Part shown: piece by piece, positions 1 to 57,453 of the stretch | Layout of the letters: the number at the start of each line of letters is the position of its first letter | How positions within the stretch are numbered: position 1 is the stretch's first letter | IMG/VR virus record: IMGVR_UViG_3300031576_000049 | Span: 1 to 57,453 of that record | Strand: one strand, 5' to 3' | Source of the DNA: a virus | Taxonomy: Duplodnaviria > Caudoviricetes | Length of the DNA stretch: 57,453 nucleotides | The notes under the pieces: model-generated | The model's database searches: none | Seen by the model: the letters and a program-made list of their open reading frames with translations, nothing else | Told to the model about the DNA's origin: nothing | Made by a program: the position numbers and the translations under genes

Positions 1-127
1 CTCAAAGCAATATGTCTTTCAACGTCGGCAACCCTCTGGCGGCGAAAGTTGTCCTGATGAACTTGGCGTCGAGCTTCTGATGAAGCCCGAGATCATCGTC
101 GATCCAGGATGGGCGGGCCGGCACAAC
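1..127. repeat. Terminal direct repeat, copy 1 (identical to 57327..57453)
   Basis: ctcaaagcaatatg...ggccggcacaac recurs exactly at the window end. It cuts through genes, which indicates a circular assembly overlap. Confidence 0.97.
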
Positions 128-802
128 GCCGACCCTGGGTCGGCGTCGCGCATCCTGCGCGGGCAGACGTACAAGAATCTTTCGACGGTGTGCGTGATCC
201 CGACGCGCGGCCTGATCCCGGCGAAAGTCGTCCAATGCTGGATGGCGATGCTGGCGCCGATGAATCAGAAATTTCTGCGCATCTTCGTCATCGGCATGGA
301 GGTCGGCGCGGCCTATAGCCAAGCCGTCGAGATGATCCTTAACCACCCCGAGTTGAAGGATTGGAAATTCCTGCTGACGCTGGAGGAAGATAATATGCCG
401 CCGCCGGACGGCCTGCTCAAGCTGTACGAATCAATTGACGGTCATGACGTGGTCGGCGGCCTGTACTGGACCAAGGGCGAGGGCGGCCAGCCGATGATCT
501 ACGGCGATCCCAGGGCGATCCCGCTGTCATTCGCGCCGCAGCCGCCGCTGCCCGACAGCGTGCAGCCGGCCAACGGCCTGGGCATGGGATTCACGCTGTT
601 CCGGCTGAAACTGTTCAAGGACGGCCGAATCCCGAAGCCCTGGTTCAAGACGCAACAGGAAGTCGTGCCGGGCGCCGGCGTCCGGGTGTACACCCAGGAT
701 CTCTATTTCTTCGAGAACATCCACCGGCTAGGCTACAAGGCCGCCTGCGACACCCGCGTGAAGGTCGGGCACTACGATGTGGAACGCGATATAATCTGGT
801 GA
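80..802 (+). CDS. Glycosyltransferase, GT-A/GT2-like
   Basis: VCVIPTRG first strand, LLTLEEDNM (DxD-like), GMGFTLF, QDLYFF and DTRVKVGH motifs typical of phage GT2-like proteins. ATG overlaps the fibre stop codon (TGATG). Confidence 0.75.
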   Translation: MKPEIIVDPGWAGRHNADPGSASRILRGQTYKNLSTVCVIPTRGLIPAKVVQCWMAMLAPMNQKFLRIFVIGMEVGAAYSQAVEMILNHPELKDWKFLLTLEEDNMPPPDGLLKLYESIDGHDVVGGLYWTKGEGGQPMIYGDPRAIPLSFAPQPPLPDSVQPANGLGMGFTLFRLKLFKDGRIPKPWFKTQQEVVPGAGVRVYTQDLYFFENIHRLGYKAACDTRVKVGHYDVERDIIW

Positions 803-818
803 CGGAGGTGAATAAACA

Positions 819-1085
819 ATGGCGATCAAGGCGTTCGTGACGAATCCTTACACCGATTTGGCGGTGGTTTCCGTGACGGAATTCGACTTGTCCATCGAAT
901 TTCGCGTATTCGACACTGCGACGGGCGCGTCGTACAATTTCACGACCATGGTGCGCCTGGAGTGGGACAACACGCCGGCGCAGATTCGCGTGACGATCGC
1001 CGCGGCGGTTCGGGCGAAAGCCGCGATCGAAGGCTTCACGCTGATGGCGAACGACACGCTGCTTCTGGCCCTGGACAAAGCGTGA
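819..1085 (+). CDS. Hypothetical protein
   Basis: 88-aa ORF with GGAGGT RBS, inside the operon. Confidence 0.75.
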   Translation: MAIKAFVTNPYTDLAVVSVTEFDLSIEFRVFDTATGASYNFTTMVRLEWDNTPAQIRVTIAAAVRAKAAIEGFTLMANDTLLLALDKA

Positions 1086-1093
1086 AGACCGGC

Positions 1094-1732
1094 ATGAAAC
1101 GCGGCTTAAGGGCGAGGCGACGACGGAAACCTCGACCAGCGCCGACGGCGGCCGCGCCGTTGAAGCTGGATTTAGCATGTGGCCAGTCGAAGCAGACCGG
1201 ATTCACCGGCGTGGACATCGCGGCGGTCGCGGGCGTCGATGTCGTCCATGATCTGCTAATCACGCCGTGGCCGTTCGCCGACGAGTCGGTCGAGGAAATC
1301 TTCTGCTCCCACTTCATCGAGCATATACCAATGCCGTGCGCGGCCTGCTCGAACGGTCAGCAGGATCCGTTCTTCCTGTTTTTTGACGAGTTGTGGCGGG
1401 TCTTGAAGGTCGGCAGCAAGGCGTTGATGATCGCGCCGTACTACAAATCGGCGCGGGCCTGGCAGGACCCGACGCACCGCCGGGCGATCAACGAATGGAC
1501 GTTTCTGTATATGAACGAGGAATGGCGCCGGCAGAACAGGCTGGATCACTATAAGGTGCGGGCGAACTTCAACTTCAGCTATGGCTATTCGTTTTCGCCG
1601 GACTGGGCGGCGCGAGCGGAGGAGGCCCGCGGCTTCGCCCTGCGCCACTACATGGATGTGGTGATGGACATCCACACGACGCTCGAAAAAATCCCCCTGC
1701 TGCCGACGGCGGCGCCAACGCCCGAGCCATGA
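1094..1732 (+). CDS. Class I SAM-dependent methyltransferase (Methyltransf_11-like)
   Basis: LDLACG motif I, GVDI, PWPFADESVEEIFCSHFIEHI, ELWRVLK, AWQDPTH. The start could be GTG 1082 or ATG 1094. Confidence 0.85.
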   Translation: MKRGLRARRRRKPRPAPTAAAPLKLDLACGQSKQTGFTGVDIAAVAGVDVVHDLLITPWPFADESVEEIFCSHFIEHIPMPCAACSNGQQDPFFLFFDELWRVLKVGSKALMIAPYYKSARAWQDPTHRRAINEWTFLYMNEEWRRQNRLDHYKVRANFNFSYGYSFSPDWAARAEEARGFALRHYMDVVMDIHTTLEKIPLLPTAAPTPEP

Positions 1733-4149
1733 AGGCTTCGGTCGCCGCCGTCCTGCTTTTTTCGCTGGCGGCGAATACGGCCCATGGCGCGCCGCCAGTC
1801 CTTTCCATTCCCGTCATCGACGGCATTACCCACGCCAGCGCTAGGCTGTCTTGGACGACTGACCTAAACGCCACCACCTGCCTCGACTGGGGGCCGACCA
1901 CCACCTACGGCTCATCGAGTTGTTCGGCGCAACTCAACGCGGTCCGGAATCACGCCTGGCATATTGGTGGCCTGCCGCCAGCAGCCATTACTCATGCCCG
2001 CGTGCGCTCCCGAACGGCCGGGGGAACAGGAGCGAGCTGCACGGGCGACGAAGCCTGCTCGCCCGACCTGGTCTTCACGACATTGCCGCGGCCGACAGTG
2101 CATCCAGCGTTGCCGACACTGCCGGCGACTTTCTCGACGGCCATGCCCGCCATCAACGGCTCTATATTCACGGTCGCGGCTGGCTGCACTGATCTTCAAG
2201 CGAAGATAAACGCTGCCTCTGGTGGCGACGGGAACCTGAATCACGCTGTCCTGATCCCAGCCGGAGCAATCTGCCATGACCAATATACGCTACCTGCGAA
2301 AACTGGCCCCAATGCGGGCGGGCCTGGAGTCATAATCATCCGCCCTACCTCGCCGGACAACGAACTGCCGCCAGAGGGAACCAGAGTGACCCCGGCCTTC
2401 GCCCCGAAGATGGCGACGATACGGACGAACATGATCGCCGCCCGGATGGCGACGACGGCCCCGAGCACCTGCAATCTCGGGGATTTCTGGTGGGACACCG
2501 ACGCCACCTCTTTCGCGCTCTCGAAGGCCACCGCCACAGGTCCTTGCGTCTGGACGCCCATTCCCGCCGCCGGCTCCGGCACAACGGTACCACCGACCTG
2601 CGCTGACGGTGACTGGTTCTACAAGACCGATACACCGCTCCACGATGACCGTCCGTGGTGGTGTTCACCGCCAAGCGGCTATCAGCAAGTGACCTTCCAC
2701 GACGGCAGTCCCTTCGCCCAGTATGCCGCCGTGCGGGCGGCCCCCAACGCCAAAGGCTACCGACTGATGGGACTTATCATCACTCACATCAAGACGCCCG
2801 ACAGCTATGAGGCCCAGTTTGACGCCGCCCCCTCCGCGCAGTTCGGATCCCGCTTAATGTGCCTGCTGGATGTCCCAGACAGTTCCGCCGACATTACGGT
2901 AGACCGAACACACTTCAAGGGACAGCCGCACCCCAGCCGCGTAGGTCTGGCTATGTGCAGCTTCCAGGGCCGGCGGAACGCCATCATCGACTCGCATTTC
3001 TCTGACATCCACAACTGGGTCAACGCCGCCAGCGTCGAGTACACCCCCTCGGCGATCAACATGGATCGCGGACCGGGCCCCTTCAAGATCGTCAATAATT
3101 ACTTTGAGAATTGCCTCGGCATAACCGTGTACCAGACAAACGACTTGGGTACCAGCGCCACATACTCGGAGGATGTGGAGGTCAGCCGCAATCACTTTTT
3201 CACCTCCGATGCTTTCAATTTCGACTCGCCCGTCTCGAACGGTCGGCGGTACTGGCGGCGGCATCACCTGGAGCTGAAACGTGGCCGGCGGTGGCTGATC
3301 GATGGCAACATCTTCGACGGTGGCTGGACCGTCAATCAGAACGGCGCGGCGATTTTGATGCTCGGTCGGCCAGGCGTGCCGTTTCTCGCAACGAATGATA
3401 TCGCGGTCGCCGATATTACGATCCGCAATAACATTTTCCGCAACACTCCCGAGGCGATCCGGGCCTTCGGGCATAGCGACGGCGCCAACCTGACGGGCGA
3501 CGTAAAGACGTTCGAGCGGCTGTTGGTCGAAAATAACCTCGCACAGAACCTCAGCGACCGACGCTCCGGGTGGGGCTGGTTTGATGGCCCAACCGGGGTG
3601 TTTCTCGTGACGGGCGCCGGCATGGAAGACCTGACCGTGCGGCACAATACGGTGTATCGAAGCGAGGGTGTGGCCTTCCGCGCTAGCTTGATGTGGACGC
3701 CCGGCGCGCAACAACCCGAGAAGAACGAGGGCCTAGTGGTGAACGACAACATTTTAACTACAATGGGGGCGGCCTCGGCATTGGCGGGTGTCTGGTTAGG
3801 CAGCATCGCTGAAGGCACCGCCGCGCTCAACAACATGTGGACGGCCGGGGCGGCGCCGAGCTACGCGATGCGGGCGAACGCCATCCTGCGGGCCACGGCC
3901 CCCGCAAATTACCCGGCGGGGAACTTTTGGCCTGCCTCGGAGGCTATGATTGGATTCACGAACGCGGTGGCCGGGGATTTCCGGTTGGCTGCCTCCAGCC
4001 CCTACAAAGGCGCGGCAACGGATGGAACCGACGTGGGCGTCGACGCGCTGAAACTTCCCGTGATGGGCGGTAGTGGTATACTGGGTTTGCAGTGTTCGCC
4101 GACGGTCTACAAAAGTGCCGGGACGGGGCTTTGCACTGTCGTACAATGA
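1729..4149 (+). CDS. Secreted protein: FN3-like domain plus right-handed parallel beta-helix (pectin-lyase-like, possible depolymerase)
   Basis: Signal peptide MKASVAAVLLFSLAANTAHG; FN3-like LSWTTD...WGPTTTYG; repeated IxNNxF strands; C-terminal GDFRLAASSPYKGAATDGTDVG. Confidence 0.7.
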   Translation: MKASVAAVLLFSLAANTAHGAPPVLSIPVIDGITHASARLSWTTDLNATTCLDWGPTTTYGSSSCSAQLNAVRNHAWHIGGLPPAAITHARVRSRTAGGTGASCTGDEACSPDLVFTTLPRPTVHPALPTLPATFSTAMPAINGSIFTVAAGCTDLQAKINAASGGDGNLNHAVLIPAGAICHDQYTLPAKTGPNAGGPGVIIIRPTSPDNELPPEGTRVTPAFAPKMATIRTNMIAARMATTAPSTCNLGDFWWDTDATSFALSKATATGPCVWTPIPAAGSGTTVPPTCADGDWFYKTDTPLHDDRPWWCSPPSGYQQVTFHDGSPFAQYAAVRAAPNAKGYRLMGLIITHIKTPDSYEAQFDAAPSAQFGSRLMCLLDVPDSSADITVDRTHFKGQPHPSRVGLAMCSFQGRRNAIIDSHFSDIHNWVNAASVEYTPSAINMDRGPGPFKIVNNYFENCLGITVYQTNDLGTSATYSEDVEVSRNHFFTSDAFNFDSPVSNGRRYWRRHHLELKRGRRWLIDGNIFDGGWTVNQNGAAILMLGRPGVPFLATNDIAVADITIRNNIFRNTPEAIRAFGHSDGANLTGDVKTFERLLVENNLAQNLSDRRSGWGWFDGPTGVFLVTGAGMEDLTVRHNTVYRSEGVAFRASLMWTPGAQQPEKNEGLVVNDNILTTMGAASALAGVWLGSIAEGTAALNNMWTAGAAPSYAMRANAILRATAPANYPAGNFWPASEAMIGFTNAVAGDFRLAASSPYKGAATDGTDVGVDALKLPVMGGSGILGLQCSPTVYKSAGTGLCTVVQ

Positions 4150-4805
4150 AATCTATGAAAACCAAAACCGCGTACGTCCTGTCGAATGGCTCCACTCTGT
4201 GGCAAGGGGAAGGCAAAGAGGCTGCTTGGGGTGGCTGGCCCCGGTTCAGCCGCCGAGTGTGGCGAAATCTCAGGTTGTGCGTGACGCTCGCTGCTTTGGC
4301 CATTGCATTGACGGTATCCGCGGCCGAGGCACAAACGGTGGTGGCGCTCACCTCCGACAACCCGGCGGTCGTCGTGCCGCCGTCAGTCGTGATTCCGGTG
4401 GGGGCAACGACCATGAACTTCCCCATCTCGGTCGGTACAGTCGTTGTTGACCAGGCAGTGGTCATAACGGCGACGGCGGGCGGAGCGACGGCGACCATCA
4501 CGCTACAGCTGGTGGCGGCCCGTAAGCCGACCAGCCTAACCTGCGCGCCGACGACGCTGGGCGAGGGCCAGACCGGCGCTTGTAGCGTGACTTTAAACCT
4601 GCCAGCGGTGGCGGCGACTCCGGTAATCGTGGCCAGTTCCAGTCCAGCCTTGCACGCGCCGGCGGCGGTGACCGTGGCCGGTGGAAGCCAGACGGCGGCC
4701 TTTGGCGTCTTGGCTTCGGGCGTCTTGCGCAATGAAAATGCCACCATCATGGTGATGCTCGGCGGAACGGCCGAAGGGGCGAAAATTCGCCTGAGAAAAC
4801 CATGA
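4146..4805 (+). CDS. Ig-like repeat protein with signal peptide
   Basis: Two beta-rich repeats (VALTSDNPAVVVPPSVVIPVG / IVASSSPALHAPAAVTVAGG); hydrophobic N-terminus ending in AEA. Confidence 0.6.
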   Translation: MKSMKTKTAYVLSNGSTLWQGEGKEAAWGGWPRFSRRVWRNLRLCVTLAALAIALTVSAAEAQTVVALTSDNPAVVVPPSVVIPVGATTMNFPISVGTVVVDQAVVITATAGGATATITLQLVAARKPTSLTCAPTTLGEGQTGACSVTLNLPAVAATPVIVASSSPALHAPAAVTVAGGSQTAAFGVLASGVLRNENATIMVMLGGTAEGAKIRLRKP

Positions 4806-4823
4806 GGGGCGGGGGCGCTTTGA

Positions 4824-4965
4824 AGCCGGGTTAGTCCGCTAAATCTCGGAGTAGCCAAGGGCGGCAAGGCTAGGGCCAACGTACTCACGTCTGATGAACG
4901 AAAAGAGATCGCCCGGAAGGCGGTGATGGCGCGGTGGGCCAAGGCCGGGAAGAAGCCAGCGAACC
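4824..4965 (+). pseudogene. Start-less fragment of a small basic 'GGKARA...IARKA..ARW' protein
   Basis: Frame reads KGGKARANVLTSDERKEIARKAVMARWAK after an in-frame TGA at 4821, with no start codon before the motif. Confidence 0.55.
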
Positions 4966-5039
4966 CCGCCGAGCAAGTATCGAACGACCTGGCCGAAATC
5001 GTAATCGAAACGGTTCATCTCCACGCTAAAGCACCACTA

Positions 5040-5624
5040 CTATTCGGAGATGCGCTGCAACCACAGGTTCAATTCGTGCTCATGGCCGGCCAGCGGACGC
5101 TCTTGGCTCTCGCCTGATCCGGCCCGTTCCGCGTAGAAGCTGACGCCATCGAGGGAATCGACGTAAACCTCAATGTTGATGCCCTTGGTGTGCCACTCGA
5201 ACTGAATTCCTCCCCGTACGGTCGGCACAATAATCGGGGGCGGCGTGGTCGGCTCCAGGAACTCGGCCAATAGTCGGATTGCCCGGATGGCATTCCGCGG
5301 CTCAATCGGCTTCGCGGAGTAGGAGTTCCACCCCGGGGGAAGCCCGAGCACGTCAACGACTCCTTGCACGCTCTTCATGAAGGCCTGGGGCATCGGGCCG
5401 CTGCCCTGAATGTCCAACGAAAACTCCGGCCTGCGGATCATGATCGTGTGCAACGTTGGCGTGGCCTGCTCCACCGCCGCTGTTATAACCTCAGGCCGAG
5501 CCAATACGTCCGGCAACGTTGACGTCGAAACCCAGGGCTCGAACTGAAGCGACAAGACCGCTTCGGCCACCGGCGGCTTCCGGAAATCGGGCAGGTTTGC
5601 GGGCCTAGCCGGCGTCAGGGCCAT
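5040..5624 (-). CDS. Hypothetical protein, possibly a TIGR04255-like N-terminus fused to an unrelated domain
   Basis: N-terminal LPDFRKPPVAEAVLSLQFEP; C-terminal LPPGWNSYSAKPI...VPTVRGGIQFEWH. Confidence 0.5.
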   Translation of the reverse strand: MALTPARPANLPDFRKPPVAEAVLSLQFEPWVSTSTLPDVLARPEVITAAVEQATPTLHTIMIRRPEFSLDIQGSGPMPQAFMKSVQGVVDVLGLPPGWNSYSAKPIEPRNAIRAIRLLAEFLEPTTPPPIIVPTVRGGIQFEWHTKGINIEVYVDSLDGVSFYAERAGSGESQERPLAGHEHELNLWLQRISE

Positions 5625-5825
5625 AGTCCAAACATTCTGTTATCGCTTCTGTTTCAATGTATCATGAAGCCGGCGTCGCAAGCGGGTTGCTGGGCAAATC
5701 TGTGTGGCTGCTGGGTGGCGGGCGGGACCGTTAGCCGGTCAACAAGTGGCGATCGAGAGTATTTACGTATGCGATCCGGCCCGAGTCCATCGAGGAGGTG
5801 CGGCAAGCTTTGAACAGCCACACCT

Positions 5826-5864
5826 GAAAAACGAAAGGGCCGCCTAGTTAAGCGCGGCCCTTTC
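5826..5864 (-). terminator. Rho-independent terminator
   Basis: 11-bp stem GAAAGGGCCGC/GCGGCCCTTTC followed on the minus strand by GTTTTT. Confidence 0.75.
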
Positions 5865-5882
5865 AAAGCAATTTGCGCTTCA

Positions 5883-5957
5883 GGGGGTGAACGCGGGTTC
5901 CGGCCAGCCCTAATCAAGCTCACGCCGGGCGGGTTCGATTCCCCGCCGCCTCCACCA
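5883..5957 (+). ncRNA. tmRNA-like tRNA-domain-only element (75 nt)
   Basis: Acceptor stem GGGGGTG/CGCCTCC with G3:U70, ACCA end, T-arm GCGGG-TTCGATT-(C)CCCGC, stemless D-loop, short CCGGC/GCCGG helix; no canonical anticodon arm. Confidence 0.55.
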
Positions 5958-5994
5958 CCGAGTGAACCTCTTGCTCAGGGAGGCTCTACGTGTT

Positions 5995-6024
5995 TTTATA
6001 CCATATCAGGGGACCACCAGTCAA
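5995..6024 (-). promoter_or_regulatory. Sigma70-type promoter firing antisense to the tRNA-like element
   Basis: TTGACT-N18-TATAAA with extended -10 (TGG TATAAA). Confidence 0.65.
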
Positions 6025-6047
6025 GGGCAAGTTTAGGACACTGCCTG

Positions 6048-6077
6048 TTGACCGGCGGTCCGCGATTGTGGTAACGT
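6048..6077 (+). promoter_or_regulatory. Sigma70-type promoter for terS
   Basis: TTGACC-N18-TAACGT with TGn extension, divergent from the 5995..6024 promoter. Confidence 0.5.
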
Positions 6078-6118
6078 CTATGTAGCCTTGTCACCTTTAA
6101 GGAACGGGCGGAAACAGT

Positions 6119-6682
6119 ATGTATGGGCCGGAGGTAGTGCCGGGGAAAATCGTCAGCAAATTGAGGCACGTCAAGAAGCGCGTCTTCCTGAAAGCGTTTG
6201 TCGAGGCCGGAACTTTACTGGGCGCCGAGCGATTAAGTAAGATCAGCCGGGACCATCATTACTACGAATGGCGGCATGATCCAGAATATATGGCGGCATT
6301 TGAGGATGCGAAGGAACAGGCGATCCAGCGCCTGGAAACAGCGTTGCGGAAGCGGGCGATCGAGCGGAGTGACACAGCGGCGATCTTTTTATTGAAGGCG
6401 GCGCGGCCGGAAATCTATCGAGATGTGATTTTAGGACAGAACAATATGCCGCCGGTGAACGTAAATGTCGGGCTTTTAATCGGGTTTCCGAAGTCGCCAG
6501 ACGCCAAGCCGAGGGAATTACCGGCAGCGCCCGGCATGTTTCCGGCAAACGTGGCGAGTTCTATCAAAATGGTTGAGAATCCGGCGAATGCCGGTGAATT
6601 ACCGCCAGCCGGGTTGTCGGCGAAGGGGAGGCGGCGTCCGGCGACGCGGAAGGCGCGGCGGAGGCGGAAGCACCCTGCTTGA
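6119..6682 (+). CDS. terS: Probable terminase small subunit (HTH)
   Basis: KKRVFLKAF...YYEWRHDPEYMAAFEDAKEQAIQRLETALRKRA...SDTAAIFLLKAARPEIYRD, a pattern typical of TerS. Confidence 0.7.
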   Translation: MYGPEVVPGKIVSKLRHVKKRVFLKAFVEAGTLLGAERLSKISRDHHYYEWRHDPEYMAAFEDAKEQAIQRLETALRKRAIERSDTAAIFLLKAARPEIYRDVILGQNNMPPVNVNVGLLIGFPKSPDAKPRELPAAPGMFPANVASSIKMVENPANAGELPPAGLSAKGRRRPATRKARRRRKHPA

Positions 6683-6827
6683 CGGCGGAATCCACTTCGT
6701 CCTGGTCGAACAGCAGGCGGCGGCCGAGGCGGTGGGTAGGCAGGATGCCCTGATGGCTGAGTCGGCGGAGGGTGGTTTTGGAGGTCTTCAGGTAGACCGC
6801 CAGCTCGCCCAGGGTAAGCCAGGTCAC
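6564..6827 (-). CDS. Excisionase-family HTH (HTH_17) DNA-binding protein
   Basis: WLTLGELAVYLKTSKTTLRRL...GILPTHRLGRRLLFDQDEVD. Confidence 0.85.
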   Translation of the reverse strand: MTWLTLGELAVYLKTSKTTLRRLSHQGILPTHRLGRRLLFDQDEVDSAVKQGASASAAPSASPDAASPSPTTRLAVIHRHSPDSQPF

Positions 6828-7159
6828 GGCAACAATCCCATGTCTGTGAGGCGTCGGACATCGTAGTCGGCAGCGTCGGCCAGTTCGATTGGCGGATCCT
6901 TGGCCGAGTCCGAGTCGTCGGTGGCTGGTGGCTGGGCCGCAAGCGGCGGCTCGTCGTCGGCCGGCGGATCCAGTTCCTCATGCTCGAAGGGGCCGGCACC
7001 GCAATTCCGGCAACAAAACCCCTCGGCGTAATCGTCCACCTCGTCTTCCTGGGCGAAACCCCAGGGCAGGCGCGCGCGGGCGGCGGCGGCAACGGGCCAC
7101 ATACGCCAGTCCAGGTCCGGGGAACCACATTCGGGACAGGTTCCTTGCTGCTGCGTCAT
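6824..7159 (-). CDS. Hypothetical Zn-ribbon protein
   Basis: CPECGS...CRNCG; GGAGG RBS before ATG 7159. Confidence 0.65.
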   Translation of the reverse strand: MTQQQGTCPECGSPDLDWRMWPVAAAARARLPWGFAQEDEVDDYAEGFCCRNCGAGPFEHEELDPPADDEPPLAAQPPATDDSDSAKDPPIELADAADYDVRRLTDMGLLP

Positions 7160-7222
7160 GGTATTTTCCTCCACGGGATTTGACACTAGCACAAACTCAC
7201 GGCGAACCGCAGGTGATGCAGG

Positions 7223-7462
7223 TCATGGTTTACCCTCCTTGCCGACGGCACCGACGGTTGGCGCGTCGGGCGCGGCCGCGGTTGGGTCGGCGGGTTCGGC
7301 CGCGGGGATAGGTGATACGCGGGACGCCCAGACCCAGACCACGCCGGAGCCGGCGACGGGCGTGACCTGAAGGCGTCGGCGGCCGTAGGTGGTTTTAACG
7401 GCCAGCACTCGGCAAGCGAAGGTCAACCCGCCGTAGTTCAGGGCGATTCTAAGTTCGGTCAT
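7223..7462 (-). CDS. Hypothetical protein
   Basis: 79-aa ORF in the co-oriented early gene array. Confidence 0.55.
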   Translation of the reverse strand: MTELRIALNYGGLTFACRVLAVKTTYGRRRLQVTPVAGSGVVWVWASRVSPIPAAEPADPTAAAPDAPTVGAVGKEGKP

Positions 7463-7486
7463 GGTTCGGCCTGCCTTACCACAAAA

Positions 7487-7882
7487 TTACTCTCCTGTGG
7501 TGATAAGATGCTCAATCCGCAGTACGACCACGCGGGCGAACCCTGGGGTCCCTTCGTCATAGTATGACCCTCGGGTTGCCAAAGGCAACATATGCTGGAA
7601 CCGCTCGGGCCAGGCTGCCACCTCGAACAGCGTTTCGCCCTCATCGACCGTCAGTCCGAGGTTCCTCCGTGCTTGCTCCCGCACCTGAGACAGGTTTGGG
7701 TCCCCCCCGAACAACAGAACAGCCCACCCGGCGATACAGGCTGCCGTGCCGCAAGGCGGAAAATCGTACGACTTAAAACTGGGGACGTTTTCGTCCTTAC
7801 GGACGTAGTACGAGGCCATGATACACCGACGCGGATCCTCCAATATGTGTGTGGTGATCCGCCGCAGTAATTCCACGTTCAT
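7487..7882 (-). CDS. Hypothetical protein, CGxxACxAG family copy 1
   Basis: MNVELLRRITTHILEDP...CGTAACIAGWA; GGAGG RBS. Confidence 0.8.
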   Translation of the reverse strand: MNVELLRRITTHILEDPRRCIMASYYVRKDENVPSFKSYDFPPCGTAACIAGWAVLLFGGDPNLSQVREQARRNLGLTVDEGETLFEVAAWPERFQHMLPLATRGSYYDEGTPGFARVVVLRIEHLITTGE

Positions 7883-8262
7883 GTTTGTTCCCTCCTTTCC
7901 CACAACTGCGGAGATTCCAGGGCGTCCAAAACCATACCCGCAACACGCGCCCGTTGCTTTGCGCTCTTCGCCGCGTTCCACATTACGAGGAACTTCTTAG
8001 GCCAGCTGTTTAGGAAACATGCTTTGTCCGCCAAACTGTAATCGATCTGGAGCTCCCGAGCAAACGAAAATACGTTGACCACATCGTGCTTGCTCCCTCC
8101 GGCTAATATGTGTGCCCACCCCGCAAAGCAGCCAATGGTACCACAACTCGGGCGTTGCTCGGGGCGAACATGACGTAAACTGGTAAACCAATTGTGTATG
8201 TCCAGCCGCTTTGGCTCTTCGAGGATGTGGGCCTTGATTCGATTCTTCAATTCTACGTTCAT
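7879..8262 (-). CDS. Hypothetical protein, CGxxACxAG family copy 2
   Basis: MNVELKNRIKAHILEEP...CGTIGCFAGWA; AAGGAG RBS. Confidence 0.8.
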   Translation of the reverse strand: MNVELKNRIKAHILEEPKRLDIHNWFTSLRHVRPEQRPSCGTIGCFAGWAHILAGGSKHDVVNVFSFARELQIDYSLADKACFLNSWPKKFLVMWNAAKSAKQRARVAGMVLDALESPQLWERREQT

Positions 8263-8351
8263 GGGTTTTCTCCTTTTGAACTCAAGAAGTAGTGAACTCG
8301 TACCACCGTGGTCGGTGAGAACCATGTCGGTTGTCAAGTGAAATCGAAACT

Positions 8352-8618
8352 TCATCTTGATTCTTCATGTCTGCTCCTAGCGGCCACAGCGAGATTGCAG
8401 GCGAACCCGGCGAGCGCCCGGACGAACGCTGCCTCTCCGACCTCTCTGGTCTTGTGCCGCAAGCGGGCCGCGCTCTTGATGTGGATCTTTCGATCCGTGG
8501 CGGTGTTGACCCCGCACCAGCCACCGTAGGGTGACTCATAGGTGATTCGGACGCGGGCGAGCTTGCCGCTGACCTTGACGATGTAGGTGGCTCCAATTTC
8601 GACTTGAGATTTCTTCAT
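8352..8618 (-). CDS. Small basic protein, paralog of 9019..9378
   Basis: [34 protein letters not shown]. Confidence 0.75.
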   Translation of the reverse strand: MKKSQVEIGATYIVKVSGKLARVRITYESPYGGWCGVNTATDRKIHIKSAARLRHKTREVGEAAFVRALAGFACNLAVAARSRHEESR

Positions 8619-8804
8619 TTGGGCTTCTCCATAATCTCGCAGAGTTTTTTGCGCCATAAGTTATGGCTCCGTCCTGGCCAAGACCACCTCCACCTGATCC
8701 CCACTAACGAAAAACGTCTCGCCGGTGGCGGTCTCGATCCGAAGCCGCTGGTTATACTGCCCTCCTCCCGGCCCGCTGCGACGGGCCGAGGCAAGGCAGG
8801 AACC

Positions 8805-9020
8805 CTACGCGGGAACCCGGTAGGTGCGCTCCTTATCCTCGCTGCGGAAAGACTCGACCTTGAGGCCCATCTTCTTGCCCAGGGCGGCGCTTATGAAGCC
8901 CCGGACCGTGTGGGCCTGCCAGCCGGTGCCCTCCATGATCTCGGCTAAGGTAACCCCCTTAGCCCGGCGCATCAGCTTGAGGACCGCCGCCTTCTTGCTG
9001 CCGTTGCGGGCTTCCTTGTT
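8805..9020 (-). pseudogene. DUF3489-like domain lacking its own start
   Basis: SKKAAVLKLMRRAKGVTLAEIMEGTGWQAHTVRGFISAALGKKMGL...RTYRV. It begins out of frame at the stop of the upstream gene. Confidence 0.7.
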
Positions 9021-9378
9021 ACTGGGCGATCGGCGTCTGGCGACAATCGCTAGTGCGGTGCTGCTGGCTACCGCAGTGGTAGCAGCCGTCCAGCTCCCCT
9101 GCCTGCTCGTAGGCTGCGACGCGCTCGGGGGCGGGCAGCGGGCGCCCCTCGATATCTCGGGCCTCTCCAGCGTATGGCACGTCGGTGACCCACTCGCCAG
9201 GCTTGGCCTGTCGCCGCCGCAACCTCTGAGCGCCACGGATACGGACCTTGCGCCCGGTGGCGATGTTCGTTGCGTCCCACCCGCCGTACGGCGACTCGCG
9301 GGTGATGCGGACCCCGGTTAGCTTGCCGCTGACTTTGACGATGTAAGTGGCTCCTATTTCGACTTGGGATTTCTTCAT
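9019..9378 (-). CDS. Small basic protein with C-terminal CxxCxxxxHxxxxC knuckle
   Basis: Same N-terminus as 8352..8618; [14 protein letters not shown]; GGAGG RBS. Confidence 0.8.
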
Positions 9379-9414
9379 TGGTTCCTCCGTTTCCTAATAC
9401 AGGCTTCCGGCTTC

Positions 9415-9516
9415 AAATTAACAAATTACACTTCGTTTGTCAAGTAATTTCTAATTGCTTTGTTTTGTTCGGTCTGCCAGGTTTCCTTGACAAACGGCAC
9501 CAAGTTAGGATAGGAT
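9415..9516. promoter_or_regulatory. Divergent promoter pair
   Basis: Minus strand TTGACA-N17-TAATTT (9443 to 9415); plus strand TTGACA-N18-TAGGAT (9487..9516). Both start TTGACAAACG. Confidence 0.65.
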
Positions 9517-9525
9517 TTAAGCCAC

Positions 9526-9738
9526 ATGGATTTAGGCCGAATCACTGACAAGGAGCTGTGGTCCGAGGTGGGCCGGCGCCGGCGCGCTCGGGTGCGCCAC
9601 GCCCGCGGTGGGCGGCCTCCTGTCTATCGTGCCTGTCCGGTGTGTCGGTGCCTGTTCGCAGCGCGTCAATTAATTCGGCACACCCCGACTTGCCGCAGGC
9701 ACCAGAAAAAGCGGAACCGTTCGGCAATTTCGTCCTAA
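9526..9738 (+). CDS. Small basic Zn-finger-like protein, possible regulator
   Basis: ELWSEVGRRRR...GGRPP...CPVC...HTPTC, directly after a promoter. Confidence 0.65.
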   Translation: MDLGRITDKELWSEVGRRRRARVRHARGGRPPVYRACPVCRCLFAARQLIRHTPTCRRHQKKRNRSAISS

Positions 9739-10362
9739 GCCTTCCTGGTGGTCCCCGATTACCACCCTGGCCTCCCCGACGCGCCCAGCGAAGCCCCTGC
9801 GGCCACTACGCCCTATCCTGATGGCCTTGCGCCACGTCAAATGTGGCGTTCGCCGCGTCGCCAAGTTGACCTAGGCGACCGACCCCCCGGCCACCAAAAT
9901 CCGCCGTGGGTCCCATACGCCCCCTAGCGCTTTAATTCTACGCTTGTGGGCATGAGTCCGGACTCGTTGAGAGCAAAGGCTAATGGCCGATGGCGATGGA
10001 CTAATCCAGTTTGGAGGTGCTGCTCAACTGAAGGAGTAAGCAAAGTGCTTTGGGAAAGGGGGAGGGCCGTTGGGGGCATGGATGCTTGAGGATCACCGAC
10101 GCCGACGCACTGACGGGACCAGACAGGTACATGGTGGTTGCTGTAGGATCCTGCCGTCCGCGCCAAAAGTACCTAGAAAAAAAGCCACCTTTTACGGTTT
10201 GTGAAATCGACTTTCCGGCCCTTTATTTTCAATGACATAAAACCGAAGTGCATACTACTGATAGAGAGTGAGGCCCTTGAAAGGTCGGCATCCTTTGTTA
10301 TGAACGACTTGCAGGCGATGTTTTAGCGAACAGCCAGCGAAGGTTTCACGAATGCGTTTTCG

Positions 10363-10492
10363 ATCCCATCTTGAGGGTAGGACTATATAAATATTTATAT
10401 AAGAATAGCTTGAGTGGATAACAGGATTCCCCTAACAGGCCCTTGCCGGCGCTCAAAAACGCCCCCTATATCACTTCCCCACAAGATGGGAT
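10363..10492. repeat. AT-only 18-bp palindrome inside a 15-bp inverted repeat (origin-like)
   Basis: TATATAAATATTTATATA at 10384..10401, flanked by ATCCCATCTTGAGGG (10363) and CCCACAAGATGGGAT (ends 10492). Confidence 0.8.
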
Positions 10493-10759
10493 TAATTCTC
10501 GGCCTCCGTCTCGGTCTCCGGCGCTCTGCTTTTGCCTCGCCTTGCAGGGAACCCGCCACAAGCCGCCGGTGCCCGACTTTCACATCGCCTTTTGATCGCC
10601 AGGTAGGCCCGTAAAGCCATGAAAACACGCCGGCTATAGATGGCGAAGCCGAGACAGTCATCAAGCGAATCCTGCCGTACTTGGTTCGTCGGGGCTACGA
10701 CGTGGAAAAGGACATGAGCTTTGAGGACCCTGTGGCGATCCTACTGATGAGGGTCGCAA

Positions 10760-11485
10760 TCACTCCAATGGGTGTGTCCAAAAAATCCCGGATTCTTCAG
10801 CAACAGCTAAAAAATTAATCGATACTACCTGCGCCGCCCACGCCGCCTCCGCCGCCCACGCCGCCCGCGCCGCCGCCGCCCGCGCCGCCCCCGCCGCCCG
10901 CGCCGCCCCCACCCCCGCCGCCCCCGCCGCCCACGCCGCCCACACCTCCGCCGCCTCTGCCGCCGCCTCCGCCGACCACGCCGACCACGCCTCCGCCGCC
11001 TCCGCCGACCACGCTGCCGACCACGCCTCCGCCCGCGCCTCCGCCGCCGCCCGCGCCGCCACCGCCACCGCCCGCGCCGCCTCCGCCGTTCTATCTTGCC
11101 CCGTAAGCCAATTGTGTGCCCACAGTTGAAACGCCTTCGATTGAGGCAATTTCGATGCTACGCGGATAGCGAATCCTACTCGCTGTTCCAAAGTAATTCC
11201 GAGTAGAAGGAGCCGCCTAATAGTTTTACAGCGCCTAACCCCTATCTTCAGGCCATCGGCCTTGCCTATCTCATCGGTTTCAGCCAACCATAGAATCGGC
11301 TCGGTGAAAGCTCCATGTATGGGGTTGAACAGTACAGCAAGGACAGGGTGAAGGTAAGCATGAATCCAGCCCGATGTGCAAAACGCACCAGTACCAAGTG
11401 CGGTGTGTTCCACCCCTTCGCCCCACTGGGTATTACCGTGGGTCCGTCCCTCTCGATCGGTTAGCTTGTAAATCTTCAAGGCCAT
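10760..11485 (-). CDS. Phage protein with Ala/Trp low-complexity repeats
   Basis: Globular N-terminus (YKLTD...TQWGEG...GWIHAYLHPVLAVLFNPIH), then AAWSAEAAEAW-type repeats encoded by GCG runs. Confidence 0.8.
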   Translation of the reverse strand: MALKIYKLTDREGRTHGNTQWGEGVEHTALGTGAFCTSGWIHAYLHPVLAVLFNPIHGAFTEPILWLAETDEIGKADGLKIGVRRCKTIRRLLLLGITLEQRVGFAIRVASKLPQSKAFQLWAHNWLTGQDRTAEAARAVAVAARAAAEARAEAWSAAWSAEAAEAWSAWSAEAAAEAAEVWAAWAAGAAGVGAARAAGAARAAAARAAWAAEAAWAAQVVSINFLAVAEESGIFWTHPLE

Positions 11486-11611
11486 TGATCGCCCGCCCTC
11501 GCGGCAGGTGCCGCATACTCGGCCGCAAAAGATGCCTCTGGCGTCCGTGGAGCATTCTGCCCTACGTTAACACAAACTCATGCCGTTTGTAAAGACATTT
11601 CTTCTATGCAG

Positions 11612-11900
11612 CCTTTGACAAACGGCACCAAGTTAGGGTATCGTTCTAGCGTAAGTGGATTTGAGCTTGGTCCCCGACAAGGAGCTGTGGTCTGCGCCCG
11701 TGGCGGACGGCCTCCCGTCTATTCTCCCTGCCCTGTGTGTCATGACCTGTTCGCGGCGCGCTAGTTAATCCGGCACGCCCCGGGCTGCCGCAGGCTTCAG
11801 CGCCGCAAGCTTCAGAAAAAGTAGACAGGCGGTATCCCGGAAGGTCGCCCTGGGCCATCCGACGCGCTAGGCGCGCCCGTCTTGGTCTATTCTGCTGGCC
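11612..11900 (+). pseudogene. Degenerate duplicate of the 9485..9830 promoter and gene
   Basis: TTGACAAACGGCACCAAGTTAGG and GACAAGGAGCTGTGGTC are shared; internal deletion and an in-frame TAG. Confidence 0.75.
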
Positions 11901-11944
11901 GGTCCAGCGGTTCCGATACTTGCTCGGCGGGCCGCCGGACCGGA

Positions 11945-12392
11945 CGGTGGGGGCGGTTCAGCCTTGCGGTTTCGCAGGTTGTCGGGAAGCGGCTCACATG
12001 GGATCGGCTCACCGGCAAGGCGGATTGCGAGCACATCAGATTATAAAGGCTCTGTCGCACCAATACCAGCAGCAGGGCAGAGGCAAGCGCCCGAAGGGAG
12101 AGGCTAAAAAGCTAAAGGCCGTGGATTCCACGGCCCGGCTCTATGAAGGCATCACCCTGAGTGGATTCTTGGCGGAGTCCTCGGGTGAATAGTCACATGC
12201 AACGTGACAGGAGAAGTGTGTCATGCTGCTGGTCCAAAAGTCAAGATCGAGAAAAGAGGAAGCTAGGCTCAAGAAGGAACGCGAGAGGCGGAGGCAGGCG
12301 AAGCGAATCGCATCCTGAGAGCCACGGATCGGCTCAGCCTATCGTTCCACCATGGCCCGCTACCGGGATGAGTTGTCAAGTAATTTGTTACC
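11945..12392 (+). mobile_element. Decayed IS1595-family right-end remnant
   Basis: Encodes RFSLAVSQVVGKRLTWDRLTGK (the intact transposase has RFSLALSQIVGKRLTWNRLTGK). Ends in TTGTCAAGTAATTTGTTACC, resembling the IS terminal repeat. Confidence 0.8.
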
Positions 12393-13668
12393 CAAACATG
12401 GCCAACGGGGGCACACGGCCAAGGGCCATCCGGCAGTAATCGTATTTCAGGTCCATGACTACGGCCTGACGCCCCATCAGGAAGGCGACATCCGCTACGG
12501 TTCCGGACCCGCCAAAGGGGTCAAGGACAAGACCGTGTTCGGGACAACCAGCGGCGATGCAACGGCGGACCAGTTCACGGGGGAAAGTAGCGAAGTGCGC
12601 GCCGTCGAAAGCATCCGTCGGGATGGTCCAGACGGTGCGCGCGTTGCGGGTTAGGCCGAAAGGGGAATCATGGTCGGCTCCAGCCGCCCTGGCATCGTGC
12701 ATATTCTGTAAAAGCCGCCGGCCCGACGACTGGGGATCCTGCCCACTCCATTTGCCAGCGTATCTACCAACCGCGTCTTGCTTGCGAATCTCTCTCTCGC
12801 TCGGATGTTGCGGGTCCCGATCCTGGTGTATTCGGCTGTTGCGCCCCTCGCGCCCGCGCTGCTGCCCGCCGTGTTGCTGTTCCTTTGGCCTCCCGTCCAT
12901 CTCCCAGGCCCCTTGCGAACCGTACAGCCGGCGGGTGTCGGCGGTTACGCACGGCTCGGCAATCGCGTCGGCGTCGAAGTAGTACCGCTCGGACTTCGTC
13001 AGCAGGAACACGTGCTCGTGGCTGCTGGTGGGCCGGTCCTGCACGCTCTCCGGCATCGGGTTCGGCTTCGACCATATAATGTCAGAACGCAAATACCAAC
13101 CGTCCGCTTGTAGCGCAAAGGCCACGCGCCAGGGAATACCGCAGAGATCTTTAGGCTTGAGGCCGGGTGGCGTGCCAGGTCGTAATCCATCCGCGAAGTT
13201 GTCGTCTTTGAACGCGAGGTGAGGTTTTGATTGGCCGGGATCGCGTGTGCTGCGACCACCGCTTGTGTACGAGTCCCCTAGATTCAACCACAATGTTCCG
13301 TCATCCTGCAGCACCCGCCGGACCCCACGGAGCACATCGACGATGTGCGCGACATAAAGTTCCAGAGTCGGCTCCAGGCCGAGCGAACCACGCCAAGCAC
13401 CGCACTTGGGGCAGAATGCGCCTTGCCGTGCAGCTTTGATTTTAGCTGCCGGGTTGCCACCGGTGGCCCATGCGAGTGAATCTCGTCTGCTATCGCGGGG
13501 CTGCCACTTTTCAGCGTCCCATTCGTGCTGGCAGCACCCCGGTTCCCCATCCCAAACCGTCGGCTCGGCCCCATAATCCCGTAGCCCCCAGTACGGCGGC
13601 GAGGTTATGCAGCAATGCATCGACTCGTCCGGAAGCGGAATCGCCCGAGCGTCAGCGTTCAGGATCAT
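12388..13668 (-). CDS. Site-specific DNA methyltransferase, N4C/N6A beta class
   Basis: TSPPYW near the N-terminus, DIIWSKPNPMPES, HFATFP, DPFGGSGT near the C-terminus. Confidence 0.95.
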   Translation of the reverse strand: MILNADARAIPLPDESMHCCITSPPYWGLRDYGAEPTVWDGEPGCCQHEWDAEKWQPRDSRRDSLAWATGGNPAAKIKAARQGAFCPKCGAWRGSLGLEPTLELYVAHIVDVLRGVRRVLQDDGTLWLNLGDSYTSGGRSTRDPGQSKPHLAFKDDNFADGLRPGTPPGLKPKDLCGIPWRVAFALQADGWYLRSDIIWSKPNPMPESVQDRPTSSHEHVFLLTKSERYYFDADAIAEPCVTADTRRLYGSQGAWEMDGRPKEQQHGGQQRGREGRNSRIHQDRDPQHPSEREIRKQDAVGRYAGKWSGQDPQSSGRRLLQNMHDARAAGADHDSPFGLTRNARTVWTIPTDAFDGAHFATFPRELVRRCIAAGCPEHGLVLDPFGGSGTVADVAFLMGRQAVVMDLKYDYCRMALGRVPPLAMFG

Positions 13669-13721
13669 CGCAAAACCACCGGTCGTCTGGGTCTAGCCAT
13701 CCGCCTGACGGCCCCGCCGAC

Positions 13722-14075
13722 TCATCGCCGGGCGCGGGCCAGGTCCGATTTAATCTCAGTCGCCGTAACGAAGGCGTTCCGCTTCACCAGCCGCGCCTCG
13801 TGGATGCCTTCGTACCCCGGCCCGGCGATCACAAGCTGGTCTGGCTGCCGACCCGGAAACGCTGGCGTCGTGATCCGCACCTCGAACTGCGTCACCGCGA
13901 ACGCCGTTGGATCCAAGCCGACCAGCGGCAGGGCGGCATAGAGCGCCGCCCCCACAGCGCTGTCGGTCGTTACTTGCCGCCAGGCCGCGCCGTGGCCCTC
14001 CAGTTCGCCGTCGTCGGTGCGCTTCAGGCCCGGAAATTTCTGCAACAATATTTCCTCTGCCGATCGTAACGCCAT
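13722..14075 (-). CDS. Hypothetical protein
   Basis: 117-aa ORF with GGAGG RBS. Confidence 0.6.
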   Translation of the reverse strand: MALRSAEEILLQKFPGLKRTDDGELEGHGAAWRQVTTDSAVGAALYAALPLVGLDPTAFAVTQFEVRITTPAFPGRQPDQLVIAGPGYEGIHEARLVKRNAFVTATEIKSDLARARR

Positions 14076-14172
14076 GGTTTCATCCTCCGCCGTTCTAGAG
14101 TATCATGAATTCGCCCCAAATTAGGGCAATAATTTACTTGACAAATCGAACCAGATCGGCTATGCTTGAAGC

Positions 14173-15138
14173 ATGGCACAGGAACCCAACACTCTTCAAG
14201 AAGCGATCCTCTACTTCGCCAATCCCGATAATTGCCGGGACTACTTGGTGCGACGGCGCTGGCCGAACGGCGTCATCTGCCCCCGCTGCGGGAGCCAAAA
14301 AGTAGCTCTCCTAGAGAAGTACAACCGTTGGCAGTGCAGCGCGACCCACGACGCCCGACAGTTCACCGCCAAGACCGGCACCATCTTCGAGGACAGCCCG
14401 ATTGGCTTAGACAAGTGGCTGCTGGCGATGTGGCAGATCGTGAATTGCAAGAACGGCGTCAGCAGCTATGAGATTCACCGGGCCATCGGCGTCACCCAAA
14501 AGACCGCATGGTTCATGGATCACCGCATCCGGCTGGCGCTACAAGGGAAAGAGGGTGGGAAGCTCTCCGGCGAGGTCGAGGTAGACGAGACCTTCATTGG
14601 CGGCAAGGCCCGCAACATGCACTTGAGCAGGCGGCGGAAGAAGATCACCAAGTCAGGCCCGCACGACAAGGTGCCTGTCCTCGGTATCTTGCAGCGGGGC
14701 GGGAAGGTGCGAACCGTGGTGGTGCCCGACCGGAAGAAGAACACTCTCCAGGGCACCGTGAAGGAGCATGTGGAAGCGGGCGCGGCGATCTTCACAGATG
14801 AACTGCTGTCCTACGACGGACTGGAGAGGGACTACGCCCACCAGATCATCGATCATGCGGTAGAATACGTTCGGGGCGCCGTGCACACCAACACCATGGA
14901 GAACTTCTGGAGTCTGGCGAAGCGCGGGCTGCACGGCACATACATCAGTGTGGAGCCGTTCCATCTGTTTCGATACTTCGACGAGCAGGCGTTCCGCTAC
15001 AACAACCGAAAGGACGGAGACGGCGAACTGATGAACGACGGGCAGCGGTTTAGCCTTGCGCTGTCGCAGATTGTCGGGAAGCGCCTGACTTGGAACCGGC
15101 TGACTGGGAAGGAGGATTCCGAGCGGGTCAGGGCATGA
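14173..15138 (+). CDS. IS1595-family DDE transposase with Zn ribbon
   Basis: RWPNGVICPRCGS, GTIFEDS, VEVDETFIGG, IFTDE, HTNTMENFWS, FRYNNR. Leaderless promoter TTGACA-N17-TATGCT lies within the left end. Confidence 0.95.
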   Translation: MAQEPNTLQEAILYFANPDNCRDYLVRRRWPNGVICPRCGSQKVALLEKYNRWQCSATHDARQFTAKTGTIFEDSPIGLDKWLLAMWQIVNCKNGVSSYEIHRAIGVTQKTAWFMDHRIRLALQGKEGGKLSGEVEVDETFIGGKARNMHLSRRRKKITKSGPHDKVPVLGILQRGGKVRTVVVPDRKKNTLQGTVKEHVEAGAAIFTDELLSYDGLERDYAHQIIDHAVEYVRGAVHTNTMENFWSLAKRGLHGTYISVEPFHLFRYFDEQAFRYNNRKDGDGELMNDGQRFSLALSQIVGKRLTWNRLTGKEDSERVRA

Positions 15139-15346
15139 AGGCTCTGCCGCACCAGTTTCAACGGCAGAGCAGAGGAAAGCGTTCCGGCAAGGGTTAACAT
15201 TGGTATAATGCGCCGGAAACGTCTGCTAGGAAGGCAGGGGCCGCACGCCCCGCGAAGGCTAGCGGCCCAGAAAATCTTGAACGGATCACGTAGCACGATC
15301 GGCGGTTGCCACGCCGTACGCGTACACTCAGTTAGGAGTGTACCAC

Positions 15347-16153
15347 ATGGCTGAGTTGCGCATCCCGGTTCTTTTGAATAAGGGTAGACCTGGAATCCCA
15401 CTACACAAGCTCGCTCGCATCTCTCTAGAACTTCAGCACTTCTTGGAACTGTTAGGCCAAGATGTCCAAATCGATTCTGGACTAGGATGGATCGGGACGG
15501 GGTTCTACGAAGGTTCTGTAGGATTCACGGCGGTTAAGGCGGAGCCGGTCGAGGATCATAAGGCGAAGGCGTTCAAGCAGGCTTTCAGGAATGTTGCGAA
15601 AAGACGACCGGACGCCAGGATTCGCCCATCCACGATCAGGCAGTACACCAGAATCGCTGATCCCATAGAACTAGAGGAAGTCGTTGGATTTGGATTGCCT
15701 CCCGTAGACGGCCCAGAACAAGGACCGGAAGAGTGGCACGACCTCACTAAGCAGGAAGCACTGTTGATCGCTTCCGAAGTGCAAACCGTAGTCCGGTCTC
15801 ATGGTGCGATTCAAGGTGTAGTTCATTCCATTTTCTTTGGGGCGTCCCCGCCGCATTTCCAGTTGAGAGAACTTTCCACTGGCGAACTTGTGAAGTGTAT
15901 TTATAGCAGTCGTAAGCAGTATGATGAACTTGCTCTCGTGCTCCAACAACAAAACGCTGTTGTGCACGTATACGGTTTTATTAAGACCGATCTTGTTAAC
16001 AGGCAGATTGAGGAACTTCGGGTGGACAGAGTCGCATTGGCCGACACATTTTCAAAGGAGGACTTCGAGCGCTTTGTAGGATGCGCTCCAGCTATGCTGG
16101 GCGATCAAAGCCTACAGGATTTCATCGACGAGGTGAGGCAGCGTGCCGACTAA
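15347..16153 (+). CDS. IS passenger protein, putative partner of the PIN protein
   Basis: Lower GC, AGGAG RBS, overlaps the start of the PIN gene. Confidence 0.7.
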   Translation: MAELRIPVLLNKGRPGIPLHKLARISLELQHFLELLGQDVQIDSGLGWIGTGFYEGSVGFTAVKAEPVEDHKAKAFKQAFRNVAKRRPDARIRPSTIRQYTRIADPIELEEVVGFGLPPVDGPEQGPEEWHDLTKQEALLIASEVQTVVRSHGAIQGVVHSIFFGASPPHFQLRELSTGELVKCIYSSRKQYDELALVLQQQNAVVHVYGFIKTDLVNRQIEELRVDRVALADTFSKEDFERFVGCAPAMLGDQSLQDFIDEVRQRAD

Positions 16154-16700
16154 GCCCAGGGTCTACATGGACTCCTGCTGCTTCATCGAGCTTGCTCTTC
16201 ATTCCATTGGCGACAACGAACCAGGGCGTGAGAATGACATTTGGCATTTAACACAACTCCTGAATGCCGCTCATGACGGTGAAATTGAGGTGCTCACTTC
16301 GATTCTTTCCGTGGCTGAGTGTACTCATGCCAGAGGCATCGTGACGGAAGACGTCAAAACACTCTTCAAGCGATTCCTGACCTCGGGGCAATATCTGTTC
16401 CTAATCCAGGATACGATCTTGGTGGCTGAAAGAGCCAGGAACTTACGATGGGTTCACAATTTAAGTTTTGGTGGAGCGGATTCCATTCACCTGGCATCCG
16501 CGATGGAATTGAGGTGCGATGAGTTCCTGACTTTCGATGGCAAGCCACACGCTTATGTTCAAGCGCTGGATAGCCTTGCGCTCCGAATCCGTTTCCCACG
16601 CGACACGCAATGCCTCCCTGGTGACTATCGACAGCAACCGCTCATTCCCAGCGAACCACCGCCGCCATCAGAAAATACCGAGACCCGGGAGTCATCATGA
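16143..16700 (+). CDS. PIN-domain (VapC-like) ribonuclease
   Basis: VYMDSCCFI, SILSVAEC, ADSIHLASA, FLTFD acidic motifs. Confidence 0.88.
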   Translation: MPTKPRVYMDSCCFIELALHSIGDNEPGRENDIWHLTQLLNAAHDGEIEVLTSILSVAECTHARGIVTEDVKTLFKRFLTSGQYLFLIQDTILVAERARNLRWVHNLSFGGADSIHLASAMELRCDEFLTFDGKPHAYVQALDSLALRIRFPRDTQCLPGDYRQQPLIPSEPPPPSENTETRESS

Positions 16701-16861
16701 AACCACTACCGCCACCCCACGTTCCTGGAAGCACGGACGCCGAACGCATGAACAACGCCCTCCGCACGGTCCTGTCCGTCTCCAAGGGAGACTTGCTGAA
16801 GGCCGAAGCGAAGTGGAAGCGGGCGCGGCAACGGAACAAGCCGGCAAAGAAGCCAGTCTGA
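16697..16861 (+). CDS. Small basic IS-terminal ORF (54 aa)
   Basis: MKPLPPPHVPGSTDAERMNNALRTVLSVSKGDLLKAEAKWKRARQRNKPAKKPV; ATGA overlap with the PIN stop. Confidence 0.55.
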   Translation: MKPLPPPHVPGSTDAERMNNALRTVLSVSKGDLLKAEAKWKRARQRNKPAKKPV

Positions 16862-16941
16862 TCCCAGCCTGCCACGTCAGGCCCCAAGCGTAGCGCCGTC
16901 TGGCCTGATTTGTCAAATCAGTTATTGCCCAAATTAGGCCC

Positions 16942-17361
16942 ATGCGCAACGGCCTCTACGTCCGGGATAAGCCGAATAATCGAATGCGGTGGACCGTCAA
17001 CTATGTCGATCCAGAGCCACCCGATTTCGAGCGGCCCCTGCGCGAGGTCGAGGAACCGTCGATCGCGCCTGTGGGCGATGACGCTCTGGCGGCGAAGGAG
17101 TTGGTCGAGCGCGCCTTGGCGAGGATACCCGTCCGGTGTGAGCGGATCCTGCGGGCGCGCTACGGAATTGGCGCCCAGTTCCAAACGTTGAGGGGATTGG
17201 CCGAGGCCTTCAGGGTAACCCCCGAACGGGTTCGGCAAATCGAGGCCAAGGCCATGAGGGCCATGATTAGGAAGATTAGGCGGCCCTTGCCGGTACCGCC
17301 GCCGGTCGGCCGTCTCCACCGACGGGTTGCGTCCGCCGGAATGACCGATGGTATTTGCTGA
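16942..17361 (+). CDS. Sigma-70 region-4 HTH protein
   Basis: ERILRARYGIG...TLRGLAEAFRVTPERVRQIEAKAMRAM. The original start at 14105 was displaced by the IS. Confidence 0.88.
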   Translation: MRNGLYVRDKPNNRMRWTVNYVDPEPPDFERPLREVEEPSIAPVGDDALAAKELVERALARIPVRCERILRARYGIGAQFQTLRGLAEAFRVTPERVRQIEAKAMRAMIRKIRRPLPVPPPVGRLHRRVASAGMTDGIC

Positions 17362-17749
17362 CCGCCGACTCGATTCCTTGGATCCGGCCTTCCTGCCTAA
17401 GGCCATGGAATTGATCGCCCGCGCCGCCGAGGCTGGCGTCGCCCTGATGATCGTCAACACTCGGCGGTCCCAGACCGAGCAGGCCCAGGCCATCGCTGAG
17501 GGCGTCTCCTGGACGGCGAAAAGCCGCCACCTCGTTGGGCTAGCCATCGACGTCGCTCCCTATGAGCAGTACGCCCTGCATGGACCGGATAAGCTGACGT
17601 GGGACGAGAAAGATCCTGCTTGGCAGAAAGTCGGCGCCATCGGCCAGGCCCTCGGCCTGAAGTGGGGCGTCGTCGTCAATGGCGTTCGCAAGGACCTTGG
17701 CCACTTCGAGATGCCGGTCGCCCTGGTTGCGCCCACCATCGAGGTATGA
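17348..17749 (+). CDS. Endolysin, M15 family peptidase
   Basis: RSQTEQ, SRHLVGLAID, LKWG, DLGHFE. Confidence 0.9.
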   Translation: MVFADRRLDSLDPAFLPKAMELIARAAEAGVALMIVNTRRSQTEQAQAIAEGVSWTAKSRHLVGLAIDVAPYEQYALHGPDKLTWDEKDPAWQKVGAIGQALGLKWGVVVNGVRKDLGHFEMPVALVAPTIEV

Positions 17750-17760
17750 TTTAGCCCGCG

Positions 17761-18036
17761 ATGGCCCAGTGCAAATGGGCCGCCTTTGACCTGACGCGGG
17801 TCGGTATTTTCGACGGCCCTTGCACCCGACCCATCAACTGGATTACAATAACCGGCAAGGAGGCCGATGTGCCAGAAAGTCAAGCCCAGGTCCGACTGGC
17901 CCATGCCTCGCTCGCCGGGCGGGCCCGCAACGCTATGCCGACCAAGGTCGCCCGCGAGATTGTCTCCCGGATGCATGGTCGTCGGATGTCGAACCTGCCG
18001 CCGAAGAAGCGCCACCGGCGGTATTCAGAGGCATGA
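17761..18036 (+). CDS. Hypothetical protein
   Basis: 91-aa ORF inside the operon. Confidence 0.45.
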   Translation: MAQCKWAAFDLTRVGIFDGPCTRPINWITITGKEADVPESQAQVRLAHASLAGRARNAMPTKVAREIVSRMHGRRMSNLPPKKRHRRYSEA

Positions 18037-18422
18037 TGGACCCACAGAAACACGCCGACTTCATGGGTAAGGTCGCCAAGGCGCTTGACGACGCCGAAAT
18101 TGCCCATCTGCTCTCGATCCACGCGGCGACCGTCGAGAGCGTCGGCATCTTCGGCCTGGATATTCCGGTCATCGCCTGGGCGTGGCCAACGGTTGACAAC
18201 CTCGTTGATGCGCTCGCCGCCGCTGGCTTTGTCGCCGCCGCCACCGGTGGTGTCTCCGGTGAAGTCCCGCAGATATTCTCTAAAATGGACCTCGAATTGA
18301 CGCTTTATCCGCAGCGCAACGGCAAAACGCATGTCGGCATCCGGTTTCCGGCTACGCCTCAGCCACCGGCTCGGACTCGGACCCGCCTGCGATCGCCAGT
18401 TTTCGCCGGTGGTGAGGGTTGA
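18033..18422 (+). CDS. Hypothetical protein
   Basis: MMDPQKHADF...; ATGA overlap with the previous stop. Confidence 0.55.
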   Translation: MMDPQKHADFMGKVAKALDDAEIAHLLSIHAATVESVGIFGLDIPVIAWAWPTVDNLVDALAAAGFVAAATGGVSGEVPQIFSKMDLELTLYPQRNGKTHVGIRFPATPQPPARTRTRLRSPVFAGGEG

Positions 18423-18547
18423 CAGGAATGGCCGAGAAGGCCCGCGTCCGCGCCGCCGTCCACCGTCGGTACCCCAGCATCGGTCAGGAGTCTCCCGCAC
18501 GGCGTTCCGCGCCGCGGCAGCGGCGCTACGGCAAGGAGGACTGAAAG

Positions 18548-18868
18548 ATGGAATTCCCGGCGGCGCAAGGTGTGGCGGCGCTTGTTCTAGTGACAGCTAT
18601 CCAGGGCCTGAAGAAGTGGCGCCGCTTTCCGTGGCTCGCCGACAACGCTGGCTGGGCCGGGCGTGGAGCCGCCATGATCGGCGCCCTGCTCGCCGGCGCC
18701 GGCATTCACTTCGGCTGGGAGGCTAGCGCCGGCGTGTTCACGATCAGCGGCCTGACTGCCGGTAACCTTGGCAACGCCTTAGGCGATGCTTTCGAGATTT
18801 TTGTGTTCGGCGAGGCCATCTACAAGAATGCCGGCATGAATCGTGTCACCCCGCTGCCACCGCCATGA
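18548..18868 (+). CDS. Holin-like membrane protein
   Basis: Two to three hydrophobic segments, AGGAGG RBS, close to the endolysin. Confidence 0.55.
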   Translation: MEFPAAQGVAALVLVTAIQGLKKWRRFPWLADNAGWAGRGAAMIGALLAGAGIHFGWEASAGVFTISGLTAGNLGNALGDAFEIFVFGEAIYKNAGMNRVTPLPPP

Positions 18869-19395
18869 AAACCACCCGTCGCCGCCCGATTGCGCTTTTG
18901 GCAGCCTTTGCCGTCGCGTCCGCCGCTTTTGGGCAATTGCCCGATGCCATCCGCGAGGCCGATCAGGCCGGCTATTACGCCGCCTTCAAGGAGACGGTGT
19001 TGGCGGCCGGGGCCGAGGTCTTGACCATCCAGCAGCCAGTCGGCTCATCCAAAACAGCCTACCTCGATGCAGCTTACATATTTTCGACCGTCGCTGTCGT
19101 CGTCACCCTGGAAAAGAAAGGCACCGCCGCCACCACCACCACCCTCACGCCAGTCGCCCTGAACAATTGGGCTTCCGGGACCGAACCGACGCCGTCGGTC
19201 GCCGCCTTCTCCGCCTCTAACGTCGGTTCCGGCACGACCATCTCCAAGTACAGCCTGACCGCCAATACCTCGGTGACAGTGGATCTGACCGGTGTCGTCC
19301 TGGGGTCTCGCGGCGCCACCACCCGCAACCTCACCCTGCGCACCACCGCGGTGACCGGCACCGTTTATCTGTTGTTCAAATGGAGGGAGCGGTGA
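18865..19395 (+). CDS. Secreted beta-rich protein
   Basis: Signal peptide MKTTRRRPIALLAAFAVASAAFG; Thr/Val-rich strands. Confidence 0.65.
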   Translation: MKTTRRRPIALLAAFAVASAAFGQLPDAIREADQAGYYAAFKETVLAAGAEVLTIQQPVGSSKTAYLDAAYIFSTVAVVVTLEKKGTAATTTTLTPVALNNWASGTEPTPSVAAFSASNVGSGTTISKYSLTANTSVTVDLTGVVLGSRGATTRNLTLRTTAVTGTVYLLFKWRER

Positions 19396-19399
19396 TTCC

Positions 19400-19528
19400 G
19401 TGAATTTCACGACTGCCGCCGCCATCATCGCGCTGATCGCGGTGTGCGCGGCGTTGCTGGGAAGCATGTTAGTGGCGTTGACGCCTGCGGTGGATGCGAT
19501 CACCGCACTCTTCAATAACCTCCGGTGA
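19400..19528 (+). CDS. Small hydrophobic protein (42 aa)
   Basis: GTG start after GGAGGGAG; MNFTTAAAIIALIAVCAALLGSMLVALTPAVDAITALFNNLR; fills the gap before terL. Confidence 0.55.
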   Translation: MNFTTAAAIIALIAVCAALLGSMLVALTPAVDAITALFNNLR

Positions 19529-19531
19529 AGG

Positions 19532-21658
19532 ATGCCCGGCAGAACCCCGCACCAGCGCGCCCAGCGTCGGGCGGCTATTGAGCAGCGAGCTGCCCTCGCC
19601 GCCGCCGCCCCAAACCAGCCACGACCACCCGCCACCGCCCTCTCGCTCGCCGAAGTCGGCCTCGCCCGCACCGCCGGCGGTCGGCCCCTTTGGGTGCCTA
19701 TCCCCTGCACCGGCTGTTCGACGCACGAGGAAGTGTTTGCCGGTCTAGAGATCGGCCGCGGCTTCATCCTTCAGGATGGTCCCCGTGTCACCTGCTCCCA
19801 ATGCGGCGGCACCGGCCTTGGCCCCCAGGGTGAGGCGCTGCTGGCCCCGCAGTTTGAGATCTTCCTGGGCGGTGCCAAGGGTGGCGCGAAAACCGATTGC
19901 GGCATCGCCTTCCTGATTGCCGGGGACCGGAACGTGCTGAACTTGGCACTCAGCGGCGTGGCTGATCCTATCTCGATGTCTTACACGAACCATCCGCACT
20001 ACCGCGGCATGGTGTTGCGGAAGAATCAGCGCGATCTGGACGCTTGGATCGATCGCGCCCGCATGATTTACGAACCGTTGGGCGCTGAGTTCGTGCATGG
20101 CCCAGCGCACTTCCGGTTTCCGTCAGGCGCCAAGATCGTCACCGGGCACCTTGGCGATGCGGACGCTTACGAGAAATATTCCGGCGTTGAGACGCATCGC
20201 ATGGTCATTGAGGAGGCGACGCAGATTCCGTCGCTCGAACTCTACATGCGCGTCCGGTCGTGCTGCCGTTCGTCCTGGCCGGAGTTGAAACCGCAGATCC
20301 TTCTGACCGGCAACCCTGACGGGCCAGGCCTGGCCTGGGTCAAAGACCGCTTCGTGCAACCGACCGTCGCTGGTTCTCCGGTCCCGCCTAAGACGCCGGT
20401 CGAAGAGGAATATACCCACCCCTTCACCGGCGAGCGACACAAGATCAGCCGCGTCTTCATTCCGGCCGGTCTCAGCGACAATCCTTACCTGCTGCGGGAT
20501 GAGAGTTATGTAATGAATCTAATGTCGCTTGACGACCGCTTGCGCCGAGCCTACCTCGACGGCGACTGGTCGGTCATGGGCGGAACATATTTCGACGAGT
20601 TCCGCCGGACGCCTTTGGCTGGCGAGCCGCAGAACGCTCGGCACGTCGTCGCCACCGACTCCACCCCGCTTGCCCCCTGGTGGCCGCGCCTGGTTGGCGG
20701 CGACTGGGGCTATACCCACGAGTCGGCCTTCCTGTGGGCCGCCGGTTCGCCGGACGGCGCCATCGATGTTTATCGCGAGAAGGTCTTCAGCCGGGTTTCC
20801 GCCGTTGAGGTTGGCGTCGAGATTGCTCTTGCCACCAGAGACGAGTTGAACGCCCTGCCAGGCCGCGCCGTCATCTTATACTTGTCGCACGACGCCTTCG
20901 GGCCGCGCACCGACGAGCGCTGGATCGCTGAACTGATTGGCCAGGGTATCGGCCAAGTGCTGGGGCCGGACGCCGTCTATCTGCCGGACTTGAAGGTTCG
21001 GCAATTACGGCTTGCCGTGGAGGCTGACCCTGCGGCTATGCGCATCGAGGAGTTTGACGCCGCCTCCCAATCGGTTTACGCCCACCGTCGGGCCGGCATT
21101 ACCATCCGCCGAGCGCCTGCCGCCCGCATTACCGGCTGGCAATATTGTCGGGAAGCCCTGCGGTGGCGATCTTCGACGCCGCCGCCCGGCGAAATCGACT
21201 GGGAATTGGCGTTGCAGGTCTTCCGGCGCGGCGGTCTGAAGCCATATGAAGAGTATCTGCGATCCTTTGAGGCCGCCCGCCGAGTCGAAGTCCTGCCGCG
21301 CCTGCGCATCCGGGACTGTTGCCCCCGGCTGATCGACGCCATCCCCCGGGCGGTGCGCGATCCTGAGAACATCGAGGACGTGTGGAAGAAGCACTTCACC
21401 GGCATGGACTTGCTTGACGCCTGGCGATACCTGATGATGGGATGGAGGGCGGAGTCGGCCATTGTCCGGGATGAGGCGGCGGTCCGGGCCGAGCAACTTG
21501 CCGCCCTTGCCGACGTGGCGGAACGGATTCAGGCGGACCGTTTCCTGGCGGCTAAGGCGGCCGAAAATCGGCCCCGGCCGATCTCGATTCCACGCGCCGC
21601 CCGGGTGTTGCGGTCAGCCACAAGATTGGCCGGGTCGGCCGGCCGGTGGCTGATGTAG
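19532..21658 (+). CDS. terL: Terminase large subunit
   Basis: Walker A GGAKGGAKT, Walker B MVIEEATQ, LTGNP, DNPYL, AYLDGDW, nuclease GGDWG and DLLDAWRY. Confidence 0.95.
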   Translation: MPGRTPHQRAQRRAAIEQRAALAAAAPNQPRPPATALSLAEVGLARTAGGRPLWVPIPCTGCSTHEEVFAGLEIGRGFILQDGPRVTCSQCGGTGLGPQGEALLAPQFEIFLGGAKGGAKTDCGIAFLIAGDRNVLNLALSGVADPISMSYTNHPHYRGMVLRKNQRDLDAWIDRARMIYEPLGAEFVHGPAHFRFPSGAKIVTGHLGDADAYEKYSGVETHRMVIEEATQIPSLELYMRVRSCCRSSWPELKPQILLTGNPDGPGLAWVKDRFVQPTVAGSPVPPKTPVEEEYTHPFTGERHKISRVFIPAGLSDNPYLLRDESYVMNLMSLDDRLRRAYLDGDWSVMGGTYFDEFRRTPLAGEPQNARHVVATDSTPLAPWWPRLVGGDWGYTHESAFLWAAGSPDGAIDVYREKVFSRVSAVEVGVEIALATRDELNALPGRAVILYLSHDAFGPRTDERWIAELIGQGIGQVLGPDAVYLPDLKVRQLRLAVEADPAAMRIEEFDAASQSVYAHRRAGITIRRAPAARITGWQYCREALRWRSSTPPPGEIDWELALQVFRRGGLKPYEEYLRSFEAARRVEVLPRLRIRDCCPRLIDAIPRAVRDPENIEDVWKKHFTGMDLLDAWRYLMMGWRAESAIVRDEAAVRAEQLAALADVAERIQADRFLAAKAAENRPRPISIPRAARVLRSATRLAGSAGRWLM

Positions 21659-21677
21659 GTATAATCGGAGGGTTGAG

Positions 21678-22001
21678 ATGGCCGATACTAGTTATTATCT
21701 GTCGAGCGGCCCCCTTGGTTTAGGCCCTCCACCAGTTCGTCGGCCATTGTCGCCGCCGTTCGTGCCGTCACCAGCGCTTGTGCCGTCCGTGCCGTCGGTT
21801 GCGCCAACGGACAGTGGCCCGGCGCTCCTTGAAAAATTCGATCCCATGACAGCCGGTTTCCACGGGCCCGCCGAGCGCTGCGCGAACTGCGTTTACTTCG
21901 ACTCCGCCGCCATCGAGTGCCGGATTGTCGATGTGATCTATGACGACCCGGAGCGGTCGTACTGCCGGCTATGGACCGAGTTGCAGGCGGCAGGGCTATG
22001 A
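21678..22001 (+). CDS. HiPIP-like four-cysteine protein
   Basis: CANCVYF...CRIV...YCRLW; TATAAT and GGAGG upstream. Confidence 0.55.
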   Translation: MADTSYYLSSGPLGLGPPPVRRPLSPPFVPSPALVPSVPSVAPTDSGPALLEKFDPMTAGFHGPAERCANCVYFDSAAIECRIVDVIYDDPERSYCRLWTELQAAGL

Positions 22002-22234
22002 AAAGGGCAGTAGGCTCCTACATGCTTGTCGAGGAGCGTGCGAACTTCTGGACGGTCTGCGCGGCGCATGGCGGCGCGTTGCTTGGTACGATCGTGTTTT
22101 ATAGGCCATGGAGGCGGTGGATCTTCCAGCCCGAGGAGGGAGCGGAATTCTCGGCTGATTGCTTGGCCTTGCTCAGCTCCTTTCTGGCTGAGCGTGATGC
22201 GCAAGGAAAGAGTACCGATGCGGCGGTTGGTTGA
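21998..22234 (+). CDS. Hypothetical protein
   Basis: LLGTIVFYRPWRRWIFQP...FSADCL; ATGA overlap. Confidence 0.6.
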   Translation: MKRAVGSYMLVEERANFWTVCAAHGGALLGTIVFYRPWRRWIFQPEEGAEFSADCLALLSSFLAERDAQGKSTDAAVG

Positions 22235-22658
22235 ATTCCTACGCGGCTTGTGGTTCGGCTTCCTCTACCGAACGACGGGGCGGGAGGATCGTTATTGTCG
22301 GCAGATTCGGCAATTGTCGGAAGCGGCGGCGCAGTCCGCTGACGCCGCCCGAAAATGGCGGGACCGCGCTGAAAACGCGGAGGCCGACGCGGTCGAAGCG
22401 GAGCGCGCCGCGCGAGTCTCCGCCGAAAAGATCGCCGACTGGCTGGCCCTGCGACAGGCCGGTCGCCAAGTGTTTGGCGTGGCACCGCCGGTCCTGCCAG
22501 AAGGTCCCGAGCCGGAGAATGTCGTCTCCCGTGTGCAGGCCAGGAAACTGGTCAATCGCGCCAACCGGGAGTTCTTTGAGGCTGAATACGGTCGCCTGCG
22601 CTCTTCGCCTCAACCAGACAAGACCGACGACAGCCCCGCCATCGAGGTTGGCGGGTAA
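22218..22658 (+). CDS. Hypothetical coiled-coil protein
   Basis: MRRLVEFLRG...; inside the operon. Confidence 0.6.
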   Translation: MRRLVEFLRGLWFGFLYRTTGREDRYCRQIRQLSEAAAQSADAARKWRDRAENAEADAVEAERAARVSAEKIADWLALRQAGRQVFGVAPPVLPEGPEPENVVSRVQARKLVNRANREFFEAEYGRLRSSPQPDKTDDSPAIEVGG

Positions 22659-22666
22659 GCTTGCTT

Positions 22667-24355
22667 ATGACGACTTCAGCCCCCCTGGTTGATGCGGAGT
22701 TTGGCCCGGCGGCCGAGACGAAGCACGCCGTCCGGCGGCTGATCCAAGATCACGTGCAGAAGGAGATCGACCGCGAGAAAGTTTACCAGTACGCCGAGGC
22801 CCGGCGCAACGAGCTCTACTACCGCGGCAAACAACACTTGGCGCTGTTCACGACCGAGGGCGGCCTGGCCGACTATCGGCCAGTGACGGCTGGCGGCCTC
22901 TCCGTCAGCTTCCATTCCGGCTCCCAGGTTTATGATTACGTGCTGAACCAGTTTCGCGGCGACATCCGCAAATTCGTCGCCGTGCTGGGCCAGCGCTCGC
23001 CGAACGTCAAGGGCCAGCCCGTTGTCCAGGGCGACGAACAACACGTCCGGCTGGCGCGCATCGCCGATCGCGCCGCGTCTTTCTTGCGGTCGGTCTGGTC
23101 CGTTGATCGGGCGCAACGGCATCTGGCGCTGGCACTCGCCAAAAACGGCACCACGTTTCTCTACACGCCCTGGGTCGCCGACGCCTTCAAATACGGTTCC
23201 ACCAGCGAGCCAGTCTACGCTGAGTCATTGCGCCCGGCGGGCGAGCCCTACTTCGAGTGTCCCTTTTGCGGCGGGGAGACCTCAACCGGGGCCGCCGAGG
23301 GCGGCTGCGCCCAGTGCGGCCAACCATTAAACCCGGCGAACTATCGCGAGCCTGAGTCCTTGCCCTACCTTGAGACGATCGGCCAAAACAACTACGCCAA
23401 CGGCTGTTGCGAACTGCACGTCGCCACCATCTTCACCGTGACCACGCCGTTTTACATTCGGTCGCTCGACGAGGCGCCTTGGCTGTGGTACGAATACGAA
23501 GAGCACAAAGGCCGGTTGCTGCGAACCTATGAAGAATTGCGGCGATTTCGGTCTGAGGTTGGTGCCTTCGATGTGGGCTATTCGGCGGGCTACGGCCGGC
23601 GGGCGCGGGAGACGGCGGAGTCCGCATCGGGGATCGTCACTGGCGAGCGCCGCGATCGTTGGCTCTATTCGCGCTTCTGGCTGCATCCCGACATGTACGA
23701 GTTGATTGAAGGCGATGAGTCTGGCCGACTGCGCGAAGGCGTCGCCGAAACCTATCCCGAGGGCCTGAAAGTCACGATGGTGAATGGTCGGGTTGTGCGC
23801 CTGGAAGAGGAGCGCCTGACCGAGGTGTGGGCCGCCGTCAAGCCGGAGGCATCCGAATATCTGTACGCCGACCCGATTTTCAACGACTACATCCAGATCC
23901 AGGACGCCGTGAATGACGCTTGGAACATCATCATCGAGTTGATGGAGCGCGGCATCCCGCTGACCGTGTTCGACCCGGCCGTCCTCGACCCCGAACGCAT
24001 CAAGGAGTGGGCCAACCTGCCGGGTGAGTTTGTCCCTGCTAAGCTGGGCGCGGGCGGCGATCTATCGCGGGCTTTCTTCCGGGCGCCGTCCTCGTCGCCG
24101 CCGCCGGAGTTTTACAACATCATCGAGATCATGATCGAGAAGGCTCGGGAGATCACCGGCGTGCAGCGGCCCATTTTCGGTGCTCAGGGCCGGACCAAAA
24201 CGGCGCGGGAAGCGGAACTGTTGCGGAACCAGGCGCTGATGCAACTTAATACGACTTGGAACGAGATGCGCGATGGCTGGGCCAGGGCGTATGAAAATGG
24301 CGCTCGCCAACTCGCGAAGTACGCCATCGCCGGGCGACTCTACCATCCACGATGA
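22667..24355 (+). CDS. Portal protein, N-terminal part
   Basis: Position after terL; ELYYRGKQ, YIQIQDAVND, EITGVQRPIFG...TAREAELLRNQA; CPFC...CAQC insert. Confidence 0.75.
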   Translation: MTTSAPLVDAEFGPAAETKHAVRRLIQDHVQKEIDREKVYQYAEARRNELYYRGKQHLALFTTEGGLADYRPVTAGGLSVSFHSGSQVYDYVLNQFRGDIRKFVAVLGQRSPNVKGQPVVQGDEQHVRLARIADRAASFLRSVWSVDRAQRHLALALAKNGTTFLYTPWVADAFKYGSTSEPVYAESLRPAGEPYFECPFCGGETSTGAAEGGCAQCGQPLNPANYREPESLPYLETIGQNNYANGCCELHVATIFTVTTPFYIRSLDEAPWLWYEYEEHKGRLLRTYEELRRFRSEVGAFDVGYSAGYGRRARETAESASGIVTGERRDRWLYSRFWLHPDMYELIEGDESGRLREGVAETYPEGLKVTMVNGRVVRLEEERLTEVWAAVKPEASEYLYADPIFNDYIQIQDAVNDAWNIIIELMERGIPLTVFDPAVLDPERIKEWANLPGEFVPAKLGAGGDLSRAFFRAPSSSPPPEFYNIIEIMIEKAREITGVQRPIFGAQGRTKTAREAELLRNQALMQLNTTWNEMRDGWARAYENGARQLAKYAIAGRLYHPR

Positions 24356-25028
24356 TTCCAACATGGCGCGCGTCTGCGAGATAACGATTCTGGGCCTGGA
24401 AGAGTTGGCTGAGGGCGGCTGGCGGTTTGACGCCGAAGAGTCCATGCCCATGACAGCTGGCCAGCGCCGCGACTGGTTCATGAATATGTTGCAGTCACCG
24501 CCGCAGGTCGCTCAGACCGTCGGCCTGGGCCACCCGGCGAACCTCGCCAAATTCCAGGAAGTGATGGCCACGCCGGATTGGGTGGTGCCGAACTTGGCCG
24601 CCCGAGACCGCCTGTTCGATATCATCCGGCAACTGCTCACCGCTCAGCCAACTGTCGGGCCTGACGGTCGGCCGGTTCCAACGATTCGGGCGAACCCGTT
24701 TCTGTTCAATCCGGGCTTGGCCGTCGAACTTCTCCGGGAATGGCTGCTGTCGGATGCTGGCCGCCAAGCGGAAGAGGAAACCCCTGACGGCTTCGCCAAT
24801 GTTTTGGCCTACGCCATGGAATACTTTAGCTTCCTCCAACAGCCGCCGCCGTCCGCCGGGGCGGGACTGCCGCCGCCCGGTCGGAGGCCCGGCGGACCAC
24901 CGAATAGACCGTCTGGTGGTGAGCTAGGCGTGGCTGCGCCGCCGCCGGAGCCGGGCCTAGAAGGCGCGCCGCCAGGAGCGGAGGGACTGCCGCCGGAATC
25001 CGCCTTGGCTCCGCCGCCGGGCGTGTGA
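24348..25028 (+). CDS. Portal protein, C-terminal part (+1 frame)
   Basis: Portal-like continuation (FDAEESMPMTAGQRR) with a Pro-rich tail; possible ATG at 24363 without a clear RBS. Confidence 0.6.
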   Translation, partial: HDDSNMARVCEITILGLEELAEGGWRFDAEESMPMTAGQRRDWFMNMLQSPPQVAQTVGLGHPANLAKFQEVMATPDWVVPNLAARDRLFDIIRQLLTAQPTVGPDGRPVPTIRANPFLFNPGLAVELLREWLLSDAGRQAEEETPDGFANVLAYAMEYFSFLQQPPPSAGAGLPPPGRRPGGPPNRPSGGELGVAAPPPEPGLEGAPPGAEGLPPESALAPPPGV

Positions 25029-25252
25029 AATGACTTCTTCCATGACCGTTCACACCGAACTTCGGAGGCAGTTGGCTACGACGTTGGACCGGCTCTCCAT
25101 TGGTGTCTCCACCCAGGATGAGCTGCAAAGCTGGCTGCTTTCCTATTTACAGAAAATCTTAGATTCACACGATGAGATCCTGATCGACGTAGCCAACGAG
25201 TTGGATGCTGATCTTTTACAGCCGTCCACTGAAATACACCACTACCCACCCC

Positions 25253-25282
25253 TTGACACAACCCGTTGTGTGGCTGTAGAAT
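25253..25282 (+). promoter_or_regulatory. Promoter for scaffold and capsid genes with a palindromic operator
   Basis: TTGACA-N18-TAGAAT; inverted repeat ACACAAC-CC-GTTGTGT overlaps the -35 and spacer; ATG lies 7 nt after the -10. Confidence 0.65.
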
Positions 25283-25289
25283 GCGGCCA

Positions 25290-26690
25290 ATGGCTACACA
25301 ACCGGTGCCCTCCGCCAAAGAGCGGGTTTTGAGCCTGCTGAATCTGCCGGAACCTGTCGCTGAGTCGCCGGGAACCCCCGGTCCGGCGCTTAGCGGCTTG
25401 GCCGAACCGCCCGACGTTCCACGTGGAACGCCAGAACCGACGGTGGCAGAACCTCCCCCAGTTGTGATTTTGCCGGCGGCGGAAATCGATGAAGAGTTCC
25501 GCTTTCAGGACGAGCCTGTCGGCGAGCCGCTGCCCGAGTCCCAACCGTTGCCCGACGCGAAAGAGGAATTGTTGGAAGGCTTGACGGGCGATGCGCGAAC
25601 GAAGGTGGAAAACCAGATTAGCGCCCTGCTTTCGATGCCCCGCGGTCGCCGGATGTATGAACACTTCCAGGTCATGCGCCAGCTGGAAGCGCCTGCCGAA
25701 CAAGGCGGCTTCGGTTTCAGGCCTACTGTCGAGCAGATCCGAGAATGGCGTAGTGCCCACACCGATCTGGGGTCCATGGAGTTCGAGTTCGAGAGCGGCG
25801 ACCCTGACAGGCATGGCCGGTTTGGTCGGTTCTGGCTGACCGACGGTGAGGGCCGCGTCCGGCCCGGTGCGCCCGAATTCGCCGCGCGTCTTCCGTACCT
25901 GCTTTATTCAACCGACCCGGCTCTGTATTCCCGCGCTGCTGGGCCTGTCATCCACAATCTGCTGCATGGGCCGAGCGGCCTCTACGCGCGGGCCAAGTCC
26001 GCTGCCAGCGATGAGGACCGGAACCGGATCATGGCCCACGCGCAGTTTGTTGACGACTACGTCTTTGGCAGGGGCGTCTCCTCAGTGGAGCCGCCTGGCG
26101 GCGTTGGCGACGCTTTGAAGGCCGAGCGGGCGGAGATCGGCCGTGAGAAACGACGGATCGCCGACGAACGGGTCGCCCTCCACAGCGCCCGCGTCAACGG
26201 CTTCATGTCGAACGCCTTGGCCGAGGTTGGCGATCATCTGACAGCAGACGTAGCCGCCGCCCTTGACGGTCTGAAAGGCGTACAGACGGATCGAACCCTC
26301 GCCGCCCTCCAGCGGGATTTCGCCGACGAGATGCGCGCTTCGATCGCTCGCGATCCTGAGACTGTCCGCGAGTTGAATATGGCCGAAGAGCGGGCGGCCC
26401 GGTCCCTGCGACCGGAGGACGCAGCCGCCATGGTTCGCGCCTACCGGAATCATTTTCGGCGGGCGATTGAGGCCGGACGAACGAAATTTTTGACCGATGT
26501 CGGCGCTAGCGTAAAGCGCCGGTCTGAAGACCGTCACCGCCAGTTAGCTGCGGCGGCGGCCCGAACCGAGGTGACTGCCTCTGGCGTGCCTGTAGCCCAG
26601 ACCGTCTCGACGATTCCCGGGCGGCTCCAGGGCGAGACCCGCGAGGCGCACATGAAACGGACGGTTCATGGCATGTTGTCAACGCCGTGA
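25290..26690 (+). CDS. Probable capsid scaffold protein
   Basis: Pro/Glu-rich N-terminus, helical coiled-coil body, directly before the major capsid gene. Confidence 0.65.
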   Translation: MATQPVPSAKERVLSLLNLPEPVAESPGTPGPALSGLAEPPDVPRGTPEPTVAEPPPVVILPAAEIDEEFRFQDEPVGEPLPESQPLPDAKEELLEGLTGDARTKVENQISALLSMPRGRRMYEHFQVMRQLEAPAEQGGFGFRPTVEQIREWRSAHTDLGSMEFEFESGDPDRHGRFGRFWLTDGEGRVRPGAPEFAARLPYLLYSTDPALYSRAAGPVIHNLLHGPSGLYARAKSAASDEDRNRIMAHAQFVDDYVFGRGVSSVEPPGGVGDALKAERAEIGREKRRIADERVALHSARVNGFMSNALAEVGDHLTADVAAALDGLKGVQTDRTLAALQRDFADEMRASIARDPETVRELNMAEERAARSLRPEDAAAMVRAYRNHFRRAIEAGRTKFLTDVGASVKRRSEDRHRQLAAAAARTEVTASGVPVAQTVSTIPGRLQGETREAHMKRTVHGMLSTP

Positions 26691-26865
26691 CCGTCCATCA
26701 TCGAAAGGCCTGGCCCCAGGTAGTAGGGGCGGGCGGAAAGCGGATCGACCCAGCGTAGGGTCCTCCTGAACCGGGTTTGCCGGATTCCGGCAGGCCTTCT
26801 GTTCGTACCGGCCTGTTTTGTAGGCCGTTCGGTCGCCGTAAAAGCGGCGGTTCTGGGAGGAACCT

Positions 26866-28230
26866 ATGGCTGACGCACGAGACATCTACGATGCGCAAAT
26901 CGAGAAAGTCCGGGGCAAGTTGGATGTCCTGCTTTATGAGGCGTCTGACCAGATTGCCTCGCTGATAAAGAGAACCGAGGAAGTCGAGCAAATCTCCAAC
27001 TTCCTCTACCGCATCCCCGTCAAGAAAGGCCACGGCGGACAGTACCGCAAGTTTTCCGCCAACGAAGGAACCCTCGGCAAGGGCACTGGCATGGTCATTG
27101 ATGCCCTGACCGCCGGGTATTTCTACTCCGTCTACGCCATGCGGATTCCGCTGGAGGCTCGTGACACCTCCATGACGCGGGAGCAGTCCATCATCAACGT
27201 CTTTGCCGAGCAGCTGGCCGGAGCGATGCAGGAACTCCAGGTGTGGGACGACATCGTTCTGCACACTGACGGCAAAGGCATTCTGACGAACGCCAGTTCC
27301 GCCATCACGGCCGGACCGCCGGCCACCATGACCTTTGCCGGGGCCACCGACAATCTGGGCATCAACAAGTTGCGCGAATACATGACGGTTGATGTATGGA
27401 ACTCGGCCGGCACCACCAAACGGGTGCCGGCGACCGCCGCGCCCCTCATCATCACCGCCATCGATTATGGTGCCAAGCAAATCACCTTCGATCAGGGCGT
27501 CACCGCGCTGGCCGCAACTGACATTATCGCCCTACGTGACATGGACATCTACGGTCCGGCGTCCCTCACCTCGTTTTCCTCGACTTGGCCGTCGCGGGGC
27601 GCGGTCGGCGGGCTGGGCGGCGACTCTTTCCGGCACGGGATCTACTACTCGAACGACAATACGGCGGCGAACTACTATCTGGGATTGCAAAAGTCGGCGG
27701 TTCCCCAGCTTCTGCCGACCCGCGTCAACGGGAATTCCGCCGGCCTGACCTTTGAGCAAATCCTGTTGCTTAGGGACGGTATCCGGCAGCGCCGCACCGA
27801 AGACGCCCTGAACGGCGCCATCCTCATCACGCATATGTCGCAGCGGGCCGCTGCATTCAAGTTGGGAACCTCTATCGCCAATAAGCTGGTGTCTGGCGAG
27901 ACCTTTGGCCGCAACCTCGATCTGATTCCGGCCAACCAACGCTACGACGACACTTTCGAGGCCGCCGGCATGCTGGGCTATGTCAGCAAGCGTCAGGACA
28001 AGTCCAGGGTCGATCTGATTAATCCCGGCAAATGGGGCCGGGCGCAGGTTCGTGACACCTACTTCTTTGGCGACTGGGAGGGTGGTCGGCGCATCTTCGA
28101 GGGCCGCAACGCCTCGGGCGAGGTCACTGCCTACATGGAGGCTTTCCTGGTGCAGGGTTACGATTTCGTCAATTTCGACCCTGGCTGCCAGGGCTACATC
28201 GACGCCCTGCAATTGCCGACTGGCTATTAA
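26866..28230 (+). CDS. Major capsid protein
   Basis: 454 aa, GGGAGG RBS, position after the scaffold, DGKGIL...GINKLREYMTVD, C-terminal GCQGYIDALQLPTGY. Confidence 0.8.
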   Translation: MADARDIYDAQIEKVRGKLDVLLYEASDQIASLIKRTEEVEQISNFLYRIPVKKGHGGQYRKFSANEGTLGKGTGMVIDALTAGYFYSVYAMRIPLEARDTSMTREQSIINVFAEQLAGAMQELQVWDDIVLHTDGKGILTNASSAITAGPPATMTFAGATDNLGINKLREYMTVDVWNSAGTTKRVPATAAPLIITAIDYGAKQITFDQGVTALAATDIIALRDMDIYGPASLTSFSSTWPSRGAVGGLGGDSFRHGIYYSNDNTAANYYLGLQKSAVPQLLPTRVNGNSAGLTFEQILLLRDGIRQRRTEDALNGAILITHMSQRAAAFKLGTSIANKLVSGETFGRNLDLIPANQRYDDTFEAAGMLGYVSKRQDKSRVDLINPGKWGRAQVRDTYFFGDWEGGRRIFEGRNASGEVTAYMEAFLVQGYDFVNFDPGCQGYIDALQLPTGY

Positions 28231-28292
28231 AGCGGCGTGGAACGCCGCAGGAAGAGGGGGCTGTTCAGCAGCCCCCAAAGGACGGCAGTCCT

Positions 28293-29054
28293 ATGGCTTA
28301 CAACGATCCCTATCGCTCGACGACTCTTTATCCGCCGAAGACGGCACCGGGCATGGCCTTTGCCCAGCAAAACCTAGCGCCACGCGCGCCGTTCCCTTGG
28401 CAAGATTCGACTGACAGATCGACAGTGGGTTTCGATCCTAACTTCCAGTCTTATACGGAACCCGCCAGAGAAGAAGAATGGTATTCGCCAATTGATCCCA
28501 ATTTTCAGCCTTATACGGGGCCGCCTCGGGAAGAACGGCGGTATCCGCCAGGTGCTCACTTACCATCGAGCCGGCCGCCAGCGGGCTTGCGGTCGTCGAT
28601 GCCCACGTTGTATCCTGGGGGCGGGTTTCCTGAGCGCCGCTACACCTCAGACTACGCTCCGGGCTACGCTGGCCGTTACGGCACGAACTTGCGCTTTCCC
28701 CAATTTTACGGAGGGCCCTCCGTCCTCCGTAACTATCCCGACCGGAATCAATGGCCCGCCCGTCCGGTGGGTTATGCCCCAGGCTACGCTGGCGGCTATG
28801 GCACGAACTTTCGCCAACCTCGGTTTGCCCCGCCAGGCCACCGGCAAAGGGACCTGCCTTACGGATTAGGTTTGCGGCCACCGCCGTACGCACCAGACCG
28901 GCCTGCGGAATATGGTGGTGCCGCGCCAGGCTATCTCGACTTTCTCGACCGCCGGCGGCGGGACCTGCCTTACGGATTGCGGTCGCGACCACCGATACCG
29001 CGTTACCGCTCGCCTGAGATTGGCTATCCAGCCCAGCGGATGTACGATCTTTAA
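28293..29054 (+). CDS. Low-complexity Pro/Tyr/Gly/Arg repeat protein
   Basis: Paired repeats DPNFQ.YT.P.REE, YAPGYAG.YGTN and RDLPYGL. Confidence 0.6.
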   Translation: MAYNDPYRSTTLYPPKTAPGMAFAQQNLAPRAPFPWQDSTDRSTVGFDPNFQSYTEPAREEEWYSPIDPNFQPYTGPPREERRYPPGAHLPSSRPPAGLRSSMPTLYPGGGFPERRYTSDYAPGYAGRYGTNLRFPQFYGGPSVLRNYPDRNQWPARPVGYAPGYAGGYGTNFRQPRFAPPGHRQRDLPYGLGLRPPPYAPDRPAEYGGAAPGYLDFLDRRRRDLPYGLRSRPPIPRYRSPEIGYPAQRMYDL

Positions 29055-29078
29055 TGATGCGAGGCGGCGACTGACGCA

Positions 29079-29708
29079 ATGAGCGCAGAACGACGGACAG
29101 AATGGCTGAATCGGATCCTGCTGGCTGAGCTGGGCGAAGACCCACCCTACCAGTGGCGGAATTCTGATGCCTTGGTCTACTGGACGCCGGTCGTCGATGA
29201 CGATGGTCGGCCAGAACATGACTACCTCTGCGCCTGCGGCGTCAATAAAGTGCTGCATGGGCCGAGCTGTCGGTTCACGCGGGCTATCATCCGGCGGCGA
29301 TTCCAGAAGGTGCGGCCCGATTTGACCGATCGCTGGGTGGTAGCTGTCGGTCTGCCGGTTTTGGAGGCGACGGTCCTGGGCCATCGGACTGGCCGGATGT
29401 TTGTGCCGGTAACCTTCCGCCGGCCGTCCGGCGCGTTTGGCACCATCGCCATGATGTCTGGCGAAGGGCCGAGTGAAGAGGCTACTTGGACGGCGGTGCG
29501 GATGATTCGGGAACACCGGCAGCGTGGATTGGCCGAGATCGAGGCGGCGACCGAGGATCGGTTAGGGCCGCCGGACAGTTCCTCGCCAGGACGTCTGGAA
29601 CGACAGGCGCTTGCTGGCAAGCATGACCAGGTCAAGGAGTGGCTGGGCGCATCGTCTGAGCCCGGCAAGAAGCGGGAAAAGAGTTTTCCAGGGATTGAAA
29701 CTACGTGA
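29079..29708 (+). CDS. Hypothetical protein
   Basis: 209-aa ORF in the structural operon. Confidence 0.65.
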   Translation: MSAERRTEWLNRILLAELGEDPPYQWRNSDALVYWTPVVDDDGRPEHDYLCACGVNKVLHGPSCRFTRAIIRRRFQKVRPDLTDRWVVAVGLPVLEATVLGHRTGRMFVPVTFRRPSGAFGTIAMMSGEGPSEEATWTAVRMIREHRQRGLAEIEAATEDRLGPPDSSSPGRLERQALAGKHDQVKEWLGASSEPGKKREKSFPGIETT

Positions 29709-30508
29709 TGGAGGTGACGTATATGCCTGAAACGCAGGTAAGCCCGCCAAGCGAGACGGAACGGATGGCCGCAGCCGAAGTGGCGGCAGTGATGTCGGCG
29801 TCGCCGGGGCCGTGGATTCCTGGCCGCGTCACGATCCTATCGATCTGGCCGCGCCGGATGGTAAAACGCATGACACTGATGACGGCCGCCGAGGATGGCA
29901 CGCCGACCTCCGGCATGGTGGATTTCGCGATCGAGGCCGCCCCGCCCGACGGTTACAGCCTTCTGACGGTGTTTGATTCGTTTCAATCGACTTTGCAGGG
30001 GCGCCGGCCGGTTTTAGCCGAGCAGATTGCACGGGCCTGCGTCGGGGACTGGGCGGCGGATACGACGCTGGCAAAATCCGGCTTCCGGCCGGGTCTCTCG
30101 ATCATCGTAGGCGCCCGGCCAACCGTCGAAGAATTGGCCCGCGAGCGTGAAACGCAGACGGGCTACTGCCAGGCGGCGATCGCAGAGGCTGACGCCCTGC
30201 TGGCGGCTGGCGAGCTTCGGCCGTTACAGGCGCAGATCGCGTTGTTCCGGCTGTGCGCCGAATGGTTGGGCGTCAGAGACCGCGAGTGGTACCGCGAATT
30301 GCGGCGGGCGGACTACAAAAAGAACGGCTGCCCAGCCTGCGGCGCGGTCGAGATTCCCCACCGGGCGCAGGTCTGCCCGCAGTGCAGCAAGGATTTGGTC
30401 GAGTTTTATTCATCGCGCGGCCGGGTGCCGGATGAAGATGAGGACCCGGTCGTCAGGGCGGAGATGCTGCGGATGCGGAAGGCGGGCCGCCCAGTGGCTG
30501 CTGGATGA
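29705..30508 (+). CDS. Hypothetical protein with C-terminal Zn ribbon
   Basis: CPACG...CPQC. Confidence 0.7.
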   Translation: MMEVTYMPETQVSPPSETERMAAAEVAAVMSASPGPWIPGRVTILSIWPRRMVKRMTLMTAAEDGTPTSGMVDFAIEAAPPDGYSLLTVFDSFQSTLQGRRPVLAEQIARACVGDWAADTTLAKSGFRPGLSIIVGARPTVEELARERETQTGYCQAAIAEADALLAAGELRPLQAQIALFRLCAEWLGVRDREWYRELRRADYKKNGCPACGAVEIPHRAQVCPQCSKDLVEFYSSRGRVPDEDEDPVVRAEMLRMRKAGRPVAAG

Positions 30509-30512
30509 TGGA

Positions 30513-31469
30513 ATGATTCCGACGGTTGCAAACGTGATGGATGCGGCTCGGTCGCATTTGGGCGACACCGAGATCGCCGGCGGCCAGCTCTGGACGAATG
30601 CGGCGCTACAAACATTCCTCAACCAAGCCTATGGCGAGATGCTGCGGGCGTTCGCGCAGAGTTCCATCGCCCGCATCTACCGTCGGTCTTACTATAATCT
30701 GCCGGCGAACACGTCGTACTTGGCGCCCGCAACCGCGTCAATCACGAACTTTGGCGAACCAGCCGTGCATAGCGGCGTCGCCGAGCGCGCTGTTCGTAAT
30801 ACCTCAACGGTTACTGGCGCGGCGCTGGGCGCTGGGTTCGTCGATTTGACCACGGCGGCACCGCATGCCTTCGTCGCCGGGCAGATTGTGGTGGTGTTCG
30901 GCGTAGCCGGTCTGTCGGATGACGTGAACGACCTGTGGTCGGTTGAGGTGCCTGGCGCGACGATTGTTCGGCTGCTGGGATCGGTCGCGACCGGTGCCTG
31001 GACCTCCGGCGGCACTGTCAGCGACTCGGCCGAGGAGTTCGTCGATTTGGACGCGGTGGCGACAATCGATTCCTGGCCGAATGCGCCGGTGGCCGCCCTC
31101 GGCCGGTACGCTTGGCTGGGCGACGCCTTCCGGTTCTGGCCAGCGGCGACTGTGCGGCAGATTCGGCTGACGTACTCTCTGTCGGCGAATGCACCGTCCA
31201 CCGGGTCGCTGGCGGTGGACGATTCGCGGGACTTTCTGGCGGCGCGCGCCGCCGCGCTGGCTGCTGGCTCCGGCGGCGCCCGGGGCCGGGCCGGCGAGCT
31301 GAACATTCTGGCGATGGGCAATCCCGGCGGCCTGGTTGGCGAGGCTTCGGCCGGAGCTATCGGCGAACTAGTGCGTCTCGGCGTCAAGACGATGCAGCGG
31401 AACCGGTTTGTGACCCGGCGCTATCGGCCGAAACGCAATGTTGGACCGTTCTTCCCGTATCAGTATTAG
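30513..31469 (+). CDS. Putative head-tail adaptor
   Basis: MIPTVANVMDAARSHLGD...WTNAALQTFLNQAYGE adaptor-like helices, with a TTAAPHAFVAGQIVVV beta insert. Confidence 0.55.
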   Translation: MIPTVANVMDAARSHLGDTEIAGGQLWTNAALQTFLNQAYGEMLRAFAQSSIARIYRRSYYNLPANTSYLAPATASITNFGEPAVHSGVAERAVRNTSTVTGAALGAGFVDLTTAAPHAFVAGQIVVVFGVAGLSDDVNDLWSVEVPGATIVRLLGSVATGAWTSGGTVSDSAEEFVDLDAVATIDSWPNAPVAALGRYAWLGDAFRFWPAATVRQIRLTYSLSANAPSTGSLAVDDSRDFLAARAAALAAGSGGARGRAGELNILAMGNPGGLVGEASAGAIGELVRLGVKTMQRNRFVTRRYRPKRNVGPFFPYQY

Positions 31470-31525
31470 GAAGGCCATAAGCCTTCCCCAGGGCGACGCG
31501 GGCGTCGCCAGGAGGTTGAACTCAG

Positions 31526-31954
31526 ATGCCACTCGGTTATCACTACACGCTGGGACTTTTGAGCGCGCAGTATACGATGCAGGCGAACGCGTCGCTCGCC
31601 GATCAGGTTTTCTTCGGGCCGGTGCCTGACGGGATGCTGCTAGAGGTGCTGGCGATCCAACAGATTCATTCCATCCTGGGCACCGACGCCGGGGCTGTCA
31701 ACCTACAGGTGACCAAGGATACCGGCACGAATGCGCCGGGGGCCGGCACGAATCTGCTGACGAACAACTCCGACGCTGGCTTCGACCTGAAGGCCGCCGT
31801 CAACACGCGCCAGAAAGGTCTGCTGGCAGCCTCACAGGATTCTCTGACGCTGCGCGCCGGCGATCGGCTGGCGGTCGATTTCGCTGGCGTGCTTACCGCC
31901 GTCGCCGGCGTTCAGGTATTCGTCGTTATGGCTGTTCTGCCGACCGGCGCGTGA
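31526..31954 (+). CDS. Putative structural protein
   Basis: AGGAGG RBS; beta-rich sequence ending LRAGDRLAVDF. Confidence 0.6.
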   Translation: MPLGYHYTLGLLSAQYTMQANASLADQVFFGPVPDGMLLEVLAIQQIHSILGTDAGAVNLQVTKDTGTNAPGAGTNLLTNNSDAGFDLKAAVNTRQKGLLAASQDSLTLRAGDRLAVDFAGVLTAVAGVQVFVVMAVLPTGA

Positions 31955-32027
31955 TCCCCAATGAACAGGCCGTGCGAAGGCTGGCTTGCGGACGGTTCCG
32001 TGTTGGCCGCGCCCGAGGTGACCTGCC

Positions 32028-34016
32028 ATGAGCCTGATTCCAGACTGGCAGAGCGCTGAACTCAGTGAGTTTCCCGGCCCTAACCTGCTGGTCGATGAGG
32101 AAGACGCCCGCTCGGCGCTTCTCGCCCTGAACACCGAGTACCTGCCAGGCCAGATGCGGACCCGCGCCGGGTTCACTGGCGCCTTCGGATCCATCCTCGA
32201 AGGCGGCCCCGTCACCACCATGTATAACTGGTTGCAGTCGCTGTTCAACCGGCTGCTTACATTGGAGTCTCGATCGACGGTATTCACCATCGATCTGAAT
32301 TCACCCTTTGTGAAGGCGACGGTCGTGCCAGCCATCACCGCCGAAGGCATGGTATGTGCGCCCGCGGGCAGCCGAATCTATATGGCGTTTTTCAAGGCGA
32401 ACGGTTTGGGCGCGACTGAGACGCGCATTTGGGATGGCTTGTTCGACAACGCCGTACCCAGGGTCGAAAAAGCCTTTACCTGCCCGCCGACGGCGGCGGA
32501 ATTCACCGTCGTCGTGACCGAGCCGGTCGCTGGCGTCGTCTCTAAAGGCGTCCATAAGTTCGGCTTCGTGTTCACCACGAAGAATGGCCACCAACTCAGG
32601 CCCGCGCCGAATGCCGGTTCCGTCGGCCTTACAGGCTTTCAGCCTGTATCTTTCACCGCCGCCGGCGCCAAACAGTTGGTGTTGACCCTGACGCCGGTGT
32701 TCGCGACGGGCCAGTGGCCAGCCTACCTCGATAAGGTTGCGCCGATCATGACGACGGTGCAGAATCCGAACCGGTATTTCTTCGTGCCGGGCGCAGAAGT
32801 CACCGTTCCGGCCAACAGCCCGCTGACCGTGCCAATCACGATCAACATCGACGACGTGACCTTAGCTTCGACCGGGACGGATGCGACGCCGTGGTTTTCG
32901 ATTGCTTGCCAGACCGATCTGGGAGCGCAATTCTTCCCGCACTTCGTCTTCGAGTATTCCAACCGCATGGGATACATCGTGGATGTGTTCGATTCGGCGG
33001 TCGTCAACACGATCAGCGAAATCTTCTTCAGCGAGCCCTACAACTACCAGTTCATCACGTCGGACCAGCATAGGGTGCGGCTGCCCGGCGCCCGGCGCTG
33101 CGTGGCCGCTTTCGTTCTGGGCAACGTCGCGTATTTGGTCGGCCCAAACTGGACCTACGCCATGTCAGATAACACGCTGACCCCGGTCGAATGGGTGCCG
33201 CCACAGTTGATTGACGGCTCGATCGGCACGCTCTCGCCGAAGGGCGTCACCGTGAACGCGGCCAAGGGCATCGCCTGGATCTGCGATCAGGCCGGGCTGT
33301 ATTGGTTTGCCGGCGGGGCCTACCCGCGCCTGCCGATTTCCTACAACCAGACGCCGGACTGGCAGCGGATTAATTGGGCGGCCTCGGCCGCCGCCGTGCA
33401 AGTCGTCGATGAGTCCACCCGCAAACGGGTTCGAGTGATGGCGCCGCTGGACGGTGCGACCTCGCCGACCCATATCATGACGTGGGACTACACAGAGGGC
33501 CTGGAAAACGCGAAATATTCGCTCGATAGCATCGCCGCTTCGGTGTTTGCGCCTGGCCCCGGCGCGATTGAGGTTGTGTTGAACCAAACGTCAAAAGAGC
33601 TGGAGCTTTGGGTGTCGCGCGCGGCGACGGGCAAAATCCTGCGCCAGAAACACGAGCCGACCGACGCCGTCGCCACCCTGTATAACGACGACACCGCGGC
33701 GATCGACAACAAGTATAAGACGCCGGCGATCCCGGCGGTCTTTCATGCGCCCGTCCAACACCATGGCGGGCACTTCCGGGTACGCGGTTCCGGCTCCATC
33801 CCGCTTACGGCCTTCTCCTACGACCAGACGCGGTCTCGGGCGATGGCCCCGATCACTGCCTCCGCCGCGCCGGGCCGCGACTACCTCCGCTTTCTGGATA
33901 TGCAGTCAGAAGCCGTCAGGTACCTGGTGACGAACGGGAATGTCGCCGACGCCTATTTTATTCTGAGCCGCATCGTCGGATACTTCTCGCCCTGGATGAC
34001 GCAGAGGGTGGCCTGA
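32028..34016 (+). CDS. Putative tail nozzle/stabilisation protein (podovirus-like)
   Basis: 662 aa, beta-propeller-like, IGTLSPKGV...AWICDQAGLYWFAGG...PISY. Confidence 0.6.
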   Translation: MSLIPDWQSAELSEFPGPNLLVDEEDARSALLALNTEYLPGQMRTRAGFTGAFGSILEGGPVTTMYNWLQSLFNRLLTLESRSTVFTIDLNSPFVKATVVPAITAEGMVCAPAGSRIYMAFFKANGLGATETRIWDGLFDNAVPRVEKAFTCPPTAAEFTVVVTEPVAGVVSKGVHKFGFVFTTKNGHQLRPAPNAGSVGLTGFQPVSFTAAGAKQLVLTLTPVFATGQWPAYLDKVAPIMTTVQNPNRYFFVPGAEVTVPANSPLTVPITINIDDVTLASTGTDATPWFSIACQTDLGAQFFPHFVFEYSNRMGYIVDVFDSAVVNTISEIFFSEPYNYQFITSDQHRVRLPGARRCVAAFVLGNVAYLVGPNWTYAMSDNTLTPVEWVPPQLIDGSIGTLSPKGVTVNAAKGIAWICDQAGLYWFAGGAYPRLPISYNQTPDWQRINWAASAAAVQVVDESTRKRVRVMAPLDGATSPTHIMTWDYTEGLENAKYSLDSIAASVFAPGPGAIEVVLNQTSKELELWVSRAATGKILRQKHEPTDAVATLYNDDTAAIDNKYKTPAIPAVFHAPVQHHGGHFRVRGSGSIPLTAFSYDQTRSRAMAPITASAAPGRDYLRFLDMQSEAVRYLVTNGNVADAYFILSRIVGYFSPWMTQRVA

Positions 34017-34309
34017 TGCCGGCCGAGGGGTGGACCGCCGCTGTTGGCGCGCTCTTCGTCGCCCTGCTGGTGCTGGTGCTGAAGTGGCTGGTCGAGGTTC
34101 GTTCCGTGCTGGCCACGCATCGGGCGGAGCTTTCGGCCATTCAGGGATGGATCACGCGGCACGAGGCCACAGTCGAGCGGCAGGTGGCGATCTTCACGGA
34201 ATTTCAGAACCGCTCCGCCGCCATGGACGCCAAGCTCGACGGGTTGCTCGCGCGCGTTGATCGGCTCTCGGAGCGGGTGGCGCGGTCCTTGGCGGACGGC
34301 GACAGGTAA
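34016..34309 (+). CDS. Small membrane-anchored coiled-coil protein
   Basis: N-terminal transmembrane segment followed by heptad repeats. Confidence 0.6.
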   Translation: MPAEGWTAAVGALFVALLVLVLKWLVEVRSVLATHRAELSAIQGWITRHEATVERQVAIFTEFQNRSAAMDAKLDGLLARVDRLSERVARSLADGDR

Positions 34310-34324
34310 TAATGGCGACGGCGA

Positions 34325-34927
34325 ATGCCGATTTTCGATCCATGCAAGGTACCGAAACTAAATATCCGGCCGCAAATCCAGCGGTTAAAGGCCTCTGGCG
34401 ACAAGCAGCTCGTCGATTCCGGCATCTCCTTCGAGCAGATCAACGATGTAATCGACAAGATGCGGGAGTTGCTGTGTCGATTGGAGGCGGCACCAACCTT
34501 CTTCGACAAGGCTACCTTCGGCATCAAGGGTGCGGTGACCGTCGGCCTGAAGGCGCCGCACTACCACGTTGGGCCGTTCGCGTGGTCGCCCACCTACGCG
34601 ACCATCAACGCGGCTGTTCCGTCCACAGCGGGCGACGTGACGGTCGATGTGCAGTATATCTTGCCAGGCCTGGATCCGGCGGTCTCGACGAATTGGATTT
34701 CGATCTTCAGTACCATCCGGCTGGTGGCACCGGCCAATACGCAGTTATTGCAACGGCAGGATGTTTTTGCGTCCCTGCCGTCGCCGGCCTTCGACGTGGA
34801 AGGCATGATGCGGGTGGAGGTAATCACTGCCGGAACAGGCGCGGCGGACGTCGAGATCAACGTCTACGGGCTGATCGCCGGTCTGGATCTGGGCCCGCCG
34901 GCGCGGTTTACCGGGATCATTCCATGA
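34325..34927 (+). CDS. Putative tail protein
   Basis: Beta-rich ORF in the tail operon. Confidence 0.6.
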   Translation: MPIFDPCKVPKLNIRPQIQRLKASGDKQLVDSGISFEQINDVIDKMRELLCRLEAAPTFFDKATFGIKGAVTVGLKAPHYHVGPFAWSPTYATINAAVPSTAGDVTVDVQYILPGLDPAVSTNWISIFSTIRLVAPANTQLLQRQDVFASLPSPAFDVEGMMRVEVITAGTGAADVEINVYGLIAGLDLGPPARFTGIIP

Positions 34928-34959
34928 GCGCGGTGCGCATCGGCCGTCAAAAGTGATCC

Positions 34960-35835
34960 ATGGGATGGTTTCAGTTTCAGCCGAACCAAATGGACCGGAC
35001 GTACCCGGCGACGACCAAGCAGGAGATTGTCACGGCGTTTGAATCAGCGCTCTCTGGCGTGGGCGGTGCGGGCTGGACGGTCATATCCGGCGTAGGATCG
35101 GCGGACGTGAAAATGCAGTCCCAACTGGGCGCGCCTTCCGGATTGCAATGCCGTGTCCGGGCGCGGGACCCCGGCGTCTCGGCGACCACGCGCATCACGT
35201 TTATGAACACGGGGGAATCGAAGGTTTCGACCGAGTTATTTCTGCTGCCAGGTCTTGCCCAATCAATCCGCATCGTGGCCGGCGGACATCAGTTGTTCGC
35301 GTTCTTTCCAGGCGATCTGTCGGCCCGCAAGTTCGTCTGCGGCGGTGTGCCGTACCTCGATCCTTGGCAGGTGCCGCTCTATAACGAGGCGGTCTGGTGC
35401 CACGGCAACGCCGAATCCGACAGCGATGTAACCCGGCGGAACTCCTTTCGCACTGGGCCGGCCGTCGTCGATAACGCCCAAAACGTCTGGCAACTGTGGA
35501 TGGGCGTCGCCTACACCGGTAGTGGTGTCGCTTACGGCCAGCGACTGATCGCGCCGATGGGCCTGATGACGCAGAACCCAGACAACCACTATGGCCGGTA
35601 TTTTGCTGATGGCTCGGCGTTCAAATCGCCGGCGCAGATCGCCTGGGGCGCCGTTTCGGGTGACACAGACTCGCAGATTCGTGGCTGGCTGTGGGGCGCA
35701 GCTGTCATCGCCAAACTGATTTCTGCGGAGCACATGACCGACTTCGAGGGCCGCCGTTGGGTGAATGTGATGCAGTGGGACGCAGGCGTCGGCGCGAACA
35801 CGCGGATCTCGGGCCTGTATCTGGCGGTCAATTGA
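34960..35835 (+). CDS. Putative virion protein, tandem paralog A
   Basis: Colinear with 35880..36761 (QPNQ.DRT..ATT.QEIVTAFESAL...LYLA.N). Confidence 0.75.
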   Translation: MGWFQFQPNQMDRTYPATTKQEIVTAFESALSGVGGAGWTVISGVGSADVKMQSQLGAPSGLQCRVRARDPGVSATTRITFMNTGESKVSTELFLLPGLAQSIRIVAGGHQLFAFFPGDLSARKFVCGGVPYLDPWQVPLYNEAVWCHGNAESDSDVTRRNSFRTGPAVVDNAQNVWQLWMGVAYTGSGVAYGQRLIAPMGLMTQNPDNHYGRYFADGSAFKSPAQIAWGAVSGDTDSQIRGWLWGAAVIAKLISAEHMTDFEGRRWVNVMQWDAGVGANTRISGLYLAVN

Positions 35836-35879
35836 GTGCGCCCTGAAGAAGGGTGCGTAGATCAACCGGAGGTTGATCC

Positions 35880-36761
35880 ATGCCAGGCTTCCAATATCAA
35901 CCGAACCAAGTCGACCGAACATTTGCCGCCACCACGCGCCAGGAAATCGTGACCGCCTTCGAGTCGGCGTTGGCGTCAGGCGTACCCAACGCCGGGTGGA
36001 CGATCATCTCGGGCGGCGGCACCGCCGACGTGAAGATGGAGTCGCAGGCCGGCGCGCCGAGCGGTCTGAAAATGCGCCTGCGAGCGCGCGACACTGGTTC
36101 CGGCAATTCCGCGCAGATCAGCGTGATGGACGTGACGGAGACGTATGTGAGCCAAGCGTTCTTTCTGCTGCCGGGCGCGGCGCAGAATATCCGCATCGTG
36201 GCCGGCGGCTACCAGGTGTGCGCATTGTTCCCCGGCGACACCTCAGCCCGCAAGTTCTTCATGTGTGGTGTGCCCTATCTCGAACCCTTCCTGGTGACGT
36301 ATGGGATTACCCAATCCATCTGGGCGCACGCCAACTCGAATAGCGATACTGACGTGACAACGCGCAACTCCTTCCGAACGTTGCCGTCGTTGACCGACGG
36401 TGGAACGACGACCGCTTGGCAACTCTTCATGGGCAACGCTTGGGGCGGGAATGGTGCCGCTATCGGCCAGCGACTGATCGCGCCCGCCGGCCTATTTACA
36501 CAGAACCCGAACAACAGCTATGGCCGGTTCTTCGTCGATGGCAGCGCCATGAAGACGCCGCCTTACATCGCTTGGGCGCGGGTCACCGGCGAGGATGACT
36601 CCTACATCATGGGGCTGCTGTGGGGCGCAGCGCTGATCAGCGACACCGCACCCGCTGAGGATCCCTCCAGCTTTGACGGCCACACCTGGATCAATGTCAT
36701 GGTGTACCAGACCGCAAGCACGACGAACCGGCGCTCATCGCTGTACTTGGCAACGAACTGA
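35880..36761 (+). CDS. Putative virion protein, tandem paralog B
   Basis: GGAGG RBS; colinear with paralog A. Confidence 0.75.
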   Translation: MPGFQYQPNQVDRTFAATTRQEIVTAFESALASGVPNAGWTIISGGGTADVKMESQAGAPSGLKMRLRARDTGSGNSAQISVMDVTETYVSQAFFLLPGAAQNIRIVAGGYQVCALFPGDTSARKFFMCGVPYLEPFLVTYGITQSIWAHANSNSDTDVTTRNSFRTLPSLTDGGTTTAWQLFMGNAWGGNGAAIGQRLIAPAGLFTQNPNNSYGRFFVDGSAMKTPPYIAWARVTGEDDSYIMGLLWGAALISDTAPAEDPSSFDGHTWINVMVYQTASTTNRRSSLYLATN

Positions 36762-37057
36762 TGGCCATAACCACGAGGAAGGTTGTAATCAACGAGGCGA
36801 ACCGGGACTTTACGCCCGCGCCAAAGGTCAAGATTGAGCTCTACCGCCTGGACGGCGATCTGCGGGGGATTGACCCGGCCATCACGGCGACTTATGATAC
36901 AACCAAGACGGCCAGAGGCTGGGGCGACTATGGCCGCTGGCTCCAGAGGGAAGCGTTGAACTTTGACGCCATTGTCGGAACGCTGCGCGTGAAGTCCGAC
37001 GCCGTTGAGGATGAGTGCTTGGCGGCGGCGGCCGGGGAGTTCTTCTATGCCTATTGA
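36761..37057 (+). CDS. Hypothetical protein
   Basis: TGATG overlap with the previous gene. Confidence 0.6.
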   Translation: MAITTRKVVINEANRDFTPAPKVKIELYRLDGDLRGIDPAITATYDTTKTARGWGDYGRWLQREALNFDAIVGTLRVKSDAVEDECLAAAAGEFFYAY

Positions 37058-37069
37058 GGGGCGGCAGCC

Positions 37070-37420
37070 ATGTTCGGCCCCATAGTGGCGGCCCTGCTGC
37101 CGGCTGTTCCAGGCCTGATCAATCTGGTCGAGGGCCTGTTCCGGTCCAAGGACAACGCGAAAACGGGCGACACCAAGATGGATGCTGTGGTGCTGGCCCT
37201 GCGCGGCGTTCTTGAGAAAATGGTCGCCACCGGTCAGATCGTTGGCCAGCCCTCTGATGATGCTCTACGCGCTTTGACCGAGACTGTCCTTACGCAGATG
37301 CGGGCCTCTGGTCAGTTGGGGGCTTCGCTGCCTGCGTCGATTGGTGGGGTGGCGGCCCGCCCTGGCCCGCACTTGTATTTGGTGCGAGGCGACGTGACCG
37401 AGTTGGCGGCGGTAGAATAG
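37070..37420 (+). CDS. Hypothetical protein
   Basis: Hydrophobic N-terminus, GAGGGG RBS. Confidence 0.6.
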   Translation: MFGPIVAALLPAVPGLINLVEGLFRSKDNAKTGDTKMDAVVLALRGVLEKMVATGQIVGQPSDDALRALTETVLTQMRASGQLGASLPASIGGVAARPGPHLYLVRGDVTELAAVE

Positions 37421-37448
37421 AGGCGATGCATCGGAAGATGAGGCTGAA

Positions 37449-39593
37449 ATGGCCGCGCCCTTGACCTACCGGCCGGCGGATCCTCACCCCGGCCATGGAC
37501 TGGCGAGGCTGCCTCCGTCACGCGCCGTTGAAGCGTCGCCTGCCGGTCCGCCGTCGGGTGTTGGCCCGCCTTTGAGTTTCGATCCCAAGGATCCTCGCGC
37601 CATGATCGCCGGCGAGTACGGCCGCGCCGTTGATTGGTTCAACCGCTGGGACGCGTCGCTCGCCGACCTGCCCTACCAGGAATTGGAGGAAATGTACCGG
37701 GCCGGATCTGATGCGGCTTGGCAGGAACTCCAGCGCCGGGGCTTCGGTTATACGCCGGAGGAATTCGAGAACATCGTTCGCGAGCAGGAAATCCGCGATC
37801 TCCAACTTACGCCCGAGGAAGCCGGCGCCGCCTACCTGACGCCGGAAGAGTGGGCGGCCATCGAGGGCGATCCAGCCAGGGCGTGGGAATACTATCAGCC
37901 TGAAGTCCTCCGCAGTCTGGACACGGAATCACAGGAACGCCTGCGCCAGATTTTGGGCGTCAGCCGCGAATCCATGGACGAAGTTCTTTCGACCATGACG
38001 GGCCGGTATTATGGCGCCATCCCGGTTGACAAATTAGGCTTGACCGCCCGCTTTCAGGAGAAGTTCCCAGTCACCGACGAAGAAGTCGCCAAAATGGTCG
38101 AAGGTGCCGCCCGCGACGTGCGGATGCGCTACCAGACGGCGATCGACGATATGGTGCGCCGGGCGGCCGCGGCTGGCAATGTCTCGCCAATGGCGGTTGC
38201 CGCCGGCCGGGCGCGACTGGAATCGCAGGCCGCCGCCGACGCCGCCGACGCCATGAATTCAGCCTTAGTTCGCGCCCGCCGGGAGCAGCGTATGGCCGAA
38301 GCTGGGTTGGAGGAAATGCGACTCGGTACCGAACGCGACATCTCCGGCCGGTTGATTGGCGCTGCCCGCGAGTTGGGCGAGGCCGGATTAGGCACAGAAC
38401 GGTTTTTGACGGGCGCCGGCCTGGGGACGGAAGAGAATATCGCCAACCGATCGATGCGGTTAGGTGAATTCTTGCAAACCACCGGCATGGAGCAGGCGCG
38501 CTGGCAGGATGAAACCGAAGTCCGCCGCGCCATGATGTTGGGCATGAACCGCCAGGAAGCCGAGCGGTACGTCCAGGGCCAGCGCTATGGCCGGGGCCTA
38601 CAGGCCACCGAACTCTTGAGCCGCCGGTACCAGACGGCAGCCGACGCCCGCCGACAGGAGGAGACCGCTTTCCGCCAATACCTTCAGCAGCAGGAGCAGT
38701 ATTATGGCAAGCAGTTCGACCAGGCAACCCAGAACCGGCTGCGGGGCGCGGGAATCAGTTTCGACGCCGCCGGCAAGATGGTCGATTCCGCCGCCAACTA
38801 CGATCTGATGCGCCGGTATTTCCCGCAACTTTGGGAACGCATCGCTGGGGCCGTCATCGGGGCCTTGCCGTCGGCCGTGGATCTGATTCGGCGGCGTCGG
38901 CGACGGCCACCGCGTGGAGCGCCGCCTGAAGATGGCGGGACTCAGCCGACAGGGCGAGCGCCAGCGCCGTCAGGCGGTCAGACCCCACCATCAACAACCC
39001 TAGAGGAACCACCTCCATACTTTGATCCCTATGACTACGAGCCGGCACCCTACGAGTTTCCAGAAGGGCCTACCGACATCGACGTAGGCGGCCATCAAGG
39101 GCCGGATGCTTATGAGTTGCCCGGGTATGAACAGCCGGAAATGCCGCCGTATGAGGACGTTACCAGCACGTGGGAGCCTTTGCCGCCAGGTTCGCCCGAC
39201 CCTTGGGAAGGGCCATCCATAGAGCCGGACAACGAGTTCGACTATGAAATACCGTGGAACTACGACTTTGGAACTTCCGAGGGACCCTCATGGACGGGCG
39301 GGGATTACGGCTATTGGGGACCATATGACGGCAATAACCAGCCGCCTGACGAACTTCCCTATGGTTGGTTTGCGCATGGTGGCATCATTACCCGACCGAC
39401 CCTTGCCGTCGTGGGCGAAGCTGGGCCGGAGGCCATTATTCCCCTGGCTAATCCCAGGATAAGCACAGATGATAGTTACGTTGCAGCCCAGCGTGAGCGG
39501 GTTCGGCGACAACCACGGCGGCGGAGGCGGTTTTTTGACGTGAGCGACCGGGTGAATCCAACCTCCGAATCGACCACGCGGTATCTGGATTAG
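37449..39593 (+). CDS. Putative internal virion/ejection protein
   Basis: Helical Ala/Arg/Glu body, acidic Pro/Tyr linker, FAHGGIITRPTLAVVGEAGPEAIIPL motif. Confidence 0.6.
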   Translation: MAAPLTYRPADPHPGHGLARLPPSRAVEASPAGPPSGVGPPLSFDPKDPRAMIAGEYGRAVDWFNRWDASLADLPYQELEEMYRAGSDAAWQELQRRGFGYTPEEFENIVREQEIRDLQLTPEEAGAAYLTPEEWAAIEGDPARAWEYYQPEVLRSLDTESQERLRQILGVSRESMDEVLSTMTGRYYGAIPVDKLGLTARFQEKFPVTDEEVAKMVEGAARDVRMRYQTAIDDMVRRAAAAGNVSPMAVAAGRARLESQAAADAADAMNSALVRARREQRMAEAGLEEMRLGTERDISGRLIGAARELGEAGLGTERFLTGAGLGTEENIANRSMRLGEFLQTTGMEQARWQDETEVRRAMMLGMNRQEAERYVQGQRYGRGLQATELLSRRYQTAADARRQEETAFRQYLQQQEQYYGKQFDQATQNRLRGAGISFDAAGKMVDSAANYDLMRRYFPQLWERIAGAVIGALPSAVDLIRRRRRRPPRGAPPEDGGTQPTGRAPAPSGGQTPPSTTLEEPPPYFDPYDYEPAPYEFPEGPTDIDVGGHQGPDAYELPGYEQPEMPPYEDVTSTWEPLPPGSPDPWEGPSIEPDNEFDYEIPWNYDFGTSEGPSWTGGDYGYWGPYDGNNQPPDELPYGWFAHGGIITRPTLAVVGEAGPEAIIPLANPRISTDDSYVAAQRERVRRQPRRRRRFFDVSDRVNPTSESTTRYLD

Positions 39594-39734
39594 GCAGGCC
39601 GCGCCAGAATGCCTGATGAAGGCCTCCAACGCCACGCAGGAACGCATTCCAGGGGCTTGCCTATGGTTTGGGCTGGCGATCTGGGGCGCGGACGCTTCCA
39701 AGGCTAATGGCGGTGACATGATGGTGGTGACACG

Positions 39735-41267
39735 ATGGCGGTGATGCGATTTCGGCCGCCTTACCAGCGGCGGCGCGGCTACGGCGTCGCCTCCCCAGCT
39801 GCCTACGCCCTAGACCGCTTTGGTCTTGAGATTCCCGAGGAAGAGCCGGTCCCGATTTCGCCGGAATCGTCCCTGGAAGAGTCCATCGAACTGGAGCCGG
39901 GCTACGCCACCACAGCGTCGGCCCTGGGCGTCGAGGCTCTGCCGTCCGAGCAGTGGGAACGTGAATTGGGCCTGCCGCCAGGCTCGTTGGCCACGACCGG
40001 AGCCTACCGTCAGGCTCTTCGGCGTCCGCCTCAACCACCGGATCCTTCCCTGGGCCGTCGGCTGGCGGCCTTAGGCGTCGGTGCCCTGGGCGGATTTATG
40101 GCCAGCGGCCCGGGGGCCTTGCCGCCTGAAGCCTTGGCCCGCGCCGAAGAGGGTATTCTCTATGGCGACTACCCGGCTGAGGTCAGCCGGTATGAACGTG
40201 GGCTGGAAGCGGCGCGTCAGGGCGCGCAACTGGAATCCGGCATGGCCCAGGATGTATTGCGGGCTAAGGAGGCCCAGGAACGTCGGGCGGAAACCGAGCG
40301 CTGGCATAAAACGCAAGAAGAATTGCGGCGACAGACGTTGGAAGACGCCGAACGCACTAGACGGGAACGCGCATTGGCGGAAGTGACGCGTCTCGGCGGC
40401 GAGCCCGCCCGATTCGACCGCGTCCTTCAGCCAGCGGCGCCATCTGAACTGGGCCGACCAACCTTCCGGCTTGGCGTCGAGCCATATATGCCGGAGGGCT
40501 CACGCCTTCAGACGGTCCCTGGCGTGGCGGGCGAAGAGGCACAGGCCTTCCGCATTCCGTCGGAAGAGGAACTGGCAAGCCGCAAGGAAGAACGCGAAAA
40601 AATCGACGTGCCTCTGGCGATGCAGAAGGAATACGGGCTGCCGCCACGGGCCTATCCGGCGATCGTCCAGGCGGCGACCGCCGGAGGACGCGCCGAAAAG
40701 GGTTTGGACTACTGGATCGCGCGGTGGACTGCAAATCCGGCCGATCCTGAAGCGAAACGCGCCTTGGCGAAGCATATTGAGGTGCGCCGAGCCGAGCGCG
40801 GAGAATCGCCGGCGACACGCGAGCGGCGATTGGATTCGATCATCAAGGCCAAGAATCTCGCCTTCCGCCAAGCCGTTTCCGCGGCGCAAAAAGAGTTGCG
40901 CGCGCCGTTGGGTAAGACCGCGGATGAGACGCGCGCCGCTCTGCTCTGGCAGTTTCAGGGCGCGCAAAACGAATTCGAGCAACGCCTGCAAGAGGCTGTG
41001 GATCATCCGGTGCCGCACTTTGAGTGGCGGTTGGAGGACTTACCGATCAACGCTGAGGGCAAGTTCGTTTCAACGCCCGCCGCCGAAGGTCAGATGCCGG
41101 CAACGGGAGTCGCCGCGCCGCCGTCGCCGGGGATTTCGGCCCCGGCTGCTCGGCCAGCCCTCCGCCCGGTTGCGGGTGGAAAGTCGCTGGCCGGCTACGA
41201 GCGTAGCCTTGGCCGCAAGATGACACCCGAGGAAGAGCGCAACGCGCGAGCTCGTGGGTTGCGCTAA
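39735..41267 (+). CDS. Putative internal virion/ejection protein
   Basis: Gly/Ala hydrophobic segment plus coiled coil. Confidence 0.55.
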   Translation: MAVMRFRPPYQRRRGYGVASPAAYALDRFGLEIPEEEPVPISPESSLEESIELEPGYATTASALGVEALPSEQWERELGLPPGSLATTGAYRQALRRPPQPPDPSLGRRLAALGVGALGGFMASGPGALPPEALARAEEGILYGDYPAEVSRYERGLEAARQGAQLESGMAQDVLRAKEAQERRAETERWHKTQEELRRQTLEDAERTRRERALAEVTRLGGEPARFDRVLQPAAPSELGRPTFRLGVEPYMPEGSRLQTVPGVAGEEAQAFRIPSEEELASRKEEREKIDVPLAMQKEYGLPPRAYPAIVQAATAGGRAEKGLDYWIARWTANPADPEAKRALAKHIEVRRAERGESPATRERRLDSIIKAKNLAFRQAVSAAQKELRAPLGKTADETRAALLWQFQGAQNEFEQRLQEAVDHPVPHFEWRLEDLPINAEGKFVSTPAAEGQMPATGVAAPPSPGISAPAARPALRPVAGGKSLAGYERSLGRKMTPEEERNARARGLR

Positions 41268-44155
41268 TGGCTGCCGTCGCGCCTGGCCACGATTCGCTCG
41301 AAGCGTACCTTCAATCGCCAGAACCATCAGAGCCAGCCGATTTACTCGAAGCGTACCTAAACACGCCCGAGCCGGCGGAGTCGCCATCAATCTGGACGGC
41401 CCCCGGCCGGACGGCGGTCCCTGGCTTCGGCGGCTTGGCCCCGCCGCCCGCCGCTTCTGAGCGGCTACTTGAGGAATTTACTCCTATCGGCGGCGTGCCG
41501 CAGATGTGGCGAGGCGTGACCGAGCCGGGGCTGAGCCTGCCACGCCGGATTACCGAAGTTGGTACAGGCTTGGCCAAATCCCTGACGCCGTTGGCTCTGC
41601 CAGCCCTCGCCGTTGCACCCCTGGCGACGGCCACCGGTCTGGGCGTAGGCGCGGCCGCCATGTGGGGGACCAAGAAGGCGCTCGAAATGGCCGGCGCCAC
41701 GCCAGAGTGGGCCGAGGCTGGCGGCGTCTTGGCTGGTTTCGGTCTGCCAGCCGCTGGCGGCATGGCCCTACGGACCGGCGCTGGCCAGCGTGCCCTGGGC
41801 GGGTTGCGCTCGATCTTCCGGCGGCCGCCGCCGGTTGAGGAGGCGCCGTTCTTCGACCTGCCGGAACCATCACCGGAACCGCCGCCGCCGTCTCGTTACG
41901 AAGTACTGACGACCGCCCGCAGGCAGCTAGGACCGGTGGCTGAGACTATTCCGGCCCGCGTATTGGGCGTGGAGACGCCGGAATCCTTGGCCGCCGAACA
42001 ACTAGGGCCGCTCGGCCTGACTGTGTCGCGCCGCCTGTTGCCGCCAGACCGCCGGCCGTCGGCTATGCCTGAACGACCGTTGGCGGTGGAACTGCCGACG
42101 CGGCTGCCGGAGGCTACCCCACCAGCCGCGCCCATCTCGGCGGCGTTGGGCAAAGACCTGTCGCCGGAAATGCTGGCGAAGCTGGCGCCAACCGAGCGCG
42201 AGGGCATCATGGAGCGGCTGGCCATGTCGATCGAGAGCGATCCTGGCGAAATACCGCACCTGCCGACCATGCTCGATCAGTACGGTCTGACGAATGTAGA
42301 GATGGCGCGGTGGCTCCGGCAAAAACGCACCGACTCCGCACGGTTCATCGGTTATTGGGGCCACATCAGTCGCCGGGTGATGCGGTTGAAGGAATTCCGC
42401 GAGCCGGCGGTCATGGAAGTCTTGGGCGAGCCGGGGACGGAGGCCGCCGCCGCCGCCGACAGCTTCTGGTGGACGAATTGGGACCGGGCGCTTTGGGCGT
42501 TGCAATTCCGCAAGACCCATTTGGTCGCCCAGTGGACGACGATGGCGCGAAACTCCATTGACGCCGCCGGCTACCAAGGGCTGCATCTGATCGAGGATGC
42601 GTTGGACGGCATAGTTAAGACGGGCCGGGGAATGCCGCGGGAGGCCGCCTTCGCCCGCGCCCACGACGATGTGATGGCAATTGGCCGGGCCCTGCGCCTC
42701 CGAAACCTGGAGCAGGCACACCAGATTCTCGCCGACATGCCGCTTGAGCAGCGTCGGCTGTTCGGAACGCCCATGGCCGATTTAGTGACGCTGACAGGCG
42801 AGGGTGCGTCTGCTGGCCAAAAGGCGTTGCGCCAGTATGTGCGCGTCCTGCAAATGTGGAACCGACCGGCGGAGGAAATGTTCCGACGGCTCTCCTTCGA
42901 CTCCGAACTGCGATCCCTCCTGGGCGAGGCTGGCTACAAGACCGAAGGTCTGATGCCGCAGGATTGGAACATACCGAAAGATGTGTTGGCCGAGATGACG
43001 CCGAAAGCCGTCGATCACGCCTTGACGATGACGCGGGCGGCTGACCCCGCCGGACGATTCTCCAAGGCTATCGTTCAACTCTTTCGCCGGTTTCCTTTGT
43101 TCGAGATGGTCCAGCCTTTCCCTCGCTATTATTACGGCAACGCCTGGAAATTCATGTTCGATTACTCCCCAGCTGGCTTCCTTAACAAAGCGGCGCAGCA
43201 GGCCTTTCGCACCGGCAAGGACCATCGGCCGATCATCCGCGCCATGGAGGGCACCGCCGCCCTGATATGGGCGACTGCCTACCGTTACCAGGACGGTGCG
43301 CCTGCTGACTGGTATAAAGTCAGGCTGCCTGGCGCTCTGCCTTTGGTCGGTGGCAAGGAAGTAGACATACGGCCCTTCGCGCCGGTTCCGGCGGCGTACC
43401 TGTTTCTGGGCGAGGCGCTTGCCGGCGTCATCCGAGGCGAACAGCGCCTTACCTCACGAGACGTTCTGATGGCGGCCCTGGGCATGAACCGCCTTGCCGG
43501 GTCCGGCCTGGCCATTGTAGACGCCATGCTGGATGCACAGAACGACGAGCGCCGCCTGTGGAATACCATCAAATACGTTGGCGGCAGCCTAGTCGGCGGT
43601 TTCACCGTGCCGTTCCGCCAGATCAAGGATCTGGTCGCGGCCGGCGCGCCGGAAGAACGGATCTATCGTGACGTGCGCGGCCGGGAATTCCTCGGCCCGT
43701 CGATGCAGAATATCCCGTTTGTCAGCCAGATTCTTCCGCCAAAGCCAGCCGTGGTGGCCCCGGGCATGATTGGCGAACACACGCCGGCGTGGCAGCCGCT
43801 GGTCGGGCAATTGACCGGCTTCCGGTTCCGGGAGCCGCCGTCTACGCCAGCCGAGGAAGAATTTCGCCGGTTGAATGTGCCGTTCGGCTCCATCAAACCG
43901 CCGTCGAGCGGGCGGCCGGAGATCGACCGTCGGGCCGAGGAAATGCTTGGCGAATACTTAGGACCGCAGATCGCTGAGATCATCAGCCGTCCGGCCTATC
44001 AGGAGATGGACGATGCCGGTCGTAAGGACTGGCTGCTCAAGATTCTTGGCCGGATGCGTTCGGCGGCAGCCCAGCAGGCGCTAGCCGAGGCTGGTCAACG
44101 CCGGGCGACGCGGCTGGAGCGGCTGCGTACTGACGAACGCCTTTTTCCTCGTTGA
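41267..44155 (+). CDS. Putative large ejection protein
   Basis: 962 aa, last gene of the structural block, Gly-rich membrane-like segments. Confidence 0.6.
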   Translation: MAAVAPGHDSLEAYLQSPEPSEPADLLEAYLNTPEPAESPSIWTAPGRTAVPGFGGLAPPPAASERLLEEFTPIGGVPQMWRGVTEPGLSLPRRITEVGTGLAKSLTPLALPALAVAPLATATGLGVGAAAMWGTKKALEMAGATPEWAEAGGVLAGFGLPAAGGMALRTGAGQRALGGLRSIFRRPPPVEEAPFFDLPEPSPEPPPPSRYEVLTTARRQLGPVAETIPARVLGVETPESLAAEQLGPLGLTVSRRLLPPDRRPSAMPERPLAVELPTRLPEATPPAAPISAALGKDLSPEMLAKLAPTEREGIMERLAMSIESDPGEIPHLPTMLDQYGLTNVEMARWLRQKRTDSARFIGYWGHISRRVMRLKEFREPAVMEVLGEPGTEAAAAADSFWWTNWDRALWALQFRKTHLVAQWTTMARNSIDAAGYQGLHLIEDALDGIVKTGRGMPREAAFARAHDDVMAIGRALRLRNLEQAHQILADMPLEQRRLFGTPMADLVTLTGEGASAGQKALRQYVRVLQMWNRPAEEMFRRLSFDSELRSLLGEAGYKTEGLMPQDWNIPKDVLAEMTPKAVDHALTMTRAADPAGRFSKAIVQLFRRFPLFEMVQPFPRYYYGNAWKFMFDYSPAGFLNKAAQQAFRTGKDHRPIIRAMEGTAALIWATAYRYQDGAPADWYKVRLPGALPLVGGKEVDIRPFAPVPAAYLFLGEALAGVIRGEQRLTSRDVLMAALGMNRLAGSGLAIVDAMLDAQNDERRLWNTIKYVGGSLVGGFTVPFRQIKDLVAAGAPEERIYRDVRGREFLGPSMQNIPFVSQILPPKPAVVAPGMIGEHTPAWQPLVGQLTGFRFREPPSTPAEEEFRRLNVPFGSIKPPSSGRPEIDRRAEEMLGEYLGPQIAEIISRPAYQEMDDAGRKDWLLKILGRMRSAAAQQALAEAGQRRATRLERLRTDERLFPR

Positions 44156-44631
44156 CGGCTGGCGCGTCGCTTGTCTGTCCCCTCCGTCGCGATGAAGAAG
44201 TTGATTCTGCGGACCGCGTTTTCTGCATACCTTTTGGTTCCCGGCCGCGCCATTGATTGAAACTTCGTAGGCCAAAGCGGCTTAAGAAATAGCCTCTGGC
44301 TTTGTTCAGGGGCAAGACCCAAAATCCGCTCCGCCTCCCTCGCGAAATTTCCATATACCGGTGCCGATGCCGCTACCGCTGGCTCCAGAAGGACCATGTG
44401 CCCTGCAATGCAAGCGGCTACGCCGCACGGGGGGAATCTTCGCGGTAATCCGTGTTCTGCAAGCGTCGAAACGGGAGTGGAATCGGCGAGGAGCCACACT
44501 TTTCTGTTTTCTATCCTGCCGATCTTTACAAACCAAAATTTCATTTCAAAGGATGCAGGCTCCTTTAAAATACTCTTGCTAACCCTCCGCAGAATTTGTT
44601 TGGCTTCGATGGACAGCGATTGTTTTTCCAC
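44095..44631 (-). CDS. Hypothetical protein, CGxxACxAG family copy 3
   Basis: ILRRVSKSILKEP...CGVAACIAGH...LWPTKF; GTG start after GGAGGG. Confidence 0.75.
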   Translation of the reverse strand: MEKQSLSIEAKQILRRVSKSILKEPASFEMKFWFVKIGRIENRKVWLLADSTPVSTLAEHGLPRRFPPCGVAACIAGHMVLLEPAVAASAPVYGNFAREAERILGLAPEQSQRLFLKPLWPTKFQSMARPGTKRYAENAVRRINFFIATEGTDKRRASRQRGKRRSSVRSRSSRVARR

Positions 44632-44651
44632 AGACTTTCCCTCCGTTAAAC

Positions 44652-47414
44652 TTATCGTACTGCGCTCATCTCGGCCCAGTTTGACCCGGTCTTCACGCCC
44701 ACGGCGCACCATAAACCACCAGGCGCGATCACCGGGTCAATAAGCGTTGGGTTCGGTGCTTCCATCGCCGCCTTGATCGTCGATGCCGCCTCTTCCGCCA
44801 GGGGTGCTAGGCACTCGAAAACCAAACTGTCGTGAACGTCGTTAATCAGGCTGGCGCGCTCGGTCCACCCCTCGGCCGCCAGCTTCAGCATGGCGTCCTT
44901 CTTGATGCCGAAGGCGTCATTCGCCGGCAGAAACGCGATCGCCGCCTCGGAGTCGTCGCCAAACTCGGTTCGGCCCGACGCCGGTTCGTGGTGAATCACG
45001 TCCCAGAACCAGCGGATGTACCCGAAGCGCGAGGTCAGATAACCTTGCCGATGAGCGACGCGCCGGATCTGGTCGCGCCACGCCGCTGTTCGTGGAAACA
45101 GGCCGTCCAACATGTCGATGGTCGCTTTAGCTTCTTTCGGCGAGCTGAAAGACTCGCGGTTCATGTCATAGAGCTTTCGAGCGCCCATGCCAAAGCCATA
45201 GCCGAGAACGGCGCGCTTCGCCCGGTAGTCGCGGATGAATCCCCAGCACCGACCCTCGTGTTTCTCCGCGTTTGAGTGCCTGCAATCTCCGCCGCACGAG
45301 CGGATCCACTCCAGGCGGTCGCCCAAATCGTCGTCCCCGAGGTCGAGCGCGACCGGCTGGCCGATGAGGTGCGCCGTCAGAAAGCTATGGATGTCGAGCC
45401 TCGCTAGGCGCATGTAGTCGGCGTCCTGCGCCTCGAAGCCCAGGGTCAGCGCGTGGAAGCTTTTGTAGTCAAACTCCAATAGAATATAACCAGGCCGAGC
45501 CTCGATTATCCGCCGGAAGGAGCTGGCCAACCGAGTGTGGTGCGGCGCGTTCTGGACGTTGGGATCGCGCGAGGAAAACTGGCCGGTGCCAGGCGCAAAG
45601 TAGAAAGTCGAATGCACGCGGCCGTCACGCCCTGGGCGCCAGCCCTCTAGAAACGTGCCCTTCATCGTGCCGAATTCGCGGTCTTCTAGGATCAGGCCGT
45701 AAAACGGATCGCTGGTCTTGCGCGCGAGACGTTCTAACTCAGTTTTCGCCGTGGTGACGGTGCCGTCCCGCATCCTGGGCGTCGGGTGGCCACGGTGGCT
45801 GATGTAGGCCAAAACCTGCTGCCAACTCTCGGGGTTGAATGGCTCCAAACGCACCCAACGCCGACGGTTGCCGAGATCAGCGAGGAGATCCATATTTGTC
45901 GCTGGCCTTGGAAAATTCCGCAACTTGTAGACCACCCCAGCGGGCGATTCTATGCGTTCGACCGCCGGGTTGGCGATCACAGCCTGGCGGACGATGGCCG
46001 GCGGCCGGTCGTAGCCTTCCGGCTTGTGAACATGGCGGCACTCGTCAGGCGCGCAGGCCGTAATCTCCGCCCTGACGACGGCCTGGCGCTCGTCGATTTC
46101 ACCGGCGAAAATTGTGTGGCGCTCAATGCTGACGGGAATGCCTCGCACCGACATGCGGTCCAGTTCCGGCGCCAATCCGACGATGTGCCGCTCGTATGCG
46201 GCGTACAAGCCCCGCCGCCGGAGATCGTCGAAGATCCGGCGGGCGATCCAGTGCAGCACATCCACATCGCAGATCCCATACCGCTCGGGGTAGGATCCGC
46301 GCCAATGCTTCCACGGGAACGGAAAGCCGTAGAAGGATGCGGCGAACTGCAAGCGCGCCGGAATGTCTGGCTGGAGGTGGTGGAAGGCCTCCCAGAGATC
46401 GTCGGAACGCCCGACGATGTCAAAGCCCTGGACGCGCAGCCGGGGATTGTCATTCCGGCGGCCGAACCAGGTGTATTTCGGGTTGGGCAGGGCTAGAATC
46501 CGTCGCGCAATCTCAATATACTCGCCAGACCAAGGCAGGTAGATGCCGGTGCAGGGACGGAGCGAGAATTGAATGCTATAGATCACATCCTCCGTCAGGA
46601 CGCTTTGAACGACGGTGTCATCATCCGGCGTCTCCGTCGCCCGAGGATGCTCTAGGTCGAAGGCGAGCGGCGTCTCCGGCGCGGCCTCGACCTCCCTGAG
46701 GAATGAACGAGCATCGTCGAGCGATGGGCGCTCCACGCAGTTGGTGAAGTACGTGCTGCCTTCAGGGTGTAGAATATAATCGGCGGCGGTTCCGGCGGCG
46801 ACCTGCACGGCGAATTGCAGATCCCGAATCATCACGCCCAGCAGGCTCATGCCGCCTCCCCCTGCTGCCGACGGCGTCTTGGCACCGGTCTCAGCGTCTT
46901 TCCGACGCGACCCCCGGCGCAGGTAGGAGGGATGGAACGTCGGTATGATCGGGCCAAACTCGCTGGGCAATACGTAGCCGCGCAGGTCGCTGACCTTGCG
47001 GTCGGGCCCACTCATGCCGGTGAGCGCCTTTAGCGCCACGTTGCCCAGGGCGAGGATCGCTTTCGGCTTGAACTCTTCGACAACTCGGCGGAAGTGGACA
47101 CGGCAATGCCAGATCGCTTCCTCCTCGTAGGATTCGCCCTCTAATTGATTGCCCGGCGGCTGACAGGCGACCACATTCCAGAGACGGAAGTGGTCACGGC
47201 CGAACCCGGCCCGCCGGAAGGCTCGCTCCAACACCGATCCAGCCTCGGCGTAGGGCCTGAAGGGCAGGCCGTCGCGACGCTCGTTCAGGCCTAACGCTTC
47301 GCCGACCACCAGCACCCCAGTGGTGCCTAAGCCATCAGGCTGGCTGAACCCATTGGGATCGAGGTCGAATAGGGGACAACCATAACATTCAGCTGGTTTG
47401 GGCAAGACCGCCAT
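44652..47414 (-). CDS. polA: Family A DNA polymerase with N-terminal family-4 uracil-DNA glycosylase and a 3'-5' exonuclease domain
   Basis: UDG: CYGCPL, VGEALG, NVVACQPPGN, FHPSYL. Exonuclease: AFDLE, YGICD. Polymerase: FDYKSFH, AKRAVLGYGFG, VHDSLVFE. Confidence 0.92.
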   Translation of the reverse strand: MAVLPKPAECYGCPLFDLDPNGFSQPDGLGTTGVLVVGEALGLNERRDGLPFRPYAEAGSVLERAFRRAGFGRDHFRLWNVVACQPPGNQLEGESYEEEAIWHCRVHFRRVVEEFKPKAILALGNVALKALTGMSGPDRKVSDLRGYVLPSEFGPIIPTFHPSYLRRGSRRKDAETGAKTPSAAGGGGMSLLGVMIRDLQFAVQVAAGTAADYILHPEGSTYFTNCVERPSLDDARSFLREVEAAPETPLAFDLEHPRATETPDDDTVVQSVLTEDVIYSIQFSLRPCTGIYLPWSGEYIEIARRILALPNPKYTWFGRRNDNPRLRVQGFDIVGRSDDLWEAFHHLQPDIPARLQFAASFYGFPFPWKHWRGSYPERYGICDVDVLHWIARRIFDDLRRRGLYAAYERHIVGLAPELDRMSVRGIPVSIERHTIFAGEIDERQAVVRAEITACAPDECRHVHKPEGYDRPPAIVRQAVIANPAVERIESPAGVVYKLRNFPRPATNMDLLADLGNRRRWVRLEPFNPESWQQVLAYISHRGHPTPRMRDGTVTTAKTELERLARKTSDPFYGLILEDREFGTMKGTFLEGWRPGRDGRVHSTFYFAPGTGQFSSRDPNVQNAPHHTRLASSFRRIIEARPGYILLEFDYKSFHALTLGFEAQDADYMRLARLDIHSFLTAHLIGQPVALDLGDDDLGDRLEWIRSCGGDCRHSNAEKHEGRCWGFIRDYRAKRAVLGYGFGMGARKLYDMNRESFSSPKEAKATIDMLDGLFPRTAAWRDQIRRVAHRQGYLTSRFGYIRWFWDVIHHEPASGRTEFGDDSEAAIAFLPANDAFGIKKDAMLKLAAEGWTERASLINDVHDSLVFECLAPLAEEAASTIKAAMEAPNPTLIDPVIAPGGLWCAVGVKTGSNWAEMSAVR

Positions 47415-47595
47415 CGTCCTGTTCTCCGCGGACTTTGGTCAGTGGTCGGTCACGTGGTCGGTCAGGTGGGCTTGGGCCTGCACGGCGGGCGGCCATCTCG
47501 GCCTTCACGACATTTAACATAGCCTCGGCCACCGGCAGGTCCACTGCGCGGAAGTAAGCCAAGACCCTTCCTTCCTCCGTTCTGCGTTTTGCCAC
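47389..47595 (-). CDS. Hypothetical protein
   Basis: 68-aa ORF with GAGGTG RBS. Confidence 0.55.
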   Translation of the reverse strand: MAKRRTEEGRVLAYFRAVDLPVAEAMLNVVKAEMAARRAGPSPPDRPRDRPLTKVRGEQDDGGLAQTS

Positions 47596-47610
47596 AGATC
47601 ACCTCGCCCG

Positions 47611-48249
47611 TCAGAATGGTACATCATCGAACGACGCCGCCGAAGATGCGCCGCCTGGCGTGATGCCGGCGTTGCTGGGCTTGTAGGCGACGATGCGGGC
47701 CTGCGCCGCTACCTCGCCCTTGCAGGTCGGGCATTCGCCGACCGCCCGGTGGCCGCCATCGGCGGTGGCTGGAAACTGCCGAGCGCCCTTCATGGTTTCT
47801 CCGCCGCAGTTCTGGCAATAGCCCCGCCACTTCACTGTGATTGAGACCTGGGACTGGCTGAGCAAGGCCGCATGCAGGGCGCGCGCCAACTCAAGGGCTT
47901 TGGTACGAGCCTCGACCGTACGCCCCAAAGCCTTCAAGACGCCGACCATCCGGCAGGTGCCGGAGAACGGCGAGATCAGGGTGTCCACGAAGTTATCGAA
48001 CACAGGACGGTCATCCCACCGCTCGCCGGGTGCCTGAATGCGCGCTTCGATGTAGGCGGTAATGAACGGTCGGCCGTCCTTGGCGGTGCCGCGTTTGAAT
48101 CCCTGGGGACCGAGCAGGAGCACGGCTAGGTGATCGCCCTCCGGCGGCGGTGGCGGAAAGGCGAAGGCTTCGGCCTGTGGGTCGAACTCGACCTCCTCAG
48201 AAGTAAGCGAGAGGTCATTGATGTCAATTGCTTCTAGCTGTTGAGGCAT
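47611..48249 (-). CDS. Putative single-stranded DNA-binding protein
   Basis: Acidic C-terminal tail FDDVPF, CQNC...CPTC, downstream of the ATPase. Confidence 0.6.
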   Translation of the reverse strand: MPQQLEAIDINDLSLTSEEVEFDPQAEAFAFPPPPPEGDHLAVLLLGPQGFKRGTAKDGRPFITAYIEARIQAPGERWDDRPVFDNFVDTLISPFSGTCRMVGVLKALGRTVEARTKALELARALHAALLSQSQVSITVKWRGYCQNCGGETMKGARQFPATADGGHRAVGECPTCKGEVAAQARIVAYKPSNAGITPGGASSAASFDDVPF

Positions 48250-48267
48250 GGTTTTCTCCTTAAATTA

Positions 48268-49206
48268 TTAACCGCTTGGTGTTGGTGGCTTCACGCCGAG
48301 TCGGCCGGCGGCTTCGACGGCCAAGTCGTCTTCAAACGCCAAGAATGCGTCTAACCCGTTCTGCATCTCGCTGCCCACGATGCGCGGCGTCAGGAACCCG
48401 CCAGGCCAGCGTTTCAAGAGCTCGCCGTGCATCTCCGCCGGCACCCGCGCTTTTGCGCTGTAGAAAACGCCAGTTATGGGGTCCGGATGCCGGACGAAAT
48501 ACATGCGGCCGAAACTCACCGGTACGCCTTTCTCCGCCGTCACGGGATCGACCGATTCGCCAACCCTTACCGTGAACGCATCGAAATGCAGCACGTCGCC
48601 AAACCATTTGTGGGCCCGGCCAATCGCTTTACGTCCAGGAATGTCGGGGCCATAGATCGGTTTTCGCTGATTGTCCTCGCCCGCGGCCTCATGCGCCGTC
48701 CACAGCACACGCTCCACAGGCAGGCGACTGAAGTTTATTACCAGATCGTGGCACTCCTCCTGAACAAAGCCGAAGTACGACATGTTGGAACCGTAAAACG
48801 TCTCCTCCCGCTCAACGAAGGTGTAGTTTGGATCCTGCGAGAGGCTGATGCCTTTGGCTCGCAAGCCAGCCAACAGCAGTTCGCCGTTTGAGGTCAGCCC
48901 TTCGATAGCGTAACCGCCGACGCCGCGCAATACATCGCCCGGGGAAGGCGCCAGCCTGCCATCGAAAATCCAGTCGCCACGACTCAGCTTCCGGAGCAGT
49001 CCGATAGGTTCTTTGGCACCGACGATTGACAAAACCTGGATGATTCCGGCATCGATGTAATGCTGGATCGGATCGGTCCCGCCGGGGTCGGCCGTAATAA
49101 GTCTGGTCGGTTTGCCGGTTTTCTCATGGATGTACCGGGCGAACCGTCCGACCTGGGTGGTCTTGCCGACGCCCGATTCGCCAAACAGCATGGTGGTGCG
49201 GTTCAT
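48268..49206 (-). CDS. AAA_24/Sak4-like ATPase (recombinase)
   Basis: GESGVGKT, YAIEGLT, WTAHE, YGPDIPG. Confidence 0.8.
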   Translation of the reverse strand: MNRTTMLFGESGVGKTTQVGRFARYIHEKTGKPTRLITADPGGTDPIQHYIDAGIIQVLSIVGAKEPIGLLRKLSRGDWIFDGRLAPSPGDVLRGVGGYAIEGLTSNGELLLAGLRAKGISLSQDPNYTFVEREETFYGSNMSYFGFVQEECHDLVINFSRLPVERVLWTAHEAAGEDNQRKPIYGPDIPGRKAIGRAHKWFGDVLHFDAFTVRVGESVDPVTAEKGVPVSFGRMYFVRHPDPITGVFYSAKARVPAEMHGELLKRWPGGFLTPRIVGSEMQNGLDAFLAFEDDLAVEAAGRLGVKPPTPSG

Positions 49207-49243
49207 AACTCTTGAGGCTCCGTCGGGTCCTTCATCAGTTCTT

Positions 49244-50701
49244 TTATCCTAAACAGCCATGTCCGGTGATTTCGTGTTCCGGTTGGTGGTGCGGTTCCCG
49301 CCATCGCCAGGCTTCGGCGTCATCCTCCGGCCGTACTTGATAATCGGGGACTGGCCCCCAGCATAGCGTTTCATAGTACGGGCATCGCGAGGGCCACAGA
49401 CAGGATTGACGATGCTGCGCGAACAGATTGTTGAGATCATACCGAACGCGGGAACTGTTGCCATCGTGGATGGCTTGGTTGAGAATGCTGGAGGAATCGG
49501 CGATGGCGTTTTCCTGCGCTCTGGCCTGCGCCCACCAGTCCTGGACTTCATCGGCGACGCGAAAATACGGTGCTGGCCGGACAATCTGCCGGCTAAGACA
49601 CGGGCCGGCATCGGGCTGCACCACACCGGCTTCGAGCATATCGAGCCACCCTTTGACGCCGCCAACCTCAGCCGATTGCCAGACCGAAAACGGCTCCCAC
49701 CCTTTGCCCAGGCGATGACCGACGCCCCCAGGGCAACGTCGGCCTTGCCCGTTGATGTGTTGGGCAACGCATTCCCAGCGGTAGGACCAGGCGTATTCCC
49801 AGGCGCTTTCGCTCCCGACGGCGGCGATGGGCCGACGCCAGCCGCGCACCAGAGGCGACCATTGCACCCATTGACCGGAATCCTCGGGCCATTCCCGGCG
49901 ATCGCCTTTCAGCAGATAAATCATCTGGACGCCCATTACTACGTCGGTGGGCGTAAGGGCCAAGGCGCGGCAGTGTTTTTCGCTGTCGAGCAATTCGGTG
50001 AATTTCGCCTGAAGGACGGTCAAGTCAGGATCGGGCTGCCGCAAAATGTCTTGAAAATTCTCCCGCTGTCGGAGGGCAACTGATTTGGCCGAAGTCCGTC
50101 GCTCCAGCAGATCGTTTTCAAAGGCAAGCAGTTCGGCGATGCCTTGGTCGTCGTGTCGCGCTTCGGCCTCCATACGTGCTGACCAGTGACTGCCTGTCGT
50201 CTTCCAAGAGCCGATATAATAATCCCCGGTTGAACGTTGGCGCAGCCCGGCGTCGGGGCGCGACATCAACCTGAGATCCAGGCTGTCTCCGGCGACCGTA
50301 AGAGGCAGCGCCAGTTCGCGTTCGGTTTCCAGGATCTCAAACTCGTCGGTAAGTCCAGGCAGCACTTCCAGGGCGAAAAGCCGGACCAGCCCTTCGACCA
50401 TCGCAACCTGTTCCTCGATGTCGAGCACGCCGCCCTCGGTGTGGATGCCTCGGTTTTCGGCCTGGCGCTGGAAGAATTCGGTTGCGAAACGGACGGCCAT
50501 ATCGGTGGGTGACAAGACGAGCAATTGGTGAATGCCCTCATGAACGGCGAGGCCGACGGTCAGGGCGAGATCGGTCGAGCGCGGTACGACACCACGACCC
50601 TTGTACTCGTACTCCCACCAGCGGCGGCGCGGGCACCGCCGGTAAGTTACGATTCGGGAGCGATCGGTTAGGCGCAAATTAATCACCCTGCTTGGCGCCA
50701 C
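49244..50701 (-). CDS. PD-(D/E)XK (Cas4/AddB-like) exonuclease
   Basis: CPRRRWWEY, GLAVHEG, ETERE, SRPD, SWKT, C-terminal CLWPSRCPYYETLC. The start is uncertain. Confidence 0.8.
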   Translation of the reverse strand: MAPSRVINLRLTDRSRIVTYRRCPRRRWWEYEYKGRGVVPRSTDLALTVGLAVHEGIHQLLVLSPTDMAVRFATEFFQRQAENRGIHTEGGVLDIEEQVAMVEGLVRLFALEVLPGLTDEFEILETERELALPLTVAGDSLDLRLMSRPDAGLRQRSTGDYYIGSWKTTGSHWSARMEAEARHDDQGIAELLAFENDLLERRTSAKSVALRQRENFQDILRQPDPDLTVLQAKFTELLDSEKHCRALALTPTDVVMGVQMIYLLKGDRREWPEDSGQWVQWSPLVRGWRRPIAAVGSESAWEYAWSYRWECVAQHINGQGRRCPGGVGHRLGKGWEPFSVWQSAEVGGVKGWLDMLEAGVVQPDAGPCLSRQIVRPAPYFRVADEVQDWWAQARAQENAIADSSSILNQAIHDGNSSRVRYDLNNLFAQHRQSCLWPSRCPYYETLCWGPVPDYQVRPEDDAEAWRWREPHHQPEHEITGHGCLG

Positions 50702-50948
50702 TGGTCTTCCACTTAATATAGGCTTCGACCTGTTGTCTAGATCCGAAACAGGCAACGGGAGCCTCATTGCATAAAAATGAGACGATCTCGCCCATTCGTT
50801 CCCTGTTCTCGGAATTCGCCCAGTTGAAAGCCCCTATAAAATTGTTCTCTAAGACGCAGTACAGAAAATAGCCGGGCCGGATCCCATTCTCGATGTACTG
50901 TCGCATACCGCTGCGCAAACCAACTGGCAGCAGATTGTAATTTAACAC
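50679..50948 (-). CDS. Hypothetical phage protein
   Basis: YIENGIRPGYFLYCVLENN...NEAPVACFGS; lower GC. Confidence 0.7.
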   Translation of the reverse strand: MLNYNLLPVGLRSGMRQYIENGIRPGYFLYCVLENNFIGAFNWANSENRERMGEIVSFLCNEAPVACFGSRQQVEAYIKWKTSGAKQGD

Positions 50949-51208
50949 GACGATTCCTTTTTTGGCCCGCGCGACCGGGGGCGCTCGACGATCAGCCGCT
51001 GGCTGATCGCCTGGTAGTCCTCGCGGAAGTGGTATAACCACCAGCCGGTGGCCCGCCCGGCGGCCAGCAGCACGGCGCCGAGGAACGTCAGAAAACGGCC
51101 GACCAGGAAGAACGGCAGTTCCAACGGGTGCAGCCAGGGCTGGTCGGTCCCAGATGGCTCTACCGACAAGCCCGCCAAGAGCTGGATCGCGGGGGGTTTA
51201 GAGTCCAT
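50942..51208 (-). CDS. Small membrane protein
   Basis: Hydrophobic segment; follows a near-leaderless promoter. Confidence 0.55.
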   Translation of the reverse strand: MDSKPPAIQLLAGLSVEPSGTDQPWLHPLELPFFLVGRFLTFLGAVLLAAGRATGWWLYHFREDYQAISQRLIVERPRSRGPKKESSC

Positions 51209-51216
51209 GGCCTGCT

Positions 51217-51246
51217 ATATTACGCCACGGCGAAACCAGATGTCAA
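51217..51246 (-). promoter_or_regulatory. Promoter of the replication operon
   Basis: TTGACA-N18-TAATAT, 8 nt before the ATG. Confidence 0.7.
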
Positions 51247-51413
51247 GAGCTATTTTTCTGGGCGGCGAGTTGCATCGCGGCCCGCCGAGGAATCACGAAC
51301 ACTGGCCCGCGCGTTTCCTTGACGACACGCGCCTTCAGCCGGCCGGCCCTCACCATCTGCTGGATGCGGCGGGCGGATAAGCCGGTCAGTTGGGCGACCT
51401 CGCGGGTGGTCAT
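51243..51413 (-). CDS. HTH_17/MerR-like DNA-binding protein (56 aa, absent from the ORF track)
   Basis: MTTREVAQLTGLSARRIQQMVRAGRLKARVVKETRGPVFVIPRRAAMQLAAQKNSS. Confidence 0.8.
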   Translation of the reverse strand: MTTREVAQLTGLSARRIQQMVRAGRLKARVVKETRGPVFVIPRRAAMQLAAQKNSS

Positions 51414-51421
51414 GGCCCTTG

Positions 51422-51450
51422 ATTATACGGCGTGGCGAAACCGTCGTCAA
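51422..51450 (-). promoter_or_regulatory. Near-consensus promoter for the HTH gene
   Basis: TTGACG-N17-TATAAT, 8 nt before the ATG. Confidence 0.75.
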
Positions 51451-51611
51451 GCCGCCCGTGACTGACGTGCGGAAGCTGGTTAAGCCGGGGCAGGCAGTAA
51501 AGACGACTTCGCCCATCTGGCTTGCGCCGCTTTATATGCGATCCGGCTTCGCTGTTTTCCTGTCAGATTCTTCATTCGACGGGCCGCGCTAATCTTTCCG
51601 AGCGGTCATAT

Positions 51612-52799
51612 TCAGGGCGGGCCGAGGGCCGTCGCCTTTAGGCTGGCGAACCTTGACCCGAACCGGTAAATAGCCTCCGCCCGATCCTGCTGGTCCACTA
51701 CCTGCATCAATACCAGCTCTTCCAAGCGCCGGGTGACGGTGGCTGGCGGCAGGCCGGTCATCCGCAGGATCTCGCCCCGGGAAGTTTCCGAACCGTCCGG
51801 GATGGCTCCGATGATGGCCGCCGTCGAACGTGGGATGGAATCCAGGGCCACCCGCCGGGCCAAGGCAAAATCCTCTATCGCGACCATCGGCCGACGGTTG
51901 ATGGCGGCGTGGGCGCGGGCGATCTGCCAGAGCACGCTGGCGATGCGGCTGGGCGTTTCCGCCTCCGGCACTTCCTCAATGGTTCGCCGGGCATCATTCT
52001 CGCGGTGGGCGCGCACGCGCAGCCAAGCTATCAGCTCAGCGAGGGCAGAAAGCTGGTCGCTTGCAGGCGTTGATTGGCGGGGAACCTCAACCAGACCCGC
52101 CGGCCGGACCCAATCAACCACCAGTCGGCGTAACTCTGAGCGGATTTTCCGTTCTTCGCCCAACTGCCCAATGGCCATGCGCCCAGCATCCTGCGGCGGC
52201 GGACTGCGCCAGTGGACGGCCACGAAGCGGTCGCCCAGGCTGCGGACGGCGGCCCAGTATCGCTCATAATCTGGCGTGGTGGCGGCGATCAGCGTGATCT
52301 TGCCCTGCCACAATAGCTTCCGCGACGCGCCCGTGTCCCTGGGCAGTTCGCCGTCATAGATTTCCCGGAGATTCGCCAGGATCTGCTGTCGGTCATGGGG
52401 ATGTGCGCTAAGCAGGGTGCCGAAATCCTTCATCAACCAGATTCGACTCGGCCCCGAGCGATGGAGCAGGCTATATTTGTTTTTGCCCTGGTCAAAGGCC
52501 GACAGGAAGGCCCGAGGAGTCAGAACGGAGACTGGCTCGGTGTCCGGCAGGCTGCGGAGGCCGCCGATGGCAATCTCGCTCTTGCCAGATCCGGGCGTAC
52601 CAACCACCAAGAGCCAGACAGGCTTCTCAGCCAGCCAATAGTGGCCGACGGTGGCGGCGATCACGACCCTAAGGCCTTCCAGATCGGGTCGGGCAAACCA
52701 CCGCGTCAGGTGATTCTCCAGGGCTTGCCAGCGCTCGGCGGCGGCGATCTCAGCCCCCGTTACGACGGTGGTGGAAGGTGACATGGAGGCGTGGATCAA
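51612..52799 (-). CDS. P-loop ATPase, putative replicative helicase with C-terminal winged HTH
   Basis: GTPGSGKS, WLMKDFG, LREIYDG, LGDRF, SRGEILRMTGLPPATVTRRLEEL. Confidence 0.7.
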   Translation of the reverse strand: MIHASMSPSTTVVTGAEIAAAERWQALENHLTRWFARPDLEGLRVVIAATVGHYWLAEKPVWLLVVGTPGSGKSEIAIGGLRSLPDTEPVSVLTPRAFLSAFDQGKNKYSLLHRSGPSRIWLMKDFGTLLSAHPHDRQQILANLREIYDGELPRDTGASRKLLWQGKITLIAATTPDYERYWAAVRSLGDRFVAVHWRSPPPQDAGRMAIGQLGEERKIRSELRRLVVDWVRPAGLVEVPRQSTPASDQLSALAELIAWLRVRAHRENDARRTIEEVPEAETPSRIASVLWQIARAHAAINRRPMVAIEDFALARRVALDSIPRSTAAIIGAIPDGSETSRGEILRMTGLPPATVTRRLEELVLMQVVDQQDRAEAIYRFGSRFASLKATALGPP

Positions 52800-52886
52800 C
52801 TCGACGACTTTTCAGAATATACGCGACTTCCACCAGGTTTTCAAGGGCTGTTTTCGGTCGCCGGAAAACATTTTGGCGGTGGCAAA

Positions 52887-54170
52887 TCAGTTCAGAACTT
52901 CGACGGCAAACTGGCGGATCGACCAGGTGTGGCCGGCGACGGCGGCCGACCACTGAATGGTGACTTCCAGCAGCCGGCTGACGGTGGTATCAAGCGATTC
53001 GACGGCGGTGTTAGGATCGGTCTTGAAGACGGAATTGATGAAAGCGTGCGGCAACTGCGATTCGGCGTCGCCAGTCGCGGAAATCGTTTTGGCGATGACC
53101 AGCCACTCTGCGGACCACTGCACGTTGGTGACGGCGGCCGCCGTCGAGACAACCGAATGCCAAGTGACGCCGGCCACTTTAAACCGCAACGTGGCCGTGT
53201 CGGTGCCGTTGGCCGTCGAATAGACGCCGGTGGCGGTGACACGGAAGGCACGATTCGCAGCCAGAGTGTTGGCCGGCACGGTATAAGAGTTCAGGGCCGT
53301 CTCGGTCACGGTGTTGGCGACCGTTGTCACTGTGTAGTCGGCCTTGGCCGTGCCGTGCAGGGGAACGTTGTCGGTCAAGCGTTTGCCCTTCGGTATGCCG
53401 GCGGAAGACACAGAGCCGACGACGACGGCGGCCGAATCGGTCCACTGCTGGAGATCGCCGGTCTGGGACGCCAAGCCCTGGACGGTAGCGGCGACCGAGG
53501 CGGCGGTGGCGGGCTTGGCCGTCAACCCGCCGGTCGTGGTGGCGGCGCCGGCGGCCGTCACCAGGAATTTCGCGGCGCCAACCTCCAGACTGTTGGTGCA
53601 GGTGTTTCCCAGTAGGCACAGCCGCTTGTTGGAGTTGTCCCAGAAGAAATTGGTGTTGTCCTGGAGGTAGACGCCGGAAGAACCAGTGACGAACGGGACG
53701 GAACCCGCCGTGAAGACTGTGGTTGTCCCGGTTCCACCCTCACCGGCGCGCACCGGAAAGCCTTGGCCTGGCAGGTAGCCGCGGTAGTTGGCGCTGAGAT
53801 TTGGCGAGACGCCGCCAGTGAGCGCCGTCAGATTTGCGGTTAGAAATAAATGATTGGCGTCAGCCACTGAGAATGTCCCGGAGGATGTGCAGGTTTGCGT
53901 CGATTCGGTGGACCAACTCACCGCGTCGTTGGACTTCTCGATCAGCAAGGTGCAAGTGGCGGGCGCGCCGACCGTCGTCCACTGGAACACATGGTTGGTG
54001 ATGCCGATGTTGCGAACGTCGGCGAAGATCAGGCTACGGCCGGTCGCGGTCTGCTGCTTGAAGAGTTGAGCGTAGATGGCGGACGTGCCGGAGACGGCCG
54101 AGGTCTGCGCCAGGCAGGCGGCGGCGAAGGCCCCGATCAGCGCAAGGATACAGAAGAGGCGGCGGATCAT
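52887..54170 (-). CDS. Signal-peptide protein with fibre-like beta-rich body
   Basis: MIRRLFCILALIGAFAAACLA; GGTG...AGSVPF...NFFWDNSNKRL fibre-type motif. Confidence 0.7.
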   Translation of the reverse strand: MIRRLFCILALIGAFAAACLAQTSAVSGTSAIYAQLFKQQTATGRSLIFADVRNIGITNHVFQWTTVGAPATCTLLIEKSNDAVSWSTESTQTCTSSGTFSVADANHLFLTANLTALTGGVSPNLSANYRGYLPGQGFPVRAGEGGTGTTTVFTAGSVPFVTGSSGVYLQDNTNFFWDNSNKRLCLLGNTCTNSLEVGAAKFLVTAAGAATTTGGLTAKPATAASVAATVQGLASQTGDLQQWTDSAAVVVGSVSSAGIPKGKRLTDNVPLHGTAKADYTVTTVANTVTETALNSYTVPANTLAANRAFRVTATGVYSTANGTDTATLRFKVAGVTWHSVVSTAAAVTNVQWSAEWLVIAKTISATGDAESQLPHAFINSVFKTDPNTAVESLDTTVSRLLEVTIQWSAAVAGHTWSIRQFAVEVLN

Positions 54171-54190
54171 TTGGATTTTCCTCCCTCTTG

Positions 54191-54460
54191 TCAGGGTATC
54201 AAATTGGCGGCGGATTTGGCGGCGGCGGCGTGGTTCTCAAGTAATTGGCGAGTAGCGTCCTCAAGGGTGGGGCCCTCGGCGTGGAGCGCTTGAACCTGCC
54301 GGCGGGTGTCGTAGGCGTCGATGACGGTTAGGATGGCTGAGTGCTGGCGGACGGTGATGTGGAGGCCGCCGGTCGCCGCCTCCAGCCGCCGGATGATGGC
54401 GGCGATCTTCGACTCCTCGGCGGTAGCCGCGGCGGTGGCGGGACGTTTCGGGCTAGGCAT
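54191..54460 (-). CDS. Hypothetical protein
   Basis: 89-aa ORF with AAGGA RBS. Confidence 0.55.
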   Translation of the reverse strand: MPSPKRPATAAATAEESKIAAIIRRLEAATGGLHITVRQHSAILTVIDAYDTRRQVQALHAEGPTLEDATRQLLENHAAAAKSAANLIP

Positions 54461-54783
54461 CTTCCTTCATTTTAAGAAGGAATACGGTATTTGTAAACCT
54501 TTTGTATGCCTGGGGATTGATCCAACATCTTGCGAAGGCCAACTTGCAGTCTTGTGGCGCCTGCCAGTAGACAGTCTATGGCGTCCAATCGGCGTCGGCG
54601 TTCACGTTTCATCAAGGTCGTCCGTCTTGCCGCCGGAGGCAGGCCGTGAGGTCCCCGGCCCGCCCCTTTGCGGCTTCCGCGTGCGCGCCGCCGGCAAGGA
54701 GAAGAGAACCCGGCGGCGATCTTTTTGTTAAGTTGGCCCATTCTGCCACAAGCTGCCCTGGACCGCAAGCCGTATTTTCAGTC

Positions 54784-54873
54784 TGGCGGAGGAAGGGGGA
54801 TTCGAACCCCCGAGGGCCTTTCGACCCTATCAGTTTTCGGGACTGCCGCCTTCAACCGCTCGGCCATTCCTCC
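54784..54873 (-). tRNA. tRNA-Ser(CGA)
   Basis: GGAGGAA acceptor, D-arm, anticodon loop CCCGAAA, long variable arm, TTCGAAT T-loop, G73 and encoded CCA; TAAAAT -10 just upstream. Confidence 0.9.
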
Positions 54874-54926
54874 GCGTTCTATTTTACGGCAGTGACGGCG
54901 GGCGATTCCCGGCTTATAATAGGCCG

Positions 54927-55214
54927 ATGGACCTGCGCTCCCCGGTGGCCACGGCGGCCGTCACGGTCGTCACAGCGTCAATCACGGTGGTGACGCTGGC
55001 GGCTGCGAACGCCGCCCGAACCGGCTTGTCGGTGTACAACGATTCGACTGCGCAACTCTATCTGAAGGAAGGCCTTGGCGCGTCGTTGACGAACTTCACG
55101 GTCATCATGCCCGGCAAAGCGCTGTATGAAACGCCGTTCCCGGCCTATCCCGGAATCGTGACAGGTATCTGGGATTCGGCGACCGGCAGCGCCAAGGTCA
55201 CGGAGCGCGCGTGA
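54927..55214 (+). CDS. Small beta-sandwich protein, possibly structural
   Basis: LAAANAARTGLSVYNDSTAQLYLKEG; TATAAT 6 nt before the ATG. Confidence 0.7.
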   Translation: MDLRSPVATAAVTVVTASITVVTLAAANAARTGLSVYNDSTAQLYLKEGLGASLTNFTVIMPGKALYETPFPAYPGIVTGIWDSATGSAKVTERA

Positions 55215-55525
55215 TGACAACAACTCCGGTGGAGACGGTCGGGCTGGCGCTGCTGGCGGCGATCCTGATCTGCGAACTGGGGCAGTGGGCGCCTTGGCGG
55301 CGGCTGGCCCGAACTGAGACTCCGGCCGCGCCGCCCGGCAAGGACGTAAGCGCGGAGATGGCCGAACTACTGGAGCCGCCCGGTGCCGACGTGCATATCT
55401 ACGATGTGGTGACCGGATGCTGCACCAGGCGTCTGCCGATGGGCCACGCCGAGATCGAGAACTACCTGCGGACGCCTGGCTTCTTGGTGCATTATCCCGA
55501 CGGCCGTGTCCGCACAGCACGCTGA
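55211..55525 (+). CDS. Hypothetical membrane protein
   Basis: N-terminal hydrophobic segment; GTGA overlap. Confidence 0.55.
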   Translation: MMTTTPVETVGLALLAAILICELGQWAPWRRLARTETPAAPPGKDVSAEMAELLEPPGADVHIYDVVTGCCTRRLPMGHAEIENYLRTPGFLVHYPDGRVRTAR

Positions 55526-55528
55526 AAG

Positions 55529-57406
55529 ATGCCGCTTTACCTGCCGCACCACGATGTCTCGCTTGGCGGCAACACCGCCGGCGTTTTGGCGCTAATTTCC
55601 TCCGGCACGCTCTTTCTGGCCGGCGGAAATAATATTACGCTCAGCCAGGCCGGGAATTCCGTCACCATCTCCGGCGGGGCAGGCGGAGGCGGCGGCGGAT
55701 CATTCTCGGCGGGTATCTCGACCGGCGGGAATACCAGCGGCACGTCTGGAACCGTTTCTGGGCAGCTTGTCTTCGCCGGCGGCAACAACATCACCCTCAG
55801 CCAGTCGGTGGCTGGCGCATCGGCCACCATCACGGTTTCAGCCTTTAATCAGACCGCGCCGGTGGTGTCAAACGCGATCCAGGCGGTGGCCTCCGCGACT
55901 GGTTCAGGCACGAATACTAGCCGATTTGCCGCCGATGACCACGCGCATGAGGGCATTTTCTCGGCCGGCGTCTCGACCGGGGGGAACACCATCGGCAACA
56001 CCTCGGTAGGCCCTGGCCAGATCGTATTGGCCGGCGGCAACAACATCACGTTGTCGCAAGCGACGGCGGCCGGCAAGCTGATGTCGGTCACCATTTCCGC
56101 GTTCAACCAGACGGCGCCCGTGGTCGGCGCCGCCATCCAGGATGTGGCGACGGCGACGGCGTCGGGCACGGCCACCTCGCAGTTCGCCGCGCACGATCAC
56201 GCCCATCGCGGGCAGTTTGGGTGGGACGTAAATGGCGTGGCCTCAACCTTTGTGGGAACGCAACAATTGAGTGCCGGCAACCTCATGTCGATCGCGACCG
56301 GCGGCGGAACGACGCGGGGGACGGCGCAATTCATCAACCTGCTGTCGTCGGCGACCACCGCGTCGGCGGTGACCAGCGCCAACGTGGTCGGCGCCATGGC
56401 CTCCCGATTCGCCCTGGAGGCCCACCAGCACGCCGGGGTCGGCTTGGCCGGCGTATCGACCGGGGGAAACACGTCGGGCTCGACGGCAGTCTTGGCTGGC
56501 AGGCTGGTCCTGGCGGGCGGCGCCAACATCACGCTGTCGCAATCGACAGCGGCCGACAACGCCATGACCGTCACCATTTCTGGCGGTGCCGGCGGCGGCG
56601 GCGCGTTTTCGGCGGGGGTCTCGACCGGCGGCAACACCAGCGGCACAACCGGCACGGTCAGCCAGCAGCTTGTGCTGGTCGGCGGCAATAACATCACGCT
56701 GTCGCAGTCGGTCAACGGCGGCTCAGCGACGGTGACGATTTCCGGCGCGGCGGAGGCGGCGAATCCGAATTTCTGGATGAACCTAGACGATTGGGCCGTC
56801 ACCCGAGCCACGTCCAACGCGTCCCTCTACATCTTTCCGCTGGCCCCACAAGGGCCAATGCCCTTCAACATCACGGCCTCCACGCTGATGATGGAAATGT
56901 CTGGATCCATCACGGCGACCGCTAACTCCTCGTCTCACAGCTTCACGGTGTCGCTCGGAATCTATACGGCGAACAACTCGACGCAATTGGGCCTGTTGAA
57001 CAGCGCGTCGTCGAGCTGGGCATTCGGGGCGGCCACCTCAAACAGCGCCCTCTACCACGGCGTGCGCTTCCTGACATTTCATTCCAGCCTGTTCTCCGCG
57101 CCAGTCTCCTTCGTCAAGGGCAGCAATTACTGGTTCGCGTACTGGGTCCAGTCATCGAACTACGCGGTGTCCTGGGTCTTCGCGCACGGCACGAATCTGG
57201 CGCCGGGCCAAGCCCGGTCAGGCACCCTCGGGTCGAGTATAGTGACCAGCAGCCGCATGAACATGCTGCCGTTCGGTCCATGCCTCTATTCGGCGAGCTT
57301 CACGACGGCGCTACCGACGGCGCTGGCTCAAAGCAATATGTCTTTCAACGTCGGCAACCCTCTGGCGGCGAAAGTTGTCCTGATGAACTTGGCGTCGAGC
57401 TTCTGA
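55529..57406 (+). CDS. Tail fibre-like Ser/Thr/Gly-rich repeat protein
   Basis: Five GG(N/A)NITLSQ repeats, three FAxxxHxH motifs, distinct C-terminal head domain. Confidence 0.75.
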   Translation: MPLYLPHHDVSLGGNTAGVLALISSGTLFLAGGNNITLSQAGNSVTISGGAGGGGGGSFSAGISTGGNTSGTSGTVSGQLVFAGGNNITLSQSVAGASATITVSAFNQTAPVVSNAIQAVASATGSGTNTSRFAADDHAHEGIFSAGVSTGGNTIGNTSVGPGQIVLAGGNNITLSQATAAGKLMSVTISAFNQTAPVVGAAIQDVATATASGTATSQFAAHDHAHRGQFGWDVNGVASTFVGTQQLSAGNLMSIATGGGTTRGTAQFINLLSSATTASAVTSANVVGAMASRFALEAHQHAGVGLAGVSTGGNTSGSTAVLAGRLVLAGGANITLSQSTAADNAMTVTISGGAGGGGAFSAGVSTGGNTSGTTGTVSQQLVLVGGNNITLSQSVNGGSATVTISGAAEAANPNFWMNLDDWAVTRATSNASLYIFPLAPQGPMPFNITASTLMMEMSGSITATANSSSHSFTVSLGIYTANNSTQLGLLNSASSSWAFGAATSNSALYHGVRFLTFHSSLFSAPVSFVKGSNYWFAYWVQSSNYAVSWVFAHGTNLAPGQARSGTLGSSIVTSSRMNMLPFGPCLYSASFTTALPTALAQSNMSFNVGNPLAAKVVLMNLASSF

Positions 57407-57453
57407 TGAAGCCCGAGATCATCGTCGATCCAGGATGGGCGGGCCGGCACAAC
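57327..57453. repeat. Terminal direct repeat, copy 2
   Basis: Identical to 1..127. Confidence 0.97.

Follow-up and report, generated by a model that had tools for sequence, protein, structure and literature searches.

Known tmRNAs reduced to the tRNA-like domain

Trans-translation is the main bacterial pathway of ribosome rescue and protein tagging; it affects phage growth and is pursued as an antibiotic target. The experiment on tmRNA inhibition that matters here reportedly stems from Mao et al. 2009. In the sections of Hudson, Lau and Williams (2014; PMC4131195) drawn on here, 'Mycobacterium phage DS6A (TLD only)' is listed, and a DS6A-like molecule is described as strongly inhibiting tmRNA, perhaps through SmpB titration. 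The corresponding part of the tmRNA database paper of 2025 (PMC11915505) likewise reports tmRNA inhibition by a DS6A-like TLD-only RNA, and describes CDS-less tmRNAs in jakobid mitochondria and Mallomonadaceae plastids. In the literature that we searched, DS6A is the single documented case of a natural tag-less tmRNA mimic in a phage, and we found there no survey of TLD-only RNAs in phages; the tmRNA database tables may list more CDS-less phage entries. Full two-piece phage tmRNAs are reported in the part of the Melnitz phage paper (PMC9004378) used here. The AcrIIIA1 paper (PMC11662646) was set aside, since the part considered deals with cleaved host t(m)RNA fragments and hence has no bearing on the present element.

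The TLD-only tmRNA of DS6A (L241) lies at 28478-28560 on the plus strand, between gp33 and gp34 and on their strand, and has no GenBank annotation. We compared it with a 75-nt element at 5883-5957 (+) of the window, by which we mean the whole stretch of 57,453 nt that was analysed. Both are unannotated phage RNAs, 75-83 nt long, that share with tmRNA the acceptor stem, G3:U70 and the T-arm, both have a P2-like stem closed by a small hairpin in place of any tag reading frame or pseudoknots, and both match end to end a covariance model (R1) that we built from 57 other phage mini-tmRNAs, with the window excluded. DS6A has a 7-nt T loop, UCGAC and AAAACCGC..GCGG motifs and a CUA end instead of CCA, and its RNA lies between co-oriented genes of a temperate phage with an integrase. 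The window element, in contrast, has an 8-nt T loop, lacks the UCGAC and AAAACCGC..GCGG motifs and encodes CCA, and lies between divergent genes in a phage that has no integrase, with antisense signals on both sides.

The one-piece tmRNA (RF00023) shares with the element both ends, the alanine identity elements and the T-arm, whereas 318 of its 374 model positions are missing from the element, so that the element cannot act as an mRNA. The organellar CDS-less tmRNAs, which we liken to it by the descriptions in the part of the database paper used, likewise retain only the tRNA-like domain (upwards of about 65 nt, no tag frame); they differ in being non-viral and in co-occurring with imported SmpB, and are thought to be rescue aids.

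A tmRNA-derived element in a complete phage genome

The record is a complete virus genome of 57,453 bp with a terminal repeat of 127 bp and a G+C content of 62%. It encodes a large terminase, a portal-like protein, a family-A-type DNA polymerase, an exonuclease, a DNA methyltransferase and an IS1595-type transposase; the large terminase gene (19532-21658) lies 13 kb from a small-terminase-like gene at 6119-6682. Six-frame searches of the whole phage genome gave no match to PF00589 or PF00239, that is, no tyrosine integrase or resolvase, and detected no SmpB gene. The sole canonical tRNA of the phage is a tRNA-Ser (CGA) at 54784-54873 (-) with an encoded CCA end.

No close relative of the phage turned up among GenBank phages, viral contigs or metagenome contigs. 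Positions 5600-6700 had no blastn match among GenBank phages, for the small-terminase-like protein no relative was confirmed among viral or metagenome contigs, and the exact 30-mer of the T-arm was not found in viral contigs. The runs listed as containing the region are two DNA runs of one cave-metagenome sample, of which one may be the source, with no RNA run among them. The features of the element are as follows.

5883..5957, plus strand: candidate TLD-only (tag-less) mini-tmRNA, 75 nt, from Rfam RF00023, model R1 and base pairs read from the sequence
5883-5889 with 5947-5953, plus strand: acceptor stem, 7 bp, GGGGGUG/CGCCUCC, with G3:U70 and U6:G wobbles
5900-5904 with 5924-5928, plus strand: P2-like stem CCGGC/GCCGG closing the middle, read from the sequence
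5929-5933 with 5942-5946, plus strand: T stem GCGGG/CCCGC, read from the sequence
5934-5941, plus strand: T loop of 8 nt with one extra C at 5941, read from the sequence
5954-5957, plus strand: discriminator A and CCA, read from the sequence
5964..5998, plus strand: weak hairpin just past the CCA end, 6 pairs with one mismatch, followed by GTGTTTTTAT, read from the sequence

The Rfam tmRNA model RF00023 aligned to the element from end to end (model positions 1-374), 21 nt standing in for 318 internal positions, and scored it at 34.3 bits (E 3.7e-12), under the gathering threshold of 47 bits. The hallmarks of the tRNA-like domain of tmRNA are present, i.e., an acceptor stem with G3:U70, a T-arm, a discriminator A and CCA, and all base pairs read from the sequence are intact (7/7 in the acceptor stem and 5/5 in the T stem), including a compensating U:G. 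The RF00023 alignment of the element lacks the mRNA-like domain and with it the resume codon, the tag reading frame and the pseudoknots. The description of this element as tmRNA-like in the sequence-only reading, which preceded our analysis, was thus borne out by both RF00023 and R1.

The element also has unusual traits. The canonical 7-nt T loop and the elbow motifs (GG.UUCGAC and GGAC) were not found; UUCGAC and GGAC are both incomplete and shortened by two positions. The last 28 nt equal those of many bacterial tmRNAs except for one inserted C. The phage contig contains this additional C (5941) at a depth of 181; many 31-nt contigs without it have a summed depth of about 7000 and most plausibly represent the ends of bacterial tmRNAs from the same sample. 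An 8-nt T loop occurred in none of the 77 other non-tRNA family sequences and in none of 122 bacterial matches, and both search patterns permitted it. ARAGORN called no tmRNA at 5883..5957, and the fold energy of the sense strand was unexceptional (z -1.18; 21 of 200 shuffles equally stable).

Signals for transcription of the sense strand were sparse, as the sequence-only reading had noted of promoters. No sigma-70-like sense promoter with at least 10/12 matches was found within 120 nt upstream, and the sole plus-strand promoter candidate in 5600-5895 reached 8/12. The hairpin at 5964..5998 is a possible weak sense terminator; it pairs better on the minus strand, where it would lie at the 5' end of the putative antisense RNA, and neither terminator scan listed it. 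The element lies upstream of the small-terminase-like gene and is co-oriented with it. The left neighbour is encoded on the other strand, so there is no obvious plus-strand read-through to supply the RNA.

A family of TLD-only RNAs in phages

We searched viral contigs with a pattern in which GGGG..GA, GGGTTCGA and CTCCACCA were fixed and 30-60 and 10-16 bases were free. The pattern yielded 112 viral loci with 91 distinct sequences, or 92 with the window, and ARAGORN called 14 of these 92 as tRNAs. Among the remaining 78, the three free acceptor pairs were all formed in 60, and the full T stem was present in 73 of the 74 with canonical spacing, with many compensatory changes. Leaving out the 14 tRNA calls, 20 further sequences and the window gave a set of 57 sequences with perfect acceptor and T stems, i.e., at least 57 distinct mini-tmRNAs spread over 72 loci (L003-L114). 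Pair counts for these two stems are circular in this set, which was chosen for perfect stems. The P2 stem lay outside the selection criteria and covaries, with 22-29 of the 57 sequences changed on both sides at each pair.

Model R1 scored the window element at 39.8 bits from end to end (E 1.9e-6), its best match in the window. The tRNA-Ser of the same phage scored 27.6 bits, which leaves a margin of about 12 bits above a true tRNA, and DS6A scored 54.0 bits at 28478-28560. Like DS6A, the element combines a tRNA-like domain of the ~65-90-nt class and a short stem-loop joint with a match to R1. Across the family, G3:U70, the discriminator A, an encoded CCA and loop motifs of the tmRNA type are retained. 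Sequence comparison thereby shows that the element is homologous to tmRNA at both ends and belongs to a large phage family that includes DS6A; judged by its sequence, it is a somewhat aberrant member of a known, barely studied kind of phage tmRNA that consists of the TLD only.

In the nearest subtype (L067 and L235), TLD identity was 76/77, with flank identities of 157/200 and 147/169, and these changes indicate that the TLD of the relatives is under purifying selection. The subtype pattern was found in only two metagenome contigs, both of the L067 type and belonging to a different phage. In a lineage of seven loci (L026, L033, L037, L046, L054, L097 and L111) the prohead protease and major capsid genes flank the element and share its strand, other family members adjoin terminase or portal genes, and one relative (L074) is placed between a Clp-type protease gene and a small terminase gene. 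Mini-tmRNAs of this kind are common and unannotated in phage genomes, often within head and packaging modules.

The family also informs on the strand that is used. In the 58 sequences that qualified out of 74, the free stem positions had 10 G:U pairs vs 1 A:C. ORFs flanking the element at up to 600 nt were on its strand in 80 cases and on the opposite strand in 23 (by a crude ORF caller); per locus, both flanks agreed with it in 29, were mixed in 16 and were both opposite in 1. All 35 tRNAs within 1.5 kb were on the same strand and none on the opposite one (10 of 57 loci). Own signals were rare at the 56 loci scanned, with a sense promoter in 2, a sense terminator in 3, an antisense promoter in 2 and an antisense terminator in 1; 54 of the 56 relatives have no sense promoter, and none has an antisense promoter and terminator together. 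The family behaves as a sense-strand RNA gene. The earlier suggestion that the minus strand carries the functional RNA thus found no backing among homologues, whose G:U pairs and co-oriented genes point to the sense strand and which do not conserve the promoter and terminator.

Signals on the minus strand and the divergent region

The minus strand of the region carries the following features, listed with those on their right.

5040..5624, minus strand: 194-aa leftward gene with GC3 0.77, downstream of the minus-strand promoter and terminator
5864..5826, minus strand: intrinsic-terminator-like hairpin followed by TTTTT, from our own scan
6024..5995, minus strand: sigma-70-type extended -10 promoter-like site, TTGACT-18-TGgTATAAA, read from the sequence and from the genome scan
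6011..6061, both strands: inverted repeat of TTGACTGGTGGTCC (minus) and TTGACCGGCGGTCC (plus), the only two exact matches in the window
6048..6077, plus strand: promoter-like site TTGACC-18-TGgTAACGT with a weak -10, facing gene 6119-6682, found by eye
6119..6682, plus strand: 187-aa gene, terminase small subunit/DNA-binding protein-like (PHROG 4044, E 1.9e-10)

The extended -10 promoter that the sequence-only reading had placed on the minus strand is indeed there as a near-consensus sequence, with TTGACT at 6024..6019, a spacer of 18 nt, TG at 6003..6002 and TATAAA at 6000..5995; transcription is expected to start near 5988. In our scan of the genome only 7 sites, this one included, matched both hexamers at 5/6 or better, and 30 block shuffles gave a mean of 1.1 and a maximum of 4. 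Four of the six other strong promoter-like sites lie in gaps upstream of same-strand genes, so the phage appears to use such promoters for genes. The U-tailed terminator proposed at 5826..5864 also held up: its 11-nt arms (5833-5843 and 5854-5864) are 100% complementary and are followed by TTTTT, the complement of 5827-5831. None of the 6 other distinct terminator-like sites was as strong (at most 6 GC, vs 11-12 bp and 7-8 GC here), in a scan whose total of 12 rows was barely above that of 10 shuffles (1-10 rows). Both scans were home-made heuristics applied to the whole genome. A rule-based signal scan accepted only -10 elements with T in sixth place and loops of up to 8 nt, and because of these rules listed neither the promoter nor the hairpin. 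Together, the two signals probably define a minus-strand transcript of roughly 160 nt.

By eye, the two halves of the inverted repeat resemble the -35 regions of two divergent promoter-like sites placed back to back. The rightward gene has codon-position GC of 0.60/0.46/0.66. The 194-aa product of the leftward gene had no Pfam or PHROG match, and its relatives in the Atlas were only hypothetical proteins.

Interpretation of the locus

We favour, with moderate confidence, the reading that 5883-5957 (+) is a phage gene for a tag-less mini-tmRNA and that the minus-strand unit is a feature of the divergent region rather than a weapon against the host. The short stem-loop would replace the mRNA-like domain and the pseudoknots, so that only the tRNA-like domain is kept. 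Host tRNA-processing enzymes would release the RNA, alanyl-tRNA synthetase would charge it, and SmpB and EF-Tu would bind it. The mini-tmRNA could then compete with host tmRNA and lower tagging and rescue, as reported for the DS6A-like molecule; alternatively, it may rescue stalled ribosomes without tagging. The minus-strand transcript would either be a leader, terminated ahead of the leftward genes 5624..4839, or act in cis as an antisense brake on the mini-tmRNA. Against a mini-tmRNA gene stand the missing recognisable sense promoter and terminator, the location of the best promoter-like and terminator-like signals of the region on the opposite strand, the opposite orientation of the left neighbour, the failure to detect an SmpB gene in the phage, and the traits of the element itself (unexceptional sense fold energy, 8-nt T loop, incomplete motifs and sub-threshold Rfam score).

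The window adds to DS6A a divergent member from a phage that does not look temperate. If such RNAs titrate SmpB or alanyl-tRNA synthetase, their number would imply a widespread viral switch-off of host quality control, and the antisense unit, if transcribed, would offer a simple test case for the control of a decoy.

A tentative possibility for the minus-strand unit is that of a leader or attenuator, in which the promoter drives the leftward genes 5624..4839 and the terminator 160 nt on stops most transcripts unless antitermination or read-through occurs. The short RNA would be a by-product, much like the short terminated transcript that the lambda late promoter gives, and its overlap with the mini-tmRNA would be incidental or a matter of transcriptional interference only. 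No minus-strand promoter with at least 8/12 matches lies between the terminator at 5826 and the gene start at 5624 (5826 to 5625 scanned), so the short unit may be the leader of these genes. The gene at 5040..5624 looks coding by its GC3, 4 of the 6 other strong promoter-like sites precede same-strand genes, and the promoter belongs to a back-to-back inverted pair of the kind usual in divergent control regions. However, no antiterminator or read-through signal was identified, the leftward unit has only two small ORFs, and promoter predictions made without knowledge of the host are weak. This reading concerns the bracket only and is compatible with a functional sense mini-tmRNA.

It is unlikely that the locus is a sense/antisense module, in which a tmRNA decoy is joined by a dedicated convergent antisense unit, with one of the best host-type promoters and the sole strong intrinsic terminator of the genome, so that a ribosome-rescue inhibitor is gated or timed; at its boldest, this reading would have the antisense RNA itself bind the near-universal 3' end of bacterial tmRNA. 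If a decoy/antisense module of this kind, or a small RNA (sRNA) against host tmRNA, were real, it would be the first natural viral antisense RNA directed at a tmRNA-type molecule.

We consider it decidedly unlikely that the minus-strand RNA of ~160 nt acts in cis, pairing perfectly with the sense TLD or its precursor and so silencing or timing it. Short antisense RNAs of phages and plasmids control overlapping genes; OOP RNA of lambda is an example. The minus-strand unit resembles OOP RNA and the lambda late-promoter transcript in having a host-type promoter and an intrinsic terminator within about 80-200 nt in a phage control region, where it overlaps or precedes other genes, and differs in that there is no homology, no antiterminator was identified, the overlapped gene is an RNA gene and the transcript is putative. 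The element is exactly what the promoter and terminator enclose. Simple co-folding predicted a ddG of -111.8 kcal/mol for the antisense RNA with the phage's own sense TLD, and on its own the antisense RNA forms a stable fold (z -3.23; none of 200 shuffles equally stable), a z-score that is inflated by the terminator hairpin and the mirrored tRNA-like helices. Against a cis-acting role, the bracket is not shared: both signals occurred in 0 of 56 relatives, the promoter-like one in 2 and the terminator-like one in 1.

Two further readings deny the element a function as a tmRNA mimic. It is improbable that it is a relic, i.e., a decaying captured tmRNA gene, or the attP core for integration into ssrA. 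The 3' 28 nt match bacterial tmRNA but for one inserted base, and decay could account for the T loop of 8 nt, for UUCGAC and GGAC being incomplete and for an Rfam score under the threshold. An attP pattern is shown by a Halomonas phage, in which a tmRNA 3' fragment (22.8 bits with R1) lies beside an integrase-type gene. In the window, by contrast, there is no integrase or resolvase and the genome has its own DNA polymerase, the identity to tmRNA is broken by the inserted C, and the 5' acceptor strand and closing stem are present, which attP would not need. Decay is countered by the 12 intact acceptor and T pairs, including the compensating U:G, and by the purifying selection apparent in relatives.

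A role of the tRNA-like shape as a mere processing signal, marking cuts by RNase P and the tRNA 3'-end enzymes and releasing an RNA without a role, is quite improbable. Most relatives do lack an own promoter or terminator and sit inside operons, for example in the seven-locus prohead protease/major capsid lineage. Yet such a signal would have no need for G3:U70, the discriminator A, CCA and the tmRNA-type loop motifs that are all kept across the family, and no plus-strand operon runs through the element in the window.

The sequence-only reading had inferred an sRNA that blocks trans-translation by pairing with both acceptor strands (3' and 5') of host tmRNA, and had described it as being without known example. 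The target segments sit in the acceptor and T helices of an aminoacylated, protein-bound RNA (tmRNA-SmpB). The two strings named as complementary to tmRNA ends are exact reverse complements of 5929-5957 and 5883-5891, and the transcription signals do lie on the minus strand. The antisense RNA carries the complement of the 28-nt tmRNA 3' end, which is identical in 122 bacterial matches from many phyla, too widely shared to point to a host, and very abundant in the source metagenome (the summed depth given above). Co-folding with 12 bacterial tmRNAs gave a mean ddG of -28.8 kcal/mol, compared with -4.4 for shuffled controls, so that pairing with bacterial tmRNA is predicted to be thermodynamically favourable. 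Complementarity to tmRNA ends is, however, not independent evidence, since it follows from the homology of the sense strand to tmRNA, and in the comparison with bacterial tmRNAs we found none beyond this homology. It is also imperfect: the extra C puts a 1-nt bulge in the pairing, and the phage has U6 where C6 was found in 95 of 95 bacterial tmRNAs with the same 3' strand (those of 120 loci with a locatable 5' end), which preserves the sense helix and adds an A:C mismatch for the antisense RNA against bacterial tmRNA.

Among readings of the minus-strand unit, the sRNA against host tmRNA is the least likely, and very improbable overall, since its target segments are locked in helices, the antisense RNA is predicted to hide the same segments in its own helices, the sense RNA, if made, would be expected to outcompete host tmRNA as a target, and the family constrains the sense strand and does not conserve the bracket. 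In the literature searched, including the part of PMC3166299 used, we found no natural antisense RNA against tmRNA, in agreement with the earlier statement, and such an sRNA would therefore be new. Interference with trans-translation is a reasonable idea given the inhibition of tmRNA by the DS6A-like RNA in the sources cited above, as far as these were used; an antisense sRNA as the active molecule is unsupported.

Other observations at the locus and in related elements

A TGTTGACCGGC-like motif occurs three times in the divergent intergenic region (5734-5744, 6011-6024 and 6046-6061; two on the minus and one on the plus strand), and a regulator acting on both promoters might use these copies as operators. 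The putative antisense RNA contains a 12-codon GUG-initiated frame at 5954..5916 (-) with AAGAGG 8 nt before it, noted by eye, which is probably due to chance.

Elements of the cultured phages Xanthomonas Rb1, Tunturiibacter Tunturi_4 and Stenotrophomonas IME-SM1, which had matched the 3' half, were rejected as family members. When they were examined with R1, no 5' acceptor strand that matches was found, so they are not clean TLD-only genes, and they may be pieces of permuted tmRNAs. In Tunturi_4 (L237, 1114-1528), the unannotated tmRNA 3'-end-like element (34.1 bits with R1, 5' strand mismatched) lies at most 70 nt past a gene annotated as 'RF-1 domain peptide chain release factor', a ribosome-rescue-type domain. 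In IME-SM1 (L238), the unannotated tmRNA-3'-end-like element at 1467-1528 lies in a co-oriented tRNA array, between tRNA-Leu and tRNA-Thr.

The IS1595-family transposase of the phage is encoded at 14173-15138 (+). Homologues are encoded on two unrelated viral contigs (L089, 2152-4443; L109, about 7555-8424), in both cases a few hundred bases from mini-tmRNAs. This proximity may be a coincidence, or such RNA genes may attract this insertion sequence.

Follow-up and report, generated by a model that had tools for sequence, protein, structure and literature searches.

The window analysed here, the whole 57,453-nt stretch of phage record IMGVR_UViG_3300031576_000049, encodes on its minus strand a 920-residue protein (P0001) in which a uracil-DNA glycosylase (UDG), a 3′-5′ exonuclease and a family A DNA polymerase (PolA) are fused. 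Most likely, this gene supplies the phage with a replicative DNA polymerase of its own, a working proofreading replicase that belongs to a new UDG-PolA subfamily; this subfamily is large, has so far not been described and comes from uncultured tailed phages. In its polymerase active site, Arg668 and Glu710 of E. coli Pol I are replaced by Gln612 and His654. To the reading in which this Gln/His pair provides a different structural solution, in a primer-dependent, dNTP-specific replicative polymerase with a UDG that would search the template for uracil, we assign a probability of about 0.6.

Domain architecture of the fusion protein

The open reading frame and its domains are located as follows.

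44652..47414, minus strand: whole open reading frame, UDG + 3′-5′ exonuclease + family A DNA polymerase fusion, 920 aa (Pfam and AF2)
46899..47396, minus strand: family 4 UDG domain, residues 7-172 (phmmer to 1l9g/1vk2)
46215..46727, minus strand: 3′-5′ exonuclease domain, residues ~230-400 (alignment columns, census, Foldseek)
44655..45857, minus strand: polymerase domain, residues ~520-920 (Pfam, phmmer, Foldseek)

Both the UDG (1.4e-19) and the DNA_pol_A (6.1e-29) Pfam models matched above their cut-offs, the latter (PF00476) with 101.6 bits against a curated cut-off of 34.3, and the DNA polymerase family phrog_17 was matched at 2.6e-51. Foldseek aligned the AF2 model (pLDDT 90.9, pTM 0.87) to the Klenow fragment (1kfs) and the Bst large fragment with E ~1e-23 and TM by target of 0.76-0.81, the match spanning the exonuclease and polymerase domains of both. 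The best structure matches in BFVD were full-length UDG-PolAs, including N4-like ones (TMq 0.60-0.66). The C-terminus lies 58 residues past the motif C aspartate, with no C-terminal extension. P0001 carries the only polymerase family that Pfam detected among the scanned open reading frames of this complete genome.

Residues of the polymerase active site

An earlier note on this DNA, which dealt with positions 44652-45620 (approximately residues 599-920, a span containing every motif named there), had described a concerted rewrite of the active site. We assigned residue equivalences with MAFFT L-INS-i, including E. coli PolA from MG1655; in a phmmer search against the PDB, the motifs paired with TGRLSS, DYSQIE, AKTINFGVLYG and VHDE of Taq. 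Re-translation of the nucleotide coordinates agreed with the protein.

45570..45587, minus strand: TGQFSS ('TGR' motif), starting at residue 610; Q612 corresponds to R668 (phmmer, MAFFT)
45453..45470, minus strand: motif A DYKSFH, starting at 649; D649 corresponds to the catalytic D705, H654 to the steric gate E710
45189..45221, minus strand: motif B AKRAVLGYGFG, starting at 732; K733 corresponds to K758, L737 to F762, F741 to Y766
44919..44942, minus strand: motif 6 AIAFLPAN, starting at 825; A827 corresponds to N845, A831 to Q849, N832 to G850
44826..44837, minus strand: motif C VHDS, starting at 860; H861 corresponds to H881, D862 to D882, S863 to E883

The MAFFT alignment did not restore the canonical residues, and all seven replacements that had been called by eye (R668Q, E710H, F762L, Y766F, N845A, Q849A and E883S) were confirmed against Taq and E. 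coli Pol I. E710 is the steric gate against rNTPs, and R668 and Q849 read the minor groove; 11/11 reference PolAs keep all three residues. In P0001, the Arg of the TGR motif is absent and replaced by Gln612, the steric-gate Glu at position A2 by His654, and the Tyr at position B4 of motif B by Phe741, the last being the same substitution as in DpoZ. Motif 6 is the least certain equivalence, HMMER placing two one-residue gaps there; that A831 corresponds to Q849 is supported because 37/291 relatives have Gln in this column. The D705, K758 and D882 equivalents and the exonuclease motifs had been reported as retained, which alignment and census bear out and extend to H881. The family A hallmarks D649, H861, D862 and K733 are thus all present in P0001, and are kept in 277-291 of ~291 relatives.

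Conservation among relatives and clade status

Among the best 120 homologues, Q612, D649, H654, K733, H861 and D862 are each found in 120/120. A wider census covered 300 relatives, with the sequences aligned at each column as denominators. Here, too, the replacement residues Q612 (283/290) and H654 (291/292) are nearly invariant, as are D649 (290/292), H861 (290/291), D862 (291/291) and, to a lesser degree, K733 (277/291). Around them the pocket is more variable: L737 is kept in 256/291 (His in 24, and Cys also occurs at the 762 position) and F741 in 229/291 (Leu 27, Asn 25, Tyr 10), A827 in 265/291, A831 in 220/291 (Gln in 37/291, non-Gln in 254/291) and N832 in 226/291, while position 863 is occupied by Ser (157), Ala (78), Asp (30) or Glu (20) in 291 sequences. 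Position 651, two residues after the catalytic Asp, is basic in 224/292 (189 Lys, 35 Arg). The exonuclease residues are conserved throughout (ExoI D253 261/262 and E255 261/262; ExoII D322 260/263; ExoIII Y379 263/265 and D383 261/265) and form invariant columns in alignment A2. We counted 75 distinct patterns over eight sites in 289 sequences, and the 25 commonest all start with QH. As judged from the alignments, such a near-invariant Gln/His pair amid variable pocket neighbours is a signature of functional constraint, and the catalytic core is intact and under selection.

The concerted rewrite holds in part. R668Q and E710H define the clade, but F762L, Y766F and E883S/A are known in active PolAs (phiVC8 DpoZ, N4), and the loss of Q849, seen here as A831, is not universal, Gln being kept in 37/291 members. 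Since these other changes are either found in active polymerases or not general, we regard the Gln/His pair, on the residue comparisons, as the group-defining novelty.

In the tree, 59 sampled members lie on one side of a branch and the 11 reference PolAs on the other (SH-aLRT 100, stem 0.95). This single branch, the R668/E710/Q849 of every reference and a tblastn identity of P0001 to deposited phage PolAs of at most ~27% uphold the proposal of a distinct polymerase clade. Megablast of 10 kb around the polymerase gene found no match among deposited phages. We estimate the group size at 839 representatives of 50%-identity clusters (E ≤ 1e-30), which is an upper bound; the searches list the best 120-150 matches, and any relatives still carrying R/E would lie beyond these. 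A clade polymerase HMM matched 70/72 rows, Bacillus phage HSE3 gp133 not being among them, and a scan of genome contigs gave 2 loci only, both in MAG contigs, from which no host assignment followed. A literature search by the motif strings of P0001 returned unrelated papers only.

R668 and E710 belong to the set of residues by which primer-terminus checking and ribonucleotide exclusion are defined in family A polymerases. A natural group of this size in which both are exchanged, while every sign of purifying selection persists, is a natural experiment in checkpoint design and provides fresh starting points for polymerase engineering. For comparison, the 2023 reclassification of PolAs describes its crucial residues as strictly conserved in all 19 clusters (PMC10201439).

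The fused uracil-DNA glycosylase

The N-terminal family 4 UDG, which the earlier note does not mention, is the main context for interpreting P0001. It contains four cysteines (residues 10, 13, 84 and 104), motif A GEALG (38-42) and motif B HPSYL (161-165). By phmmer it matched the family 4 UDG of T. maritima (TM0511; 1l9g/1vk2) with E 5e-16, in an alignment that pairs CxxC, GE..G, the third and fourth Cys and HPSYL with their counterparts in P0001. The UDG superfamily model PF03167 scored 71 bits (cut-off 24.3), and TIGR00758 65.9 bits, which is under its cut-off of 125.3. Among relatives, the same residues are largely conserved (C10 190/196, C13 203/203, E39 222/236, C84 213/245, C104 234/247, H161 246/257). 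With its catalytic and Fe-S residues intact, the domain looks catalytically competent.

Genome and replication neighbourhood

The 57-kb genome is complete (127-bp terminal repeat, CheckV 100%). The polymerase gene has the following neighbours.

47611..48249, minus strand: SSB-like (DUF669-like) protein, 212 aa, two CxxC pairs (neighbourhood and Atlas structure match)
48268..49206, minus strand: Sak4-like P-loop ATPase, 312 aa (phrog_124 2.3e-05; Walker A at residue 9)
49244..50767, minus strand: PD-(D/E)XK nuclease, 507 aa (Pfam PDDEXK_1 4.2e-06)
51612..52799, minus strand: AAA+ (MCM-like) ATPase with C-terminal winged helix (Walker A at residue 67; weak Pfam HTH_24)

A replication module comprising a Cas4-like nuclease, a Sak4-like ATPase, an SSB-like protein and PIF1-like or AAA+ helicases is conserved across relatives. 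Homologues of the 212-aa protein lie close to the polymerase in 26/41 related loci, and the Sak4-like ATPase in 24/41; the Atlas structure match of the former to DUF669 (TM 0.53) is a lead only. When the C-termini of relatives were compared, the tip ...FDDVPF was seen on the protein of this genome only. The 507-aa nuclease is the sole gene besides the polymerase common to 6/6 compared genomes. Across 20 sequences its C456, C462 and C469 never vary and C45 hardly does, and one N-terminal plus three C-terminal cysteines fit a Cas4/AddB-like Fe-S arrangement. A primase hidden in the C-terminal half of this protein was considered and rejected, as the Cas4/AddB-type Fe-S cysteines span the whole chain. 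The Atlas structure of the AAA+ ATPase matched, with TM 0.86-0.88, the C-terminal halves of ~700-aa phage proteins from clusters with Toprim_2 or Prim-Pol; its AF2 model (pLDDT 69) gave Foldseek matches to MCM2-7 and archaeal MCM (E 1e-7, TMq 0.40-0.48). These models make it a candidate replicative helicase without a primase domain. No counterpart of the relatives' PIF1-like and VapE/DUF5906 helicases was found in the window by tblastn (E ≤ 0.01), and phmmer of three large neighbouring ORFs against the PDB gave no usable match. The ORFs at 52887-54170 and 55529-57406 were dropped as replication candidates; their sequences look like repetitive fibre-like proteins.

The earlier remark that no primase is visible holds for the known families: a Pfam scan of the ORFs detected none, and six-frame searches of the genome gave no match to Prim-Pol, Toprim_2, DNAG_N, DNA_primase_S or Zn_ribbon_DnaG. 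Prim-Pol and Toprim_2 were likewise found in 0/5 near-complete relatives, the other three in 0/4. Divergent primases may evade Pfam models. A phmmer search of six-frame ORFs with the primase, helicase, SSB, exonuclease and Sak4 proteins of N4 and phiVC8 yielded nothing at E ≤ 1, but it also missed the window's own Sak4-like protein and is therefore insensitive. The missing families, here and in the complete relatives searched, leave room for unusual initiation, and the group flags phage replication modules without a recognisable primase. Nucleotide-modification and dNTP-metabolism genes were absent from the Pfam matches of the 63 ORFs, where only an N6/N4 DNA methyltransferase and, weakly, a SAM-methyltransferase were matched. 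Among the relatives' neighbour proteins (146), one DpdA and two ThyX were present.

Interpretation of the Gln/His pair

We infer that the Gln/His pair, instead of marking a loss of function, provides a different structural solution. Ring residues (Tyr or Phe) block the 2′-OH in B-, Y- and RT-type polymerases; His654 would still exclude it. Gln612 would retain one hydrogen-bond donor, and the basic residue two past the catalytic Asp (K651 in P0001) may replace the lost positive charge. P0001 is accordingly predicted to be primer-dependent and dNTP-specific. Substitutions of R668 and E710 in Klenow strongly lower activity or fidelity, so the pair need not be a neutral alternative. That some of the remaining changes are compatible with a working enzyme is indicated by the counterparts of F762L, Y766F and S/A883 in the active phiVC8 DpoZ and N4 DNAP, and a Taq Tyr-to-Phe mutant is described as active in vivo (PMC8599892).

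The loss of two residues that are universal in the 11 reference PolAs could also be taken as degeneration of a dead or decaying polymerase domain. We consider this very improbable: identical replacements recur in 283-291 of ~290 sequences (roughly 30-58% identity), none of the catalytic Asp, His and Lys residues varies in the best 120 homologues, the ORF is intact, the AF2 model is confident, and no second polymerase was found in the complete genome. The sugar pocket of the clade, being unusually variable at 762 (Leu/His/Cys) and 766 (Phe/Leu/Asn/Tyr), could equally reflect changed selectivity. The lineage might have rebuilt its sugar and minor-groove checkpoint (Q668, H710, variable 762/766) such that His at the gate and Phe766 loosen sugar discrimination and permit rNTP use or self-started chains. 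This would explain how complete genomes manage without a known primase family, and the five families unmatched here and in the relatives, together with an AAA+ candidate that looks like the helicase part of primase-helicase fusions yet has no primase domain, are in its favour. It nevertheless seems to us improbable, only slightly less so than outright decay. PolA variants that accept rNTPs have small gate residues (Gly or Ala), than which His is bulkier, and we know of no family A polymerase that primes de novo. A host primase could serve instead, given the ...FDDVPF tip on the phage SSB-like protein, which we take to resemble the partner-binding tip of bacterial SSB. Initiation could also depend on recombination through the conserved nuclease and Sak4-like annealing module, and a primase could be too divergent for Pfam.

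Relaxed minor-groove and geometric checking might alternatively serve the bypass of abasic sites made by the enzyme's own UDG, or of other lesions, which would make P0001 a replicase with built-in translesion capacity. Among the competing explanations we give this one the most weight, while still considering it unlikely. Both minor-groove readers are altered in most members (Gln at 668 in 283/290, non-Gln at 849 in 254/291), the UDG appears competent from its residues, and SP15-like UDG-PolAs were found in experiments to excise template dU and to bypass the abasic site with dA (PMC13697223). If those bypassers keep canonical R668, E710 and Q849, however, rewiring is not required, and the references, including the UDG-PolAs of N4, DSS3phi2 and MW202554, keep all three. 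Moreover, Q849 persists in 37/291 clade members, the retained proofreading exonuclease opposes extension from aberrant termini, and PolX and an ATP-dependent ligase for finishing repair were found in 0/5 genomes, although the PolX control was weak (0/14 control genomes above cut-off). Adaptation to a non-canonical nucleotide pool, or to genome modification (hypermodified thymidine, dU, deazapurines, 2-aminoadenine), is improbable, clearly more so than lesion bypass. The UDG-PolA phages SPO1, SP-10, SP-15 and YerA41 are reported to have modified thymidine (PMC10201439, PMC13697223). L762 together with F766 characterises motif B in phiVC8 DpoZ, and DpdA and ThyX occur among the relatives' neighbour proteins. 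Against these points, no nucleotide-metabolism or base-modification gene was found in the 63 ORFs of the complete genome, methyltransferase matches aside, nor was a PurZ-like gene, the NCBIfam DpoZ model scores far below its cut-off, and the assembly comes from ordinary metagenome data. The C5-pyrimidine and 7-deazapurine modifications that are known lie on the major-groove side, whereas the residues altered here read the sugar and the minor groove. A primer-dependent, dNTP-specific replicase with an alternative checkpoint remains our preferred reading.

Comparison with known systems

P0001 shares with Klenow, Taq and Bst the fold, D705, D882, H881, K758 and the exonuclease signature DxE...D...YxxxD; it differs in ~18% identity, in the seven substitutions from R668Q to E883S and in an N-terminal UDG that takes the place of a 5′ nuclease. 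The DpoZ of phiVC8 (PDB 7PBK; PMC8599892) agrees with P0001 at three sites: B3 (F762) is Leu, B4 (Y766) is Phe, and Ser follows HD. Unlike P0001, it keeps R668, E710 and Q849 and lacks a UDG domain, and its phage carries PurZ and a primase. P0001 falls outside this group, with 14.6 bits for NCBIfam phage_DpoZ against a cut-off of 500 and no adenylosuccinate-synthetase family (PurZ/Z-cluster) among the 63 ORFs; conversely, the clade polymerase HMM scored only 25.5 bits on DpoZ.

Of 50,697 deposited phage records, the uncultured podovirus ctLwi270 (MW202554.1) covers the query best (81%), and no other reference lies closer in the tree (SH-aLRT 84, long branch). Like P0001 it combines UDG, exonuclease and polymerase and has HDS in motif C, but identity is 24.9%, the protein is annotated as two CDS, and R668 (TLRLSS), E710 (DKNQLE), Y762, Y766 and Q849 are present.

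N4-like UDG-PolAs (cluster 17 of Czernecki et al. 2023, PMC10201439), here compared as N4 gp39 and DSS3phi2 orf52, are described with the same UDG-like, exonuclease and PolA order in ~860-920 aa. N4 also resembles P0001 in a motif C without Glu after HD (HDA) and in a module with exonuclease, Sak4-like protein and SSB. These enzymes nevertheless keep R668, E710, F762, Y766 and Q849, and their UDG is described as having lost its catalytic residues (PMC10201439), whereas E39, H161 and the four Cys are conserved in the P0001 group. They gave partial tblastn matches only (E ~3e-4), N4 and DSS3phi2 form a branch separate from the P0001 clade, and N4 encodes a primase and a helicase. With its retained UDG residues, Leu at B3 and separate branch, P0001 lies outside cluster 17.

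SP15-like UDG-PolAs (YerA41, phiLo) have been studied by Missoury et al. (bioRxiv 10.1101/2025.03.26.645540; NAR 2026, PMC13697223) and, like P0001, combine an intact-looking family 4 UDG with a proofreading PolA. A match in SP-15 was rejected as that phage's polymerase, being a stand-alone UDG. The published descriptions set the SP15-like enzymes apart from P0001 (920 aa, no C-terminal extension): they are given 1175-1306 aa, two large inserts and a further ~80-aa domain at the C-terminus (bioRxiv 10.1101/2025.03.26.645540; PMC13697223), a Phe at B3 (F930 in phiLo, F1055 in YerA41), and phages with PolX, ligase and hypermodified T (PMC13697223), while DNA_ligase_A_M and the PolX palm family were found in 0/5 genomes of the P0001 group, with a weak PolX control. 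By analogy, their template-scanning uracil excision is the best available model for what the UDG of P0001 would do, and we place the P0001 group as the fourth among UDG-fused phage replicases.

Domain architecture of the polymerase

The polymerase is encoded by a single ORF, whose product we denote P0001:

44652-47414, minus strand, polymerase ORF, 2,763 nt, 920 aa, with the substituted motifs in the 3' third

P0001 combines a uracil-DNA glycosylase (UDG), a 3'-5' exonuclease and a family A polymerase (PolA) in one chain. This assignment follows from the domain matches together with model superpositions. Two Pfam domains scored above their cut-offs, the UDG superfamily (residues 32-173, 1.4e-19) and DNA_pol_A (6.1e-29), and the PHROGs family is phrog_17, a generic phage DNA polymerase (2.6e-51). 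An AlphaFold2 model built with 49 homologues was confident (pLDDT 90.9, pTM 0.87); its exonuclease and polymerase part superposes with Klenow and the Bst large fragment (Foldseek E ~1e-23, TM by target 0.76-0.81, ~18% identity), and its best matches in a viral model library were full-length UDG-fused phage PolAs (TMq 0.60-0.66, identity ≤17%). The exonuclease motifs, described as retained in the earlier note, are indeed present as D253/E255, D322 and Y379/D383. Between motifs A and B lies a Cys-rich insertion with three cysteines (residues 705-722, window ~45249-45302), which is found in the closest homologues only and is not conserved across the clade.

Active-site substitutions

The earlier note had listed, from an alignment by eye, a series of substitutions in the polymerase active site, every one of which was borne out by computed alignments. 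A phmmer search against PDB chains paired TGQFSS, DYKSFH, AKRAVLGYGFG and VHDS with TGRLSS, DYSQIE, AKTINFGVLYG and VHDE of Taq. In a MAFFT L-INS-i alignment with MG1655 PolA, P0001 carries R668Q, E710H, F762L, Y766F, N845A, Q849A (together with G850N) and E883S (E. coli Pol I numbering), and keeps the equivalents of D705, K758, H881 and D882. The least secure equivalence is that of motif 6, where HMMER places two one-residue gaps; pairing of A831 with Q849 is nevertheless supported by the occurrence of Gln in the A831 column of 37/291 relatives. R728, the invariant arginine upstream of K733 (276/291), is one residue off register with respect to R754, and we claim no equivalence between the two. 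The observation of a substituted PolA is thus real and reproducible.

Conservation of the Gln/His pair

Of 8,000 candidates scored in a word-indexed search, 307 were returned as matches. The best 120 of these share 41-58% identity with P0001 over the polymerase region, and most of them are UDG and PolA proteins from metagenome contigs of up to ~100 kb. When 1.84 billion cluster representatives were searched exhaustively with HMMER, 839 matched at E ≤ 1e-30, and the best 150 of these all had E ≤ 4e-123. Q612 and H654, which occupy the positions of the TGR arginine and the steric gate, were present in 120/120 of the best 120 sequences, as were D649, K733, H861 and D862.

We extended the count to a census of 300 sequences, comprising 252 database proteins and 48 ORFs of 41 IMG/VR loci, with a few duplicates. 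The loci had been retrieved by patterns that included the His motif and are therefore biased towards His; the 252 database proteins are free of that selection. The pair was conserved (H654 291/292, Q612 283/290), as were the catalytic aspartates (D649 290/292, D862 291/291). The remaining pocket is variable around the fixed pair, with 75 site patterns among 289 sequences: L737 was found in 256/291, F741 in 229/291, A827 in 265/291, A831 in 220/291 and N832 in 226/291, and position 863 was occupied by Ser (157), Ala (78), Asp (30) or Glu (20).

A tree of 70 polymerase domains (IQ-TREE quick, LG+G4) was calculated from 11 references and 59 clade rows, the latter made up of one in five of the 252 database proteins, taken at regular intervals, together with 8 ORFs of the loci that diverge most; T7 gp5 and HSE3 gp133 were left out because they gave no match to the clade polymerase HMM. 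A branch of length 0.95 (SH-aLRT 100) separates all 59 clade rows from the references, the closest of which is the MW202554 polymerase, itself on a long branch (SH-aLRT 84). R668, E710 and Q849 are present in 11/11 references. Taken together, the Gln at the TGR arginine and the His at the steric gate mark out a new subfamily of family A polymerases fused to a UDG.

Variations in gene organization were seen among the relatives. In the IMG/VR loci L032, L034, L038, L039, L042, L045 and L047 the polymerase is split into two ORFs, one for UDG and exonuclease (~375-390 aa) and one for the polymerase (~490-620 aa), with a 244-aa ORF between them in L042. Among the database homologues, P0026 (1398 aa) contains an intein family; lengths of up to 1717 aa occur among the others. 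HNH endonucleases account for 3/146 neighbour proteins of relatives.

Genome context

The window is a complete virus record, rated 100% complete, with an exact 127-bp direct repeat at 1-127 and 57327-57453. This repeat stems from overlapping assembly ends, the genome being either circular or terminally redundant. Recognised genes include those for a large terminase, a portal, a tape-measure-like protein, a peptidase_M15 lysin, a sigma-70 region 4 protein and a PIN domain, in addition to the following:

12388-13668, minus strand, N6/N4 DNA methyltransferase (PF01555, 1.7e-39); no other DNA-modifying enzyme was recognised in the genome
14173-15138, plus strand, IS1595-family transposase (DDE_Tnp_IS1595, 1e-43, and a zinc ribbon), inside the phage genome
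47611-48249, minus strand, 212-aa SSB-like (DUF669-like) protein, adjoining the polymerase on the same strand
48268-49206, minus strand, Sak4-like P-loop ATPase, near the polymerase on the same strand
49244-50767, minus strand, PD-(D/E)XK nuclease, 507 aa, near the polymerase on the same strand
51612-52799, minus strand, AAA+/MCM-like ATPase, 395 aa, with Walker A and a C-terminal winged helix
52887-54170, minus strand, and 55529-57406, plus strand, two large Gly/Thr/Ser-rich repetitive proteins matching no family
54784-54873, minus strand, tRNA-Ser (anticodon CGA); no other tRNA was found

Across the window, G+C is lowest (0.558) at 14-16 kb, where the transposase lies. The two Gly/Thr/Ser-rich proteins are probably fibre or surface proteins; that at 52887-54170 has a signal-peptide-like N-terminal hydrophobic stretch.

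Within 10 kb of the polymerase, homologues of the 212-aa protein were found in 26/41 related loci, of the Sak4-like ATPase in 24/41 and of the nuclease in 22/41. Four cysteines, one N-terminal and three C-terminal, are retained in the nuclease family in a Cas4/AddB-like pattern. A PIF1-like helicase lies within the same distance in 19/41 loci; none was found in the window. When six whole genomes were compared, the polymerase and the Cas4-like nuclease were the only genes common to 6/6, and the structural genes that the five complete relatives (G001-G005) share among themselves differ from those of the window. The replication module is thus mosaic and moves among different phage types.

Primase and initiation of replication

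Pfam searches of the 63 ORFs of the window revealed no primase, helicase or nucleotide-metabolism family. Six-frame searches for Prim-Pol and Toprim_2 were negative in the window (0/1) and in relatives that are 96-100% complete (0/5), as were those for DNAG_N, DNA_primase_S and Zn_ribbon_DnaG in the window and four relatives (0/5); positive controls behaved as expected in both cases. The remark in the earlier note that no primase is visible thus holds, and applies to the relatives as well.

The 395-aa ATPase is a candidate AAA+ replicative helicase that lacks a primase domain. Its Atlas model matches the C-terminal halves of ~700-aa phage proteins of Toprim_2 or Prim-Pol clusters (TM 0.86-0.88), which correspond to the helicase portions of primase-helicase fusions, and a moderate AF2 model (pLDDT 69) matches MCM2-7 and archaeal MCM (E 1e-7, TMq 0.40-0.48). 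For the 212-aa protein, a weak resemblance to DUF669 (TM 0.53) provides a lead only. Its disordered tail ends in ...FDDVPF, which we take to resemble the partner-recruiting C-terminal tip of bacterial SSB; the tail occurs in 0/26 homologues of the related loci.

Ordinary routes of initiation are more likely than self-priming by the PolA: a host primase, recombination-dependent initiation via the nuclease and Sak4-like module, or a divergent primase that escapes the models.

The UDG domain and polymerase function

The UDG domain of P0001, which the earlier note leaves unmentioned, aligns with the Thermotoga family 4 UDG over 163 residues (E 5e-16), with the CxxC pair, the GE..G motif A, the third and fourth cysteines and the HPSYL motif B in register. 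These residues are kept in the clade (C10 190/196, C13 203/203, E39 222/236, C84 213/245, C104 234/247, H161 246/257), which sets it apart from the N4-like UDG-PolAs, whose UDG is reported to be degenerate (PMC10201439), and brings it closer to the enzymes of the SPO1-like and SP15-like groups. In the latter, cryo-EM and assays show that template dU is removed by the UDG before it reaches the active site, and that the abasic site left behind is bypassed by the polymerase via dA insertion (PMC13697223). P0001 differs from the SP15-like group in having neither its inserts nor its C-terminal domain. Searches of the window genome and four relatives found no ATP-dependent ligase (0/5) and no PolX palm family (0/5, with a weak positive control).

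We favour, at a probability of roughly 0.6, a reading in which P0001 is a working replicase that proofreads, is specific for dNTPs and scans the template with its UDG, and in which Gln/His stands in for Arg/Glu as a compensated alternative. The basic residue at 651 (K or R in 224/292) may contribute to this compensation. The main rival, which we consider unlikely, is that the enzyme has changed in function and come to tolerate abasic sites or other aberrant termini. For the use of modified nucleotides, gene content provides no positive support, and we regard it as improbable; ribonucleotide use or self-priming, likewise without positive support from gene content, is the least probable of these readings.

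Comparison with known polymerases

Literature searches with motif strings returned unrelated papers only, and those on the steric-gate histidine, family A, phage and UDG-PolA yielded no description of a Gln/His PolA variant; members of the clade may already be included in the figures (motif logos of Figure 3) or supplements (UDG-PolA map of Supplementary Figure S2) of PMC10201439. On steric-gate His and UDG-PolA, only Czernecki 2023, Missoury 2025/2026 and one Carin-5 paper were found. Nasko 2018 (PMC6302109) mentions neither uracil nor 668 nor 710, and no NCBIfam model reached its cut-off against P0001.

Several of the P0001 substitutions already have precedent in active enzymes. Like P0001, phiVC8 DpoZ, an active polymerase of solved structure, carries Leu and Phe at 762 and 766 and a Ser following the HD dyad; exactly these departures are listed by its authors in PMC8599892, where it is also noted that a Taq Tyr-to-Phe mutant complements in vivo. 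Leu at 762 is a well-known virioplankton variant (PMC10201439), and motif C reads HDA in N4 gp39 and in its roseophage relative. Gln at 668 or His at 710, on the other hand, was found in none of the references compared, and the PolA reclassification (PMC10201439) reports strict conservation of crucial residues across all 19 clusters.
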